A DNA stretch of 64,000 nucleotides from Kudoa neothunni (taxonomy: Eukaryota > Animalia > Cnidaria), in contig OZ199840.1 in the NCBI GenBank assembly GCA_964304625.1, positions 7,757,744 to 7,821,743 on the forward strand, given 5' to 3'. Shown here piece after piece: positions 1-64,000 of this stretch. The translations under genes were made by a program, and so were the position numbers. Under the pieces are notes generated by a model. That model did not search any database, was not told where the DNA came from, and saw nothing but the letters and a program-made list of their open reading frames with translations. Position 1 is the stretch's first letter, and each line of letters begins with the position of its first letter.

Positions 1-278
1 ATAACATAAGAGGAACGTTGTGATATCGTTGTCGTTGAAACATGTCAGGAGGATATATTCCACGTTGAAATAAAACGCTAGATACAACAATGAAACTTTA
101 AATAACTCTGTAGTCAAAATAAGGCGCGAAATTAAAATTGACGAATACCTATTCACAGAATAATCTAAATAAATCATATCAATTAAATTCATGATTAACA
201 ACTGGTTAAATTACATAGTAGCTCTGAGATTAGAGCGGCACTTCCGGAAAGGGTCAAACCTGGACTGCTAGTCGACAT
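1..278 (-). CDS. MAD2L1: Spindle checkpoint protein MAD2 (HORMA domain), 5' part; runs off the window edge
   Basis: Manual splicing (ATG at 278, 16-nt microexon 149-164, next exon from ~77) gives MSTSSPGLTLSGSAALISELLY-YSVNS-VLFQRGIYPPDMFQRQRYHNVPLML. This matches the MAD2 N-terminus ITLRGSAEIVAEFF..SINSILYQRGIYP. Confidence 0.85.
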
Positions 279-1410
279 TGCTCACGTGACTACCTCAGAC
301 GTCCAACCCCATATTCACGTAAAATCTATAACCTTTCTCGAAAACTTTAAAAATAAAATAATATTTATTCAATTGATTTAGAGGTTAAAATTAATGAATT
401 TTGAGTAGTATGTACTATTATACTGGATAAAAAGTGAGATTAGACTAAGTTGGATATTTTTACTAAAATTATTCTTTTTTATAAGATAAATTAAAATATT
501 GAATTTTAATTGTTAAACATATATTTTGGAATGATTTATTAGTTTTACCAATTTAACGAAATTCTGTAGGATTCTAGCCCATTTTCTTTATTTACGCCGC
601 AGCATTTGAAACAAGATTACCTCTTCTCAAGGAGCTCTTACACATTCTAATATAAAGTTAAAATGCATGGCTTAGATAAACGCAGAGTATTTAGTTAAAA
701 ATCAGACTGTGCCACATTTAACCACAATTTAAATGATATGGTTCTCATTAAAGTTGCGCAAACATAGTCTGAAACATGGCTAATAATCTCAAATTAATAA
801 GAGCCTGATGAAACCATGTACTCATAAAATATTAATCAGCTTGTCCTGCTAGAAAAAGCTTCGTCTCATCGGAAGTTCGCAACCAACGCTATCCCTTCAA
901 GGACGTTGAGTCTGAGGTGTGTTGGATTGTGGATGAAAAAAAAACAATTTTTAAAAGTTGGATCCTAAAGTTATTTGATGTATTTTAGTTAAGATTCAGG
1001 TGATAACTTTATGATTGAAATTACAGATCCTCAGAATTAAAACATGAATTGATTGACGTTCAAATGGGGATTCGGGTTTATTAAACTGAGTGTAATAAAA
1101 TAATTCTACCGATTCGCACATAACAACTACTTAGGAATGATGACATTTGAAAAACATAATTTTAATATATTTTCGATGAATAAAGGTCGTTTGAAGTTAT
1201 TTTTAAATTTAAAGAAAAGAAAAAGGAGACATTCTCCGGGGGGACTAAATGAATAAGATTATGGACTATTAATTTAAATTACTCCATACTACAGTTACCT
1301 TAAACAATCAATGAAGTGTTGTTAACTAATTAAAAATAATATTACATCGAACATTGATGACATTGGTTCGGCAACAAAATTTTTCAGAAAAATATAATGA
1401 GGGTACAGAT

Positions 1411-1958
1411 CAGTGTTTCCCAACATAGGGTCCACGTCCCGCCGGCGGGACATAGAAATTTTTGAACGTTTAATCAACCGCGGAAAATCCTGAATATGCC
1501 ATATGCCAAGGGCAGATATCACATCAGTGTGACACTCGGACTCAGAACATTGAGGTAATAGGTTCGAATCCGCCGGTGGTCAGACTACTGCTTCCATGTC
1601 GGTGGGTCTCTATCCCATATTCGGGAGCCGTGGTTAAAGTGTACGTTCGATGTGAGATGGGGTGAGCGTGAATAGGAGTTTGAATCTCCGGAACCCATCG
1701 AATGGCAAGTAATTTGCAGTCCTCACAGAACCAACTTCCCTAAAGGGATAAGGTTTGGGGTGTTGGTCGCCCTGAGACGAGGATGTTTAGTGAGTTAAAG
1801 TCTCACACTCTACCGCATAAAGATAGGGGGGTTTCATGTTACGCCCTGCGGTGCCTAAAGCGTTAAAGGAAGAGGTATGGCCAACCAGAATTCCACAACC
1901 TAATAAGTTGCGCCAGGGGCTTTACGTTGTAAACAAAAAAATCGGTTGGAAATTATTG
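1411..1958. mobile_element. Degenerate hAT-type MITE (CAGTGTTTCCCAAC end) that appears to enclose the SINE-like element
   Basis: Left end CAGTGTTTCCCAAC at 1411. Degenerate inverse GTTGGAAATTATTG at 1945-1958 (10/14 match). Perfect GC palindrome GTCCCGCCGGCGGGAC at 1436-1451. No convincing TSD. Confidence 0.4.
1510..1900 (+). mobile_element. tRNA-derived SINE-like element
   Basis: GC-rich island with a tRNA-like head at 1510-1582 (B-box GGTTCGAATCC at 1561). A second A/B-box-like segment lies at ~1625-1690. TTTAGTGAG..CTCACAC hairpin at 1786-1808 resembles a LINE 3' end. The 3' boundary is uncertain. Confidence 0.55.
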
Positions 1959-2708
1959 GCTTATACGTTTAAATAGAGTTGAGGCATTAATTGAATGTAG
2001 AAGTGCTGAGAGTGACGTTTAATGATTATACCAACTCTCAAAAAAATTGGGGGAATTTTTTGGATTTATTTCAGACTTTGCTTATTCCTTTTTTCCCCTG
2101 CAATCAAACTAATGGTTTAAACAAAATTTTTCATTTGAAGGTGGCTATAATAATATTTATTTACAATTTCTTAAACAATAGACGAAATATTTTTCAATTA
2201 TTTAAGTTCATTTAATAATCCAATTAAATTAAATTAGCAATAGATGAAACGACAACCAATAAGCAATCAGAAACAAAAACGACAAACGAATAAAAAAAGC
2301 CAATAAAAGTACTTTTATTAATTTTATAAAAAACATTACGAGATTGTAGGGATACAAAAACAGGACCCATATATCATCGCCCATACGTTTAACTTCCAAA
2401 AATCCTATTTATAACGCTCTTAAGTGTGGAGAAAAGTTGACAGTTGTCCTTTCTAATATTGAGCATTTTCACGTTGACTCTGCTCATCAGATAGAAACTA
2501 AACAGAATAATAATAGAAAAATTATCAAGAAATATCTTATATCAAGTTACCGCGTATTGAAAAGGTCATTAAAGTCAATAGTTAATTTGAATACAGTTTT
2601 AACAGTTGCCAAGGGAGAGATGCGATAATTCGATGGCTTATCAAAATGTTCAATTAAAGATTCTTTAGGGTAGATATTCCTAAGTAGGTAAGGCTCAATA
2701 AAAACATT

Positions 2709-3670
2709 TCACAGAAATACATATATCGAGGCAGATAAAAAATCCAAATACCATACGATGGGAACTTGAAGATCGATCGAATTGAGAACAACAGATATAG
2801 TTGGTAAGTGGTTGTCAAATTCACCCCGGTAGGATTGCATATTGGTGCCATCAGGGAAAACATTGATAACAGAGCTATCAATGTTGTAGGTACAGATCTT
2901 TTTGCATTCCACAATGTGGTTGTTGCCAAAGAGAAGTAAGACCGCAACTCTTGAAGCAAAATAAGAGATCGAAGGACAAAGCAGAGCAGCCAATTGTTTC
3001 ACAACAATATTTTGTTCATCCAGAAAAATATCATTATCAGTTGGATTGGTTTCTGCAGCAATCAAATTGAAAATGCTATCCTAAAATTGAAGGTAAGCTT
3101 ATGAGAATCGACGTAGGATAGATTAAACCCTCCAACTAATGAATATATGGGACTGAATTTAGCTCCTTTTTCATTGAAAAAATATTACGTTGGGCTAATA
3201 CTAATAAACATATCCTTAGTACGATTTAATTTTTAACTATGTAAACAATCTTAGATCAATAACAGTTAAAAACTAGAACCTATTAAAAATTTTATTTTTA
3301 ATATGTTGAATTTGCAATATTGTGAATGATTTGAAAGTCCTAAGGGGAAAAAATAATTTACCAGATGACCATTGATTACATTATTCAGTGCTAGGATGTT
3401 AATATTGGAAATATTGTCCAAATGAGTATAATAAAATAAATATCAAACTACATACTTATATGGCAAAGTCAATACCGTTCAATTTCTTAGACTTTCTGAG
3501 GTAAAAATCTTGTTAAAACGATAGATTGCTATTTTTATTGATTGGATTTTACATTAAATATGTATTATTGACTTAAATATAGTTGTGAAACATACCGTTA
3601 AAGACAAATTTCCAATAGAACCCAACAAATCTAGAGTGTGTATTATTTCTCGTAAAAAGTTTCAATGTTC
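2709..3670 (-). CDS. Unknown multi-exon protein (5' end unresolved)
   Basis: Terminal exon 2709-3080 (118-aa ORF) plus small upstream exons joined by canonical GT-AG sites in compatible phases (...FYWKFVFN-DFYLRKSKKLN-ALNNVINGHL-DSIFNLIAAE...). No family recognised. Confidence 0.45.
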
Positions 3671-5356
3671 CTTGAAATACACGTATACATTATTACTTAT
3701 GTATTATTAGCAGTGCTCATCCATTTAATTTACATATTATAAAAGATAGGTGACTTCAATAATTATCAAGTTTTAAATGTTCCATTTATTGGAAATACCT
3801 GTTCCTCCTTTTCTACGAAGTTTAACGTTCTCTAGCTTCAACATATTTATCTCAATAATTCGAAAAGAATTCTCTAGAAGTATCAACTTCACAAAAATGG
3901 TTTAAAAAAATAGGATAAAATAATTGTAATTTATTTTTCTCTTATTTAGGAGAATATGTCATCTAAGAATCTTCTGTTTACACTAATTTTAAAGCATTTT
4001 GGAGTGAGATAGGGCTTCAAATCCGTTGAGGATAGAAAAATTTTAAAAAATAGCATTACACACATGAAGATTGAAACTGGTTAAAATACAATAAAATTAA
4101 TAGAAAATAAAAAAAATTTATTTATTACACAAGTTTCAGCAAATAACAATAAAAGATCGTCACAAACTATGCTATATTCTAAAGCTAAACTGAAATTTTC
4201 TTTTGATTTATTTGAAAAGAGTTGTAATAGTGTTTATTTGAGAATTTGTCATTCTAGATCGTGTTGATAATAACTACAAAGTCTCAGATTTAATATAATA
4301 AAATAATAATCGTGAAAAGTCGAAAAATCGATGGCAAAATTATTGCTGATAATTAAAAAAAATTTGTTGATTATAAAAAATACACAACTGAAAAATGAAA
4401 AATTATTCAACTAATTAACAAGAAATAACAGAATATCGGTATTTTCCAAATCACTTTTAGATTATATTACTCGAAGATACATACTTAGCGAGAAACTCTT
4501 CTGAAAACATGACACGAAGTGTATTTAAAATAATTTTTCAATAATAAAATTAATATAATATCGTAAGATTTAATTAATGATGACTGCACCATAAATTTTT
4601 CATAAAATGCTGGAAAACTATCTCCAAATGTTATCCCACAGCTGTTTCAAGATGGTCGACATCCATGAATATTACTTTTAAAATGGTAAGAATAGTTTCT
4701 CTTAGCACAAATGAACATAAAGTAAAGTTGAAAAAAATATATTGATTGATTGGCGTATTTAACCTTTTATGATCACAAGATACTAGAATCTCATTTTTTA
4801 AATGAAAGTCCTTTTTCTTCTCACGTATAAAAAATATATTATGTTCTTAAGAAAAACCACTCCTAATGTAGTAGTTCCAAATGGTCATTTTAATCACATT
4901 AAAATGATAATAGCAATAAGCGAGCGAAGTTTTATTCATTGTGAAGTTATTTTAGGTTCTGTGAATATTCAAATGCCCAGTTTTAGACACATTTTCTAAG
5001 TAAATACAATATCTTCCTCATTTCGCCACTTTTGTGAAGATATTTATTAACAAAATGTCACATAGAGAAAAGACAATGAAAAATTCGAAAAACCTTTAAT
5101 TATTTATTTAATAATAGACTTAATAGATTTTTAATGTAAAATTTAATTTTTATACAAAGAAAAATATCAAACTTCAACCGTTACATGACCCCACATTGGA
5201 TACAAAACCAATTAAAACTGTTTTATACTCAATTAATTATCTTTCAACATTATAAAATATTATCATTATAAATTAACTAATTTACCTCAAAATATGACAG
5301 CTCCATTCGGATGTGTCTTATTTTATAAAATAAGAATAAACAGTACACTACTAAAG

Positions 5357-7527
5357 TTAAGTAGGCTGAAATTCATTCATAGTTGCTAATTGTGCAACGT
5401 CCATTTGTATTATTGTTAAAAATTTTAGGATATATTTTGGCCCTAAACATTAAAGCTATATTGAATTTGTTTTTATGGTCAGATGATTATTAGGAGATAT
5501 CAAAAAAACTTACTAGTTTTTTTATAATACTTTTGGTAGTTTTTGAGGGGTTGGTTTCATTAGGAAATATATGATCATCTAAAGGCAAAAGTTAACACCA
5601 AGTAAATTTACAAAATTCCAACACAAGTAATAAATTACTTATGCACCATGGATGAAAAGCACCCTCGCTATAAACAACTGAATTCAAATATTGATGATTT
5701 TCCATTTCAAGTGGATTAATAGCAATATTTTTGGTTTCATAATCACAACAATCCTTAATTTTAACAGGTGATAACATACTCAAATTATATAAAAAATTAA
5801 AATAATAATAGTTATACTTTTAAAATATTTTCAATTATGGAGGGAAAAACATGATAACAACAAGGTACATCAATATTTGATATCTCAAGTGAGGCAAGTT
5901 TCTCACAATACAACTAGAAGACCAAATTAAATCAAATTGTTGATGGAAATGTGTGGTCATCACTTTAATAAGTTGTTCATAACTGTGTAACATATCGTTT
6001 TTAATGTTTTTATGGAACAGCAAATCATAAGAGGATTTCATGCTCATATATTTCAAATGTATTGGATTAAGCATGATGTGTGGAGGTCGTAATTCGTAGG
6101 TTAACTAAAAACTATCTGCTAAAAACTCTAACCAACCACATCCGCAAGATACATGACTGAGAGTTATCCAACGTAATGAAGCATCTTTGAGATAGTTGGA
6201 TAACATGCAATTGTCTTTCAAAAGACTACCCGCGTCTGAATACATAGCAAGTGGGCGATAAGCATCAGCAACATTTTGAAAATAGACATATTTTTCGCGT
6301 ATAAACTCCAATATCCCACAAACCACATCCTAAGATAGAGTCTAACTTAGTAGGAGAAAATCAGGTGGAAATTTTGACAAAAACCACTTGCCTTATAGGC
6401 TTTTTTGGTGAGAGATTCATTGTGAGTATCTATGTTACAGTAGCAACTTAATGACTTCAATTTCTTTTGAATGTAACCATTCAAATGTTCCGATGCTAAT
6501 TCCACATCGCTGGAAACATTGTTAAAGAAATTAGTGATCATTTCAGTGGTTATATTGTAGTTGTGATGTTCGGTTGCAATTAGATCAGGCCTTAAGAACT
6601 TATTTGAAGCACATGTGGAGTCAACATCCGAATAGTTGTATTCATTGTTATCACTATCATGTTTATCCAGATCGTCACTCGTCCCTCCTACCTTGCTATC
6701 GGTAGTCGTGTAAGTGAGGGATCGATCTTTAATTGGGTTTTTTTTGTTCTCGTTTACCACACTTAATTGTGATAATTTTCCCCACATTGTATCCATCGAC
6801 TCATTCAATGAGAGATCATCATTTGCAACAAATATCTCGTTGAATTGCGTACTATCGTGCAACATAGCGCACAACAGCGAACTCATACACACTATATGAG
6901 TGCTATAATTGGACATCATTTCGGTGTATTTTTCTAAGAATTTCTTATATGTGGTGGAATCAAACCCTTCCAATTGAACTGGTTTCATTTTTTTGTAAAC
7001 AGAAACGAAAGAGCACTTCAGTAGAAACACAATTATTTATACACAACCAATCACCACTAAACAATGTCCCCAGGCCCTTAATGGAGATCAATGCGCGCAG
7101 CTTATTGTTTTTATCAGATTTTCGGCATGAGAAAATTGTACATCTCTAACCTGTAATAAATAAGGATTCCAGTAATTGTTTACATTAGTAGATCTGGCTT
7201 ATTGATAGTTGATGTGAAAATTCTCTCAATGTGTTAAAATTCACGTATTTATGAATTAGTTGCCTATTTGATTATAATTTGATGGTTTTTTAACTTGATC
7301 TAATTCCAATCAGCTTTTATCTCGGTATTAGCGCAACGTTTGCATCTTAAGCTGGATTGAGATTCCGATCACCCTATTCTCCCGAAAACAACAACAAACA
7401 TTCAAACCTGTTTTCTTATTAATTTCGAATCACAAGAAACAATTAAATCTTATGGAATAGCGTTATAATTTAACAAAAAATTGGACAAATCAAATAAGGC
7501 ATTAGGATCGTCACATCCAGTAGCCAT
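5357..7527 (-). CDS. Unknown multi-exon protein (~500-600 aa) with an acidic linker
   Basis: Chain of minus-strand ORFs (6347-7030, 6105-6326, 5835-6074, 5592-5783) joined by short GT-AG introns, e.g. the 48-nt intron ending at 6105. Candidate ATG at 7527. Both ends are uncertain. Confidence 0.55.
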
Positions 7528-7602
7528 TAAAATAATTAATAGAATATTACGGGTGGTAATTAAAGATATTAACATCTAATAGTTCCTTTGAGAATATATA
7601 AA

Positions 7603-8183
7603 ATGAAAACGTTTTTTTCCACAAAAAATATTTTGATGACATAATCAGTTCTTTGCTGTTTTCGTGGATATGATAAATTACTTCACCTCCCATCAGAGTC
7701 CATAACAAAGATTAAACATCTAGATGAGCAAGTTACGATGAGAGTACGTGACACAAGAACTGGCTTATATGTTCAAATAATGATGGATTCAATCTAGAAA
7801 CGTTACTAATGATTGTACAATGCAATGATCACCTAGCTAAAGTTAAAAGGATGCGTCAGGGAAAATTCTATAAATTTTAGAGTCAGATGAATTAATGCAT
7901 CGTAGTTATTACGATTAGAGGACGCCGTTGTTTCGATTGAAATTGATTTTTTAGTCGTCGAGTTTTTAGAAAAGGTTCGGCGTGTATTTTTCCCGTTACG
8001 TCAGAAATATTCCGAAAAACTTGAAACGGGAAGTAAACGGAGAGAAATTAATAATTTTCTTGTTGAATTGATCCACTTAGAGAAGGTGGAAAATGAATCA
8101 GTCTGCAAATATTACAAAGTGCAATTATCTCTACAGCTAAATGATATTTACGAGACAATAAGGTCCGAGAAACACACTTTATA
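7603..8183 (+). CDS. Possible small spliced gene, divergent from the previous gene
   Basis: Coding-like open segments (LCCFRGYDKLLHLPSESITKIKHLDEQVTMR; RLEDAVVSIEIDFLVVEFLEKVRRVFFPLRQKY...) with plausible splice sites. The model does not close cleanly. Confidence 0.3.
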
Positions 8184-8492
8184 AAAAAGCATTTCAAGAC
8201 ACTTCTTGACCAGTTATTTTTCCACAGATAAAATGAATAACAAAATTAAGTAAAATTTAGTTTCTGTTAATGGTCTCGACATTCTACCGTTATCGCTATT
8301 TGATATGAAAATTTTTTTATAAATTTAGAGATAAAATATTCGCGCGCGCGCTCACTAACCAAACACAATAAACGTGGAAAAATTGCGACTCTGATTGTAA
8401 TATTCATCATCCACTATCAATTGCACTAACCTCTGAATGTACTGACAGAGATCTATAATGCATTTGAGGATTATTGGGACAAATGAACTTAA

Positions 8493-9417
8493 CCTTCTAA
8501 ATAGCTGAAAAATTTACACCCTCCAAATAAAAATTGGGTAGAAATTTACCCCATTTTTTTATTTGATAAAATTGTCTCAAATAAAAGTCAGAATTGACTG
8601 ACAAAATATGAGGAAAATTCATCGAATAAATTTTGAATAAACGATCAATTATTAAAGAAATATTCCATTCACGCATGCACACATATTTATGTTGTTCCAT
8701 TTCCATGGAGTATGATTGTATTTATAGGTGTATTTCTGCGGTTTTTAATTTTAACATTTAATTCAAGTTATATAACAACGACTAATTAATTAATTAATTT
8801 TATTAAAAAAACGCAGTGTATTACTGCATAGAAAAACACAAAATGATGACAAACAGTATTTATTTCACAAAAAAGTTATCGTATATGTTTTTAAACTCTT
8901 TCTTAAAAATAAAACTTGTCAAAATATTGAACAATTATATCATATGTTTTTTAAATGCACTTTACATCGTAGAAATAAGCAAGCGGATGAAAAGTCATCT
9001 TATTTTGAATAACTGGTATAAAAACAATGAGAGAATGAGGAGCTATCGTTGTATTCTGGAGAGAAAGACATGCTTATATCGATTTCGCGCACGCGTATTT
9101 ACATAGTGTGTATAGTGTTTCGTTATTTATTCATCATTTACTCGATAGAATTTCAGTAAATTTTTAAAAATCACATGTATCAATATTTTAATTAATTTTA
9201 TGAAAGAAAAATGAGGGATGGATTTCTACCTCAATTTTATTTGGAGGGTGTTTTTATATTAACTTTTTTGATATATGATAAAAAAAAATTTCGACTCATT
9301 TTTCTGAAAGTTTTCATAAAGACTACAAAAGTGGAAAGGATTTATGTTCTTTTTATACACTATAATATTGTTGGCAAAATTCACTTGGGGTAGAAATCTA
9401 ACATTTTATTTACAAGG
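8493..9417. mobile_element. Non-autonomous piggyBac-type element
   Basis: TTAA at 8489-8492 and 9418-9421 flank CCTT...AAGG termini. Subterminal inverted repeats: ACACCCTCCAAATAAAAATTGGGTAGAAAT / ATTTCTACCTCAATTTTATTTGGAGGGTGT. Confidence 0.7.
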
Positions 9418-9927
9418 TTAAACATATGAAAATATATATGGAACGATCAAATAAATTAATGATTTTACTCATAGTAAAATTTTATGACATTTAGATTTTA
9501 AAATTAAAAAATTAAAATTACTAATTAAAACATTTATTTACAGTCACATGATGATAGATATGAGGAATCTTAAATATTTTTTTAAAGAAGACGAAATTTT
9601 ATCTGTTAAAGATGTAAGTGAATTAATGGGATGATGTATTTAATTTCATGACATAAATGATGAGTAGAACTTTTATTCAATTCATTTTGATTTAATTAAT
9701 TTAGAATATAAAAAATCGAGCTTGATTTTGTGATATCACCATTATAAATGAAATACAATTTTGAAAATCTTAAAAAATATAAATGGTGCATTCGGTAAAA
9801 AATGCATTATTAAAATTGTTCAAAGGCGCAACACTTGAGCCAAAAATATTGAATTAATCATTAGTAATCCATAAAAATGTATCAGAGAGGTTGGTAAAAT
9901 TATTTATTACATATTTTATAACTAGTA

Positions 9928-11404
9928 GCCGTAATTTTCGATGACTATTTTTAAAAAATTTGACGTTTATTTAAATAACTGGCGCATGCGCAACAAACAC
10001 TATCAATTTTAATGCCACCGAAATAAACATAGATATAATTTTCCTTTAAAGCATAATTTTTATTACATTGTAATTCGTTCAAATGCCAGATTCACCATAT
10101 AATCTTTGAACAAATGCTACAATTTTGAGAAATGTCTTCCCCGACTGTAGGTGATAGCGGTATGTGCACCAAATCTTGGCCTACCCTAGACAATACGGAA
10201 TGCTTTGATTTGTTTATTCTTTAAAATTTAGAAACTATCATTTTATCACTTCTATGGAATGAAAATTTCAACAACTCTTACTGTAGCATTTCTCGTCGAT
10301 CGGTATTAACAAATTTTGATATTTTTTTTAGATTAATTTCTTCAATATTTTTACATTGAGTGATTTCGATATTTTTAGTGAATTTAAGAAAACATTCTTC
10401 CGTTTGTTTTCTCAAAAGTTGGATAGTTGAAAAAATAGCACGTCAACGAAATTTGATATTTTATTCATAATTTTATTTTTCTCACGTATCCGTAATATCA
10501 AGTTTTTGTAGACCGGTTTTTGGATAGCATAGCCAATAACTTCGCGCAGAGTTTCTTAATGTTTAGAAATTATACATCCACAGCTTTCCATATTGCATTG
10601 CAGATTAAATGCGAGACACATGACATCCTTACGATATGATTATGAAGCATTCAAATAATTTCATGATATTTCTCCATACACGCAACGGAGCCCCATATGA
10701 TGGTCACAGTGTTCTGCCAACCTAATTTTTTCTTCTCAAGTGCCTCTGAAATTACTTTGGGAAAATAACTAATTAAATTAACAAATCTATATTTATGATT
10801 GATCATAAAAACAAGTCAATATGTTAAATAGTGACCTGTCTTTAAAATCAGAGCTTTCGTCTATTATTTGGGAACATCATTTATTTCTTAAGATCGATTT
10901 AGTGGTTTCCGAATTTAATTCCTATATTCTTGGCAGGTTTGTATCTACAAAAGTTTTATCATTAAACAATGTTTGACTTGCTTAGTAATATTTTGCGAAA
11001 ACAAGGCGATATCCGCGTTTACTGTCACTAAATAACAGCAGAAGTCCATTAAACGCAAAAATAAAAACCAGGTTCGTTTTTAACTAATTATTCGATATAT
11101 CCTTAAAATAATATTGGAAATTTGCGGGAAGTTTTCAAAATGCGCTTTTGATGACGGTTGTTTTTAAATAAATATGCGCCATAATCCTATTTTGTGATAG
11201 AGACAGTATGCTTAAAAGTCCGCTAATTAGATCGTTGCTAATATTCTATAAATTTGTTTACTCGTCTATATAATTGTCAATTTGTTTTTTTCTCTTCATA
11301 ATGAAACGAAAAAAGATCAACAAATTATCTCGACTTTAACCGAAAATGCAAAAATATTTCTAAAAAATTCGACGTTTTTTTGATTTTAATCGAAAATGCG
11401 GCCT
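9928..11404. mobile_element. TIR DNA transposon, long non-coding or decayed copy; superfamily unassigned
   Basis: Ends GCCGTAATTTTCGA...TCGAAAATGCGGCC. Extensive similarity to the shorter copy at 31807-32433. Confidence 0.7.
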
Positions 11405-11934
11405 TTAATTGTAGCTTAAAATAATTATTGATAATTAAAAAATCATTTATATAAACGATTTTGGAAATACGGGATTGCACAAAGAATTAAGAAAAGTCTA
11501 TAAATTATATATGTTATTATAATATTTATGACATCTTTTTGTTTCATAAATGTTTCAATAAGTCTAGTAAAATCTAATTATACATAGGAATCATTCATCA
11601 GACATTCAACTCGAAACTTCCAAGTATTGTGAAACCTTAATTTGATATTTAAGTATAAATTTGTATATCAAAAATGAATTAATGGGAAATTTTTTCATTA
11701 ATATTTTGAATAACCCCCGAAAAATTGAATTAAAATGAATTAACGTGAAATGATTTTATCAAGTTCTCCAACTATGATTGTCGTGGACATCTCATGAAAT
11801 CGATTGCATTCGCATGATAAAATATATACTAAACAAAACGAATAAAAAATGTAAAAATTATTAGCTTAAAAATAATAAATTACAATATATCTTTTAAATA
11901 GTAATAAAATTAATCGACGAATGAGTCGATGAGC

Positions 11935-14900
11935 TCACAACTCGTAGGTATCGTCGTCGATGTTCCTTCTGTAAACTATTGACCCTATCACTGCCAGTAA
12001 TCCGGCCACAATTGGAATCATTGCGTAAACACTAAAACAGATCAGTTACGAAATATGGCATACTAGTTTACATGTATCTTCCAACAGACCTACAACAAAT
12101 TAAAAATATGTATTATCTACTTAAATTTACGAATTAATATTTTTTGCTGTTTTGTGGTCATGTTTTTCTTTGTTATCTACATTTTTCTTTAGTGTTAATT
12201 GATTTAAAATAAAAATATACTAAAATAAATGTAATTGCAAGAATTAATAAAGATATAATTACCCCCCTTCAACTTTCATAATTACTTTTTGGATTTCATC
12301 GTACACCTCAATATTGGTATATTCGCTCCTTACGTTATGCTCTTCTATAAATTTTCATATTACATGATCAATGGCAATGTAAAATTTACTAAAAATAACA
12401 TTCAACATACATTTAACTATTTATTTTTATTACCCTGTTGATTTCGAAATTTTCAAGTCTTCATCATATAAAATATTATTATTTTGGAGAAATTATTATA
12501 TTTCAAGATTGTAATTTACAAGGAATATCATGGACTCTATAAGTTGACAAGTCCTTTACTTTCACACTTAATTTATAATCCTTTTTCTTCGATAGCCCAT
12601 TGAGACTGATAACGCATCCATTGTCTGAACAATCCTCTTCGTCATTACACCATAGAACTAATGGTTCCTGTTTGTTTTCATCAGTTTTCTCATGTAGCAT
12701 GAATGGACATATAGGGGTACCTTCTTTTTTGTCAAAGGTTACGTTAATTTTTATATCACTATCTTTGTCGTATGTTAACGCAACCTTTGTCTCGATGTTA
12801 GCTATGAACCTTTATTATTAAAGATGAGAAAATATTTTTTACTTGTTGTAATATCAAATGTTTTCCCCCTTCTTCCATAAGATGGTTCGACGTATGCTTC
12901 GTAAGCAACACCCAATTCGAGATTTACTATTTTAAATGAACTATTGCATCTATTCTCGCAAACTCCGATTCCATCACATATAGCCATAAATTTTGGAGAC
13001 GTTTCAACCTTTCTTTTTAGATAAATTCTACATATTGGAAGTGAATTATCAGCTTGAAAGGGTGTCACCATAGCAGTGCCTGCTTTGGTCGCTATATTTG
13101 AATTTTCTACTTCAGTCAACTCAGTTCCACCAGCTAGATATTACGTAAAAAATTATGAGGATTGTAATTAGATTTTACTCGTTCTAAAAGCGATTTTTTT
13201 GACATAAGGTTGATTAAAACCAAGGTTTGTAATTGTTACTGAAATTAAATAATTTGTTCCTGCGGTCAGTTCCGAAATCGAATATGACTCATTACACTTA
13301 GAGTCACAAGCTTGATCGCTACACTGAGCTGTCGTTTCAGTAGATATAGTGTTCGCTCTACTTACTTTAATGATGCATGTTGGTTCAGTATCCCCTTGTT
13401 TAATTTTCGTGTATTCGTCTAAACCAGTAATTTTAACTCCAGCGTTAGTAATTCCACTCAATTCAATGTTTTTGTCTCCCCCTATGAAAAATTAAATTTA
13501 TAAAAAAATTAAGCATTACTTTTAAAATATTGTTTAAATCCATCAGAATCAAATCTTCGTTTAACAATTACACCAATTTTTTGATAGTCTCCTTTCAAAT
13601 TAATAGTAGTATCTTGACAAAGTTTGTAGCAGTCGTTTTCGTTATCTTTACAGACGTTCAAAACATTTTCTGTTTGATCTGCACCATTAGTATCCACCTC
13701 GAATACTTTTATTTGGCACATTTCATCGTTATATGGCCCAGGAAAAAATTTAATTTTAATTTGATTATTGTTATTTGCAACAGCTGCTAGAGAATAAATA
13801 ATCTCCGATTTTAGAGGAATAGTGCTATTCAGGAAGGTTGTATTCGTGAAATAGAATATTCCAGGCCACATAAGTGTTGAGTTAACTTTATAATAACTCA
13901 TGTATCTATCGACTGATAAAGTTGCGGTCTTATCTTCTATTGCATTTGAGTAACTTTTTACATTTAAATTATTCTTTGTCGTATCACTGGATGAGTCTAT
14001 TTGTCCGTCAGCATACATCACCCAATCGGTTTTTGAGTTGGTTTTATAGGCGAAACTGACTTTATCATTAACATGGCTTAGAGTATAAGTATGTTTTTGA
14101 TTGAAATCTATTAAATGATGGATAATATAAAACTATTGTAATTATAAAATGAAATAAGTTCATTTAATGTTTATTATTATTATTTACAATCCAAGAAAAA
14201 TAATTTATTATAGTTACCCATTATTAATGGAAAAACCCTAGCCTTTTTGCAGGTTTTTGCTTCTCCGTCTGTTTCGCCGTAACAAACTGATATATATCGA
14301 TCAATTTTAGAATTAACGTATCCTATATCGACATTATCTTTTGTGCATTCCATTATGCAAAAACTAGTGTCATCATTTGAGGAACAGACTGGTTTTATCA
14401 ATTCAGGATTAACGCCAAAATTTGATATTTTTACTGCACATTTATCATTATTTGGAAATCCCGACAAGGTAATTAATAATTTTCCAATTTCATCTGGAGA
14501 TTTCTGTGTAAGTTTTCCAGTTCGAGAAAATGCTAAGAATATATTACATAGAAAATTTAATTAATTCTACCGGGAATTGAAATTTTAAATGGTGAAGATT
14601 TTCTCTTTACATAAATCATTAGTCGATAATTATACTTGTTGTTGTAGAGCTTATCATCAAAATGAATATCTTTGCATTTTTTGTTGTTCTCATTATTAGT
14701 GTTCGATCCAATATCGCACTCAATACATGATTGTCGTATACGTGTTGGTGAAGCTACACGAAAATTACATTAGTAAAGATATTTTTATTACTATCATCTT
14801 TTTCGTGTACGTAAAATTGATAATAACAATTAATATCCTGATCTTCTAATCTTTGTATTGGTGTTATTATTAGTTTATTTGTTGTAGATTCAGACGAAAT

Positions 14901-17900
14901 ATTGAATTCAATTGAAGTTCCATCTATTTACAATATATATAACGATAAATAAAATTTATACCCGTTTTTTTATTTAAAATCGTTTTAATAGCATAGTTTC
15001 CACTAGGTACAATTTTTATAGCATAGTTAGTATCCGAATGCAACTTAACGATAGTAAACAATGCATTGCATTTATCCAAACATAATTTATTGTCTGAGCA
15101 TATGGCAGGATAATAATGTAGCGTATTTTCCTCTTTTACGTAAATTTTGCAAATATTTTCTAATCCAGAATTTGGTGTAAGTGTGAATCCATCCGAAGTT
15201 GGATTAACATTACTATCTTGAACAGAAAGAGTTTTTGATTGAGCTAAAAAATCTATTATATCATTTTAAAATATTAAAAATTACTTATTTTATGGTAGAA
15301 ATATTTCCTAGGCATATAATTTGACATATGCTTTATTGTTACCATAATATCATTCAACAAATCAGTTGGATTTGGTGTAATACTCATCAACCCAAAGTTA
15401 CATGGATTTATCTCGCTAACAGTTTTCCTCTCGGTTTCGCTAATTAATGGAGCATATGTATTCCAAGATTTCAACTCACATTCTACAGCAAGATCACTAT
15501 TTACATTACCATTTTCGTCCTTATTTTTATTGCTTATATTAATTTTTATTTTTCCACCGTCGGTCGACGTTGTTACAGGGACATCACTACCATGCTTCAC
15601 TAAAATATTTATTTTACTATACATTAATAAAACTTGTACATATATAAATGTTGTTTTGGTAGCTAACAGTGGGATCCATTCCTAATTTAAGAACGCGTAT
15701 TTTTACTGCTTTAACATCTACTGAAATATTTCCAAATGTAACGTTACTACACAAACTATAAACGCAGTTTGCGTTGTTCTCGCAAGCGTTTGAAAAAAAT
15801 CTATTAGGCGATGAGCTAGTCGCATCAATCCATTCAAAGGTGCATATTTCAGAAGGTTCTTCGTTAATCAATTTTATCGTCAGTTTATCGTTTGCATCAT
15901 TTACCGCTAATTCATAATAAAATCTGCTAAATACAGGTGCGTATTTTTTAATAAAAGAATTGTCGTAGAAATAGTGGAAGTCGAAATATTTTGAGCAACT
16001 TAAGTAGTAGTCTTCAACTAGTTCGTCGAATTGAATAGAATAACCGTCAGGGGTACAACTTAAGTCAGATTGAGTTCTAGAGAAGGAACATAGCTTTGTT
16101 TTATCCTTGTATCCATCGCAGCTTAAAGGGCATTTGTTTACAGAAAATTTGATTTTGTCTTCATGCAACGTTACTGTATGCGTTATCTCCTCATAATGAT
16201 CTTAAAAAAATTTAAAGAAATTACTAAAATTAATAATACCTATGTAATACGAAAAGACCCGCCCAGCAGTAAAAGTAACAGATTCTGGATTCGAATTTTT
16301 TGTTGTTCCTGTTGACTGTGGATTCTGAACAAATTTGTCGATAACGTAAAAAATATTTACACAAATTAAGTCGATAATTACTTTATCAGTATCTAATGTA
16401 AGCATCCCTGATGAACTAAAGTCAGGTGTTTTAGTTTCTAGATAAGTGACTGAAATATAATTTAGCTTATTTTGGTTATTATAATTAATAGAAAATTCTC
16501 CATTAAGCTGATTGCAAGTTTTTTTAATTTCCTTTTCATCATCACCACCACTCACATAATTAATGAATTCCTCATTAGATATTTTAATTGTGCATTCTTT
16601 ATCATTATTAGCGTACAAATCATTCTTGAATTTTGCGTTATACTCTTTCTTTTCCGAATCATATCGTATAATCATTTTTAGATCATCATAAACAGATTCC
16701 CCTAAAAAAATACATTTATTTTTTCTATTTATTTATTACTAAATATTTCAGTTTTCGATGGCAAAGCATAATCTGTATTAATTACAACTATTTCGTAAGC
16801 AATATCATGTGTGAGAGTTTCCCATTGAACATCTATCACATTAGATGTTACAGCGGGAGCACAATCGTTGTTCAAACAATCAAGTATCGTCGTTAAAGAT
16901 TCTTTTTCTATTATTATGAATTTCCAAGAATCTCCAAGGTTTCCATCTGGATAAGCAGACATTGTGACAGTCACTTTTTGCGAGTTATCATCACTTGATT
17001 TTCGTGCGTTTACAACGATCCCATTAGCTGTTTAAAATAATTATTATGCCATCATTTATATTGAATACTAGTAATTTGAGAGGTATCAGCACAGGTATAA
17101 CCTTTAGAGCAAACAGTGATTTTGTAGTTCGTTATTGGATTAAGGTTTACAATGGTAAAGGGACCAGCACAAGTATCAGAACAAAACATTTTTTGTTTAT
17201 TTTTTTCACATGTAGCAGGAAACTTTGATGCTTCGTTTTCAACGTCAAAATAGTATAGTTCACATATAGCACCACTATTAGACCCAGTAGCAAAAAGGTT
17301 GGCGATAGTTAGCGATAGTTGCGTATTTTCGGTATTAATATTAGTTGTTGTGATTGGATTTCCACTTTGAAATTCATTCCCTAATTAACCATCTAATTTA
17401 ACATTTAAATATCATATTACCATTAGTTTTAAAATAAAAGTATCGATGGTAATGTTTCACTTCAGGTGAATCTAAGGTTGTTAACCCCGTTATTTTAACT
17501 TTTAGAATGTATTCAGTTAACGGTGAAAGTCCTGTTATAGTTTTTTGAGCGAAACCGTTACAACCACCGTTACATGTTGCATCTTTGCCAACATTTTCAA
17601 TCCCAAAATGTTTTTCCATTATTTTTACTTCCGTAATCATTGCCCCCTCCACTGCAGTGCCACCTTCGTTTTTTTTCAAATCAGATAAATCAAGTTTTAC
17701 TTCGTCATTATTATTTGTATGGGTAACTGAAAGTTGATTACTATCAACTACAAAATCAATCAAAAATATAAAGAAATTAAATTAATACATGTCACAGTTT
17801 GAATAAATTCTTTTGATGTTGATTGACCAATTGATTTTACAAGTACTTGAGCGAATTTAAAAGCAATATCATGTAGCAATGTCGCTTTATAGCACGGCTG

Positions 17901-18840
17901 TAGGCATGGGCCAGCTTTATTTATACTTGAGCAATAGGACGAAAAGTGTGAATCGTTAATTTCTTTTATACCGAAGTAACATATCTTTGATGGTTCTGGG
18001 TTCTGTAGTTGTATTGTATAGTAATATTTCGAATTACGCTGTCCTTTTTTCCCTGTTGCAATAAACCAATCTTCAGCCGGTTTTTTAGGATTAAGAAATA
18101 TTTCAGGAGATTGATCATTGAATTCAACAAAATATTTTGGTTGATACGACTTTGTATGAAGAGTTATAGTTTTCACAGCGTAAAAGGCATTGTCGGAATC
18201 CAATTTAGTTTCTTCTTCACCGTCAATTTTGATAGAAAAGCCCTTATTAATTTTTCTTTTGGCGGAAACAGAAAATTGGTAATTATTCTTTACCACAGTA
18301 TGAACACTCTTTATATAAAGGTCTATCATATAATATTTTTAGAATAATAAATCTTATTTAAATACCTTTGACTTTAAATACCCTCTTAACAAGGCATCTT
18401 TCTACATCATCTTCGCTTTTCCCTTGACACCATCTTAAATATTTAATTTTCTTAAATGCATTGTAGTCAAACTTCATTTCGACTTTTTTGCAATCATAAA
18501 TGCATTGGTTTGAACCGTCAACAAGTTTAGCGTTAGCATTTAATATATCAGCAGTACAGGTTGGAATAGCTTTAAGTATCGAATTATCTTTATCATAATA
18601 CTGCAAAGCACATTTTCTGTGACTATTTTCAATGTTATATCCAGAAAAAGAGAAAATAAATTTTTTTGGGTCTGATTGAAAATTCTGTTTCATTATATTA
18701 TTATCAATATCGTGTGTAATGACAAATTTTCCCCCTAAAACTAACAAAAATTAGATATTATAAAGAATTAAAAAATTACTAGTAAAATACAAGATGCACA
18801 TTGTAGAAAAATACATGAACCTCTCTGATATTACTGTCAT
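11935..18840 (-). CDS. Large (~1,900 aa) type I membrane protein with ~16-18 tandem Cys-containing FN3-like modules; orphan
   Basis: About 22 exons, mostly phase 1. Signal-like N-terminus MTVISERFMYFSTMCILYFTILG (ATG 18840). FN3 E-F strand motifs TITGLSPLTEYILKV, VNLNPITNYKITV, SELTAGTNYLISV, VNLELGVAYEAYV, NGLSKKKDYKLSV. TM segment IVYAMIPIVAGLLAVIGSIVY and tail RRNIDDDTYEL* (stop 11935-11937). One junction near 12433 does not phase cleanly. Confidence 0.8.
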
Positions 18841-20182
18841 TTTTTGAGACGAGAATAACTTTAATAGTATTTATATCTATGAATGTGCGTATGTATTGTT
18901 AGTTAAGAACGAAAAATCTATTGATTTCATTCGGTCGGAAAAATTAATTCCCAAGTTTTCTATTTGATAATAATAATAATTATATTGATAACTTGAATAC
19001 AATAAACACCATAAACAACTATTATATTGATGATATTGTTATTATTATTATTAAGCGGACCCATGTTTTCTAAATTTATATTTAATTAAAAAAAATTTTT
19101 TAAAATATATATCGAGAAATATTATTCTACACTGAGTAATATATTATCCGTTTATTCAATGTGATTTTAAATGTTGTATCATTTTTGTTATTGATAGTAT
19201 TTTACGTACTTATTCCACACAAGCTCAAACAAGAATTCATATTAATTTTATTATAATTATATTAAATTTTTAATAGTTAAAAAATATTTATAGAGAAAAT
19301 ATGCAATTTTTTTTATCGTTAACACACAAATTGTCGACATTGAGATTAATTTTAAGAATACTGTAAAAACTATGGTTTTGAGTATTCTGGAAATTTGTCA
19401 AGATATTTTATCTAATTCATTCTGAGTTTTACGAATTATATTAATTGTAATTAATATTGATGTAAGGGAAGTTATTATTAATACGAAAAATTCCATCCTC
19501 TAAGGGGCTTGGGATGAAAAACATCCCAGGATTTTTTTTCTTAAATTTACTCAGAAAACAATTTTGAATTTACTTGAGAATTTTTAGTATATTCTATAGA
19601 TAGAATTTGGAGTATATTTACATCTATTACAAACTTAATATGGTTCGACTCAATCTTCGTGGATTATTTTCAACGAGTGATAAGGCCTTGCCTTAAGTAA
19701 TCTAAATGACAAGTTATTATCTAACTTAAAACTAAGGGAATGGTTATCATCAAAAAATTCACTGAAGGCGCTCATCTTAATTCACCCACCGGAGTGGTCC
19801 AACTATTCCAAGCTTCTTGCTCAAATAATCTCATTTTTCTACATAACCCTAATTGGCGCTTAGTTAAAATAAAATCTTCGAGGAAATATTCTTCAACATT
19901 ATAATTAAAAAATAAACTTTTGTTAGTTATTAAAACCTGATATATCTGACAAAATTGATGTTTCTCCGTCCATCTGATAGGAGAACCTCAATATTAATCA
20001 AGGGGAAACATTCGAGTGATCGACGAAGAATGCCGCACTGGATTAGGTGAGATACTAGTTGAAGATTTTCCTGGAAATTTGTTGATAGAATTTTACAGGA
20101 TTTCTCATTTAATTATTTATAATGTTTCAAGTTAATATAAGTAAAAAAACCTTTTGGTGTTTTCACCCCAAACCCGTTAGAG

Positions 20183-21771
20183 CAGGGTTCTCAACCGGGG
20201 GTAAAATTTAGATAACAGGAGGTAAATTAAGTAAAATCAAAATCGGATTGGGGAAATTTTTGCATTATGGGTAGTGACGTATTTCAGGGTTTCTAAGGAA
20301 TTATATTATTAAGGACTATTAGACTCAATAAGAATTAGGCAGATATTCTTAAAATGTTTTTAGGAATAATTGTTTAAAAACTATTTACAAAACTCTTATC
20401 AATCTCTTTCTTTTACGCCTCGTTTATCTTTTAGTGGTGTAACCTAATACAGTAGGTAACCAATTTCACGCACTTTTTAAAAACCAATTTAGTTAGAATA
20501 TTTATTACTCATTATTTACATAATATGTTTCTTATAATATTTCAATCAAAAATTATATAAAAATTATTTTAAAAAGTTGCTAAATAACGTAATTAAAAGT
20601 CACGTGATTGACCTAACTCCACGCACTTTTCCTGGGTGCTTCTTGTTTATTATTTTGTTAAATCAATATTTAATGCCAAAAATTCCTATAACTATACCTA
20701 TTGTCGAAGAGTACAATAATACTAATTCTTATGAAAGTCTTCAATCTAACAACCCAAAAACTGTCACTATATCACATTTTAAAATACCTATTATCCCGAC
20801 TCCTAATGGCTTCCTAAAGATGAAAAAAAAATAATCAAAACCTATAAATGATTGTGTAATCTAAAAATAGAAATCATTTGCATGCAAGACAATTTAATTC
20901 TGTTGATGAAAGTGTATATGAGTGGATTGGGTGGACGCGAAGCAGAAAGATTGTAGTAAGTGTCGTCACGATAATTATCAAGAGAAATCAATTGGTCGAA
21001 GAAAAAGGTTTATCTTCGTGTGCAATTCGTGGTGGGTTTCGCTCTTTTAAAAAAAGGTCCAATATTAACAAATCAAATTTTATTAGCTAATCTACTGTTG
21101 CTACATCTGAAACTACTTCAGAGTAGACCAATAAAATCAGAACTTTTTTGAAAGATACTCTGAAAATTTTATTTACAATGTAAATGAAACTGCCTTATTC
21201 CACCGATAGCAACAAGGGGAATATTTCATAGATCGTTGAAAAATTAATATATAGTTAATTAGCCTTTATAAACGCAATTTAATCATAATTAAATGCCGAT
21301 TTATTCTGAAATGATTACGCACGAAAGTGTGTGAAATTGGACGTGACCGGTTTTACGCACTTATTTCCTTGGTCCCGAGGGGATTACGTGAAATTGGGTT
21401 TTTACTGTAATAATACTTAAAATAACTATTTTCTTGGATAACAATATCCGTATATTATTAGTTTTACCCAGTTTTAATTATTTTTATTCCATAAGAACGA
21501 AGTAATGGGAAAGAACTAATTTTATTTGGCAAAATTTAAAAAATTAAACCTGTGTAAAGCTTGTGAGCAAGAGATGATGGGATTAAAAATTGTCATTATG
21601 TATGTGTGCATGCCATTTAAGACCAGAATTTACCCCTTAAATAGTCTGCTATAGCTAAGCCAATATAAAAACTTAAAATAAATATGAATTTGATTTCCAA
21701 GTTAAAGGGGGAAATTTTGTTTGTTCGCTAGGCCGAGGGGGTAAATTTGAAAAAACAGTTGAGAATCCCTG
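20183..21771. mobile_element. hAT-type MITE (middle element of the nest)
   Basis: CAGGGTTCTCAAC...GTTGAGAATCCCTG ends. 8-bp TSD CGTTAGAG/TGTTGGAG. A related copy lies at 59686. Confidence 0.75.
20450..21407 (+). mobile_element. pogo/Tigger-like element with decayed transposase (inner element of the nest)
   Basis: TA|CAGTAGGTAACCAATTTCACG...CGTGAAATTGGGTTTTTACTG|TA. Remnants of the CENP-B-type HTH (VDESVYEWI..R..GFRSFKKR) and of the first catalytic motif (IYNVNETALF). Confidence 0.75.
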
Positions 21772-23099
21772 TGTTGGAGAATGGAATTAGTTGGGGTCAT
21801 GACTTGAACTTATATTTTAGCAACGTTTTTGATATGTGGTACGTTTAATAAATATAGGAAAATAGCGTAAATTTCAATTTTCTATGAGAAGGCTGTAAAA
21901 TTTTATTCCCAAATTAAACATGGTTTTAAAATATACAATCGCTATATCTTCTTATCTAGTATACTCTATAATCGATTATATTTCGATAAAATTTTATTGC
22001 ATATCTCTATGCAATAGGTAACCGGTTTTCCGTAACTTTCCGCGTGCAATAATAAAAAAGTATGGCAGTGGCTATTGTAACGGATCTGTTTAATCCACAT
22101 GCTCGGAGCGTCTTTTGCAACGAGAGGAAATTACTCCTAAACTAACATGTTTATAAAAATTTTAACTTCATTTTCCTAATAAATGATTTTGTCGTTAAAT
22201 AATTTTTACTTTTTGAAGGAAGATGGTATGGGGGAATTTTCAAGGCTGTTTCTGGAAATTGAGCCATTACATAACGACATTTTGATTTGATAGATCACAG
22301 AAATAATAACATAAGCTTTCTGAAACAATAAACTATTGAAATTGCAAAAATTTCCTGTATATTGTATGTTTTCTGTAATATGAATTACCAAGTGCAGGAG
22401 CACGCGCTATCGTGTAAGACTTAATAAATTAATGGTATTGGTTCCTCTGTTGGTTAACATCTCTCTGATTTTATACGTTCTATTATTGAAAATTATAACC
22501 TTATTTATTAAACATTTTTTCTCAAATTTTATAAGACGAACAATTTGTACTAGTGTGTAACTCTTTCTATTTAAAGCAATGTTTTACTTAATTTATAAAA
22601 TCAATAATAATTTTTTATTTTGATTCAGATTTAAATTGATTTATGTTGAACAAAGAGTCTTGAAAATTGATTATCGTCTAAACATATTGTGGTTATTAAG
22701 AATCAATAAAAATTATAAGTTGGATGAAATTTTAAATTGATGTAGTATCACTTACTCAACTTTGTACATGCTTAGTGTCTAATTATTTCGGCGAGATAAG
22801 TGAAATTCAGTTGAGCAAGATATTCTCAAACAATAAGTCTGTAAGCATTACTACTGTTAACAAGTATTATATGTAAATGAAGATTCAGATTTATCAAATA
22901 GAAACCCATTTTTATAAAATTATAATGGTATTATTGAACTCTCATCAGAGAAACCACCAGCTTGGTCTTAGGACAAAAACGACCTATTTTTGGAGGAATA
23001 ATTCCTATTAAGCAAGAAAAATATTTTGAAATCTAAGGATATGTATAAATTATCGTGAGCTAATTTATTATGATTTGGCGTTATCTTGTCCATCTAAAG

Positions 23100-24060
23100 C
23101 AGGGGTATTCAAACTTTTTTTTGTCGACCTCTCTCCGAAATCTTACTCAAAATATTAGAGTATATTCATTTTTTTGACTAGAACAATTAAACATATGTGT
23201 AATTTAGCCCATCAATATTCTATTTCCAATATATAATAAAGTGTGAAATTATATTAACCCCCAAAAATGCTTTTATTAACGATGTAACATCAAAATTTAT
23301 TAGAAAATTTACCACACTGAATCTATTTTTGATCATAAATCATATTTAATCGACTTACCATGTTATTTCGCTTGTATATGATTATAGTTACATAATTTTG
23401 CACATATATAAATACAATGGCAAATTTTTACATTAAAGTACGCATATATATATATATATAGAAAAGTTAATATTTATTCATGGCTTTCTCTAAAAGTTAA
23501 TAGGCATATCTTAATCATTACCCAAGGATTATGTTTCTTAGCTTGAGGGCGCTTGAAGAATTTTTGAAGTGTCCACAGGGGTTCCAACGACACTTACAGA
23601 TTATTATATTTATTTTCGTAACTTTTGTAATTACGATTCAAATCAATTTTAAAAATTAGACCTATTTTTCTTAGTCGATTATAAACTTAAAATAAACTAT
23701 CGTTATTGTTTCAAAAATTGTTTATAACAATGAGTGCTGTTGACCATTAATATTTAAGAAAAATAAAGCCAGTGTATTCACTTGTTTTTGTGAGCTACTA
23801 AGTATCTGTAAATAAATGAAAAACATTGAATTACATATCTAGGAAAGGTGGCGTTTGATTTTAACTTAAAAAACAAATGTCATGGGGTAGTAATAATTAA
23901 TATAATTAAATAATGTAGTATGGAGTAGGAAGATGGGGAGCATTACCTTAAAAATTCATAAAATTCATTGGAATCTCTATAACACGCATCAACCCCCATT
24001 CGATCCATAGCGTAATTATCGACCCCCTAGAAGTTCTCATCACCACTTTGGAGACTCCTG
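23100..24060. mobile_element. hAT-type MITE
   Basis: CAGGGGTATTCAAAC...CTTTGGAGACTCCTG ends. 8-bp TSD ATCTAAAG/ATCTAAAA. Confidence 0.7.
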
Positions 24061-24877
24061 ATCTAAAATAAAGAGCACTGAGTGTCCTAGAGAGTCTAGA
24101 TTAACAGTTGTTGGTATTTGTATAAAGAGAAAAAAATTAATTATATGTGTGAAATAATGATTCTCAGTTGAAATAAAAAATTTTCTTTGCGTTACTAACA
24201 ACCAAATAAATTGCAGTATGATAAAAATAATATATTGTTATATAGCGAAAAGATAGATCATTTGATATGTAGAATATTAAACTCGAACAAGTAAAAATAT
24301 AATCTTATAGGGTTATGTAAACAGTGCATTATTTATGAACTTAGGAGTTATAGCGCTGCTTGAATCATGCGCACCCCAGGAAATTTGCATTAATAATTGT
24401 TGATACTTCGCTTTGCATTATCCATATTGCTCAGAATTAGAACAAATATAATTACATTTATAAATTAAAAATTGCTATTGAAGGATATAAAAATAATTTT
24501 TAACCATTGAATTCATTATCCTAAAATAAGAAAATTTGTTGTCTTGGATTTCTTTTAAAATAGTTTAACATTTTAGCGAAAAAATCATTTATTAGGAAAA
24601 TAAAGTTGAAATTTTTATAAACATGTTAGTTTAGGAATAATTTCCTCCCGTTGCAATAGCCACTGCTATAATAATAAATCCTAAATGGTCCATTGCTACA
24701 ATGGAAATATGCATGGCAATTGATGCTGAAAATCTTATTTCTGATATTTTGGTATAAACAGGTATTTTTGATTTGAAAACATATTTGCTTTCATATATTT
24801 TTGGTAGGTTCATTCAAGATTTACTATCGATATGTCTCTTATAATCTAAAACAGAAATATTATAATTATTGTTGTTA

Positions 24878-25066
24878 TTAATATTTATAACCTTCATGAT
24901 CCTCAACTGCTAATACTTTAAGCTGAAATAAGGTATTACACCAACTACAAAAACATTTATTTGAAGATTTCTCGTACTGAAGCCAAAATCGATTAGTTTT
25001 CCATTTATCTTGAAATGCACGTCGAATGTCTAATTTTATTATAATGTTTTGTGATGCGTCAGTCAT
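24878..25066 (-). pseudogene. hAT transposase N-terminal zinc-finger (TTF/BED-type) remnant
   Basis: RAFQDKWKTNRFWLQYEKSSNKCFCSWC fits the RxFxxxW..WLxY..FCxxC pattern and is followed by stops. Confidence 0.5.
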
Positions 25067-25334
25067 TTTAAAATTAAGGTTGACAAAAAATAGGACTAAT
25101 TTTACTAGTTTGTCTGAAATCGGACATCGTTGACAACGTTGTGTATGTCTATTTCTGTATCTTTGTTAAATACGTCAGTACGAAAAAATTTACTCCAGAC
25201 AGAAATAAATATTTGTAACTTTTAAAGTTTAATATATTTAACAAAATTTGTTCACTTATTGTTACGATGGTTGGTTATATAAAGGATGTAACCACTCTTA
25301 ATGCATGCGTAATCAGCAGAAGAACCGCCTAGAA

Positions 25335-25515
25335 CAGGGGTGCCCGCACCTTAGGAGGTGCGAAGTTTGGTCTCAGGTGGTGCGAGATCCGACCAAAATT
25401 GAAAATAATTGTTGATAAATTATAGGTCAGTTACACCTTATCGTATGCAATGGGATGCGAAATTCGTTTTGTCATAAAATGGGGGTGCGAGTCCAGTTTT
25501 ATTTGGGAAGCGCTG
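25335..25515. mobile_element. Short hAT-type MITE (181 bp)
   Basis: CAGGGGTGCCC...GGGAAGCGCTG ends. TSD GCCTAGAA/CCCTAGAA. Internal GGTGCGA repeats. Confidence 0.65.
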
Positions 25516-27407
25516 CCCTAGAAGCTATGGCTCGAGGGTTCCAAGCCTTCCTGCGATTATTTATTACATTATAATGTTTGTTTATTTTGAATTTTTTCTA
25601 AATTTCTTTGTGAACTAATCATTTTCGGTTTTTATTGCAAAGCATTTTGAAGATTAGAAGTATTAAAATCAACAATTCAAGTTACTCAATAGCAAGAACA
25701 TCAATTTTACATCTTTTTTCAATTTTTTAAACTTTATATAAAATTAAACCATCAAGAATTGATTCCGACTTTATATATTATTATTTTAATCTTTATCAAG
25801 ATAAAATTATCGAAAAAATATTCTAAAATATAACGAATTACGCGCATTTACGCAGTATCGATAGTTTACTGCATAATAAATGGACGTTTTTATTTAGATT
25901 TTCGTTTAAAATTTTGTAGTTTGTGGTTATATCAAAAACATTACAATATTTATAAACAGATTTATGAGATAAAGTTAAATATTTCAGAATATTCATTAGT
26001 ATGGATGGTGGATTGGCATCTAAAATTTTTTTGCTTCGTTCACCGGTCAAGCGAAAAGCTCAATTTTACACGCCAAGAATTGAGATGAGACCCATACGCG
26101 AGCCAATACTTTAATTGAACATGATTTATCATTCTAAACTGAGCGATGAGCATAGACCATTTTTTGTACAGTTGTAAAAGAGTAAATTTAAACTGAGAAT
26201 ATTTAATTTGATGTCTCTTTTGAATAAAACAAAAAAACTAAACTTATTGAACCCGAAAATATTATTTTATCAACATAATAACCTTTGTTCGATTGTACTG
26301 ATAAAATTCCTTTTCCTTAATATTTATTTTTCAGCAAAAGCTTAAAAAGTAAAAATAAAATGGGTTAAAATGAAGAATAATGGCCTAATTATTAGATTAT
26401 AGATTATAATTAGTTCGAGTATTAATCGTATATTTTTCAACCCAGGCTAACGTTGTGTTTATGCTATAATTGCTTCCAGTAATGATTTATTTTCATTCAA
26501 TACGTTATTTTTGGTATTATAGTTATGCATTTACTACAATTGAACGTCTCATGTTTGCATAAAATACGATTTTTTTTCTTATAGGCATAGATTTAACGCT
26601 AAGCAATTGCTAAGGATGAAATATTACAATATAAAAAAATTAAATTAGAGTTGTCTGACTTAAATTCTACAACACATAGAGTATGCTTCACTTGAGTCAA
26701 CTTAATTGGTGGTATAGCCTGTCGAAATAATCGCGGGGGACCAGGAATTCTCTACATTAATAGATTACCGCGAATGCTATTGTGGTGACAAATATCGGTA
26801 GGTGAAAGTACCCTATTGATGACGTAATACTGAACAATACTCATTATTAAAATATTCAACGAGTTCGTTTCTGTACGTTGTCGCTGATTTGGATTACGGC
26901 CATTATTCTGCATTTTTACCATAAAATGAAATATTCAAACTCTTATGATACTATAAGGATACCAAGATTTTCTAGTAACATATCAAACGTTTCACAAATT
27001 CGAATGTCTCCATCATGGGTCGATGGTGGATTAGTACAATTCCAATATTTCCATAAAATTGTACCTCATTATTTTAAAGATCTTTTCGATATATCCAATT
27101 ATCTTATTCAAAATTGAAAATAGTCAATATATTTGATTAATCATAGACACGCCTATTTCAAATTAATAAGAGACACGGAGCACAAACATGATTATTGATT
27201 GCATCACATCCTCGATAAGAAATGTTCTGAGTAGTAAGAGGAGCATCAATAAAACTTTTCTACACGTTAATAAAACCAATAGTAATAAATCTTAAGCTGG
27301 ATTGCTAAAACAGAGTGTATTTTGATATCGGACAATATCGTATAATGTTGATTCCATTCGGCAATAGTCGATGGCTACAGTTAACAAGGGGGTTTGTCAG
27401 TCCATCG

Positions 27408-30400
27408 ATGAGAAACACAAATCTAAATGATTTTATGGCGAATTTTAACCCGAAATATATAAATGATGCCGGTAAAAATCCGCCAAATAACTCAAACATA
27501 AATCGCTTACCGACTATACAAGGTAAGGATGATTGGATTTTGCAGAATAGTGTTCAGTGCTTGACGTTGCTAATATTATTCTATATTATTTTAATTGTCG
27601 TCAAACATTGTTCACAATTGAGTGAATGTTTATTTATTTATGTAATTATTATAATGGTAGCTGATGGAAATATGAAAAATCCTTTAAACTACTACAACGC
27701 AAGCAGTGGAAATAATAGCAATAATATAATTTATCCAACAAGTATAAACAATTACACTCTGCAGCAACAACAACAGCAGCAGCAACAACTACAACAACAA
27801 TTGCAACAGCAGCAGCAACATCAACAACAACAACAACAACAGCAGCAGCAGCAGCAACAACAACCAATTCAATTATTGAACCTTCAGTCAAATAACAAAA
27901 ATCCCACTATTGTTGGCGGAATTTCTAACGCTAATCACCAAGATAATGCCTCTCATCCATATTACAATGCACCGGAAAATAGTCGCTACAATAGCGGTCC
28001 ACTCTCAGGCATATTGTTATAATGTTCACAAAGAGAGTTTAACAAATTATCAATTTAGGTGGCAATATCGCACACAATAGGGCCTTAATTAATGCTATCC
28101 AGTCCAAGATTGCTTCGGTGACAGCTACCGCAGCTGCGGATAAATCAAATATTTCGAGTAGAAATCTAATTCAGTCCCAACAACTACCGCAGCAACTTCT
28201 AATGAGGCACCAAACCAAAGCAAACGATTCATCTGCCGAATCTGGGTGTTTTACTATGAATATCAATCGCACCGCTCAAAACAATGATGGGAATGATTAT
28301 CCCCCCGAAAATACCCAACATGCGGTGAACAAGTTGCGGAATTTCTTTTCCCAACTTATCACTTTAACCTCACAGAAGCATTCAACGGATATAAGTAAAA
28401 AAGTGAAACAAGCTGTTGCGAAAGTTATTGTATGTTTTTATTTTATTTCTAATATAGTTAGGTCACAAGCTTAAATTTAGATGTTATAGTTAATCCCATA
28501 TTTTTTGTCTAATTATAATGGGCCTAATTTGTGGTTTTTGTTTAATTTTAACTTTTTGTTGTTATAGAAATTTAAATTATATTAATTATTCTTTAATTTC
28601 AAATAATTAAATTAATGGGCACCTAATTTTATCTTTATAAATTGATAGGAAATATTTGTAATGAAATTTTTTAATACCCCCTTTAAAGACAACCATATAG
28701 ATCTTATTTAAACTAATTTTTTATATAATTACATACCACACGCTTAGTATGTTGAATTAAAAAATTAATTCCAGCGAGAAGTACGTTTAAATGAATGAAC
28801 AATTACCATTGCTCATATGCCATTTCTTTGTTGAAACTATCATTTTAATAGCTATATACATTTGAAAACTAACAACTGAGCATTTAATAAGACAATTTTG
28901 CAACAATTAAATAAATATTAGAGTGGAAGTTTTTCTGTGGAGGAGTTTATCGCTACCGTAGCCAAACTGACTCATTGTGCGCCGGCTCAACGTGAAATGA
29001 TTGATTTTATAAAGGTAAACCATTCACATCTTTTCGTTGTTAATCAAATGTGTTAATATACTTTATTATATTTTGTAGGTCACGTTACCTCATTTCCGTG
29101 GTATCGAGGAGTTATCCAACCTAGGTGCGGACACTAACAATCGTGCTCATCATCCTACGAATGCTCCAACCCCATCGAGTAATATTAGTAATATTAATAA
29201 TATTAGTGATAGCAACAACAACAACAACTATATATCAAAAATCTATTGCCAGGTAACAATTTGAATACCACTAATATTGGGCTAACTGGAATGAGTTATA
29301 CCAAACCATCAACACAACAAGGGGGCCTTGCTAATTTTTCCGATCGACAACCTGTGTCCAATTCGACACCTGTTAAATTATCTAATTTTAATAATTCACC
29401 AGCTGCTGCTACCCAAATGAAACCAATGACAGTACCTTCCGAAATGTCCGCAGCGGCGGCAACAACTATGTATAATACAATGGATAATGTGTCGACTAAT
29501 TCACCGAGCAAATACAATTATATGCTCTCATCTAACAATGTGTATTCGGTAATTTGTGTTTACACAGCAGTGTAAATGAGATTGTTTAATTTTTTATTGC
29601 TGTGATAGAAAACTCATCGTAACAGCACAAATGCGACAAATTCGACGAATGCTGTGAAACAAAATTTGGACTCCATGATGTTACATTCGAATAAATTCAC
29701 TAGTCAACCACTAAACAGAAATAATCCTAATTTTATTGAAGGATCTTCAGTCACTACAAACAGAAAAACCACAACAAACGAACCCATCAATATTAACAAT
29801 AGAAATAAAAACAAATCTATCGAAACTAATGAGCCTACTATTCTGGATCTCAAGAGAAAATCATTGGATCCAACCTATTCAGCTGCTAATTCCACCCAAC
29901 GTAGACAGTAATTTTCATTTGTTCTGTTGTTGGATGAAATACAGATTTATAATCCAAGGAAAAAATCTAAAAATGATAAATCAAACTGTGGTAACGATAT
30001 TTCTGGACGTGATGGGAATTTTGTGTCTTTGGAGGTAATTTTCGATTTAATTTCTAAAAATGGTCATAATATGTGCGCCTTAGCATGAAAATCTCCCACC
30101 GAATAGTATTTTCATTAACGAAGCCAATTTGAAACATCTCACTCACAGTGAGGATCAATTGTTTTTTGATATCAAACACGTCACCCAGCAAATACTACCA
30201 ATAGGTTAGTGATTGTGTTTTCTGTTGTCAGTTTTAAGTGATGTGAATATTTAGTTAGGAATTTCGGGTCGTTAAATGTGAACATAGAGGATATGTCTGT
30301 GTTCTGTTCATTACTTTCGCATGCTGTCGAACGTCGCCTTAGAACCTTGTTGGTGGACGTTTCCAAGCAGGTTCATCAACGCGTTTTCACATCCACCACC

Positions 30401-31162
30401 AAACCTGTATTATTCGTTTATTATTAATATTATTGGGGGGTAATTTTTGAGAAAAATTAGAATCGCCATAAACGAGTTGATTCCACAATATTGTCACAAT
30501 ATAATTTTTTGGATGAGGTGGCCATTCTTAGCGCCAAAAAGAGTAAGCTTATGGAAGAAGAAAAAATGATTTCTCTCTCAAAAGTATTATCGCCCTTTTG
30601 TGGCATTTCTAATTATTAACTTTAAGTCCAAAAACAAATTCGAATCTCCTGAGCAACTGAAAATTAAAGAACGAGCTCGACAAGTATCCTTATTTTGTTT
30701 GTTGTGTAGTAATGATGTGTATCATACTTGTGTTTATTGTAGTATGTTAAAGACCAGGAAAAAATGCTAGCTACTCACGCTGCAAATGTTGCTGCAATGC
30801 AGGCTATCGGTGATAGACGTCGTCGGCCTTTCAATAATCCCAACGATCCCCAAAATTCAGACGCTCTAAACACCAGCGGAAACGGCCCTAACGCTGTGGT
30901 TAGTGGTGTTGATAATGGAATAAGTTAATAATCGATTTTTTTATTATTTTAGCCGATTCATCCATCCATCAACAATAATACCCATCTTTTTCAAAATTCG
31001 TCCCCTTCTATTGATGTAACTGCTCTCAACCGATTTAAACGTTCCAAACCCAGACGAGTCACACAAAAACGAATCACTCTCAATGATGTTCAACTATACC
31101 TTGAAAATGATCCTTTTTCAAAATGCCAAGGATATTATTATGATTCGATCAATTTTGATTAG
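27408..31162 (+). CDS. TAF4: Transcription initiation factor TFIID subunit 4
   Basis: TAFH domain (AVNKLRNFFSQLITL..VKQAVAKVI-SGSFSVEEF..IDFIK-VTLPHFR), histone fold (LLSHAVERRLRTLL), PEQLKIKERARQ..ANVAAMQAIG and C-terminal RITLNDVQLYLEND. Stop at 31160-31162. The start may instead be ATG 27371. Confidence 0.9.
27762..27863 (+). repeat. CAG/CAA repeat encoding an interrupted poly-Gln tract in TAF4
   Basis: 34 codons, nearly all CAG/CAA, in frame. Confidence 0.95.
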
Positions 31163-31806
31163 TTTAACATTTATTTATCTTTTCAGTGTATATTTTGTAA
31201 TTAGATCATATTAAATCATTTTTTATGGGTTATTTTTTGGCGTTCAAGCTTCAAATGAGTAATTTAATCAGTGGTTGATTGAGCGAGCGAGGGTGTGACA
31301 AAGAGTTACTTTTTTGTTACCATTTAAACTTATTTCTCCAACGAGTGTGTATTATTTATATTGAAGATTGCATTTACATGCGAATCTCTTTATGTTTAAG
31401 TTGTTAGGACTGTACGTCAAATTATGAAAAAATTATATTTTTCAAAATGGCAGTATTTTTCTAGCAAAAAGATAAATGTATTGTTGTGATGATGATTTAA
31501 TTTTTTGCTACAAATGAAAACCTAGCGCAACTAAAATTGAATTAAATTTAATCAAATTGTTAAGTTATGGCTGACTGGCTGGCTGTATAGGATTAATACG
31601 AATATATTGAAAAAATTGTAATTAATTAAACGTCATTAATTCCTTATACTTCCGACGGGAACGCTTAACTCACTAAATAATCTCGTTTCAATGGGATTAC
31701 TCCGTTCATTTCTTCTTTGACCCTTTCATGTCTGAATTTTGTTTGTGATCTGAATATAATATATTTCGTAAAACTGGTTGGTTATAACTAATAATTTATA
31801 ATTATA

Positions 31807-32433
31807 GGCCGTAATTTTCGAAGATTTTTTGTAAAAAATTCGACGTTTATTTTAAAATTAGCGTATGCGCACAACAAAACTTTATTATCAAGCTCACTTT
31901 CACTGAAATAAACATAAATGAAATCTTCTATCAAATTTTCCGTTGGAATATAATATTTAAAACATCCTGATTCATTCAGATGCCTGATTAACCTTAAAAC
32001 GCTTGAGAAAATTCATTAATTTGGAGAATCGTCTTTCCACGGCTGTAGTGTAGGTGATAGCGGTATGTGTACCAAATTTTGGCCTACCCTAGACAATATG
32101 GAATACTTTAATTTGTCTATTCTCTAAAATCCGGGACCTATTATTTTATCTTTTTATCATATTATCATTTTATCAATTCTATGGAGTTAAAGTTTCCACA
32201 ACTCTTGTTGTAGAATTTCGCGTCGATCGACGTTAACAACTTTTGGTATATTTTCTGGGTCGATTTTCTCATTTTAATCTGTTCATTCGGCTACATAATT
32301 GTCAAATTGTCTTTTTTTCTGCCCATAATAAAACGAAAAATAATAGGCGAATTATTACAAACTTAATCGAAAAGTATAGAAATATTTTAAAAATTTCGAC
32401 GTTTAATGATTTTAATCAAAAGTTACGAACGCC
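31807..32433. mobile_element. Internally deleted copy of the 9928-11404 transposon family
   Basis: Starts GGCCGTAATTTTCGA. Shares TAGGTGATAGCGGTATGTG..GGCCTACCCTAGACAATA and both ends with the long copy, but lacks ~10340-11250. Confidence 0.75.
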
Positions 32434-33472
32434 AATTATAACGATTTAAAAGGTTAAAATTCTCAAAATATTTCTATCGACCATTATCATAAAATTAAGG
32501 GAAAATGAAAATTAAATAAAAACCTATTTTTATGTATTAACACCAAGTAAAATTTTCACACTGTCTAAATAATGCATTGAAAATTTATTTTGTATCTGAT
32601 TTGTACACCAAATAAATTAATCTATTCAAGTTAATTCTTCACTTTTAAAAATATTCAATATCTGAAAATATGTACAACTTGCAAAAAAAGATACAGCAAT
32701 TTGAGTTTTAGTATATATATTTTCAAAAATGAAGTAATTATATTATGTAGTCAAAAATAAAGACAACAATGATTTAATAGATAATATACAAATAATGATC
32801 CTTTTAAAACTATTTTAAACTAAATCACAAACTTATACATAAATACTTATATATAAAAATAAATGTTCTTGAATTATATAAAATTATATTTTAACAAAAA
32901 TCTCGATGAATTATGCCACAATGATGTTTAATATTAATTTCATTGTTTAGAATGGCGCTATTCTTAATTTTTGAGTGGTTTAAGTTAATACTATAATTTA
33001 TTAAAATTATTTTTGGTTTGTTCTTAAATAATTAAAATTAGGTGTAACATTTTGGAACAAATATTAAAAATAGAGTGCTTTGGAAATACAATTTTCCTCT
33101 TGTTTATTTAAATGAGCGTTAAGAGCAAACACATAGACTGCCATATCGTTTCGTTTAAGTGCATCATCTACGATTCGAACGTCTAAATCAGCTTTCCTTA
33201 TTATTTCGAATTTAAGGGTAGGGAATCACATTAAATAATAAGCTTATACTCCAATAATAACGCACATGACTGAGTTGAACATTTAACAGTGGAACAATTT
33301 TTTAAAAAGGCAAATATTCTAATCCGAAAGCCATAACGCTTTAAACTATGAACTCTACCATCTCTATTATTTGTCCGCTACTGATAAATACGATAAATAA
33401 TGTCAATAATATAATTTTCTTAAATACAAATATGGCTGAGATTAAACAAAAACAAACAATAAAAATATAAAT

Positions 33473-35295
33473 TCAAGAAGTACAACAGATTATTTTTTTA
33501 AATTTTGCAATGAAAAACCCTATCGTATCTTTTTCGATTAGTTCGGAAGAGGTAAAGCAATCATTGTTCTTATCAATGCACTGTAAGATGGGATCGAAAC
33601 GTTGAACCAATTTTGATTGTTCAAGAGTTAGATTGGATTGCACTTTTACATCAGATATATATGGAGTCTAAATTTTAAGGTTATCTAAATAACTACAATC
33701 TCAAAAATTACATGAGGAACTAATTGGATTATATCTTTGAATTTATGTAAAGCCCATGCAACCAAGTTTTCATTCTCATCAAGAGTTAATGTACATGTGG
33801 AATAAACGATAAATCCATTTACTTTTGTGAGTCTCACAGCCTACACCAATCAGTAAACCATTGCAATAATTGTTATATTTCATGGGAAAATTGAAACCGT
33901 TTCGAAAAGTTTTCTTTGCTGAGGTACAAAACTGCTCAACTGTTTCATTGAACAGTATCTCGAAGTAAGATAGGGTCGTTGGCCTAGCCCAGAACAAGGT
34001 GCATCGAGCAACACCTTATCAAAAGTTTCAGCATTGAATGGTGGAGATTCCGTCAACTTTTCATTGTCGCTATACAACTGGCAACTATCATACACATAAG
34101 CGGTAACGTTGGTCAAATTTTGGCCGGAAACAGTGTTGATAATTTTTTTCATTTTGGACAAGGTTTTATCTATAGCAACAATTCTACCCTATTGAAAGTG
34201 GTTATTATTAGATAGCTGTTGTAGGTAGTTGGACTAATTTTCTACTTGGTTATTCATCAATTGTGCAAGATGAGTCGTTTTACCACCTAAATAGAATTTA
34301 AATAGAAACCAGAATTTTATTTTTACCAGGCGAAGCACACATATCAAGAATGTATTCGTCTGGTTTTGGATCCATCACATAGCCAACGATTGCTGAGGGA
34401 AGATTTTGTGCGAATATCATTGAAGGATATTTATCAAAGATGGTGTCGAAATTCGGTTGGCAAACCAACGAATCGGTCATTCTTACGGCAACTCCCCTTT
34501 AAGTAATGTTGTTTAAATCCAACAAACCACAGATTTACTTTTCTAATTTATTGATTCTAACAAAAATCTCACGGCTATCAATAGTTAGAATTCCATTTCC
34601 TAAAAATAACTCCTTTGTGGGGTCAAATTTTCGAGCGCCATTAGTGCAATTATTGGAGATGTGGGCATAAACAGAGACTTCAGTATTTTTTCTTATATCT
34701 TAATTAAAATGGTATGATTTTCGATCCATTAAATTGATTGGCTTTAATACTTTTCGACACCCCCATTATCCCTGGAAGAAATGCATTGGATCCCCGCAGT
34801 ACAGAGTTTACACATCCTTTATCAATAAGTATAGATTCGTCTAATCTATATATAATTTATTTTCTGAAAGTAAGACACAAAATCCAATCGAATTTAGTTA
34901 AAACCTTTTTGGCACATTATTGAAGAACCCCCGAATGAAAATGATATCCTTAAATAGGTTACTGTTGGTTGAAATATGGAACCTACCGTCCCATTCCTAA
35001 GAATTTCGATTAAAAAATAACTGGACACACCTCCACACTTACATTCTTATTTATTTCTTCAATAATGTCTACTGCATGTTCAAGTTTGTAAAAACATGTA
35101 TTCACTCTTAGTGTGGTTGTTAATGGAGGTGTATACAATATTTTGAAATCATTTAGCTAGAAATAAGTGCTAATCATGGTCGTCTTAATATTAACAAACG
35201 TCTTTTTGATTGTAAATAGACTTCAGAGCATTCTCTTCTACAGTGGAAAAAATTTGTTCATGGTTTGCTTCCAAATTAGCCACAAATTCATTCAT
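33473..35295 (-). CDS. NSUN6: tRNA m5C methyltransferase NSUN6 (PUA + RsmB/NOP2 domain)
   Basis: PPLTTTLRVNT, SVLRGSNAFLPG (PUA), QNLPSAIVGYVMDP, LDMCASPGGKTTH, DKVLLDAPCSGLGQRP, IVYSTCT, DTIGFFIAKF. Both catalytic Cys are present. Confidence 0.9.
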
Positions 35296-35422
35296 TTATA
35301 ATGCTGTTTGTCTATAGAAATTGGGATATTTTGTCATATCAGTTTTCCCAATATTTTTTACAATTTTGGAGGGTTGTGCGCTGGGTTATGTGTATAAATT
35401 GACGGTTTATCCTTAACACATG

Positions 35423-35432
35423 GCGCATGCGC
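35423..35432. promoter_or_regulatory. NRF1-like palindrome GCGCATGCGC upstream of NSUN6
   Basis: Exact GCGCATGCGC ~130 bp upstream of the NSUN6 ATG in very AT-rich DNA. Function is inferred only. Confidence 0.4.
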
Positions 35433-36479
35433 ACAAAAATTTTACATCCCCTTGAATATAAGTCTAATTTAAATTTTTGTTCTAAAAACGCAATAATTAT
35501 TCGTAGGGAGTTTTTTTAATTTTTTGTTACATAAATGAAATCGTTAGTTAATATTTATGAAGTATCAAAATAAATCCCCTTCTGCTTTGCAATCATAGAT
35601 TATAATATTTTTGGGGATCTGATGCGTATTAATTGCTCAAGTTTTCATTATTTTAGGACGCAATCTTACGTATTTGACAACAAACTATCTAAAAATAATG
35701 ATGCTCCCGAAATTAACAAACTCTTAGAATTTTTAAAATAGTTCTTAGGTTTTATTTCAAGCCTTCTTTATTTTTATGACCACTTAGATATTAAATTGGG
35801 AAATTTTCTTGTTGATCCTCTCATCCTTTTCAGTATTTATTATTATTTTTATTAATGGCAATGGTTAGTGTAAGGGACCTGTTTAGTCCTTATATGCGAT
35901 GCGAACTCTCCATTGTAACAAATAAGTATATCTACTAAAATATCACTTCTATTAAAATTTTAATTGTATAAATACATATAAAATTAGTTAACTTTTTTCA
36001 AATTAAATAGATCACTTAATATTTTACCCGTAAGTTAAATAGATCAATTATGCGTTGATAAAACAACCTAATAATTTAATACAATTTTAATTTTGTATAC
36101 AAATGAAATTACTGAAGTCTTGGACGCGCTCGTCACTGACTGTAAATGGCAACATTGTGCACATCCACAAGGACAGATTCAATTAAACCCTCCTGCATAT
36201 ATGTTATTTACTAAGTTACATTTAATTGTGTTAAATATTTTTTAAACTTTGAAGCTCTATATGTTGAAGTTTAGAGATTTATTAAGTTACCGAAAATTTA
36301 TTACTTTAGTAATTTATTAACACCTTTAACATAGCTATGTCACTAATTCGTTGTTATTGAATGTAAGAAGTAATTTAAAACCACAAAAATTATCTTAGAG
36401 TAGATAATGGCGATAAAATCTTGATGTATTGTTTATTGACTACTAGTTTTCGCACCCATAACCAAATTTGTTGCGTTCA

Positions 36480-37300
36480 AAATCGGATCAAAATCACAAT
36501 GCAATCACGATGCCAAGAAAAATGCATCATTTTTCAGAGATGAGAGCTTTTGCTTGTTGTCTTGTTGTTGATCAAGGAAGAAGGTCGACGAAGTCTCTGA
36601 GAATTTAGGCATTACGAGGACCACATTAAATTTCTTGATTAAAAAATGTGGAATGACTAATACACCAATTAAATCTACAGGAGGAGGGCGAGAAATGCTA
36701 TTGTAACCTAGGGACTTAAACAGGACCTAATAAAGTTACTTTAAGACTATTTCACTGTGTCAATTCAAAGCATAATTAAAAAACTAAGGATCACAGTACA
36801 CACGTCCATGGTGTGTAGGTGATTAAATAATTATACTACACTTCAAAAACTGATGCTATTCTCTGTTAATAAGAATATTCCTGTTTTAAACAGGAGAGAA
36901 AACTTTACACTGTGTGGTAAACTGGAATCACCATCGATTCTAGATATCAATAATGTAGTTTTTGTGCACAAGAATCCATGTTCTTTTCACATGATGAGAA
37001 GTCGTAACAAGGTTATGCGATGGGGAATTCCAAACATAATGTTTCAAGCAGCAGAGGATCAAACATAATGATGATTCACACAATGAACGAATTTAATGCT
37101 ATTATATGTGAAGCTTTGCGTGACAGAATTTACGTAAATTTGGTCAAAAATATTTTATCATATCTTCCAAATATTGTTGGAGATGATTAGATCCATGTTA
37201 GTTTTATTAAACTTACTCGTTTGCATCGTTTTATGACAGATTACCCTATGAAACTATCCCCTGCCATTGTCTCCCTTGTTAATTCTTGCGGAGGTGAATT
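36480..37300 (+). pseudogene. Heavily decayed Tc1/IS630-like transposase
   Basis: HTH-like segment near 36590-36700 and NVVFVHKNPCSFHMMRSRNK, resembling the xFxDExxFxxxxxRxxG region. Many stops. Confidence 0.3.
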
Positions 37301-40125
37301 TTCCCAAATAAAGATAAATGTTAGTAGAAATTCTTCATTTAAAGGACGGGGCAAATCTTCTGGATAAATGAGAAATTTTTTTGATACGATGAATGAATAC
37401 ATCCTAAAAAGTTATTTTCAGCGTTTAGAGACATTCTTAGGTCAATCTTATTCTTTTATGAATATCAACCATGATTAATATAGTACGAGATATTCTGGGT
37501 GGTTATCATTTACAGGAATGAAATATTCTCTTTTTGCTAGTAACGCTATTAAATAAATAGAAAAAAATTCGTAATAAGCTCAAACTAATACATTTCGGGT
37601 ATCGATCCATACACCGGTATAAGAAACTTACAAACTACAGTTAAAACGTGGAATAGAATCGTTGCTTTAGAATTTCTATTAAAAATATTTTCTTTTTAAA
37701 TGTGTAATCATCAAGGGGAGTATTTTACTAAAAAGACACTTTGGATTGCTGTTCTCCTAGATATTTCCAATTGAAGCTGGTTAGTTTATCTCTCAAATTA
37801 TATAAGCTAGATTCGGAGAAAATTTGACTCGCTTTATAGGTTAAATAATGTGTATTTTCTTGTTATATTAGTAAAAAATTAAACCAACAATAATTTTCCA
37901 TAAAAAATATGGTCTTGAATCGAATTAGATGGCAATATATTATTTTTTTTAAATTTTTATAATTTTAAAACCTACATGAGTTTTATAAGTGTTAAATAGA
38001 AATTTAAAATATGATTATTAATTTTTCTAATATTTATGTTTCTCTATTGTATATATCACCATTATTATAATTATGTTTAATTTACTAGTTCAAATCTCGT
38101 AATTTGATTTATTAATAAGCCATCAATTTTGTTAAAAAATTCCGGCAAAAATGAAACCCATAAAAATCTTTATAAATGTTCAAAATTATATTAGGAATAT
38201 TGAGTTGAAATTCTACAGTTCGTAATAAATTCATATTTCAAAGATTTAATTTGTTTTGGCTGGACAAATATGATACGATGAGTGATTAGTTTTTCGTACC
38301 GACGACTCGTTCGTACTTTTAACAAGACGAAGATTTATGCTTCCTTAATTTTTTTATAAAGATATATAATATTAATTTATAATAGAATGCATCAAATAAA
38401 TGAAAAATTTCGTTATTTTAATTAATTTTTACTAGTTTGTACGTGGTTTTCGTACATTTTTTCCGAGAAATTGCTTACGAATTAACCAATTTTTCGTAAT
38501 AACTAAAACATGATCCACGAAAAAATAATAGAATTACTGAAATATATAAGGAAAATATTAAATAATCATGTACTTCGATTCTTTGTCGTAGAGGGATGCC
38601 ATAGCTACTACTGCTCATCACTTTATGTTGTCCATTACTTCAAAGTTGCACGGTATCCTAATTAGAAAAATCGAAATTATTTTATTCAAGATTGAACTGT
38701 ATTTTAAAAACGGAAAAAAATAGGAAATTATTAACTATTAACTAAAGCCAAATAATACAATTTTGACCAATAATGTGAGTTGTTATATTTATTTTATTAT
38801 AAAATATACATGTGTGTGCTCCAAAAAGTACGAAAAATTGGCCATTGACCAGTTTTTCGTATATTTTTAACACCCCTGGGGATTGTGAACGTGTGGTTAC
38901 CTACTGTAATTCTGTAGAATAAAGTATCTTACTGAATTACTAACAAATTAAACAACTGATTTTTTAAATGTGAGTAATACATTGTTTACTCATAATCCGA
39001 TTTTACAAATTTCAGTTTTTATGACAGATACTGTTCAATCTAATTCAATTTAGAAAAAATGACGGCTGGACAACCTTAGTGATTTATTGAAGTTTTTGTT
39101 GGTTGATTTGACGACATCCAGTAGTACTCATGGAAATTGTTGAAAATCTTTAATGGCTAATGTTTTAGACACGCTCTAAGTAATATGAAGAGTTATATGA
39201 ATCCACCCCAAATTTCTCGATAAAAAACATTTATGATTTATATAATAATTTGTCGACCTCTAAAGTCAGTGTTCATTTATAATGCGTGGCAATTTATTGA
39301 GCTTATTGCTTGATATTTTAAAGGTATGAAAAGGTTTCGACGAGATAAAGATATTGCGGTTAACTTATACTCGAATGTAGTTTGATTTAATTTATATTTG
39401 ATGAGATAAGGAACCAATTTCATTGAGGCAGAATTTACATAATTGGTAAGTATTATAAAAACAGATTCCAAGTTTATTGGCCTTTTCGAAACTGCTTAAA
39501 AACCACTCATTTTAATACTTAATCAACTCAGTGGGGATTCTCTAGAAGAATCAGTTCCTATAGAATTCAAGTTTTAATAAGTCTCATTTCAATTCTTGGG
39601 CATTCTTATAACAAATGGGCAGTGAAACATCATGGCGATAAATTATTACTAGATTTGAGATTCCAAAATTTACTGTTCTATCTCTACCCAAAATAAAGAT
39701 AACAGTAGTGACGTTCCAATTAACGTACTCTAATGTGGATGGTTGTGAGTTTAAATTGTACTTATATGGTTTTCGGATTGTCACTGATCCAACTTATAAT
39801 AGAAATCTAACGTTTGTTATCTTTGCTATGAATATCAAAATGTATTATATTTCAGTGGGAATCTTTTAAAAATAAATATTTCCATTTAGAATCATCCATA
39901 GCAAGGTGGAAGCTTTAATTGAATATTCCTGTTAACAACCGGATTTCTTCCCATGGGATCAAATAGAACACGTATATTTGTATATAGGAATTTGTTTTTT
40001 TTACACATTCCAATAGACTTTTGCCAGCTACATTTTAAGCGTCTTTTAAAGAAAATTTACCACCAAGATAATTGTTGGATTTTAAAACAAATAAACAAAA
40101 CCAGGTCTCAATTGTCGACAGGAAA

Positions 40126-40672
40126 ATGATGAGAGGAGTAGTTTGCTTACTAATATCATGTCTTGCTGTAGGATTAATCTCAGCAGAAGCAGGTAATTAA
40201 AGTTGATTCTGATATATTTAATTAGAATTATTCGATGTAATAATTTTTGGCTGGATAGAGAAAGAATTTAAACGTTCTCCTCAAGCTAATGTATGTGGAC
40301 CAGTATGTCCACCAGTATGTGCACCTGCATGTACAGTACAGTGTTGTGCAGCTCCACCACCCCCACCTCCACCTCCTCCACCACCAATCTACATTCCACC
40401 ACCGCCACCACCTCCTCCACCCCCCTCCTCCTCCCCCACCACCACTACCAGCTTTGCCAGGACCACCTGGTCCACCCGGTAAACCAGGACCAGCTGGAAT
40501 GATGGGACCACCAGGACCACCTGGGCCACCCGGACCCGCCGGGCCCCCAGGAATCTCTGGAACACCAGGAGCTCCAGGTGCTCCTGCTCCCCCGCCTGCC
40601 CCATGCCCCAACTTCTGCCAAACAAGATGTACTGAGAGCTGCCCCGTTTACTGCTGCCCAGCCAGAAGATAA
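40126..40672 (+). CDS. Minicollagen, group 1 / Ncol-1 type (nematocyst/polar capsule wall), with a +1 frameshift in this sequence
   Basis: Signal [22 protein letters not shown], intron 40193-40258, propeptide ending [24 protein letters not shown], poly-Pro, 14 Gly-X-Y triplets, [22 protein letters not shown]. The frame changes at the C6 run 40420-40425. Confidence 0.95.
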
Positions 40673-41039
40673 ATGTTCAACAGCTGATGACATCACAGTT
40701 TAGTTGGGTTACTGATTAGTTACAATTTAGAATTCATATTTATAGCGAAATTTTCATAGTATGATTATTTTTATTGCAGCAAAAAAATTTCCCCATATTT
40801 TATTAACTTTTTTAAAACTGTTTCATATATGATATATATCTCGTATTTTCATAGTTATTTCAACACAAGTATTATTTATCACAAACATTGTTGATTATTT
40901 CGATTGACTTGACCATATCAATAAATTGACATTAATTTTCCACACCGTAACCGTTTTATCATATTAAAATAAAGCTGTATATTGTAGCTTGTTATTAAGG
41001 CATGAAGTTTATAATCCAAATCGTGTTAAGTTAACATTT

Positions 41040-41860
41040 TGCCATGGCGTCTGACATTCTATTGGACTCCTTGAAATCGCGCGTAAATAAACAACGGCGG
41101 AAAAGATCTGATTTGAGCAAGTATGTTGAAGAATCGGCTGTTTTAGAAATATTAACATGAAATTATTTGTAAATAATGAGGGTTGGTTTCATAAAAAGCA
41201 AAACTATCAATAGGAGCATTCTGCATCATTGTACTATCGTTCCATTGTAGAATCATTCAAATGCTGATCTCTTTTGCCACTTCGTTATTTTAAGATCCGA
41301 GAAATTGAGAAATGCGGAGATTGAATTTTTTTTCGTTGTAGCTTACGATGGGTTAGTGTTTAAAATAATATATAATCACATATGATACAGAACAGAGGTT
41401 AGTTCTCAAAATATTGCTTTTTAGCATGTTAATTTCTTGTTGTGAAATCCAAGTTTAACCTTCTAAATAGAATGGGATAGATTTCTAGCCCATTTTTATT
41501 TGAAGGCTGAAAATGTTTTAGCTACTTAGAAGGTTAAAGGTACTCGCAAACATTGTGTGTTAATATTTTACGACTTAGCGTATTAAGAAATATTCAGTAT
41601 TCGATGATAACTGATGAGTCCCAAGATTGTAAAAACAAACAAACACTTATCGTTATCATTTGCCTTTATGATAAATAAAATAATAGAAGACAAATATCTA
41701 TGTTTGGCGTCATTGCAATAACCGAGTGTAATTCAGTTATTTTTGCAAATCATTTATAAAGGTGTTTGTTGTCTCATAGATTTGAGTTCGATATCTCTTT
41801 TCTATGTGGCTTGTCTCGTGGAGCTAAAGAAAAGATTATTTTAGATAATCCAATTTTGTG
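41040..41860 (+). pseudogene. Decayed hAT transposase (DUF4371/ZMYM1-like region)
   Basis: ITDESQDCKNKQTLIVII at ~41608 resembles the hAT first catalytic motif DESxD. Many stops and frameshifts. Confidence 0.5.
41459..41533. mobile_element. 75-bp piggyBac-type MITE
   Basis: TTAA|CCTTCTAAATAG...CTACTTAGAAGG|TTAA. Its reverse complement aligns with the left end of the 8493 element. Confidence 0.8.
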
Positions 41861-43867
41861 GCATTAAAAAATAATTCAGCTAGTAATAATAAATTTTGTG
41901 TTGGATAATATTTTAGAAATTCTGGTATGGCTCCAAAATTTTGATTGATGTTTTAAATATTCTGTTGCTTTTATCTTAGTGGAAGTAATTTTTGAGGAAA
42001 AATATTTTTTCAAAGGAGAGAAAATTCTAATCAATAAAAACATCTTCGATGGTTTTTCAATTATATTAAAACTGAGAAAATAAATCATGATTATTTTGGT
42101 TCATAAATAATATTACTATGTGTTTTTGCACCATAATATAGTAATCTGAACATAAGTCAACACACAAACCCCTTTTGCCTAAAAGCGTCGATATAAGATC
42201 GGAGTTTTTTAACAGTCTAAGGTTGACATGTCCTACTTACTACGGATTCTGAATACACTTTCGGTAGTGGGGTTGATAATTAACTCTTATTTTAAACTAA
42301 GCTGTTACAAGATTCATTTATTTATTTCTTATAAAAATATCCTTGAAATAATCAAAGCTAATTAAGAAAAAATAAATACATATTACTCTATATTATGATA
42401 ATTCTCATATTTTCTAAATAAATTCGAAAATGGTTTCAAATTTAAGTATATTACGAAGAAAAATAATTTTCCCCAAAATTTAAAATTTTGGACTATAAAT
42501 TTAAAATATCTATATAAATAAATTAAATTGAGAGCTTATTGTTAAAAACTAAAATTTTAATTAATATTTTTTTATGTTTTATCATAAAATTGATGATCTG
42601 ATCATCAGAGTTTAAAAAACAAAAATAAAAAATAATTTTATCATATTTGATATATATTATGCATTATTAAATCACCAACAAAACGATTCTGAAAACTCGA
42701 TTAGTCGTTTTAAAATATAAAACATATATTTCAAGTAAATAACTCTACGTCACGAGACGATAAAAACTCAGCTCCAGACATTAATAATAATAAAAATAAT
42801 CACACGCCACGAATCATTTGTTGTTCGTTTTTAATCCCTTGAAATATTTTATATCAAAAATTTTAATGTATTAAGTTAATTTTAATTGAAAAATAAATAT
42901 TGACATTAAAAAAATTATTTCCTCCAATTTGTATTTGAATAAGGAAGGAACAGCTAATAAATCTCTTTCTGTATGATAACGCTTTCTTATCGTGATGATG
43001 ACTATTCCAATAGTTAGCAAAATAAACAATAACTTTATGACCAAAAAATAAATGTTTTAATGTGTTTTAAACTATGGAAATTTTATTTGTTTATTTACTT
43101 TTTTGCTGTTTTGAAAAATGTAATAAATATTTTAGGCCTGTTAAATATTATATTTAAATCTTTATATATTTGAACAAAATTATTTAAATTAAAAACATAA
43201 AAACTTTGTTATGTGTAGGTTCTTAACATATTAACAATTAAAATGAATAGAAATGATTTTTGAACTAGAAGATATGTTGTATTAATTTTACTCTTAACGG
43301 CTATTATAATTTATTTAGTTTTAAATAATAAAACCGCCTAATTTAATTTAGGGCTTTGGATCTATTTCATAGAACTGGAACACTTGTTCAAAAACACAAC
43401 TGATCAAAGTTAGCATAAATCACATGGAAATAAACTTCATCAAGTAGAAAATTTACACTTATTTTAATGTATGATTCATTAAAGAGTCTCTTTATAGCAT
43501 CGCATGACTGAAATTAAACTGGAGATTCATAACTAATGGTGAATTATTTCTAAAGCATTTTATAAATTTTAAAAGTTCTCACAACACATTTATTATTTCA
43601 AATCTAATTTATGATATATTTTCAAAAGACGATACTATCAAACAACAATAACAATAGGAATCCATTAATTTTATTAAGTTTTCTTGAATCAAACAAAATA
43701 AAGGTTATCAATTTACTGCAAAGAAAAATCACCCATATCAAATATTCGATGAAAAAGTTGAATGTAAATGAATCAAGTTTCAAAGCGGAACATATTTGTC
43801 AAAAGAATCAATTTTTTTCTCAGTTGAACAAAGTTTTTTTTCAAGTGGGTAGGATAAGGATTTTAGA

Positions 43868-44756
43868 TTATCTCTTGGTCTGGCGTGGTTCAGTAATTGG
43901 TTGTTTGGTGGCTGCTGAAACAAACCGATATAATTTGAAGCACATTTCGCATCAGAGCAAGGACGACGGCAATATAAGAGATCTTCTTGTTGATCGTGGT
44001 AGGTTCTAAATTGAAAGAGTTGATTATTGCATGGAATCGTTAGAAAACCCGTTTCCTGGTGAGCGACATCCTGTTTTTGCCAACAACGCCAAGTTATATA
44101 AAATCCTATTGGATTCTTTGTAAACCATTATAAGGTTTGAAGTTGAATTACCTTTTTCTGGATATTCTATTAGGATTAGCACCTTAATAACAATAAGAGA
44201 CGATTCAGATTGATATAAATACATGACAGAGAAAATGCAAGTTCAACCAAATTCGCTATTAAAAACACGATTAATAGAACCAGGATTGATGTCGTCAAAG
44301 TTTTTAACGTGTCAAAATCAATTTCCTTCCTTTTAAATCCATCCAAATAATGTCCTATTAGATTTAAGTAAAACAATGTTCATCCTTATAATACAATCTA
44401 TTGACACTTGTATTATATGAATAACAATTCTGTATTTCGCGGTGTTTTTGGGTAGGCACAAGAAACAAATGACTATAATTTGTCAAATGGTGGTCCAAAC
44501 GTGCTGAACCAACATTTGAGTAAATTTGCTCGTTGTAAATATCTCGTTCATTTATTATCTCGTAGTATAAACCCGTTTCAATTAAGTAGAAGGTGGTATT
44601 ATCATCAGGGAAGGCCCATAGAACAATCGTCGAATTCTCCATGCTCGCAAAATAACAGTAATTATTCGAAGTTGGGTCTCTAGAGTGTTTCATTTCAGCA
44701 TTTTTGACCATACGAAGTTGATTCAATATCACTAAACTAAGTAAAAACATAAACAT
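43868..44756 (-). CDS. Possible orphan single-pass membrane protein
   Basis: Signal-like MFMFLLSLVILN, a 130-aa ectodomain with several N-x-S/T sequons, then (after a frame change near 44370) the hydrophobic stretch SILVLLIVFLIANLVELAF. The 3' exons are uncertain. Confidence 0.4.
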
Positions 44757-46237
44757 TCTTGGTGGCGATATCCGCTATTTTGTTGTGTTTATAGTAGTTT
44801 CTATAATTCCCCAAGATACCAGGGAAATAGGAATATTTCACATGGAAACAAACAAAAGTCAAATTAAAGACAAATGATTCGACTTATTTATTGCAGATTA
44901 AATTTAACTTTCGATTTTTCCTGTTTAATAAAACTTTTAATATCTATCCAACTAAGAAATGGAGTTATTTATTTTTTTAATATAAAAAAATAAAACAAGA
45001 AAAAATTATTTTAATGAAAACAGATACAATGACTTATGGGTCGTGCATAATCAAAATAGAAATCAAAACAATAACTCACGGTGCGTCGTAATTGTGCGGA
45101 TGTGAACTTAACAAGAAAAAATTAAAAGATTGGATAATATTTTGACCGACTAGCACACTTATTTAGTTTAATATTCGAATTACTTTATAATGTAACACCA
45201 TTTAAAATTATAAGATTCCTTAAAACTGTATTATGCGAAATTAAATTTTTTTATTAAATCATAAAACAACTAGTAGATGCAGATACGTAGATACAGGAGT
45301 TGATTTTTAGGCATCATAGGGAATTCATTAGTTTTAAGAACATTTTATTTCATTTTTCACCCTACAGGGTATGTACTGCATACCCTAACGCCACGTGTCT
45401 GATTTATTTGGTACCTCGCAAGAAAAAAACTTTTATTCAATCATCGATCAACTCAATGCTCCACACTCAAACAAGTTCATAATTTAGTTATATTTATATT
45501 ATTTTTGTTTCAACAAAAATTTTTTTAATTCGGCTCTCGAGGCTTATAAAATAAAAAATTTGGTTTCCTCTATGTTAGCATGAGAATTGTTTAAAATATG
45601 GCGCAATTTTTTAACTATGGTGTTCGTGTTGTCAAAAACAACCCAGCCGTTTTTTGATTTTTTCATAATATGTTGTATTAAAATAAAATATTTTTTTATC
45701 ATCATAGACGAAATTTTATGTTTGTAAAGTCGCTTTAATGTTGGTTGACCAACACTTTAACAAGAGATTAATCAGATTAATTCGCTAATAATAATCACCC
45801 AAACTCAACGCTGGTTTCTTAATTCACAGAGTATATTGAACATTAAGTAAGACATACAAACATCCTCTTAATATTGAATACTCATTTCATCTGAATATCT
45901 AAGCAATATGAATAGAAATGTGATAAATAAACAGTTGCACTCATATGGTATGCGCAGGTTCGAGATCCGACCGGATAGACCGTTGCCAATTATAGGATAC
46001 AGTGCCACCTCACGCTGTGCCTCGACCATAACCCATCTAGAAGTGTGTTCAAATTTCAAATTAATTTTCCCCATGTAAATAATGAAAATTAGTTTAATCC
46101 GTACCACTCATCAAATAAATGATTATTTTTATTCTTATTTTTTAAAATCCATGCATGTCTTGTGTTTATACATATATAACAAATAAACATTAAGTATATT
46201 AATAATAATAATGAACATGAGCTATACGATGGGGCAT

Positions 46238-46312
46238 AGGTTCCGAATTGGGATTCGAACCTGCGTTATTAGAATCAAAAGGCCATGGTGCCATACCACT
46301 CTGCTCTACTCT
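46238..46312 (-). pseudogene. tRNA-Gln-like pseudogene or SINE head
   Basis: Minus strand reads TAGAGCAGAGTGGTATGGCACCATGGCCTTTTGATTCTAATAACGCAGGTTCGAATCCCAATTCGGAACCT. It has A- and B-box-like motifs, TTG in the anticodon region and a GGAACCT 3' end. The 5' acceptor strand does not pair. Confidence 0.5.
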
Positions 46313-47540
46313 CTATCACTCACCCATATGATTGGTGGATTACAACCCTTATAATCCATATGTTACATGGGATAAATATTCTTTGGTCGTCATACGATAG
46401 ATTATAAAGGGTTTTCTTTCGATGACATTCGCAAAGTTTGATTGGGCAAATCTCCTTCCAGGATTTCTCTTTTTCACTGTTTTTACCCCAACTGGATTTG
46501 TTCTGAATACCCTCCTATATGCTTGAAGTCAAAAGTTTTTCTGGAGAAATATTTTTGGTAAAACTCTGAGGATTCACTGTATTGCTTTCGTGTGATTAGT
46601 TAATACTTGAAAGTGAGCATGGATTAAATTTCTGAGTACAGAATTGTATGAATGTTGCTTGAAGTAGGACTGTGTATAAGATTCTGATAAGGGCGTAGGG
46701 GAAGAGACCGATTGTTTGTTATACTAGCTGACTATCGTAAGAGATGGTTATTGTTAGAGTGATAACTGCTGGAGACTATAACACTCCTAATAACTGGAGA
46801 ATGATCCATAATTAATTCGGCTTAACGGAAAACCGAAAAAATACGGGGAATGGAATCATATCGAAACTAAGAAAATCAATAAAGAATCCTTAAAACCCAT
46901 TATAGCCCTGCAACTTATATGTAAATATTTTAACAAATTCTCTCAGTTTCGAACCAATACCCATCAGACGTAATAAGGGCGCTTTGAATTCATGCTAGTC
47001 CTATGTGGAATTTTAATGCATTAATTTCATTGTGCATTTGTTCTATTTCCTATTATCTATCAATTCACATCGAAATATGCTATTAACAGAAAATATTCTA
47101 GTACGAGTATTGTCATATTGGAGTTATCGAATGGCGTAAATACATTAGTTGGAGGAAAAAACCAATCCCCAAATGAATATTAGATGGTGGGGAATGTTAG
47201 TAGAATAATACGAAACTAATCAGAATGATAATAAATTAAAAACGATAACACACGAGACATATTAACATTACTGTTGAAGTTGGCGAGCAAGTGCCTTGAT
47301 TGAGGTTGAAGTTTGTTGATTCAAAATTGTAATACATTTGTCACTTTTCTAAAAGTAATTTAATAAACATTAACGCATGCAGTGTGAGAGAGAGTCTACT
47401 CAATACTAATCTCCTTTAAAACTTGCAATATTTTCTCTATATTCATCGTGTCAATGTGTGGTTGTAGTTGATTGTACGGTTTGTAGGGATTTATCCAGAA
47501 ACCAATCACAAATTAGGAAATTGTGCGTAGATTGTTAGAA

Positions 47541-50500
47541 ATGAAACCGGAAAATCATCGCATCAAAGGGCATTCTTTTGTGTACTATAACCGACCAACC
47601 TATTGTGACAACTGTGAGGATTTTATGTGGACATTGGTGAAACCATGTGCGGTACGTTGTAAAAGTAGGTGTTGAGTTGTTGTGAAGTGATAATTCGTGT
47701 GTTTGTGTAGAATGTAAATATGCGTGCCACGAATGTTGTATGGCTTCGACCAATTTTGAGTGCCCAAAAAAGAAGGTTAACCTCAAAAACAATCAACCCC
47801 AGACCTCACCATTAGCGTTCACGCCTTATCATCCCAACAGCAAAATAGAATCACCATTTAAAAATAATGAGAAAATAGTCAAAGGCACTGTTGTTAATAG
47901 GCAGGATCAATCAAGTGAATCCAGTAGGCCCAGTGTTGTAAATGTAATCAATCTAATACATACATAAATACTTGCGCAAATAGTAAATGCTGTATTTATA
48001 AGCGTTTAACGATAACGGCTATATTTCACTTAATATCTACCATCAGGGCTGCCGGGGCTTTGGTTTTTCTCGAGATCTTAAGTTTTTTATGGTCACTTTG
48101 GGTTCTTGAGGGGTTTTTACATTTTTTTAAAATTCTTTGGGTTTTATTAAAAACCCTTAAAAATTGAATAATAACACACATTTTTTGATGTGCGACATTA
48201 GTATTTATATTTTTAATAACGTATCCTATTCAGATTATGTCATTCAGAGTTTAAACATTTACCATATTGAATGAGAGCATTTTAGATTGTTCATGTGACA
48301 TGATTATATAATTACTTAGTAAACATTGTCGCATATTGTTAAGAAATTTAAACGTTATTTCAAAATATATCTTGAAATGTGAAGTAATTAACTGTGAGTA
48401 TATTGATCTATATTAGACATTAGTTATGAGTGGGTGTTTGCGTCAAAAAATTGCAATAATACGACGATAAATTAAAATTTATATCTGAAGACTTAATTAT
48501 AGAATCGGAAGAAGAGTTAAAATTTTAAGATACGTTCTATTTTTGGTTGTACGTTAAACTAGAGTTTTTCTCGACCTTGGGATTTTTTTAAAGCCCCGCT
48601 AGCAGCAGCCCTGCTTATCATTCTTATATAATGTTCGTCTGAATAGGAGAAACCCCATGAGAATATTTCGTTTGACGAAATACCTGTAAGATTGAAATAT
48701 GTTTAATTGTGCTGTGGACACATTTTGAAAATTTTTTTCTAGTGCACACAGGGGCATGATTCGGCCTGCAGTTCACTTATCACCGATTCGCCCAATGATC
48801 ACCTCACCAAACAACTTGCTATGGCTTTTCCATACAAATATTCGTCTAGCGAAATATTTCAACGTGTGTTCTCGTACAACCGGGGTTCGTCTGGATTGGC
48901 GCTTACTATGGTAGGTTTTCCGAAATGGTTGAGATTTTGTTTGTTTGGCGATTAAATCGACATTAACTCGATCAATTTAATCGATTTTATTTGAGATTTA
49001 CTTGTAAAAAGTTAAATTTTATAAGAGTTCAATAGTTATGCTGTAGCAACTCCTGTGTTGCAGAAATGAACAATTTGAAACTAGGCATATAATTAATCAA
49101 GTTGAATAGCCAATTTATTTAAAAATACTCCTTAAATAATTAAATTTTAAATTTAATGTCTAGTGTCAGGGTTCCACTAACTTTCGAGGTTTTATACGAA
49201 TAAAAATCAATCTGACAAGACCTGTCAATGTGAAAAGTGGCTCCGAAGATATGACACTTAGAAGGGCGCTTTCGGCGTCTTCAACAAAAAACTCAGCGAA
49301 CGAACCGAATTACATCGCCGGTCTATCTTCTCATTATAGCAATATAATTGTTAATGTACCTAATGATGAAAAATCACCCGACGAATATGACGAGTAGTCT
49401 AAAATCTCCAATCAAATTTTTCATATGATGTTATAGTGACGAGAATAATTTTTGTAAATCTTCAAACAGTTTGTCTCATTCCAAAAATAAACGTTGGGTT
49501 AGTTGTTTCTTAAATGTTTGCTGTGTTGACGACTTTCTTATGTGTGTGTGTGTGTGTGTGTCTGTAGGTGAGGCAAACCTTTCATATTCCCAAAGAAACC
49601 ACCTCCGCTCTGCATGTTCGAAGTGACACTACTTCAAGAGAGGTAATTTTTTTTTCCAAAACAATAGCATTAATATTAATTTATTTCACCCATTAAACTC
49701 TATGAAATATTTATTACATTAGTTGTAAATAACTCGAGATGGGTAAATTCTGAGAAAATTAGACTAGTTCTTATATTAGGTCAGGGCTTCCCGAGACTCA
49801 TACCTTGAGTCAAGGCAAAAATTTAACGACCGAATATGATTCGGACATAATATACCAATTCTAAATAATCGGTATCTCTCTCGAAAATATATCATACGTG
49901 ATTCATGCACTATCGAAGCTGATATAAGTCTGATAAATCAATAGTCAATTGATGAATTTTATTGAAAATTAATTTGTTCTCTATCTACCATTTTCTATTT
50001 ATTAGTATCTGGAATAGAAACGATAGGTAATTTCTTTTCTCCTCATAAATAAATTATTTAACTAAAATCTTACGTATGTCTACGTAAAAAATTTTGAAAT
50101 ATTTACTTTTTATTGGATAAGATAAACAACTCATAAATTGTTTTAAAATGAGTTAAATTATTGAATAAAAAATTTTTTTCAAGTAAACTCTAAGGTAAAT
50201 AAGAATTAAACGTTAATTAGCGTCAAGATTAAGTTTTTTATTTTGTTTGTTGAATTCTTTTAGATAGTTATGCTTCAAATTAGAATAAATTTGCAGTTGA
50301 ACATTATATAAACTGAAACTTTACATTCGAAATTTCGCGTTAGCGCCAATATTCTCATCTAATATTCTGCACTAAAATATTAATATATCTAATTAATTCA
50401 CAAATTATGATTTATGTGTCTCTTTCATTGATATAGAGCTCCGTTTTTACATAATTATTGCCAAAAAACATGAAAAAAGCCAAAACGTTGAATTTATTAT

Positions 50501-52373
50501 CAGTTGTATATATTTTACAATCGAACCTAGATTATCCGGAAGATATTTTAAATTTTACTTGGGTTTTATTGAAATTACGCGTCGATAAATGTTCGATTAT
50601 CCGGAATCTAGGTAAATAGAACTACCGTTTAATCATAATTCCGAATTAAAGTACCACCCATCACCGTACGAAATACACAATGTAGCATATATGTTAATGT
50701 AATGTTTGAAACAAAAATAGTTCTAGGTTAATTATTTATAAACTTTTATTTTAAAGCTTAAATTTAGCAATAAGTTTTATATAAATTTGTATTGTATCTG
50801 AACACATGCATGTGTGTATTTGAAACAAACATTAATTATTGATTTTTTTAAAAGTATATTACTCCATCATGAACTGATTTTTCTCCTATAATCGTAATCA
50901 TGTACTTTTTTTCTTGTGCGGCTCCACATTCTTAGTTAATAGATACGCCGATATTTTTAATTCAAGTTTAAAAAGTCAAACTATTCTACTTAATAAATAG
51001 TAAAAATCGTTTATAAATTTATTAAACAATCCTTTAAGTAGAAATTTTGAGGAAAATTCGCTTACTAACCAATGCTTATGTTCGATTGTCCGAAATTTCC
51101 GTATAATCGAGGATCGACTGTATTAACATTTGTTTTCTTGTTGATATAATTTTAGTAAAAATATTTTCCACGGCTAAAAAGAATCAATTTTTAAACCCCA
51201 TTTTTGAGAAGGGATGGGAGTTGTCCTCATAAGTTTGGGGTCGGCAACCTACAACCCGCCATGCATTGACATACAGATTTCTCTTAATATATAAAGTAGC
51301 TTAATAACTTTTAGTTTTTTTATCTAGATCGTTTTTCTAAATGTTAATATGTTGTCGATGTAAACATTTTAGTAGACTAAAATTCATTTTTATTCAATCA
51401 GAAAACCGGAATAAATATGACTTCTAAAATAACGTCAAAATTATATCTATAAAAGTGTGAAATATTTTTACGAAGGCGCATATGCATATAGGTACATCTA
51501 ATGTTATTTGATATTATCCAATAAATCGTTCATTCACAAGTTAAGCACGGGTTGATCACACTGCACTTGCAAATTATTAGAATATAAAAGTTTTGATGTG
51601 ACGTACTTTGGCAGTTTATGTAATTTTTATAATTACTTATTTTTATATTTAGATGTCAACTGTTAATTAAGAATAATTTATCATTTTAGTAGCTGAATTT
51701 TAATACGGCCCGCCACTCCAAACGGTTGCCGACCCCTACCTGTCATATGTTATGTGGTAGGGGGGGGGGTTGCTGAAACTAAAATTAATCGGGAAGCGCT
51801 GACTTAAGAACTATTCAACTGCTTTACATTTTTAAATAAATTATGTAAAAAAATTACTTTTAATTTTAAATTATCCATCTGCTTTTATTTAGATTATAAT
51901 AATGCTCTTGAAAAAATACAGTATTTTGGGCAATCCACTCAAATACTCGTTATATGTTCAGAGAAAAAACCCCGAGAATCCCTCCAGCACCATGACCACC
52001 GCTGAAATTCCCGATGCCGCATGTCCGCTAATGCTTCTTTTGGAATGGGGTCCTCTCAATACTAATTATACAATATCGTTCAGCGAGAAAATCCTCAAAG
52101 ATAACATTGTATGCACGTTTGTTTTTGTGATGTAGACTCTCAATTGAGCATAATCTGACATTTTGTTAGTATGAACACTTTAGCATTCCTGAGCTGACGA
52201 ACTTTCATAAAATAATTACATCCGAAAAATTGAAGGCTATTACGAAAGTAATATTTTTAATGCAGTCAGGTTTTTTATCATTTTGACACTTTTAGGTGGA
52301 CGAAAAATTTTTAGATTACGAAAAAGCTTTAAATGATGTCCTAAATCTCGATTCTAATCCTAAACTTTTATAA
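47541..52373 (+). CDS. RASSF1/RASSF5-like protein (C1 + Ras-association + SARAH)
   Basis: C1 domain HSFVYYNRPTYCDNCEDFMWTLVKPCAVRCKKCKYACHECCMASTNFEC. Also FRGFIRIKINLTRPVNV (49164+), RQTFHIPKETTSALHVRSDTTSRE (49568+), IIMLLKKYSILGNPLKYSLY..CPLMLLLEWGP, and SARAH YEHFSIPELTNFHKII. Stop at 52371-52373. Confidence 0.85.
48044..48613. mobile_element. hAT-type MITE in a RASSF intron
   Basis: CAGGGCTGC...GCAGCCCTG ends. Weak 8-bp TSD TCTACCAT/CTTATCAT. Confidence 0.55.
49541..49560. repeat. (TG)10 microsatellite next to a splice acceptor
   Basis: Directly visible; followed by TCTGTAG and an exon. Confidence 0.9.
50518..51120. mobile_element. pogo/Tigger-type MITE in a RASSF intron
   Basis: TA|CAATCGAACCTAGATTATCCGGA...TCCGTATAATCGAGGATCGACTG|TA. 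Confidence 0.7.
51235..51738. mobile_element. hAT (Charlie-like) MITE in a RASSF intron
   Basis: GGGGTCGGCAACC...GGTTGCCGACCCC perfect 13-bp inverted repeat. Terminal bases and TSD are degenerate. Confidence 0.6.
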
Positions 52374-52508
52374 AAATTGTAACTGTTGTATTTGGTTTTT
52401 ATCTATGAACAGTTGTGTATTTTTTAGCCAACTCCAAATATTTAGTTGTAGTTTTTATTCATATAGAGAATGAATGAAATGAATTGCGCATTGAAAGCTC
52501 GATATTAA

Positions 52509-54856
52509 TCCATTAAGTAAGGTTTGTTGGGTCCTTTTGGGCCCCTGTTTAGGTGCCGTCTATAGAATTTAATATTGCGACTATTAACTAGTTAATTTCC
52601 ATATCAATATATATGTGGTCCTATTATTTAAAAATTATTTGTAAAGTTATTTATGATTTCTAAACATTTTAATATACATCTCTTTTCATCGGCCAGTACA
52701 GTTGCATATAATAGAACCATAACATAGGCTATACATCCGAAAAAATTTTTAATTTTTGTTTGTTCTCTTAAAACATATTGTCATTTAACCGTCTAAGTAC
52801 CTGTAATAGAAAATAATACATAAATACCAGTTAATATTCACGTTACAATAGTGGGCCGAAAAGGGAACGATAAACCCTCGAGACATGCAGATGCTAAGTG
52901 GGTTTAACATGGCTGACATTACTGAGTACATTAAACTAGGTGAAACAATCTGTGAACTTAGCGAAGATACTTTTGAAGAAGTTCCAGATATTGTAGCGCT
53001 TCCTCCAGATAATGTTGACGCCCTTACTGACTTGGAAGATAACTTATTTCCCATACAAGATAATATATTGGAAAATGATGACATCCCCGATGTTTCTGGG
53101 CGTGTCCAATTGTTTAAACTTCAAAAGCTAGAAACCAAAAGTGTTGTCAATTCAGTAATGTTAAATGGGAGGAGGTTTTACCGACCAATTCCTCTGAAAC
53201 AGTTAATAAATCTATCTCGAAACCCTCGATAGACGACGTATATAAAGGTAGATATCTTTCAAAATTAATTTGTATGATTTTTAGGTTCATTTGAAACGTT
53301 CAAAAAATTTTTGGATGACAGTGTTCTATTGCATATTGTAAAACAGTGGAATTTATATGCTCGATAGAAGAATAACGGTTCTTTCAACCTAACTTTGTCC
53401 GAATTGAAAACCTTCACTGGGATTTTAATTCTCTCAGGTTATCATATTCTACCAAGCCAAAAAATGTATTGGGAGACGAATGAAGATTCCGGAGTTACTA
53501 TTGTAAAAAAAGCTGACACTTAAAAGATTTAAAGAAATAAAAAGATATATCCATTTCAACAACAACGATTGTATCGATAAATCCGATAAGTTATTTAAGA
53601 TCAGACCTTTAGTAGAAAAACTAAACCAAAACTTCAAATCATTCGGGTTCTTTGAAAAAATTTTGTCCATAGGCGAACAAATGGTACCGTATTATGGAAT
53701 GCATTCGGCCAAGATGTTTCTAAAGGACAAGCCTGTTTGACTTTCTTTTAAACTTTGGATAATGGCTATCAAAAATGGTTACATTTACAGTTTTAAAATC
53801 TATTGTGGAAAACAAGAAACTAATAAAACCTATGATGGCTTAGGTGAAAGCGTGGTAATGAATTTTGTCGAGGAAATTGGTGATACCTCTGAGGTTGAAG
53901 TTTACTTTGACAATTTTTTCTCCTCGTACAGATTATTTAAACTTCTACAAGAAAACAAAGTAAATGCTACCGGTACAATTAGACTGAACCGGACAAATCG
54001 ATGTCCACTTCAGTCACCAAAACAGTTTTCAAAATTGCCAAGGGGTGCTTTTGAAGTTTATAGTTATAAACAGGGTGTTTTTTGTGTTCAATGGAATGAC
54101 ACAAAACCAGTGATACTGATGAGTAATTTTATGTCTTGTTTTCCTATTGGATCAGCTAAAAGATTCTCAAAAAAAGAAAAAAAATACATTAACATAACAC
54201 AACCAAAGATTGTTAGTGATTACAATGCGAATATGGGAGATGTCGATCTAGCTGATAACGCAATTGCAAATTACAGAATCAAAATAAAGGGTAAAAAATG
54301 GTGCTGGCCATTATTCATTAATCTTATTTCCATGTGTGTCACCAATTCATGGAAAATAATGCGCCACTTTAATGGCCCTACTATAACATTAATTCAACAT
54401 GCACGCGAAATTGTTGCCCATCTAATAACTCCACAACGGGGTTTAATTATGAGGAAGAGTTCTCGATTGCAGTTGAATATTTCAATGAATATATGTTCTG
54501 GAGTCGTACTTGTGAGTGATGCCAACAAAAGACGACTCAGATGTGTTGTGTGCCACAAGAAAACATACCTTTATTGTGAGGGGTGTTCATCGAGACTTCA
54601 TCTTAAATGTTCAAATACTTTTCATTCGGATAAATATATTTAAAAAAACTTGATTAATAAATTATATATTTGTGTTTTATTTCGCGCATGCACTTTCTCG
54701 GGAGTTTATTGGGTCCTTTTTGGCCCTTCAAAAAATTTGTTGTGTATCTCTCAGCTTTGTCATAATTTAAAAAATTTAAGATTATTTAGGCATTTTTGAA
54801 AAATACTCAACACATTTTATTTTTTTATAATTTTTAAATGGTAGAATTTTAATGGG
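52509..54856 (+). mobile_element. Full-length piggyBac transposon (inactive)
   Basis: TTAA|TCCATTAA...TTAATGGG|TTAA with an internal transposase. Confidence 0.85.
52885..54643 (+). pseudogene. piggyBac transposase pseudogene
   Basis: SIGEQMVPYYG (first catalytic D read as G), YFDNFFSS, MGDVDLAD and C-terminal Cys-rich domain CVVC..CEGC..H..C..H. Stops and frameshifts in the 5' half. Confidence 0.9.
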
Positions 54857-55517
54857 TTAATAAGCAACGCCCAGGTATTTACAGTATTTACATCATCCGA
54901 GTATTGCTTCCGTTCTATCATCAAGGTCTTCGATCTACGTTTCTATTTCGCCGATTACAAAACTTGTAATGTTGGAATTAAATTTTTTGTTGTCTATCCG
55001 AATTTCATCTTGAATCAGAATTTCCGTAGCGATTAAAATATTGCGAAAAATCATCGTAGTTGAAAACATTAAATAGGCGGGAAGTCTCAAAAATTGTAAA
55101 TTTCTCACTGTTGTGAGCATTAGAATCGGCCATGAAAATGGAAGCATTTTTCTTGATTTCTTCTTTTTGAGTTTTAATTCATTTTTATTTAAATTAATTC
55201 CTGGAAAATCAATAATTAGAATCATTCATTTTTCCTTTTTGTTATTAAAAGGTCAGCTAATATATGTGCAATCAAATACATTAATTAATATTTATATATT
55301 TTATATAAATAGTTTCATCTATGTTGAACTAACTAAAATTGAATTATTTGATAGAAATAATTTTTCCAAAGCTAAAATGTAAAAATAATCATCACGTGTC
55401 TAACCAAAAAATCCAAACTTTTCACGGTTCAACGGCTCGTTTCTTTTCAACTAGACTTTGAGATTTAACGTAAAATTCACTTCATCTTTTCTAACAGACA
55501 CGATATATTTATACCTA

Positions 55518-56006
55518 GGGATCATAGTTTTCGACGTTTATTTTGGTTGATCCAATAGTACACTAGTACGCGTGCATGGATGTTTAAACATTAAAAACAA
55601 GCTCCCCACGAAAAAATTTTCTTATCAAATAGCTACTGCGGAAGAACGTCGAGAACAACAACAGAACCCAAATTTTTCCCAATTTTGCTATTTTTTCTAT
55701 CTCTAAAAAATAATTAGCAGAGAAGTGCCTTGAAACGCTTTTGAACTTTGAACAATGTTTCTTTGATTTTATTTTCTCGTAAATTCTATTTTGTAGTAGG
55801 GATAATTTCACGTTGCAATATTAACAAAAAAATTCATTTTCCATCTTCTCTTTGTCGATCTATTAAACAAGAAAACTATCAATTTCTGTCCGATTACTAC
55901 CCATTTCAAGTTTTTCGTTCGATTTTTAATTTTCCCGGAAAATAAACGTCGAAACTTTTTTTAAAATTCAATGATTAAAATCGAGTTTAATCGAAAACTA
56001 CGATCC
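55518..56006. mobile_element. MITE with ends related to the 9928/31807 family
   Basis: GGATCATAGTTTTCGA...TCGAAAACTACGATCC inverted ends, sharing the TTTTCGA and CGACGTTTA motifs. Confidence 0.6.
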
Positions 56007-56887
56007 ATATTTATAACAGGATATAATGTTTAGATGAGTGCCTGACTAATATGATGACGTGCAGTGGTGGTTTAATATATGTATCCTCAGTATTTTCAAA
56101 TTGCACAAATTAAAAAATTCTAATTTGCTACTTAATAGAATACACTTAAATCACTTAAGAATATTAACTAAAAAAATCATTCATGAATATTAAGAGGCCA
56201 TTTTTAATGTTCTACGTACCGCCGCTATTTTTCTAATTCGCCGTCATTACAAAACCGAGTTATCAATCAGTTTGTGATGTTTTATACACAACAAAATTAT
56301 TGAGTTCATAATTTTAAATTTATAATAAAGATAAATCACATTGAGGAAACTGAAAATAAAATAGTAGCGAATAGACCACCGTTAACGTACATTTCCAATT
56401 ATACATTAAGTTCCAAAATATTAGAGAATATACTTTTTCCGCTCTTTGTGATATAAAGTGATAGAAAAATATACCGAGCTCTATCAAACAACCAAAACAA
56501 CAACTATCATACTGCACAAAAACATGTTATTTAGAATCAAAACTACAATCGATCAAAATTTTACGCAAACATGATTCAAGTTAACTTTAGATTACATAAA
56601 ATGAGCTGAAAAACTGGGCGGGGGTGAAATTGTAGGAAATTTGAGATTAAGAAATTTATTGGTTTTTACTTCAGCACTCGTTCCCAATCAAATTTGATCG
56701 ATAATAGAAAAATCTATTTTTTTTCTCATAAAAATGCATGCATCACAGAATTATTTTTGAATAAGACCGAAGGATCTGGTATGCTATAAAATCTAGAATC
56801 GCCGCGTATAGTGGCGACGAATAACGAAATTAACCGACTCGACGCATTACGTTGGTAGACACTTTTCGACCCAAAACACCAGTGGTA

Positions 56888-58800
<1,913 letters not shown>

Positions 58801-59299
58801 AAAACGGTCATCCGATAATTATCCGTATATATTTTGGTTTGAAGTGTCTAATAGTTTATTTATTCCTGTTTCTTTTTTTTATCTATTAATTCAAACGCCT
58901 AAAGATTTTGTACCTAACTGACAGATAAAATCATTACATTATTCTTAATCTACTTTAGTATTATTTGTTGTCATCTAAGCCATAAATTCTAAATTGAAAT
59001 AATTATCAGCTCTGATGCATTAATTTCCGATACAGTTTTATGCCCTTATTGCGCTGAGGAAATAGCACTTTTCTCTGTGAATTTAAAATATTATTGACTT
59101 TATGTACAAAAAGATACTTGATTCTTTAAAGTTGAAGTAGATTTGACTTGAGATTTTTAGAAATTTGATGATACGCATTTTTCCATTAAGTAAATTCCTT
59201 ATTTTGCTCATGTTGTTAAGTTGCGGAGTTCCGACTAGTTAGTTCAGCTAAATGAAGCTGTAGGCGCTGCGGCGAGTATCAATAATCCTTAGCCTTATC

Positions 59300-59570
59300 T
59301 TTCTCTGATAGTGTAGGAGTTTAAACAAACCATTGAACATTCTCATCTTGGAATGAGAGTCACAGCAAACCTTACACCTCTTAACTTAAATAGTGCAAGC
59401 TTTATTGGATCCAGAAGATTTTTATTACCTAGTAAGTTCCTCACGATTCCAACATTAATTCTACCCACTAGATTGAACTATAAATGAGGCTGTAACGCAT
59501 AAAAGTGGATGTACATTGACATTGTAACCACAGCTTCCATTGTGGAAAAGTACACATATAAAGGAAACAA
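59300..59570 (-). pseudogene. Possible LTR-retrotransposon integrase remnant
   Basis: TASFIVQSSG/RINVGIVRNLL, read across a frameshift, resembles TSSPYxPQSNGxAERxVGIVKNLL. Confidence 0.25.
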
Positions 59571-59685
59571 CGCTCGTAATCTTACTAAGATAGGGAATTG
59601 AATTCGTAACCTCCATGGTTACGACCCCATAACCAGACCAGACAGACACTCGTCCCCTCGACCTATAGTCTCTTATACTGTGTTA

Positions 59686-60240
59686 CAGGGCTTCTTAAAC
59701 GAGGGTAAATTAAGTGACATCAGAATTAGGTGAGGGAAGTTTTTGCATGATGCCGTTTGTGAATTACTTAAGGACGTTTAAGGAATTATATTATTTAGGA
59801 CTATCAAACTCAGTAAAAAGAAGTCAGAAATGCATAAAACATTTTTTAGAATGAGTATTTAACGACTATAAATAAAGTTACTATCATTCTCTTTATCAAA
59901 GGGCTAGTTTATCTTCTAGAGATGTAGCTCAATAATAAAAATAGTATTTAAAGAGGCTATTTGCATAGTATATAATATTCATGTATCACTGCATTTTGAC
60001 TATTTTTAATAATTACTAACCTCTAAGAGCGCAGGAAATAATTAAATTCAACAAAATCTAACCAATTAAATCTGTAGACAGTCTGAGTGTTTAAGTTGCT
60101 TTGATTAAAAATTGTCATTACAAAGGCGTACATAACTTTAGCATTCGAATTTACCGTGAAAATACCCCCTGCTGTATTAGATTATGTCAACTTGATTTCA
60201 ATTTAGCGATTACCCAATATTAATTATAGGAGCTTAAAAC
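59686..60240. mobile_element. Diverged copy of the 20183 hAT MITE, without the pogo insertion
   Basis: Shared blocks GGTAAATTAAGT, TAAGGAATTATATTATT.AGGACTAT and GATTAAAAATTGTCATTA..GAATTTACC. The right end is unclear. Confidence 0.65.
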
Positions 60241-60936
60241 AAATATTTTATGCATTATAAAAGAATTGGACTATAAATGTTAGCAAATGTTTAACATTTA
60301 ACCAAAAATAATGTTTCGAATTAAATATAAGTAATCCTACTGCTATAGATTGTTCAATAAATATCAAACTATTCAAATTTATAAAACGAAAAAATTCGGA
60401 TATGCTGATTACTTTATTTTTGTTGGTTTTTAGTATTGATGCAACATGATCTCATATTTAATATTCCATTTATTATACACGCTAATCGCTGTGATTTATG
60501 TTATATCACCTAGCCCCTCGTAGTCATTTTTACAGACCATAACACTCAATCGCGTAAAGCATCCACTATGTATTCTAAAATGTAAGTGTGAATAATGATT
60601 TGGAAGCGTTATCACAACTTCTCCTTAGCGATTGCCTATTCCTAATTTCAGGAACCAATAAAAATATGAATTTCATAATTTATAAAAATATTAGGTGTTC
60701 AATTGGAACAAATGTTTAACGTTACTATCAAAAAAGGTCATTGGATCAAACACAGACACTTCTATCAGAAATTAATTAAGAAATATAACATAATTCTAAT
60801 TTATAATTTTGGGATTAAATATCGATCTAATTGCAATCTTCAATCGGTATATGTTTTCGTTCAGAAAAATAGAAACATACATTTTTTACGGACAATTAAC
60901 CATTCTTTAGAACAAGATAATAAAATGGTACAATCC

Positions 60937-62352
60937 ATAATAATGAAATAGAGAGAGTAAAACAATTGTACAAGTATTATGAATAATAATAATGAAATAA
61001 AGAGAGTAAAGCAATTGTACAAGTATTATGAATAATAATGAAATAAAGAGAGTAAAACAATTGTACAAGTATTATGAATAATAATAATGAAATAAAGAGA
61101 GTAAAACAATTGTACAAGTATTATGAATAATAATGAAATAAAGAGAGTAAAACAATTGTACAAGTATTATGAATAATAATAATGAAATAAAGAGAGTAAA
61201 ACAATTGTACAAGTATTATGAATAATAATAATGAAATAAAGAGAGTAAAACAATTGTACAAGTATTATGAATAATAATGAAATAAAGAGAGTAAAACAAT
61301 TGTACAAGTATTATGAATAATAATGAAATAGAGAGAGTAAAACAATTGTACAAGTATTATGAATAATAATGAAATAGAGAGAGTAAAACAATTGTACAAG
61401 TATTATGAATAATAATGAAATAGAGAGAATAATACAATTGTACAAGTATTATGAATAATAATAATGAAATAAAGAGAGTAAAACAATTGTACAAGTATTA
61501 TGAATAATAATGAAATAAAGAGAGTAAAACAATTGTACAAGTATTATGAATAATAATGAAATAAAGAGAGTAAAACAATTGTACAAGTATTATGAATAAT
61601 AATGAAATAAAGAGAATAATACACTTGTACAAGTATTATGAATAATAATAATGAAATAAAGAGAGTAAAACAATTGTACAAGTATTATGAATAATAATGA
61701 AATAAAGAGAATAATACACTTGTACAAGTATTATGAATAATAATGAAATAAAGAGAGTAAAACAATTGTACAAGTATTATGAATAATAATAATGAAATAA
61801 AGAGAGTAAAACAATTGTACAAGTATTATGAATAATAATGAAATAGAGAGAGTAAAACAATTGTACAAGTATTATGAATAATAATAATGAAATAAAGAGA
61901 GTAAAACAATTGTACAAGTATTATGAATAATAATGAAATAGAGAGAGTAAAACAATTGTACAAGTATTATGAATAATAATAATGAAATAAAGAGAGTAAA
62001 ACAATTGTACAAGTATTATGAATAATAATGAAATAAAGAGAGTAAAACAATTGTACAAGTATTATGAATAATAATAATGAAATAAAGAGAGTAAAACAAT
62101 TGTACAAGTATTATGAATAATAATGAAATAAAGAGAATAATACACTTGTACAAGTATTATGAATAATAATGAAATAAAGAGAGTAAAACAATTGTACAAG
62201 TATTATGAATAATAATGAAATAAAGAGAATAATACACTTGTACAAGTATTATGAATAATAATGAAATAAAGAGAGTAAAACAATTGTACAAGTATTATGA
62301 ATAATAATGAAATAAAGAGAATAATACACTTGTACAAGTATTATGAATAATG
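60937..62352. repeat. Tandem array, 30 copies of a 46/49-bp unit
   Basis: Unit AATAATAAT(AAT)GAAATAAAGAGAGTAAAACAATTGTACAAGTATTATG. I counted 30 occurrences of TGTACAAGTATTATG. Confidence 0.95.
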
Positions 62353-62380
62353 TCTGTAACAAAATATCCAAATGTGAATA

Positions 62381-63744
62381 TAGGGTTTCCCATCTAACTC
62401 GGCACTTGTGCAACCAAACGCGGCACTTATGCAATTTAATCAAACACATCCTTTTAATAACACGAAAAAAGTTGATTTTAACATTCAAACCCATAATTAC
62501 TATCATCACTGTTATTTATTCTAATATTATCTCTCTGTGAGAAGGCCTTGTGATATAACCAAGCATTTTTCGATAGAACCCATCACAATGTGTGTTATTT
62601 CGCCTAAACATTCAGCAATAATTAATTTCAATGTTCTCGTCTTTACATTGCCTCCTTATTACTAAGTTTTTCCAGACAGAAAAAACGTTCTCAACAGGAT
62701 TGAGAAAGGGTGAATATGATGGAGGCAGGTATTTTACGATTAAATTTTCCGCACCAATTATGTCCTGACGACCCCCGTAGTGATGGATTTTTGCGTTATC
62801 CATAATAAATATTGGATCAAGGATCCCATTATTAAAACGGCTAGTTTTAAGCTCCAACAAGCAAGCTTTAAAGTCTTCGCCGGTTGCAGCCTTATCATGT
62901 ATTTTATTATAAATCACGTAATTTTTATTGACTGCAGAAACCACAGAAATATTCCTACTACTAGCGGCCGTTACAAAACAATGAGCTGACTTGCCTCTCA
63001 ATGAGCGTCCTCTCTTGGGTCGGGTAACTACAGAAAATCCCACTTCGTCCAAAAATATCAGGCTTTCATGCATTGACGTGATTTCTAGTTCCCGAAACAT
63101 TTCTGCATTTAGGAACCGTTTTTCTATTGTGGTAGAACAATTCCTCCTTTAAGGAACTCTTACAACACACTTGAGAGTGTAATGGAATTCTCCGATTACT
63201 CTATCGACTGTACTGAGGTATACGGTAACTCCAAATTCGTCCTGGAGCTTTTGTTTCAATTCTTTTAAAATGATTAATGAATTTTCATCAATCCAACAGA
63301 TTATTTTTTCATTCTGATCAATCGAAAGAAGTGATCGTTTGTCTCCCCCTCTGGGTTTTGGAGCAAGAGTGTCGTTGTTTCTAAACTTAGATAATATCGA
63401 CTAAACCGTGGATCTCGGTAACCTCATTTCTGAAGCAATATAACTATCAGTTTTTCTATCCAATCAAAAATTGCACATTTTCCCCTTAAATCGGCAGAGA
63501 TGGTTTTTCTTAGTTTCCTTTTAGGTTGCGTATTTGATGTCGATCTAGCCGAATCGAATTGCGCTGAAACTATACACTCTGAGTCACTTGAAACTTCGCA
63601 CACATTTAAATTCAATTAGATTAACAAAAATTTGTTCGAAATCAATGCGTAGCGTTAACCGAGAATGCGCCTTGAAATCTATATCTTGGTTGCAAAAGTG
63701 CCGCGTTTGGTTGCATAAGTGTCGAGTTAGATAGGGAAACCCTA
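62381..63744 (-). mobile_element. Tc1/IS630-like transposon, full length, inactive
   Basis: TA|TAGGGTTTCCCATCTAACTCGGCACTT...AAGTGTCGAGTTAGATAGGGAAACCCTA|TA, with TIRs of ~55 bp. Confidence 0.9.
62612..63615 (-). pseudogene. DDE_3-type (Tc1/IS630) transposase pseudogene
   Basis: IFLDEVGF, FIMDNAKIH and YLPPSYSPFLNPVENVFSVWK. The N-terminal HTH region is broken by stops and frameshifts. Confidence 0.88.
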
Positions 63745-64000
63745 TAAAAGCAACAAATTCATTACACAATGTATATTATATAAATATAAAATAGTAGAGT
63801 AAATAGATATGAAATTTTTACAAAAAATGGGTTCTTTCTTGACGATTTTTACAAGCTTTTTTATTCTGAAAGTATAATCTGAGTAAAACAAACTTATTTC
63901 TAATTTTTTCAGACACATAAGAAACAAATTCAGGCAAAACAAGCACATTTTCTTGGTAGGTGGTATTTTTTTCAAAATATACAAAAATAGGATTGAGCCA

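What the first reader, a model, noticed from the sequence alone, without database searches (positions are those of the whole stretch)
11935..18840. Giant orphan surface protein built from FN3-like modules carrying a Cys loop
Seen: over a dozen short ORFs are exons of one gene running signal peptide, ~16-18 modules of ~95 aa, TM helix, 11-aa tail. Most modules are single phase-1 exons. Many share C-(~15-20)-C-x(4-8)-C-x3-C just before an FN3-like L-x-x-x-x-x-Y-x-x-x-V strand pair. Examples: ICKIYVK..AICSDNKLCLDKCNALFTIVKLHSDTNYAIKI; ICRIYLK..AICDGIGVCENRCNSSFKIVNLELGVAYEAYV; TCIIKV..AQCSDQACDSKCNESYSISELTAGTNYLISV. Knowledge: canonical fibronectin type III repeats lack disulfides, and symmetric phase-1 exons typify shuffled extracellular modules. 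Inference: a lineage-specific disulfide-stapled beta-sandwich repeat forming a long rod-like adhesin or receptor, plausibly at the parasite-host interface. I do not recognise the family.
Basis: partly seen in the sequence, partly recalled or inferred. Interest (0 to 1): 0.85.

Follow-up and report, generated by a model that had tools for sequence, protein, structure and literature searches.

The report
Cysteine-stapled FN3 surface protein family member
The finding is a real, intact gene for a roughly 2,000-residue membrane protein built from 18 fibronectin-III-like modules, and it is not an orphan: it is one of at least 60 collinear copies, within a family of 150 or more loci, that looks like the main surface-coat family of this probable myxozoan parasite.

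Summary
On the minus strand, 18840-11935, 17 large exons are separated by 16 phase-1 introns (15 of them 38-45 nt). Small stalk exons follow. The product has a signal peptide, 18 beta-sandwich modules, one TM helix and an 11-residue tail.

The canonical module is a divergent FN3 domain:
- AlphaFold pLDDT is 88.8.
- All top Foldseek, VIA (Z 9-10.8) and Atlas matches are FN3 domains.
- The module profile finds canonical FN3 arrays.
- Four cysteines are invariant across 41 aligned modules.

The gene is not an orphan within its genome:
- At least 60 intact and about 9 broken paralogs share the same exon order.
- Shorter relatives raise the superfamily to at least 150 loci, with 394 first-look candidates, many in tandem arrays.
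- Paralog pairs show 100%-identical blocks next to 54-90% blocks, which indicates gene conversion.
- dN/dS is 0.33-0.58, so the genes are under constraint.
- Variation concentrates in modules E6/E7 and in the BC and Cys loops.

Outside this genome, only five short fragments from three public samples match.

Function is inferred: a rod-like surface coat or adhesin family at the host interface, possibly antigenically variable. No RNA evidence was available.

First readers of this scan noted the same family in at least 8 other windows of this genome. None had been followed up.

The parts
18780..18840 (-). Exon 1: start codon and signal-peptide-like leader (20 codons, phase-1 donor)
   Evidence: Paralogs have an ATG, 15-20 mostly hydrophobic codons and an aligned GTAAT donor.
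18366..18740 (-). Exon E2: module 1 (4 Cys plus a further Cys pair in the F-G region)
17789..18322 (-). Exon E3: two modules (a Cys-free one, then a 4-Cys one)
17421..17747 (-). Exon E4: module with 2 Cys (C-x3-C)
17069..17380 (-). Exon E5: 4-Cys module plus a further Cys pair in the F-G region
   Evidence: A relative, P0148, comes from another sample.
16740..17027 (-). Exon E6: 2-Cys module; one of the two most variable positions among paralogs
16240..16701 (-). Exon E7: 153 codons; the most divergent exon among paralogs (31-47% identity)
15640..16200 (-). Exon E8: conserved double module (54-80% identity, dN/dS about 0.17-0.2); a hallmark shared with the short-form subfamilies
15285..15599 (-). 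Exon E9: 2-Cys module
14962..15243 (-).
14792..14923 (-). Exon E11: first part of a module split by a phase-1 intron
14571..14753 (-). Exon E12: second part of the split module
14188..14532 (-). Exon E13: 4-Cys module plus a further Cys pair in the F-G region; followed by the only long ectodomain intron (80 nt)
13520..14107 (-). Exon E14: two modules (a Cys-free one, then a 4-Cys one)
13179..13481 (-). Exon E15: canonical 4-Cys FN3 module, the one that was folded
12843..13133 (-). Exon E16: canonical 4-Cys module
12520..12801 (-). Exon E17: last 4-Cys module
12434..12458 (-). Probable 25-nt micro-exon that shifts the phase from 1 to 2; open and flanked by AG/GT in all five aligned paralogs
   Evidence: inference; no RNA
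12263..12328 (-). Probable 66-nt stalk exon; its acceptor is uncertain
12072..12089 (-). Possible 18-nt micro-exon; it keeps the frame, is strongly conserved, and its inclusion is unproven
11935..12031 (-). Last exon: TM helix, 11-residue cytoplasmic tail RRNIDDDTYEL, and TGA stop
   Evidence: At least 51 matches to this exon elsewhere in the genome.

Best explanation
Shown: this is an intact gene of about 6.9 kb and 20-21 exons. It encodes a type I membrane protein of about 1,950-2,000 residues, made of a signal peptide, 18 tandem beta-sandwich modules, a short stalk, one TM helix and an 11-residue acidic, Tyr-containing tail. The canonical module is a divergent fibronectin type III domain. 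It carries four invariant cysteines: one on strand C and three in the C'-E region. The gene belongs to a long-form subfamily of at least 60 collinear copies. These copies exchange segments by gene conversion and remain under purifying selection overall. A wider superfamily of at least 150 loci includes short forms of 5-6 modules plus a mucin-like stalk, arranged in 4.4-kb tandem arrays. Inferred: the cysteines form two disulfides that stiffen the loops at the BC/DE/FG end of each domain. The protein stands as a rod of about 60 nm on the parasite's plasma membrane. The family forms a diversified surface coat used for host attachment and/or escape from antibodies, with variation concentrated in modules E6/E7 and in the BC and Cys loops.
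For: Gene model. Collinear paralogs. Constraint: dN/dS 0.33 against the nearest paralogs and 0.34-0.58 in recent pairs. FN3 fold: AF2 pLDDT 88.8 and pTM 0.79; all top-50 Foldseek PDB hits are FN3 domains; all top-50 VIA hits are FN3 domains with Z 9.1-10.8 and rmsd 2.0-3.2 A; all Atlas hits are FN3 families with TM 0.65-0.72. Sequence-level homology: the module profile hits only FN3 proteins in the PDB and canonical FN3 arrays down to E 6e-51; Pfam fn3 is matched below threshold by 32 of 41 members. Invariant Cys. Canonical FN3 hits are nearly Cys-free. Family size. Short forms with signal peptide, stalk and TM. Gene-conversion mosaics. Variable loops. Broken copies. Lineage restriction.
Against: There is no expression or localisation evidence: three RNA runs carrying the same species label gave 0 reads on 6 kb of the gene, which is no test. 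No region reaches dN/dS above 1; only eight sites reach 1.2-1.5 times the mean synonymous rate in an untested parsimony count. The signal peptide of this copy is atypical and no predictor was available. Disulfide connectivity could not be read from the model, and the co-loss patterns were inconclusive. The E8 model has only moderate confidence (pLDDT 66.8). Splicing between E17 and the TM exon is unresolved. The organism's identity is inferred, not shown.
Confidence: 0.55

Rival explanations
1. The family serves the parasite's own multicellular organisation, such as cell-in-cell adhesion, plasmodium or spore-valve assembly, or self/non-self recognition as in cnidarian allorecognition. Copy number and mosaicism would then be by-products of tandem duplication rather than a host-directed function.
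For: The FN3-array, TM and short-tail architecture is typical of metazoan adhesion molecules, and the top structural hits are sDscam, NCAM, contactin and LAR. Overall dN/dS is below 1. The exon order is fixed and the E8 module is strongly conserved.
Against: Hundreds of loci, tandem arrays, about 14% broken copies, patchy gene conversion and fast-evolving modules are unusual for housekeeping adhesion genes. No detectable relatives were found outside three samples among 1.84 billion representatives.
Confidence: 0.25
2. It is a signalling receptor whose ectodomain binds a host or parasite ligand and whose tail recruits partners.
For: The E8 double module resembles cytokine-receptor homology pairs (EpoR, IL-4R, gp130) in a Foldseek search. 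The tail, with DDD-x-Y-E-L at its C-terminus, is conserved among the closest paralogs.
Against: The tail has 11 residues and no catalytic domain. There is no WSxWS motif. TM scores are about 0.3 on a model of pLDDT 66.8. Short forms carry a different tail, YKKNKS.
Confidence: 0.1
3. It is not one functional gene but several genes, or a decaying pseudogene array.
For: There is no RNA evidence, and some paralogs are clearly broken.
Against: All exons of this copy are open. All 16 introns keep phase 1 with typical lengths. The whole order from E2 to the TM exon is kept in 14 paralogs. dN/dS is 0.33. There is a single signal peptide at the 5' end and a single TM at the 3' end.
Confidence: 0.03

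Closest known systems
Canonical fibronectin type III domain arrays (fibronectin, tenascin, titin, Dscam/sDscam, contactins, LAR- and DEP-1-type receptor phosphatases)
   Same: The seven-strand beta-sandwich of about 95-100 residues is the same (Z 9-10.8). The E-F motif L-x5-Y-x-V-x-V (tyrosine corner) is kept. The modules are tandem, encoded by symmetric phase-1 exons, and sit on a type I membrane protein.
   Different: Four invariant Cys lie on strand C and in the C'-E region, whereas canonical arrays are nearly Cys-free. There is no conserved B-strand Trp. The module scores below Pfam's fn3 threshold. There is no other domain type and no catalytic tail.
Apicomplexan 6-Cys (s48/45) and SRS surface-antigen families (comparison from general knowledge, not tested here)
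   Same: Both are lineage-specific, disulfide-stapled beta-sandwich modules repeated in tandem on parasite surface proteins, in expanded multigene families. P230 is similarly long.
   Different: The fold and cysteine pattern differ. Those families are GPI-anchored or secreted rather than TM-anchored. No Pfam s48/45 match was found.
Giardia-type VSPs and the VSP/RIFIN-like families reported for the myxozoan Sphaerospora molnari (preprint 10.64898/2026.02.11.705288)
   Same: All are large families of type I surface proteins with a short conserved tail, proposed to serve immune evasion in a parasite.
   Different: VSPs have more than 10% Cys with many CXXC motifs. This protein has 3.5% Cys and a single CXXC, and an FN3 fold. 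The preprint mentions no FN3 family.
Class I cytokine-receptor homology module (EpoR, IL-4R, gp130)
   Same: Both are pairs of FN3-like domains with conserved cysteines. These are the top Foldseek hits for the E8 double module.
   Different: There is no WSxWS motif. TM scores are only about 0.3 and the model confidence is moderate. The E8 profile finds nothing in the PDB by sequence.

Membership tests
Fibronectin type III domain (Pfam PF00041 and relatives) | Seven-strand beta-sandwich of about 90-100 residues with FN3 topology | tested here: met
   AF2 pLDDT 88.8. All top-50 Foldseek hits are FN3. VIA Z 9.1-10.8. Atlas TM 0.65-0.72.
Fibronectin type III domain (Pfam PF00041 and relatives) | Sequence match to the family profile at Pfam's curated cut-off (25 bits) | tested here: not met
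   Exon E15 scores 16.2 bits, E 0.013. The other exons of this gene have no fn3 hit. 32 of 41 aligned modules match at E<=0.1, the best at 8e-6.
Fibronectin type III domain (Pfam PF00041 and relatives) | Reciprocal profile homology: a profile of the modules finds canonical FN3 proteins | tested here: met
   PDB hits are FN3 proteins only, Dscam at 8e-5. In 1.84 billion representatives the top hits are canonical FN3 arrays.
Fibronectin type III domain (Pfam PF00041 and relatives) | Conserved E-F Leu and F-strand Tyr (tyrosine corner) | tested here: met
   I68, L71 and Y77 are invariant in 41 modules.
Fibronectin type III domain (Pfam PF00041 and relatives) | Conserved Trp on strand B | tested here: not met
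   No conserved Trp in alignment A2; the B strand reads GV-x-L-x-GL.
Giardia-type variant-specific surface proteins | More than 10% (or at least 5%) Cys with at least 5-6 CXC/CXXC motifs | tested here: not met
   3.5% Cys, one CXXC and no CXC in 1,844 residues. Criteria taken from preprint 10.64898/2026.02.11.705288.
Apicomplexan 6-Cys (s48/45) | Match to the s48/45 domain profile | tested here: not met
   No such Pfam hit at E<=1 on any exon.
Class I cytokine receptor homology module | WSxWS motif in the membrane-proximal FN3 domain | tested here: not met
   No WSxWS in any exon.
Variant surface antigen families in general (working concept) | Mutually exclusive or switching expression of family members | not testable with these tools
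   No RNA reads were available.
Variant surface antigen families in general (working concept) | Large paralogous repertoire with pseudogenes and segmental gene conversion | tested here: met

The most novel reading that the evidence does not exclude
The cysteine-stapled FN3 superfamily is the long-sought antigenic-variation system of a myxozoan. In this reading, hundreds of surface-coat genes have CDR-like BC and Cys loops and variable modules (E6/E7) that are reshuffled by segmental gene conversion, with one or a few copies expressed at a time. This would be an FN3-based variant coat in an animal parasite.
Probability: 0.25. Interest if true: 0.85.

Novelty: new variant of a known kind. Interest (0 to 1): 0.6.

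Why it matters
Myxozoans cause major fish diseases. According to the literature read here, the molecular basis of their antigenic variation and host attachment is largely unknown. This family has several hundred loci of membrane-anchored, disulfide-stapled FN3 rods, and it shows gene-conversion mosaics and fast-evolving loops. That makes it a concrete candidate for the parasite's surface coat. It also gives testable targets: antibodies, vaccines, and stage- and cell-specific expression. The four-Cys FN3 module is in addition a natural example of a stapled FN3 scaffold with variable loops, which is of interest to protein engineers who use FN3 monobodies.

Tried and rejected
- Pfam on all exons found no family above threshold.
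- Rfam and tRNA scans of the window found nothing.
- RNA evidence: three raw metatranscriptomic runs with the same species label gave 0 reads on 11901-17900, which is no test; a DNA run covers the stretch unspliced.
- The joined (spliced) protein was never built or searched. All searches were run exon by exon, by reference.
- An ESM Atlas feature search with E8 gave no usable hit.
- The E8 profile found nothing in the PDB.
- Organism identification failed. A myxozoan 18S primer recalled from memory did not match. Only the 3' 670 nt of an SSU gene was found at the rDNA locus. Sample names were not found in the literature.
- Disulfide connectivity from co-loss of Cys was suggestive of 1-4/2-3, because E7 and E9 keep the first and last Cys and E6 keeps the middle two. 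The census of 99 modules also gave 0011 and 1110 patterns, so this is inconclusive.
- The ORFs at 12268-12176 (a second TM-like segment) and 12219-12130 were rejected as coding. They cannot be joined in frame from the upstream exon in four of five paralogs, and one paralog has a 2-nt indel there.
- Positive selection: no region exceeds dN/dS of 1.
- Literature searches for a myxozoan FN3 family found none.
Full report
**Observation.**
The region holds a chain of minus-strand ORFs. Enumerating GT..AG introns that keep the frame open gives one clear solution.
- Exons E2 to E17 all have lengths that are multiples of 3.
- All 16 introns between exon 1 and E17 are phase 1. Fifteen are 38-45 nt and one is 80 nt. 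Their donors read GTA and their GC is 10-22%.
Paralogs have an ATG, 15-20 mostly hydrophobic codons and a donor at the aligned position.
- The last exon (12031-11935) encodes a TM helix, an 11-residue tail and a TGA stop.
- Exons E2-E17 give 1,844 in-frame residues with 64 Cys (3.5%) and 11 N-x-S/T sequons.
- The exons hold 18 modules. E3, E8 and E14 hold two each, and E11 plus E12 hold one split module.

Between E17 and the TM exon the frame can only be kept through a conserved 25-nt micro-exon (12458-12434) and a 66-nt exon (12328-12263). An 18-nt piece (12089-12072) may or may not be included. This part is inference.

**Support for the gene model without RNA.**
A DNA run covers the stretch unspliced. 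The model therefore rests on comparison.
- Fourteen other loci of the same genome carry the same exons in the same order and spacing, from E2 to the TM exon. Identity per exon is 31-80%.
- dN/dS between this gene and its nearest paralogs is 0.33, at dS 0.54-0.69.

**What the module is.**
I aligned exon E15 with 37 paralogous exons and three other modules of this gene (A2). The four Cys, I68, L71, Y77 and Y92 are invariant.
- AlphaFold2 on this alignment gives pLDDT 88.8 and pTM 0.79, an all-beta model.
- All top-50 Foldseek matches against the PDB are FN3 domains: sDscam, tenascin, Robo3, fibronectin and monobodies.
- An independent all-against-representatives alignment gives 50 FN3 domains at Z 9.1-10.8, rmsd 2.0-3.2 A over 77-91 residues.
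- The ESM Atlas search returns only FN3 families, TM 0.65-0.72.
- By sequence, the A2 profile finds only FN3 proteins in the PDB, through the E-F strands.
- Among 1.84 billion representatives it finds 370 proteins. The best-ranked ones checked are canonical, almost Cys-free FN3 arrays.
- Pfam fn3 is matched below threshold by 32 of 41 members.

The module is therefore a divergent FN3 domain, not a new fold. The four-Cys elaboration is specific to this family: one Cys on strand C and three in the C'-E region.

The conserved double exon E8 was folded with 40 relatives. The model shows two beta-rich domains at moderate confidence (pLDDT 66.8). Its best matches are tandem FN3/Ig pairs such as EpoR, IL-4R and NCAM Ig5-FN1. 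Its profile has no PDB match by sequence.

**Not an orphan.**
- E15 has at least 150 six-frame matches in the 40.26-Mb genome, about 65 of them strong.
- The TM exon has at least 51 matches.
- E8 has about 60 intact and about 9 broken long-form matches, plus at least 80 more at 23-34% identity. There were 394 first-look candidates, of which only 150 were scored.
- The distant E8 matches belong to short-form genes. These have a signal peptide, a 4-Cys module, an E8-like double module, two or three more modules, a Pro/Thr/Ser/Asn-rich stalk, a TM helix and a short basic tail. In one array they repeat every 4.4 kb.
- Family loci lie on all three large contigs, with dense clusters near several contig ends (C1 0.34-0.51 Mb and 16.1-16.9 Mb; C3 0.1-0.6 Mb and 9.0-10.8 Mb) and also internally.
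- The copy in this window is solitary.

**Dynamics.**
Within recent pairs, blocks of 100% identity up to 2.6 kb abut blocks of 54-90% identity. Exon-wise dS ranges from 0 to 0.6 in the same pair. This is the signature of patchy gene conversion.
- E8 is the most constrained exon (dN/dS about 0.17-0.2).
- E6 and E7 are the least constrained (about 0.5-0.7) and the most diverged.
- Within the E15-type module, entropy and a parsimony count of substitutions peak in the BC loop (dN/dS 0.75) and between Cys2 and Cys3, where length also varies. There, four sites reach 1.26-1.44 times the mean synonymous rate.
- These loops sit at the BC/DE/FG end of an FN3 domain. That placement comes from established FN3 topology, not from coordinates. 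Nothing exceeds 1 at the level of a region.

**Distribution.**
Only five short fragments with the family's features were found outside this genome.
- P0017 is in one Logan run.
- P0135, P0148 and P0151 are in one ENA metagenome.
- P0152 is in another Logan run.
- P0148 is at most 62% identical to any copy here. One metagenome contig matches at least 53 loci at 64-77% DNA identity. At least one related organism therefore carries the family.
- Literature searches found no description of a myxozoan FN3 family.

**Organism.**
Several features are consistent with a myxozoan:
- three large contigs (17.2, 12.0 and 11.0 Mb) and an 18.2-kb mitochondrial contig with cox1, TGA read as Trp, and no tRNA found;
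- about 30% GC and 40-nt introns;
- a minicollagen-like Cys motif just upstream of the window.

A preprint reports that myxozoan karyotypes are usually 2n=8 and rarely 6. The aragorn run used its default mode and could miss aberrant mitochondrial tRNAs. I treat the myxozoan origin as probable, not shown.

**Interpretation.**
- Shown: the gene, its architecture, the FN3 fold, the invariant Cys, the family size, the mosaicism and the constraint.
- Inferred: two disulfides per module; an extended rod of about 18 x 3.5 nm; plasma-membrane exposure; and a role at the host interface as a coat or adhesin, possibly antigenically variable.
- Main rival: an endogenous adhesion or recognition role.
- The short tail (DDD-x-Y-E-L at the C-terminus) is conserved among the closest paralogs and may be a sorting or anchoring signal. 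This is speculation.

**Earlier scan notes.**
First readers flagged the same family in at least eight other windows of this genome, and none had been followed up. My genome searches confirm that these are one family.

Noticed in passing
window 53762-54643 (+): A 293-aa ORF matches the piggyBac-type transposase domain DDE_Tnp_1_7 (E 3e-37).
   Followed up: no
window 62612-63100 (-): A 162-aa ORF matches the DDE_3 endonuclease (an IS630/Tc1-like transposase), E 1e-23.
   Followed up: no
L103 (G000:C3:7754000-7757743), about 1.6 kb upstream of the window start: A 61-aa ORF carries the motif C-x3-C-x4-C-x3-C-x3-CC. This resembles a minicollagen cysteine-rich domain, as an earlier first-reader note said.
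   Followed up: partly
G000:C4 (L050, L104), 18,219 bp: Mitochondrial contig with 43% GC. cox1 and a cytochrome-b-like ORF are readable only with TGA as Trp. aragorn finds no tRNA gene anywhere.
   Followed up: partly
L048 (G000:C2:5424779-5428248): The rDNA locus matches only positions 1158-1823 of the eukaryotic SSU model, plus 5.8S. The 5' two-thirds of the SSU were not detected at the gathering threshold.
   Followed up: no
L107 (G000:C2:9838000-9847999): Short-form family genes repeat head-to-tail every 4.4 kb. Each has a Pro/Thr/Ser/Asn-rich, mucin-like stalk before the TM helix.
   Followed up: partly
window 12551: The DNA run X1 shows a G>A variant (depth 4.4 of 15.4) inside exon E17. 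It may be an allele or a cross-mapping paralog.
   Followed up: no
L052, L055, L060 and G000:C2:9713554-9714105: Several long-form paralogs are broken by frameshifts, multiple stops or a missing 5' half. About 14% of E8-type copies are affected.
   Followed up: partly
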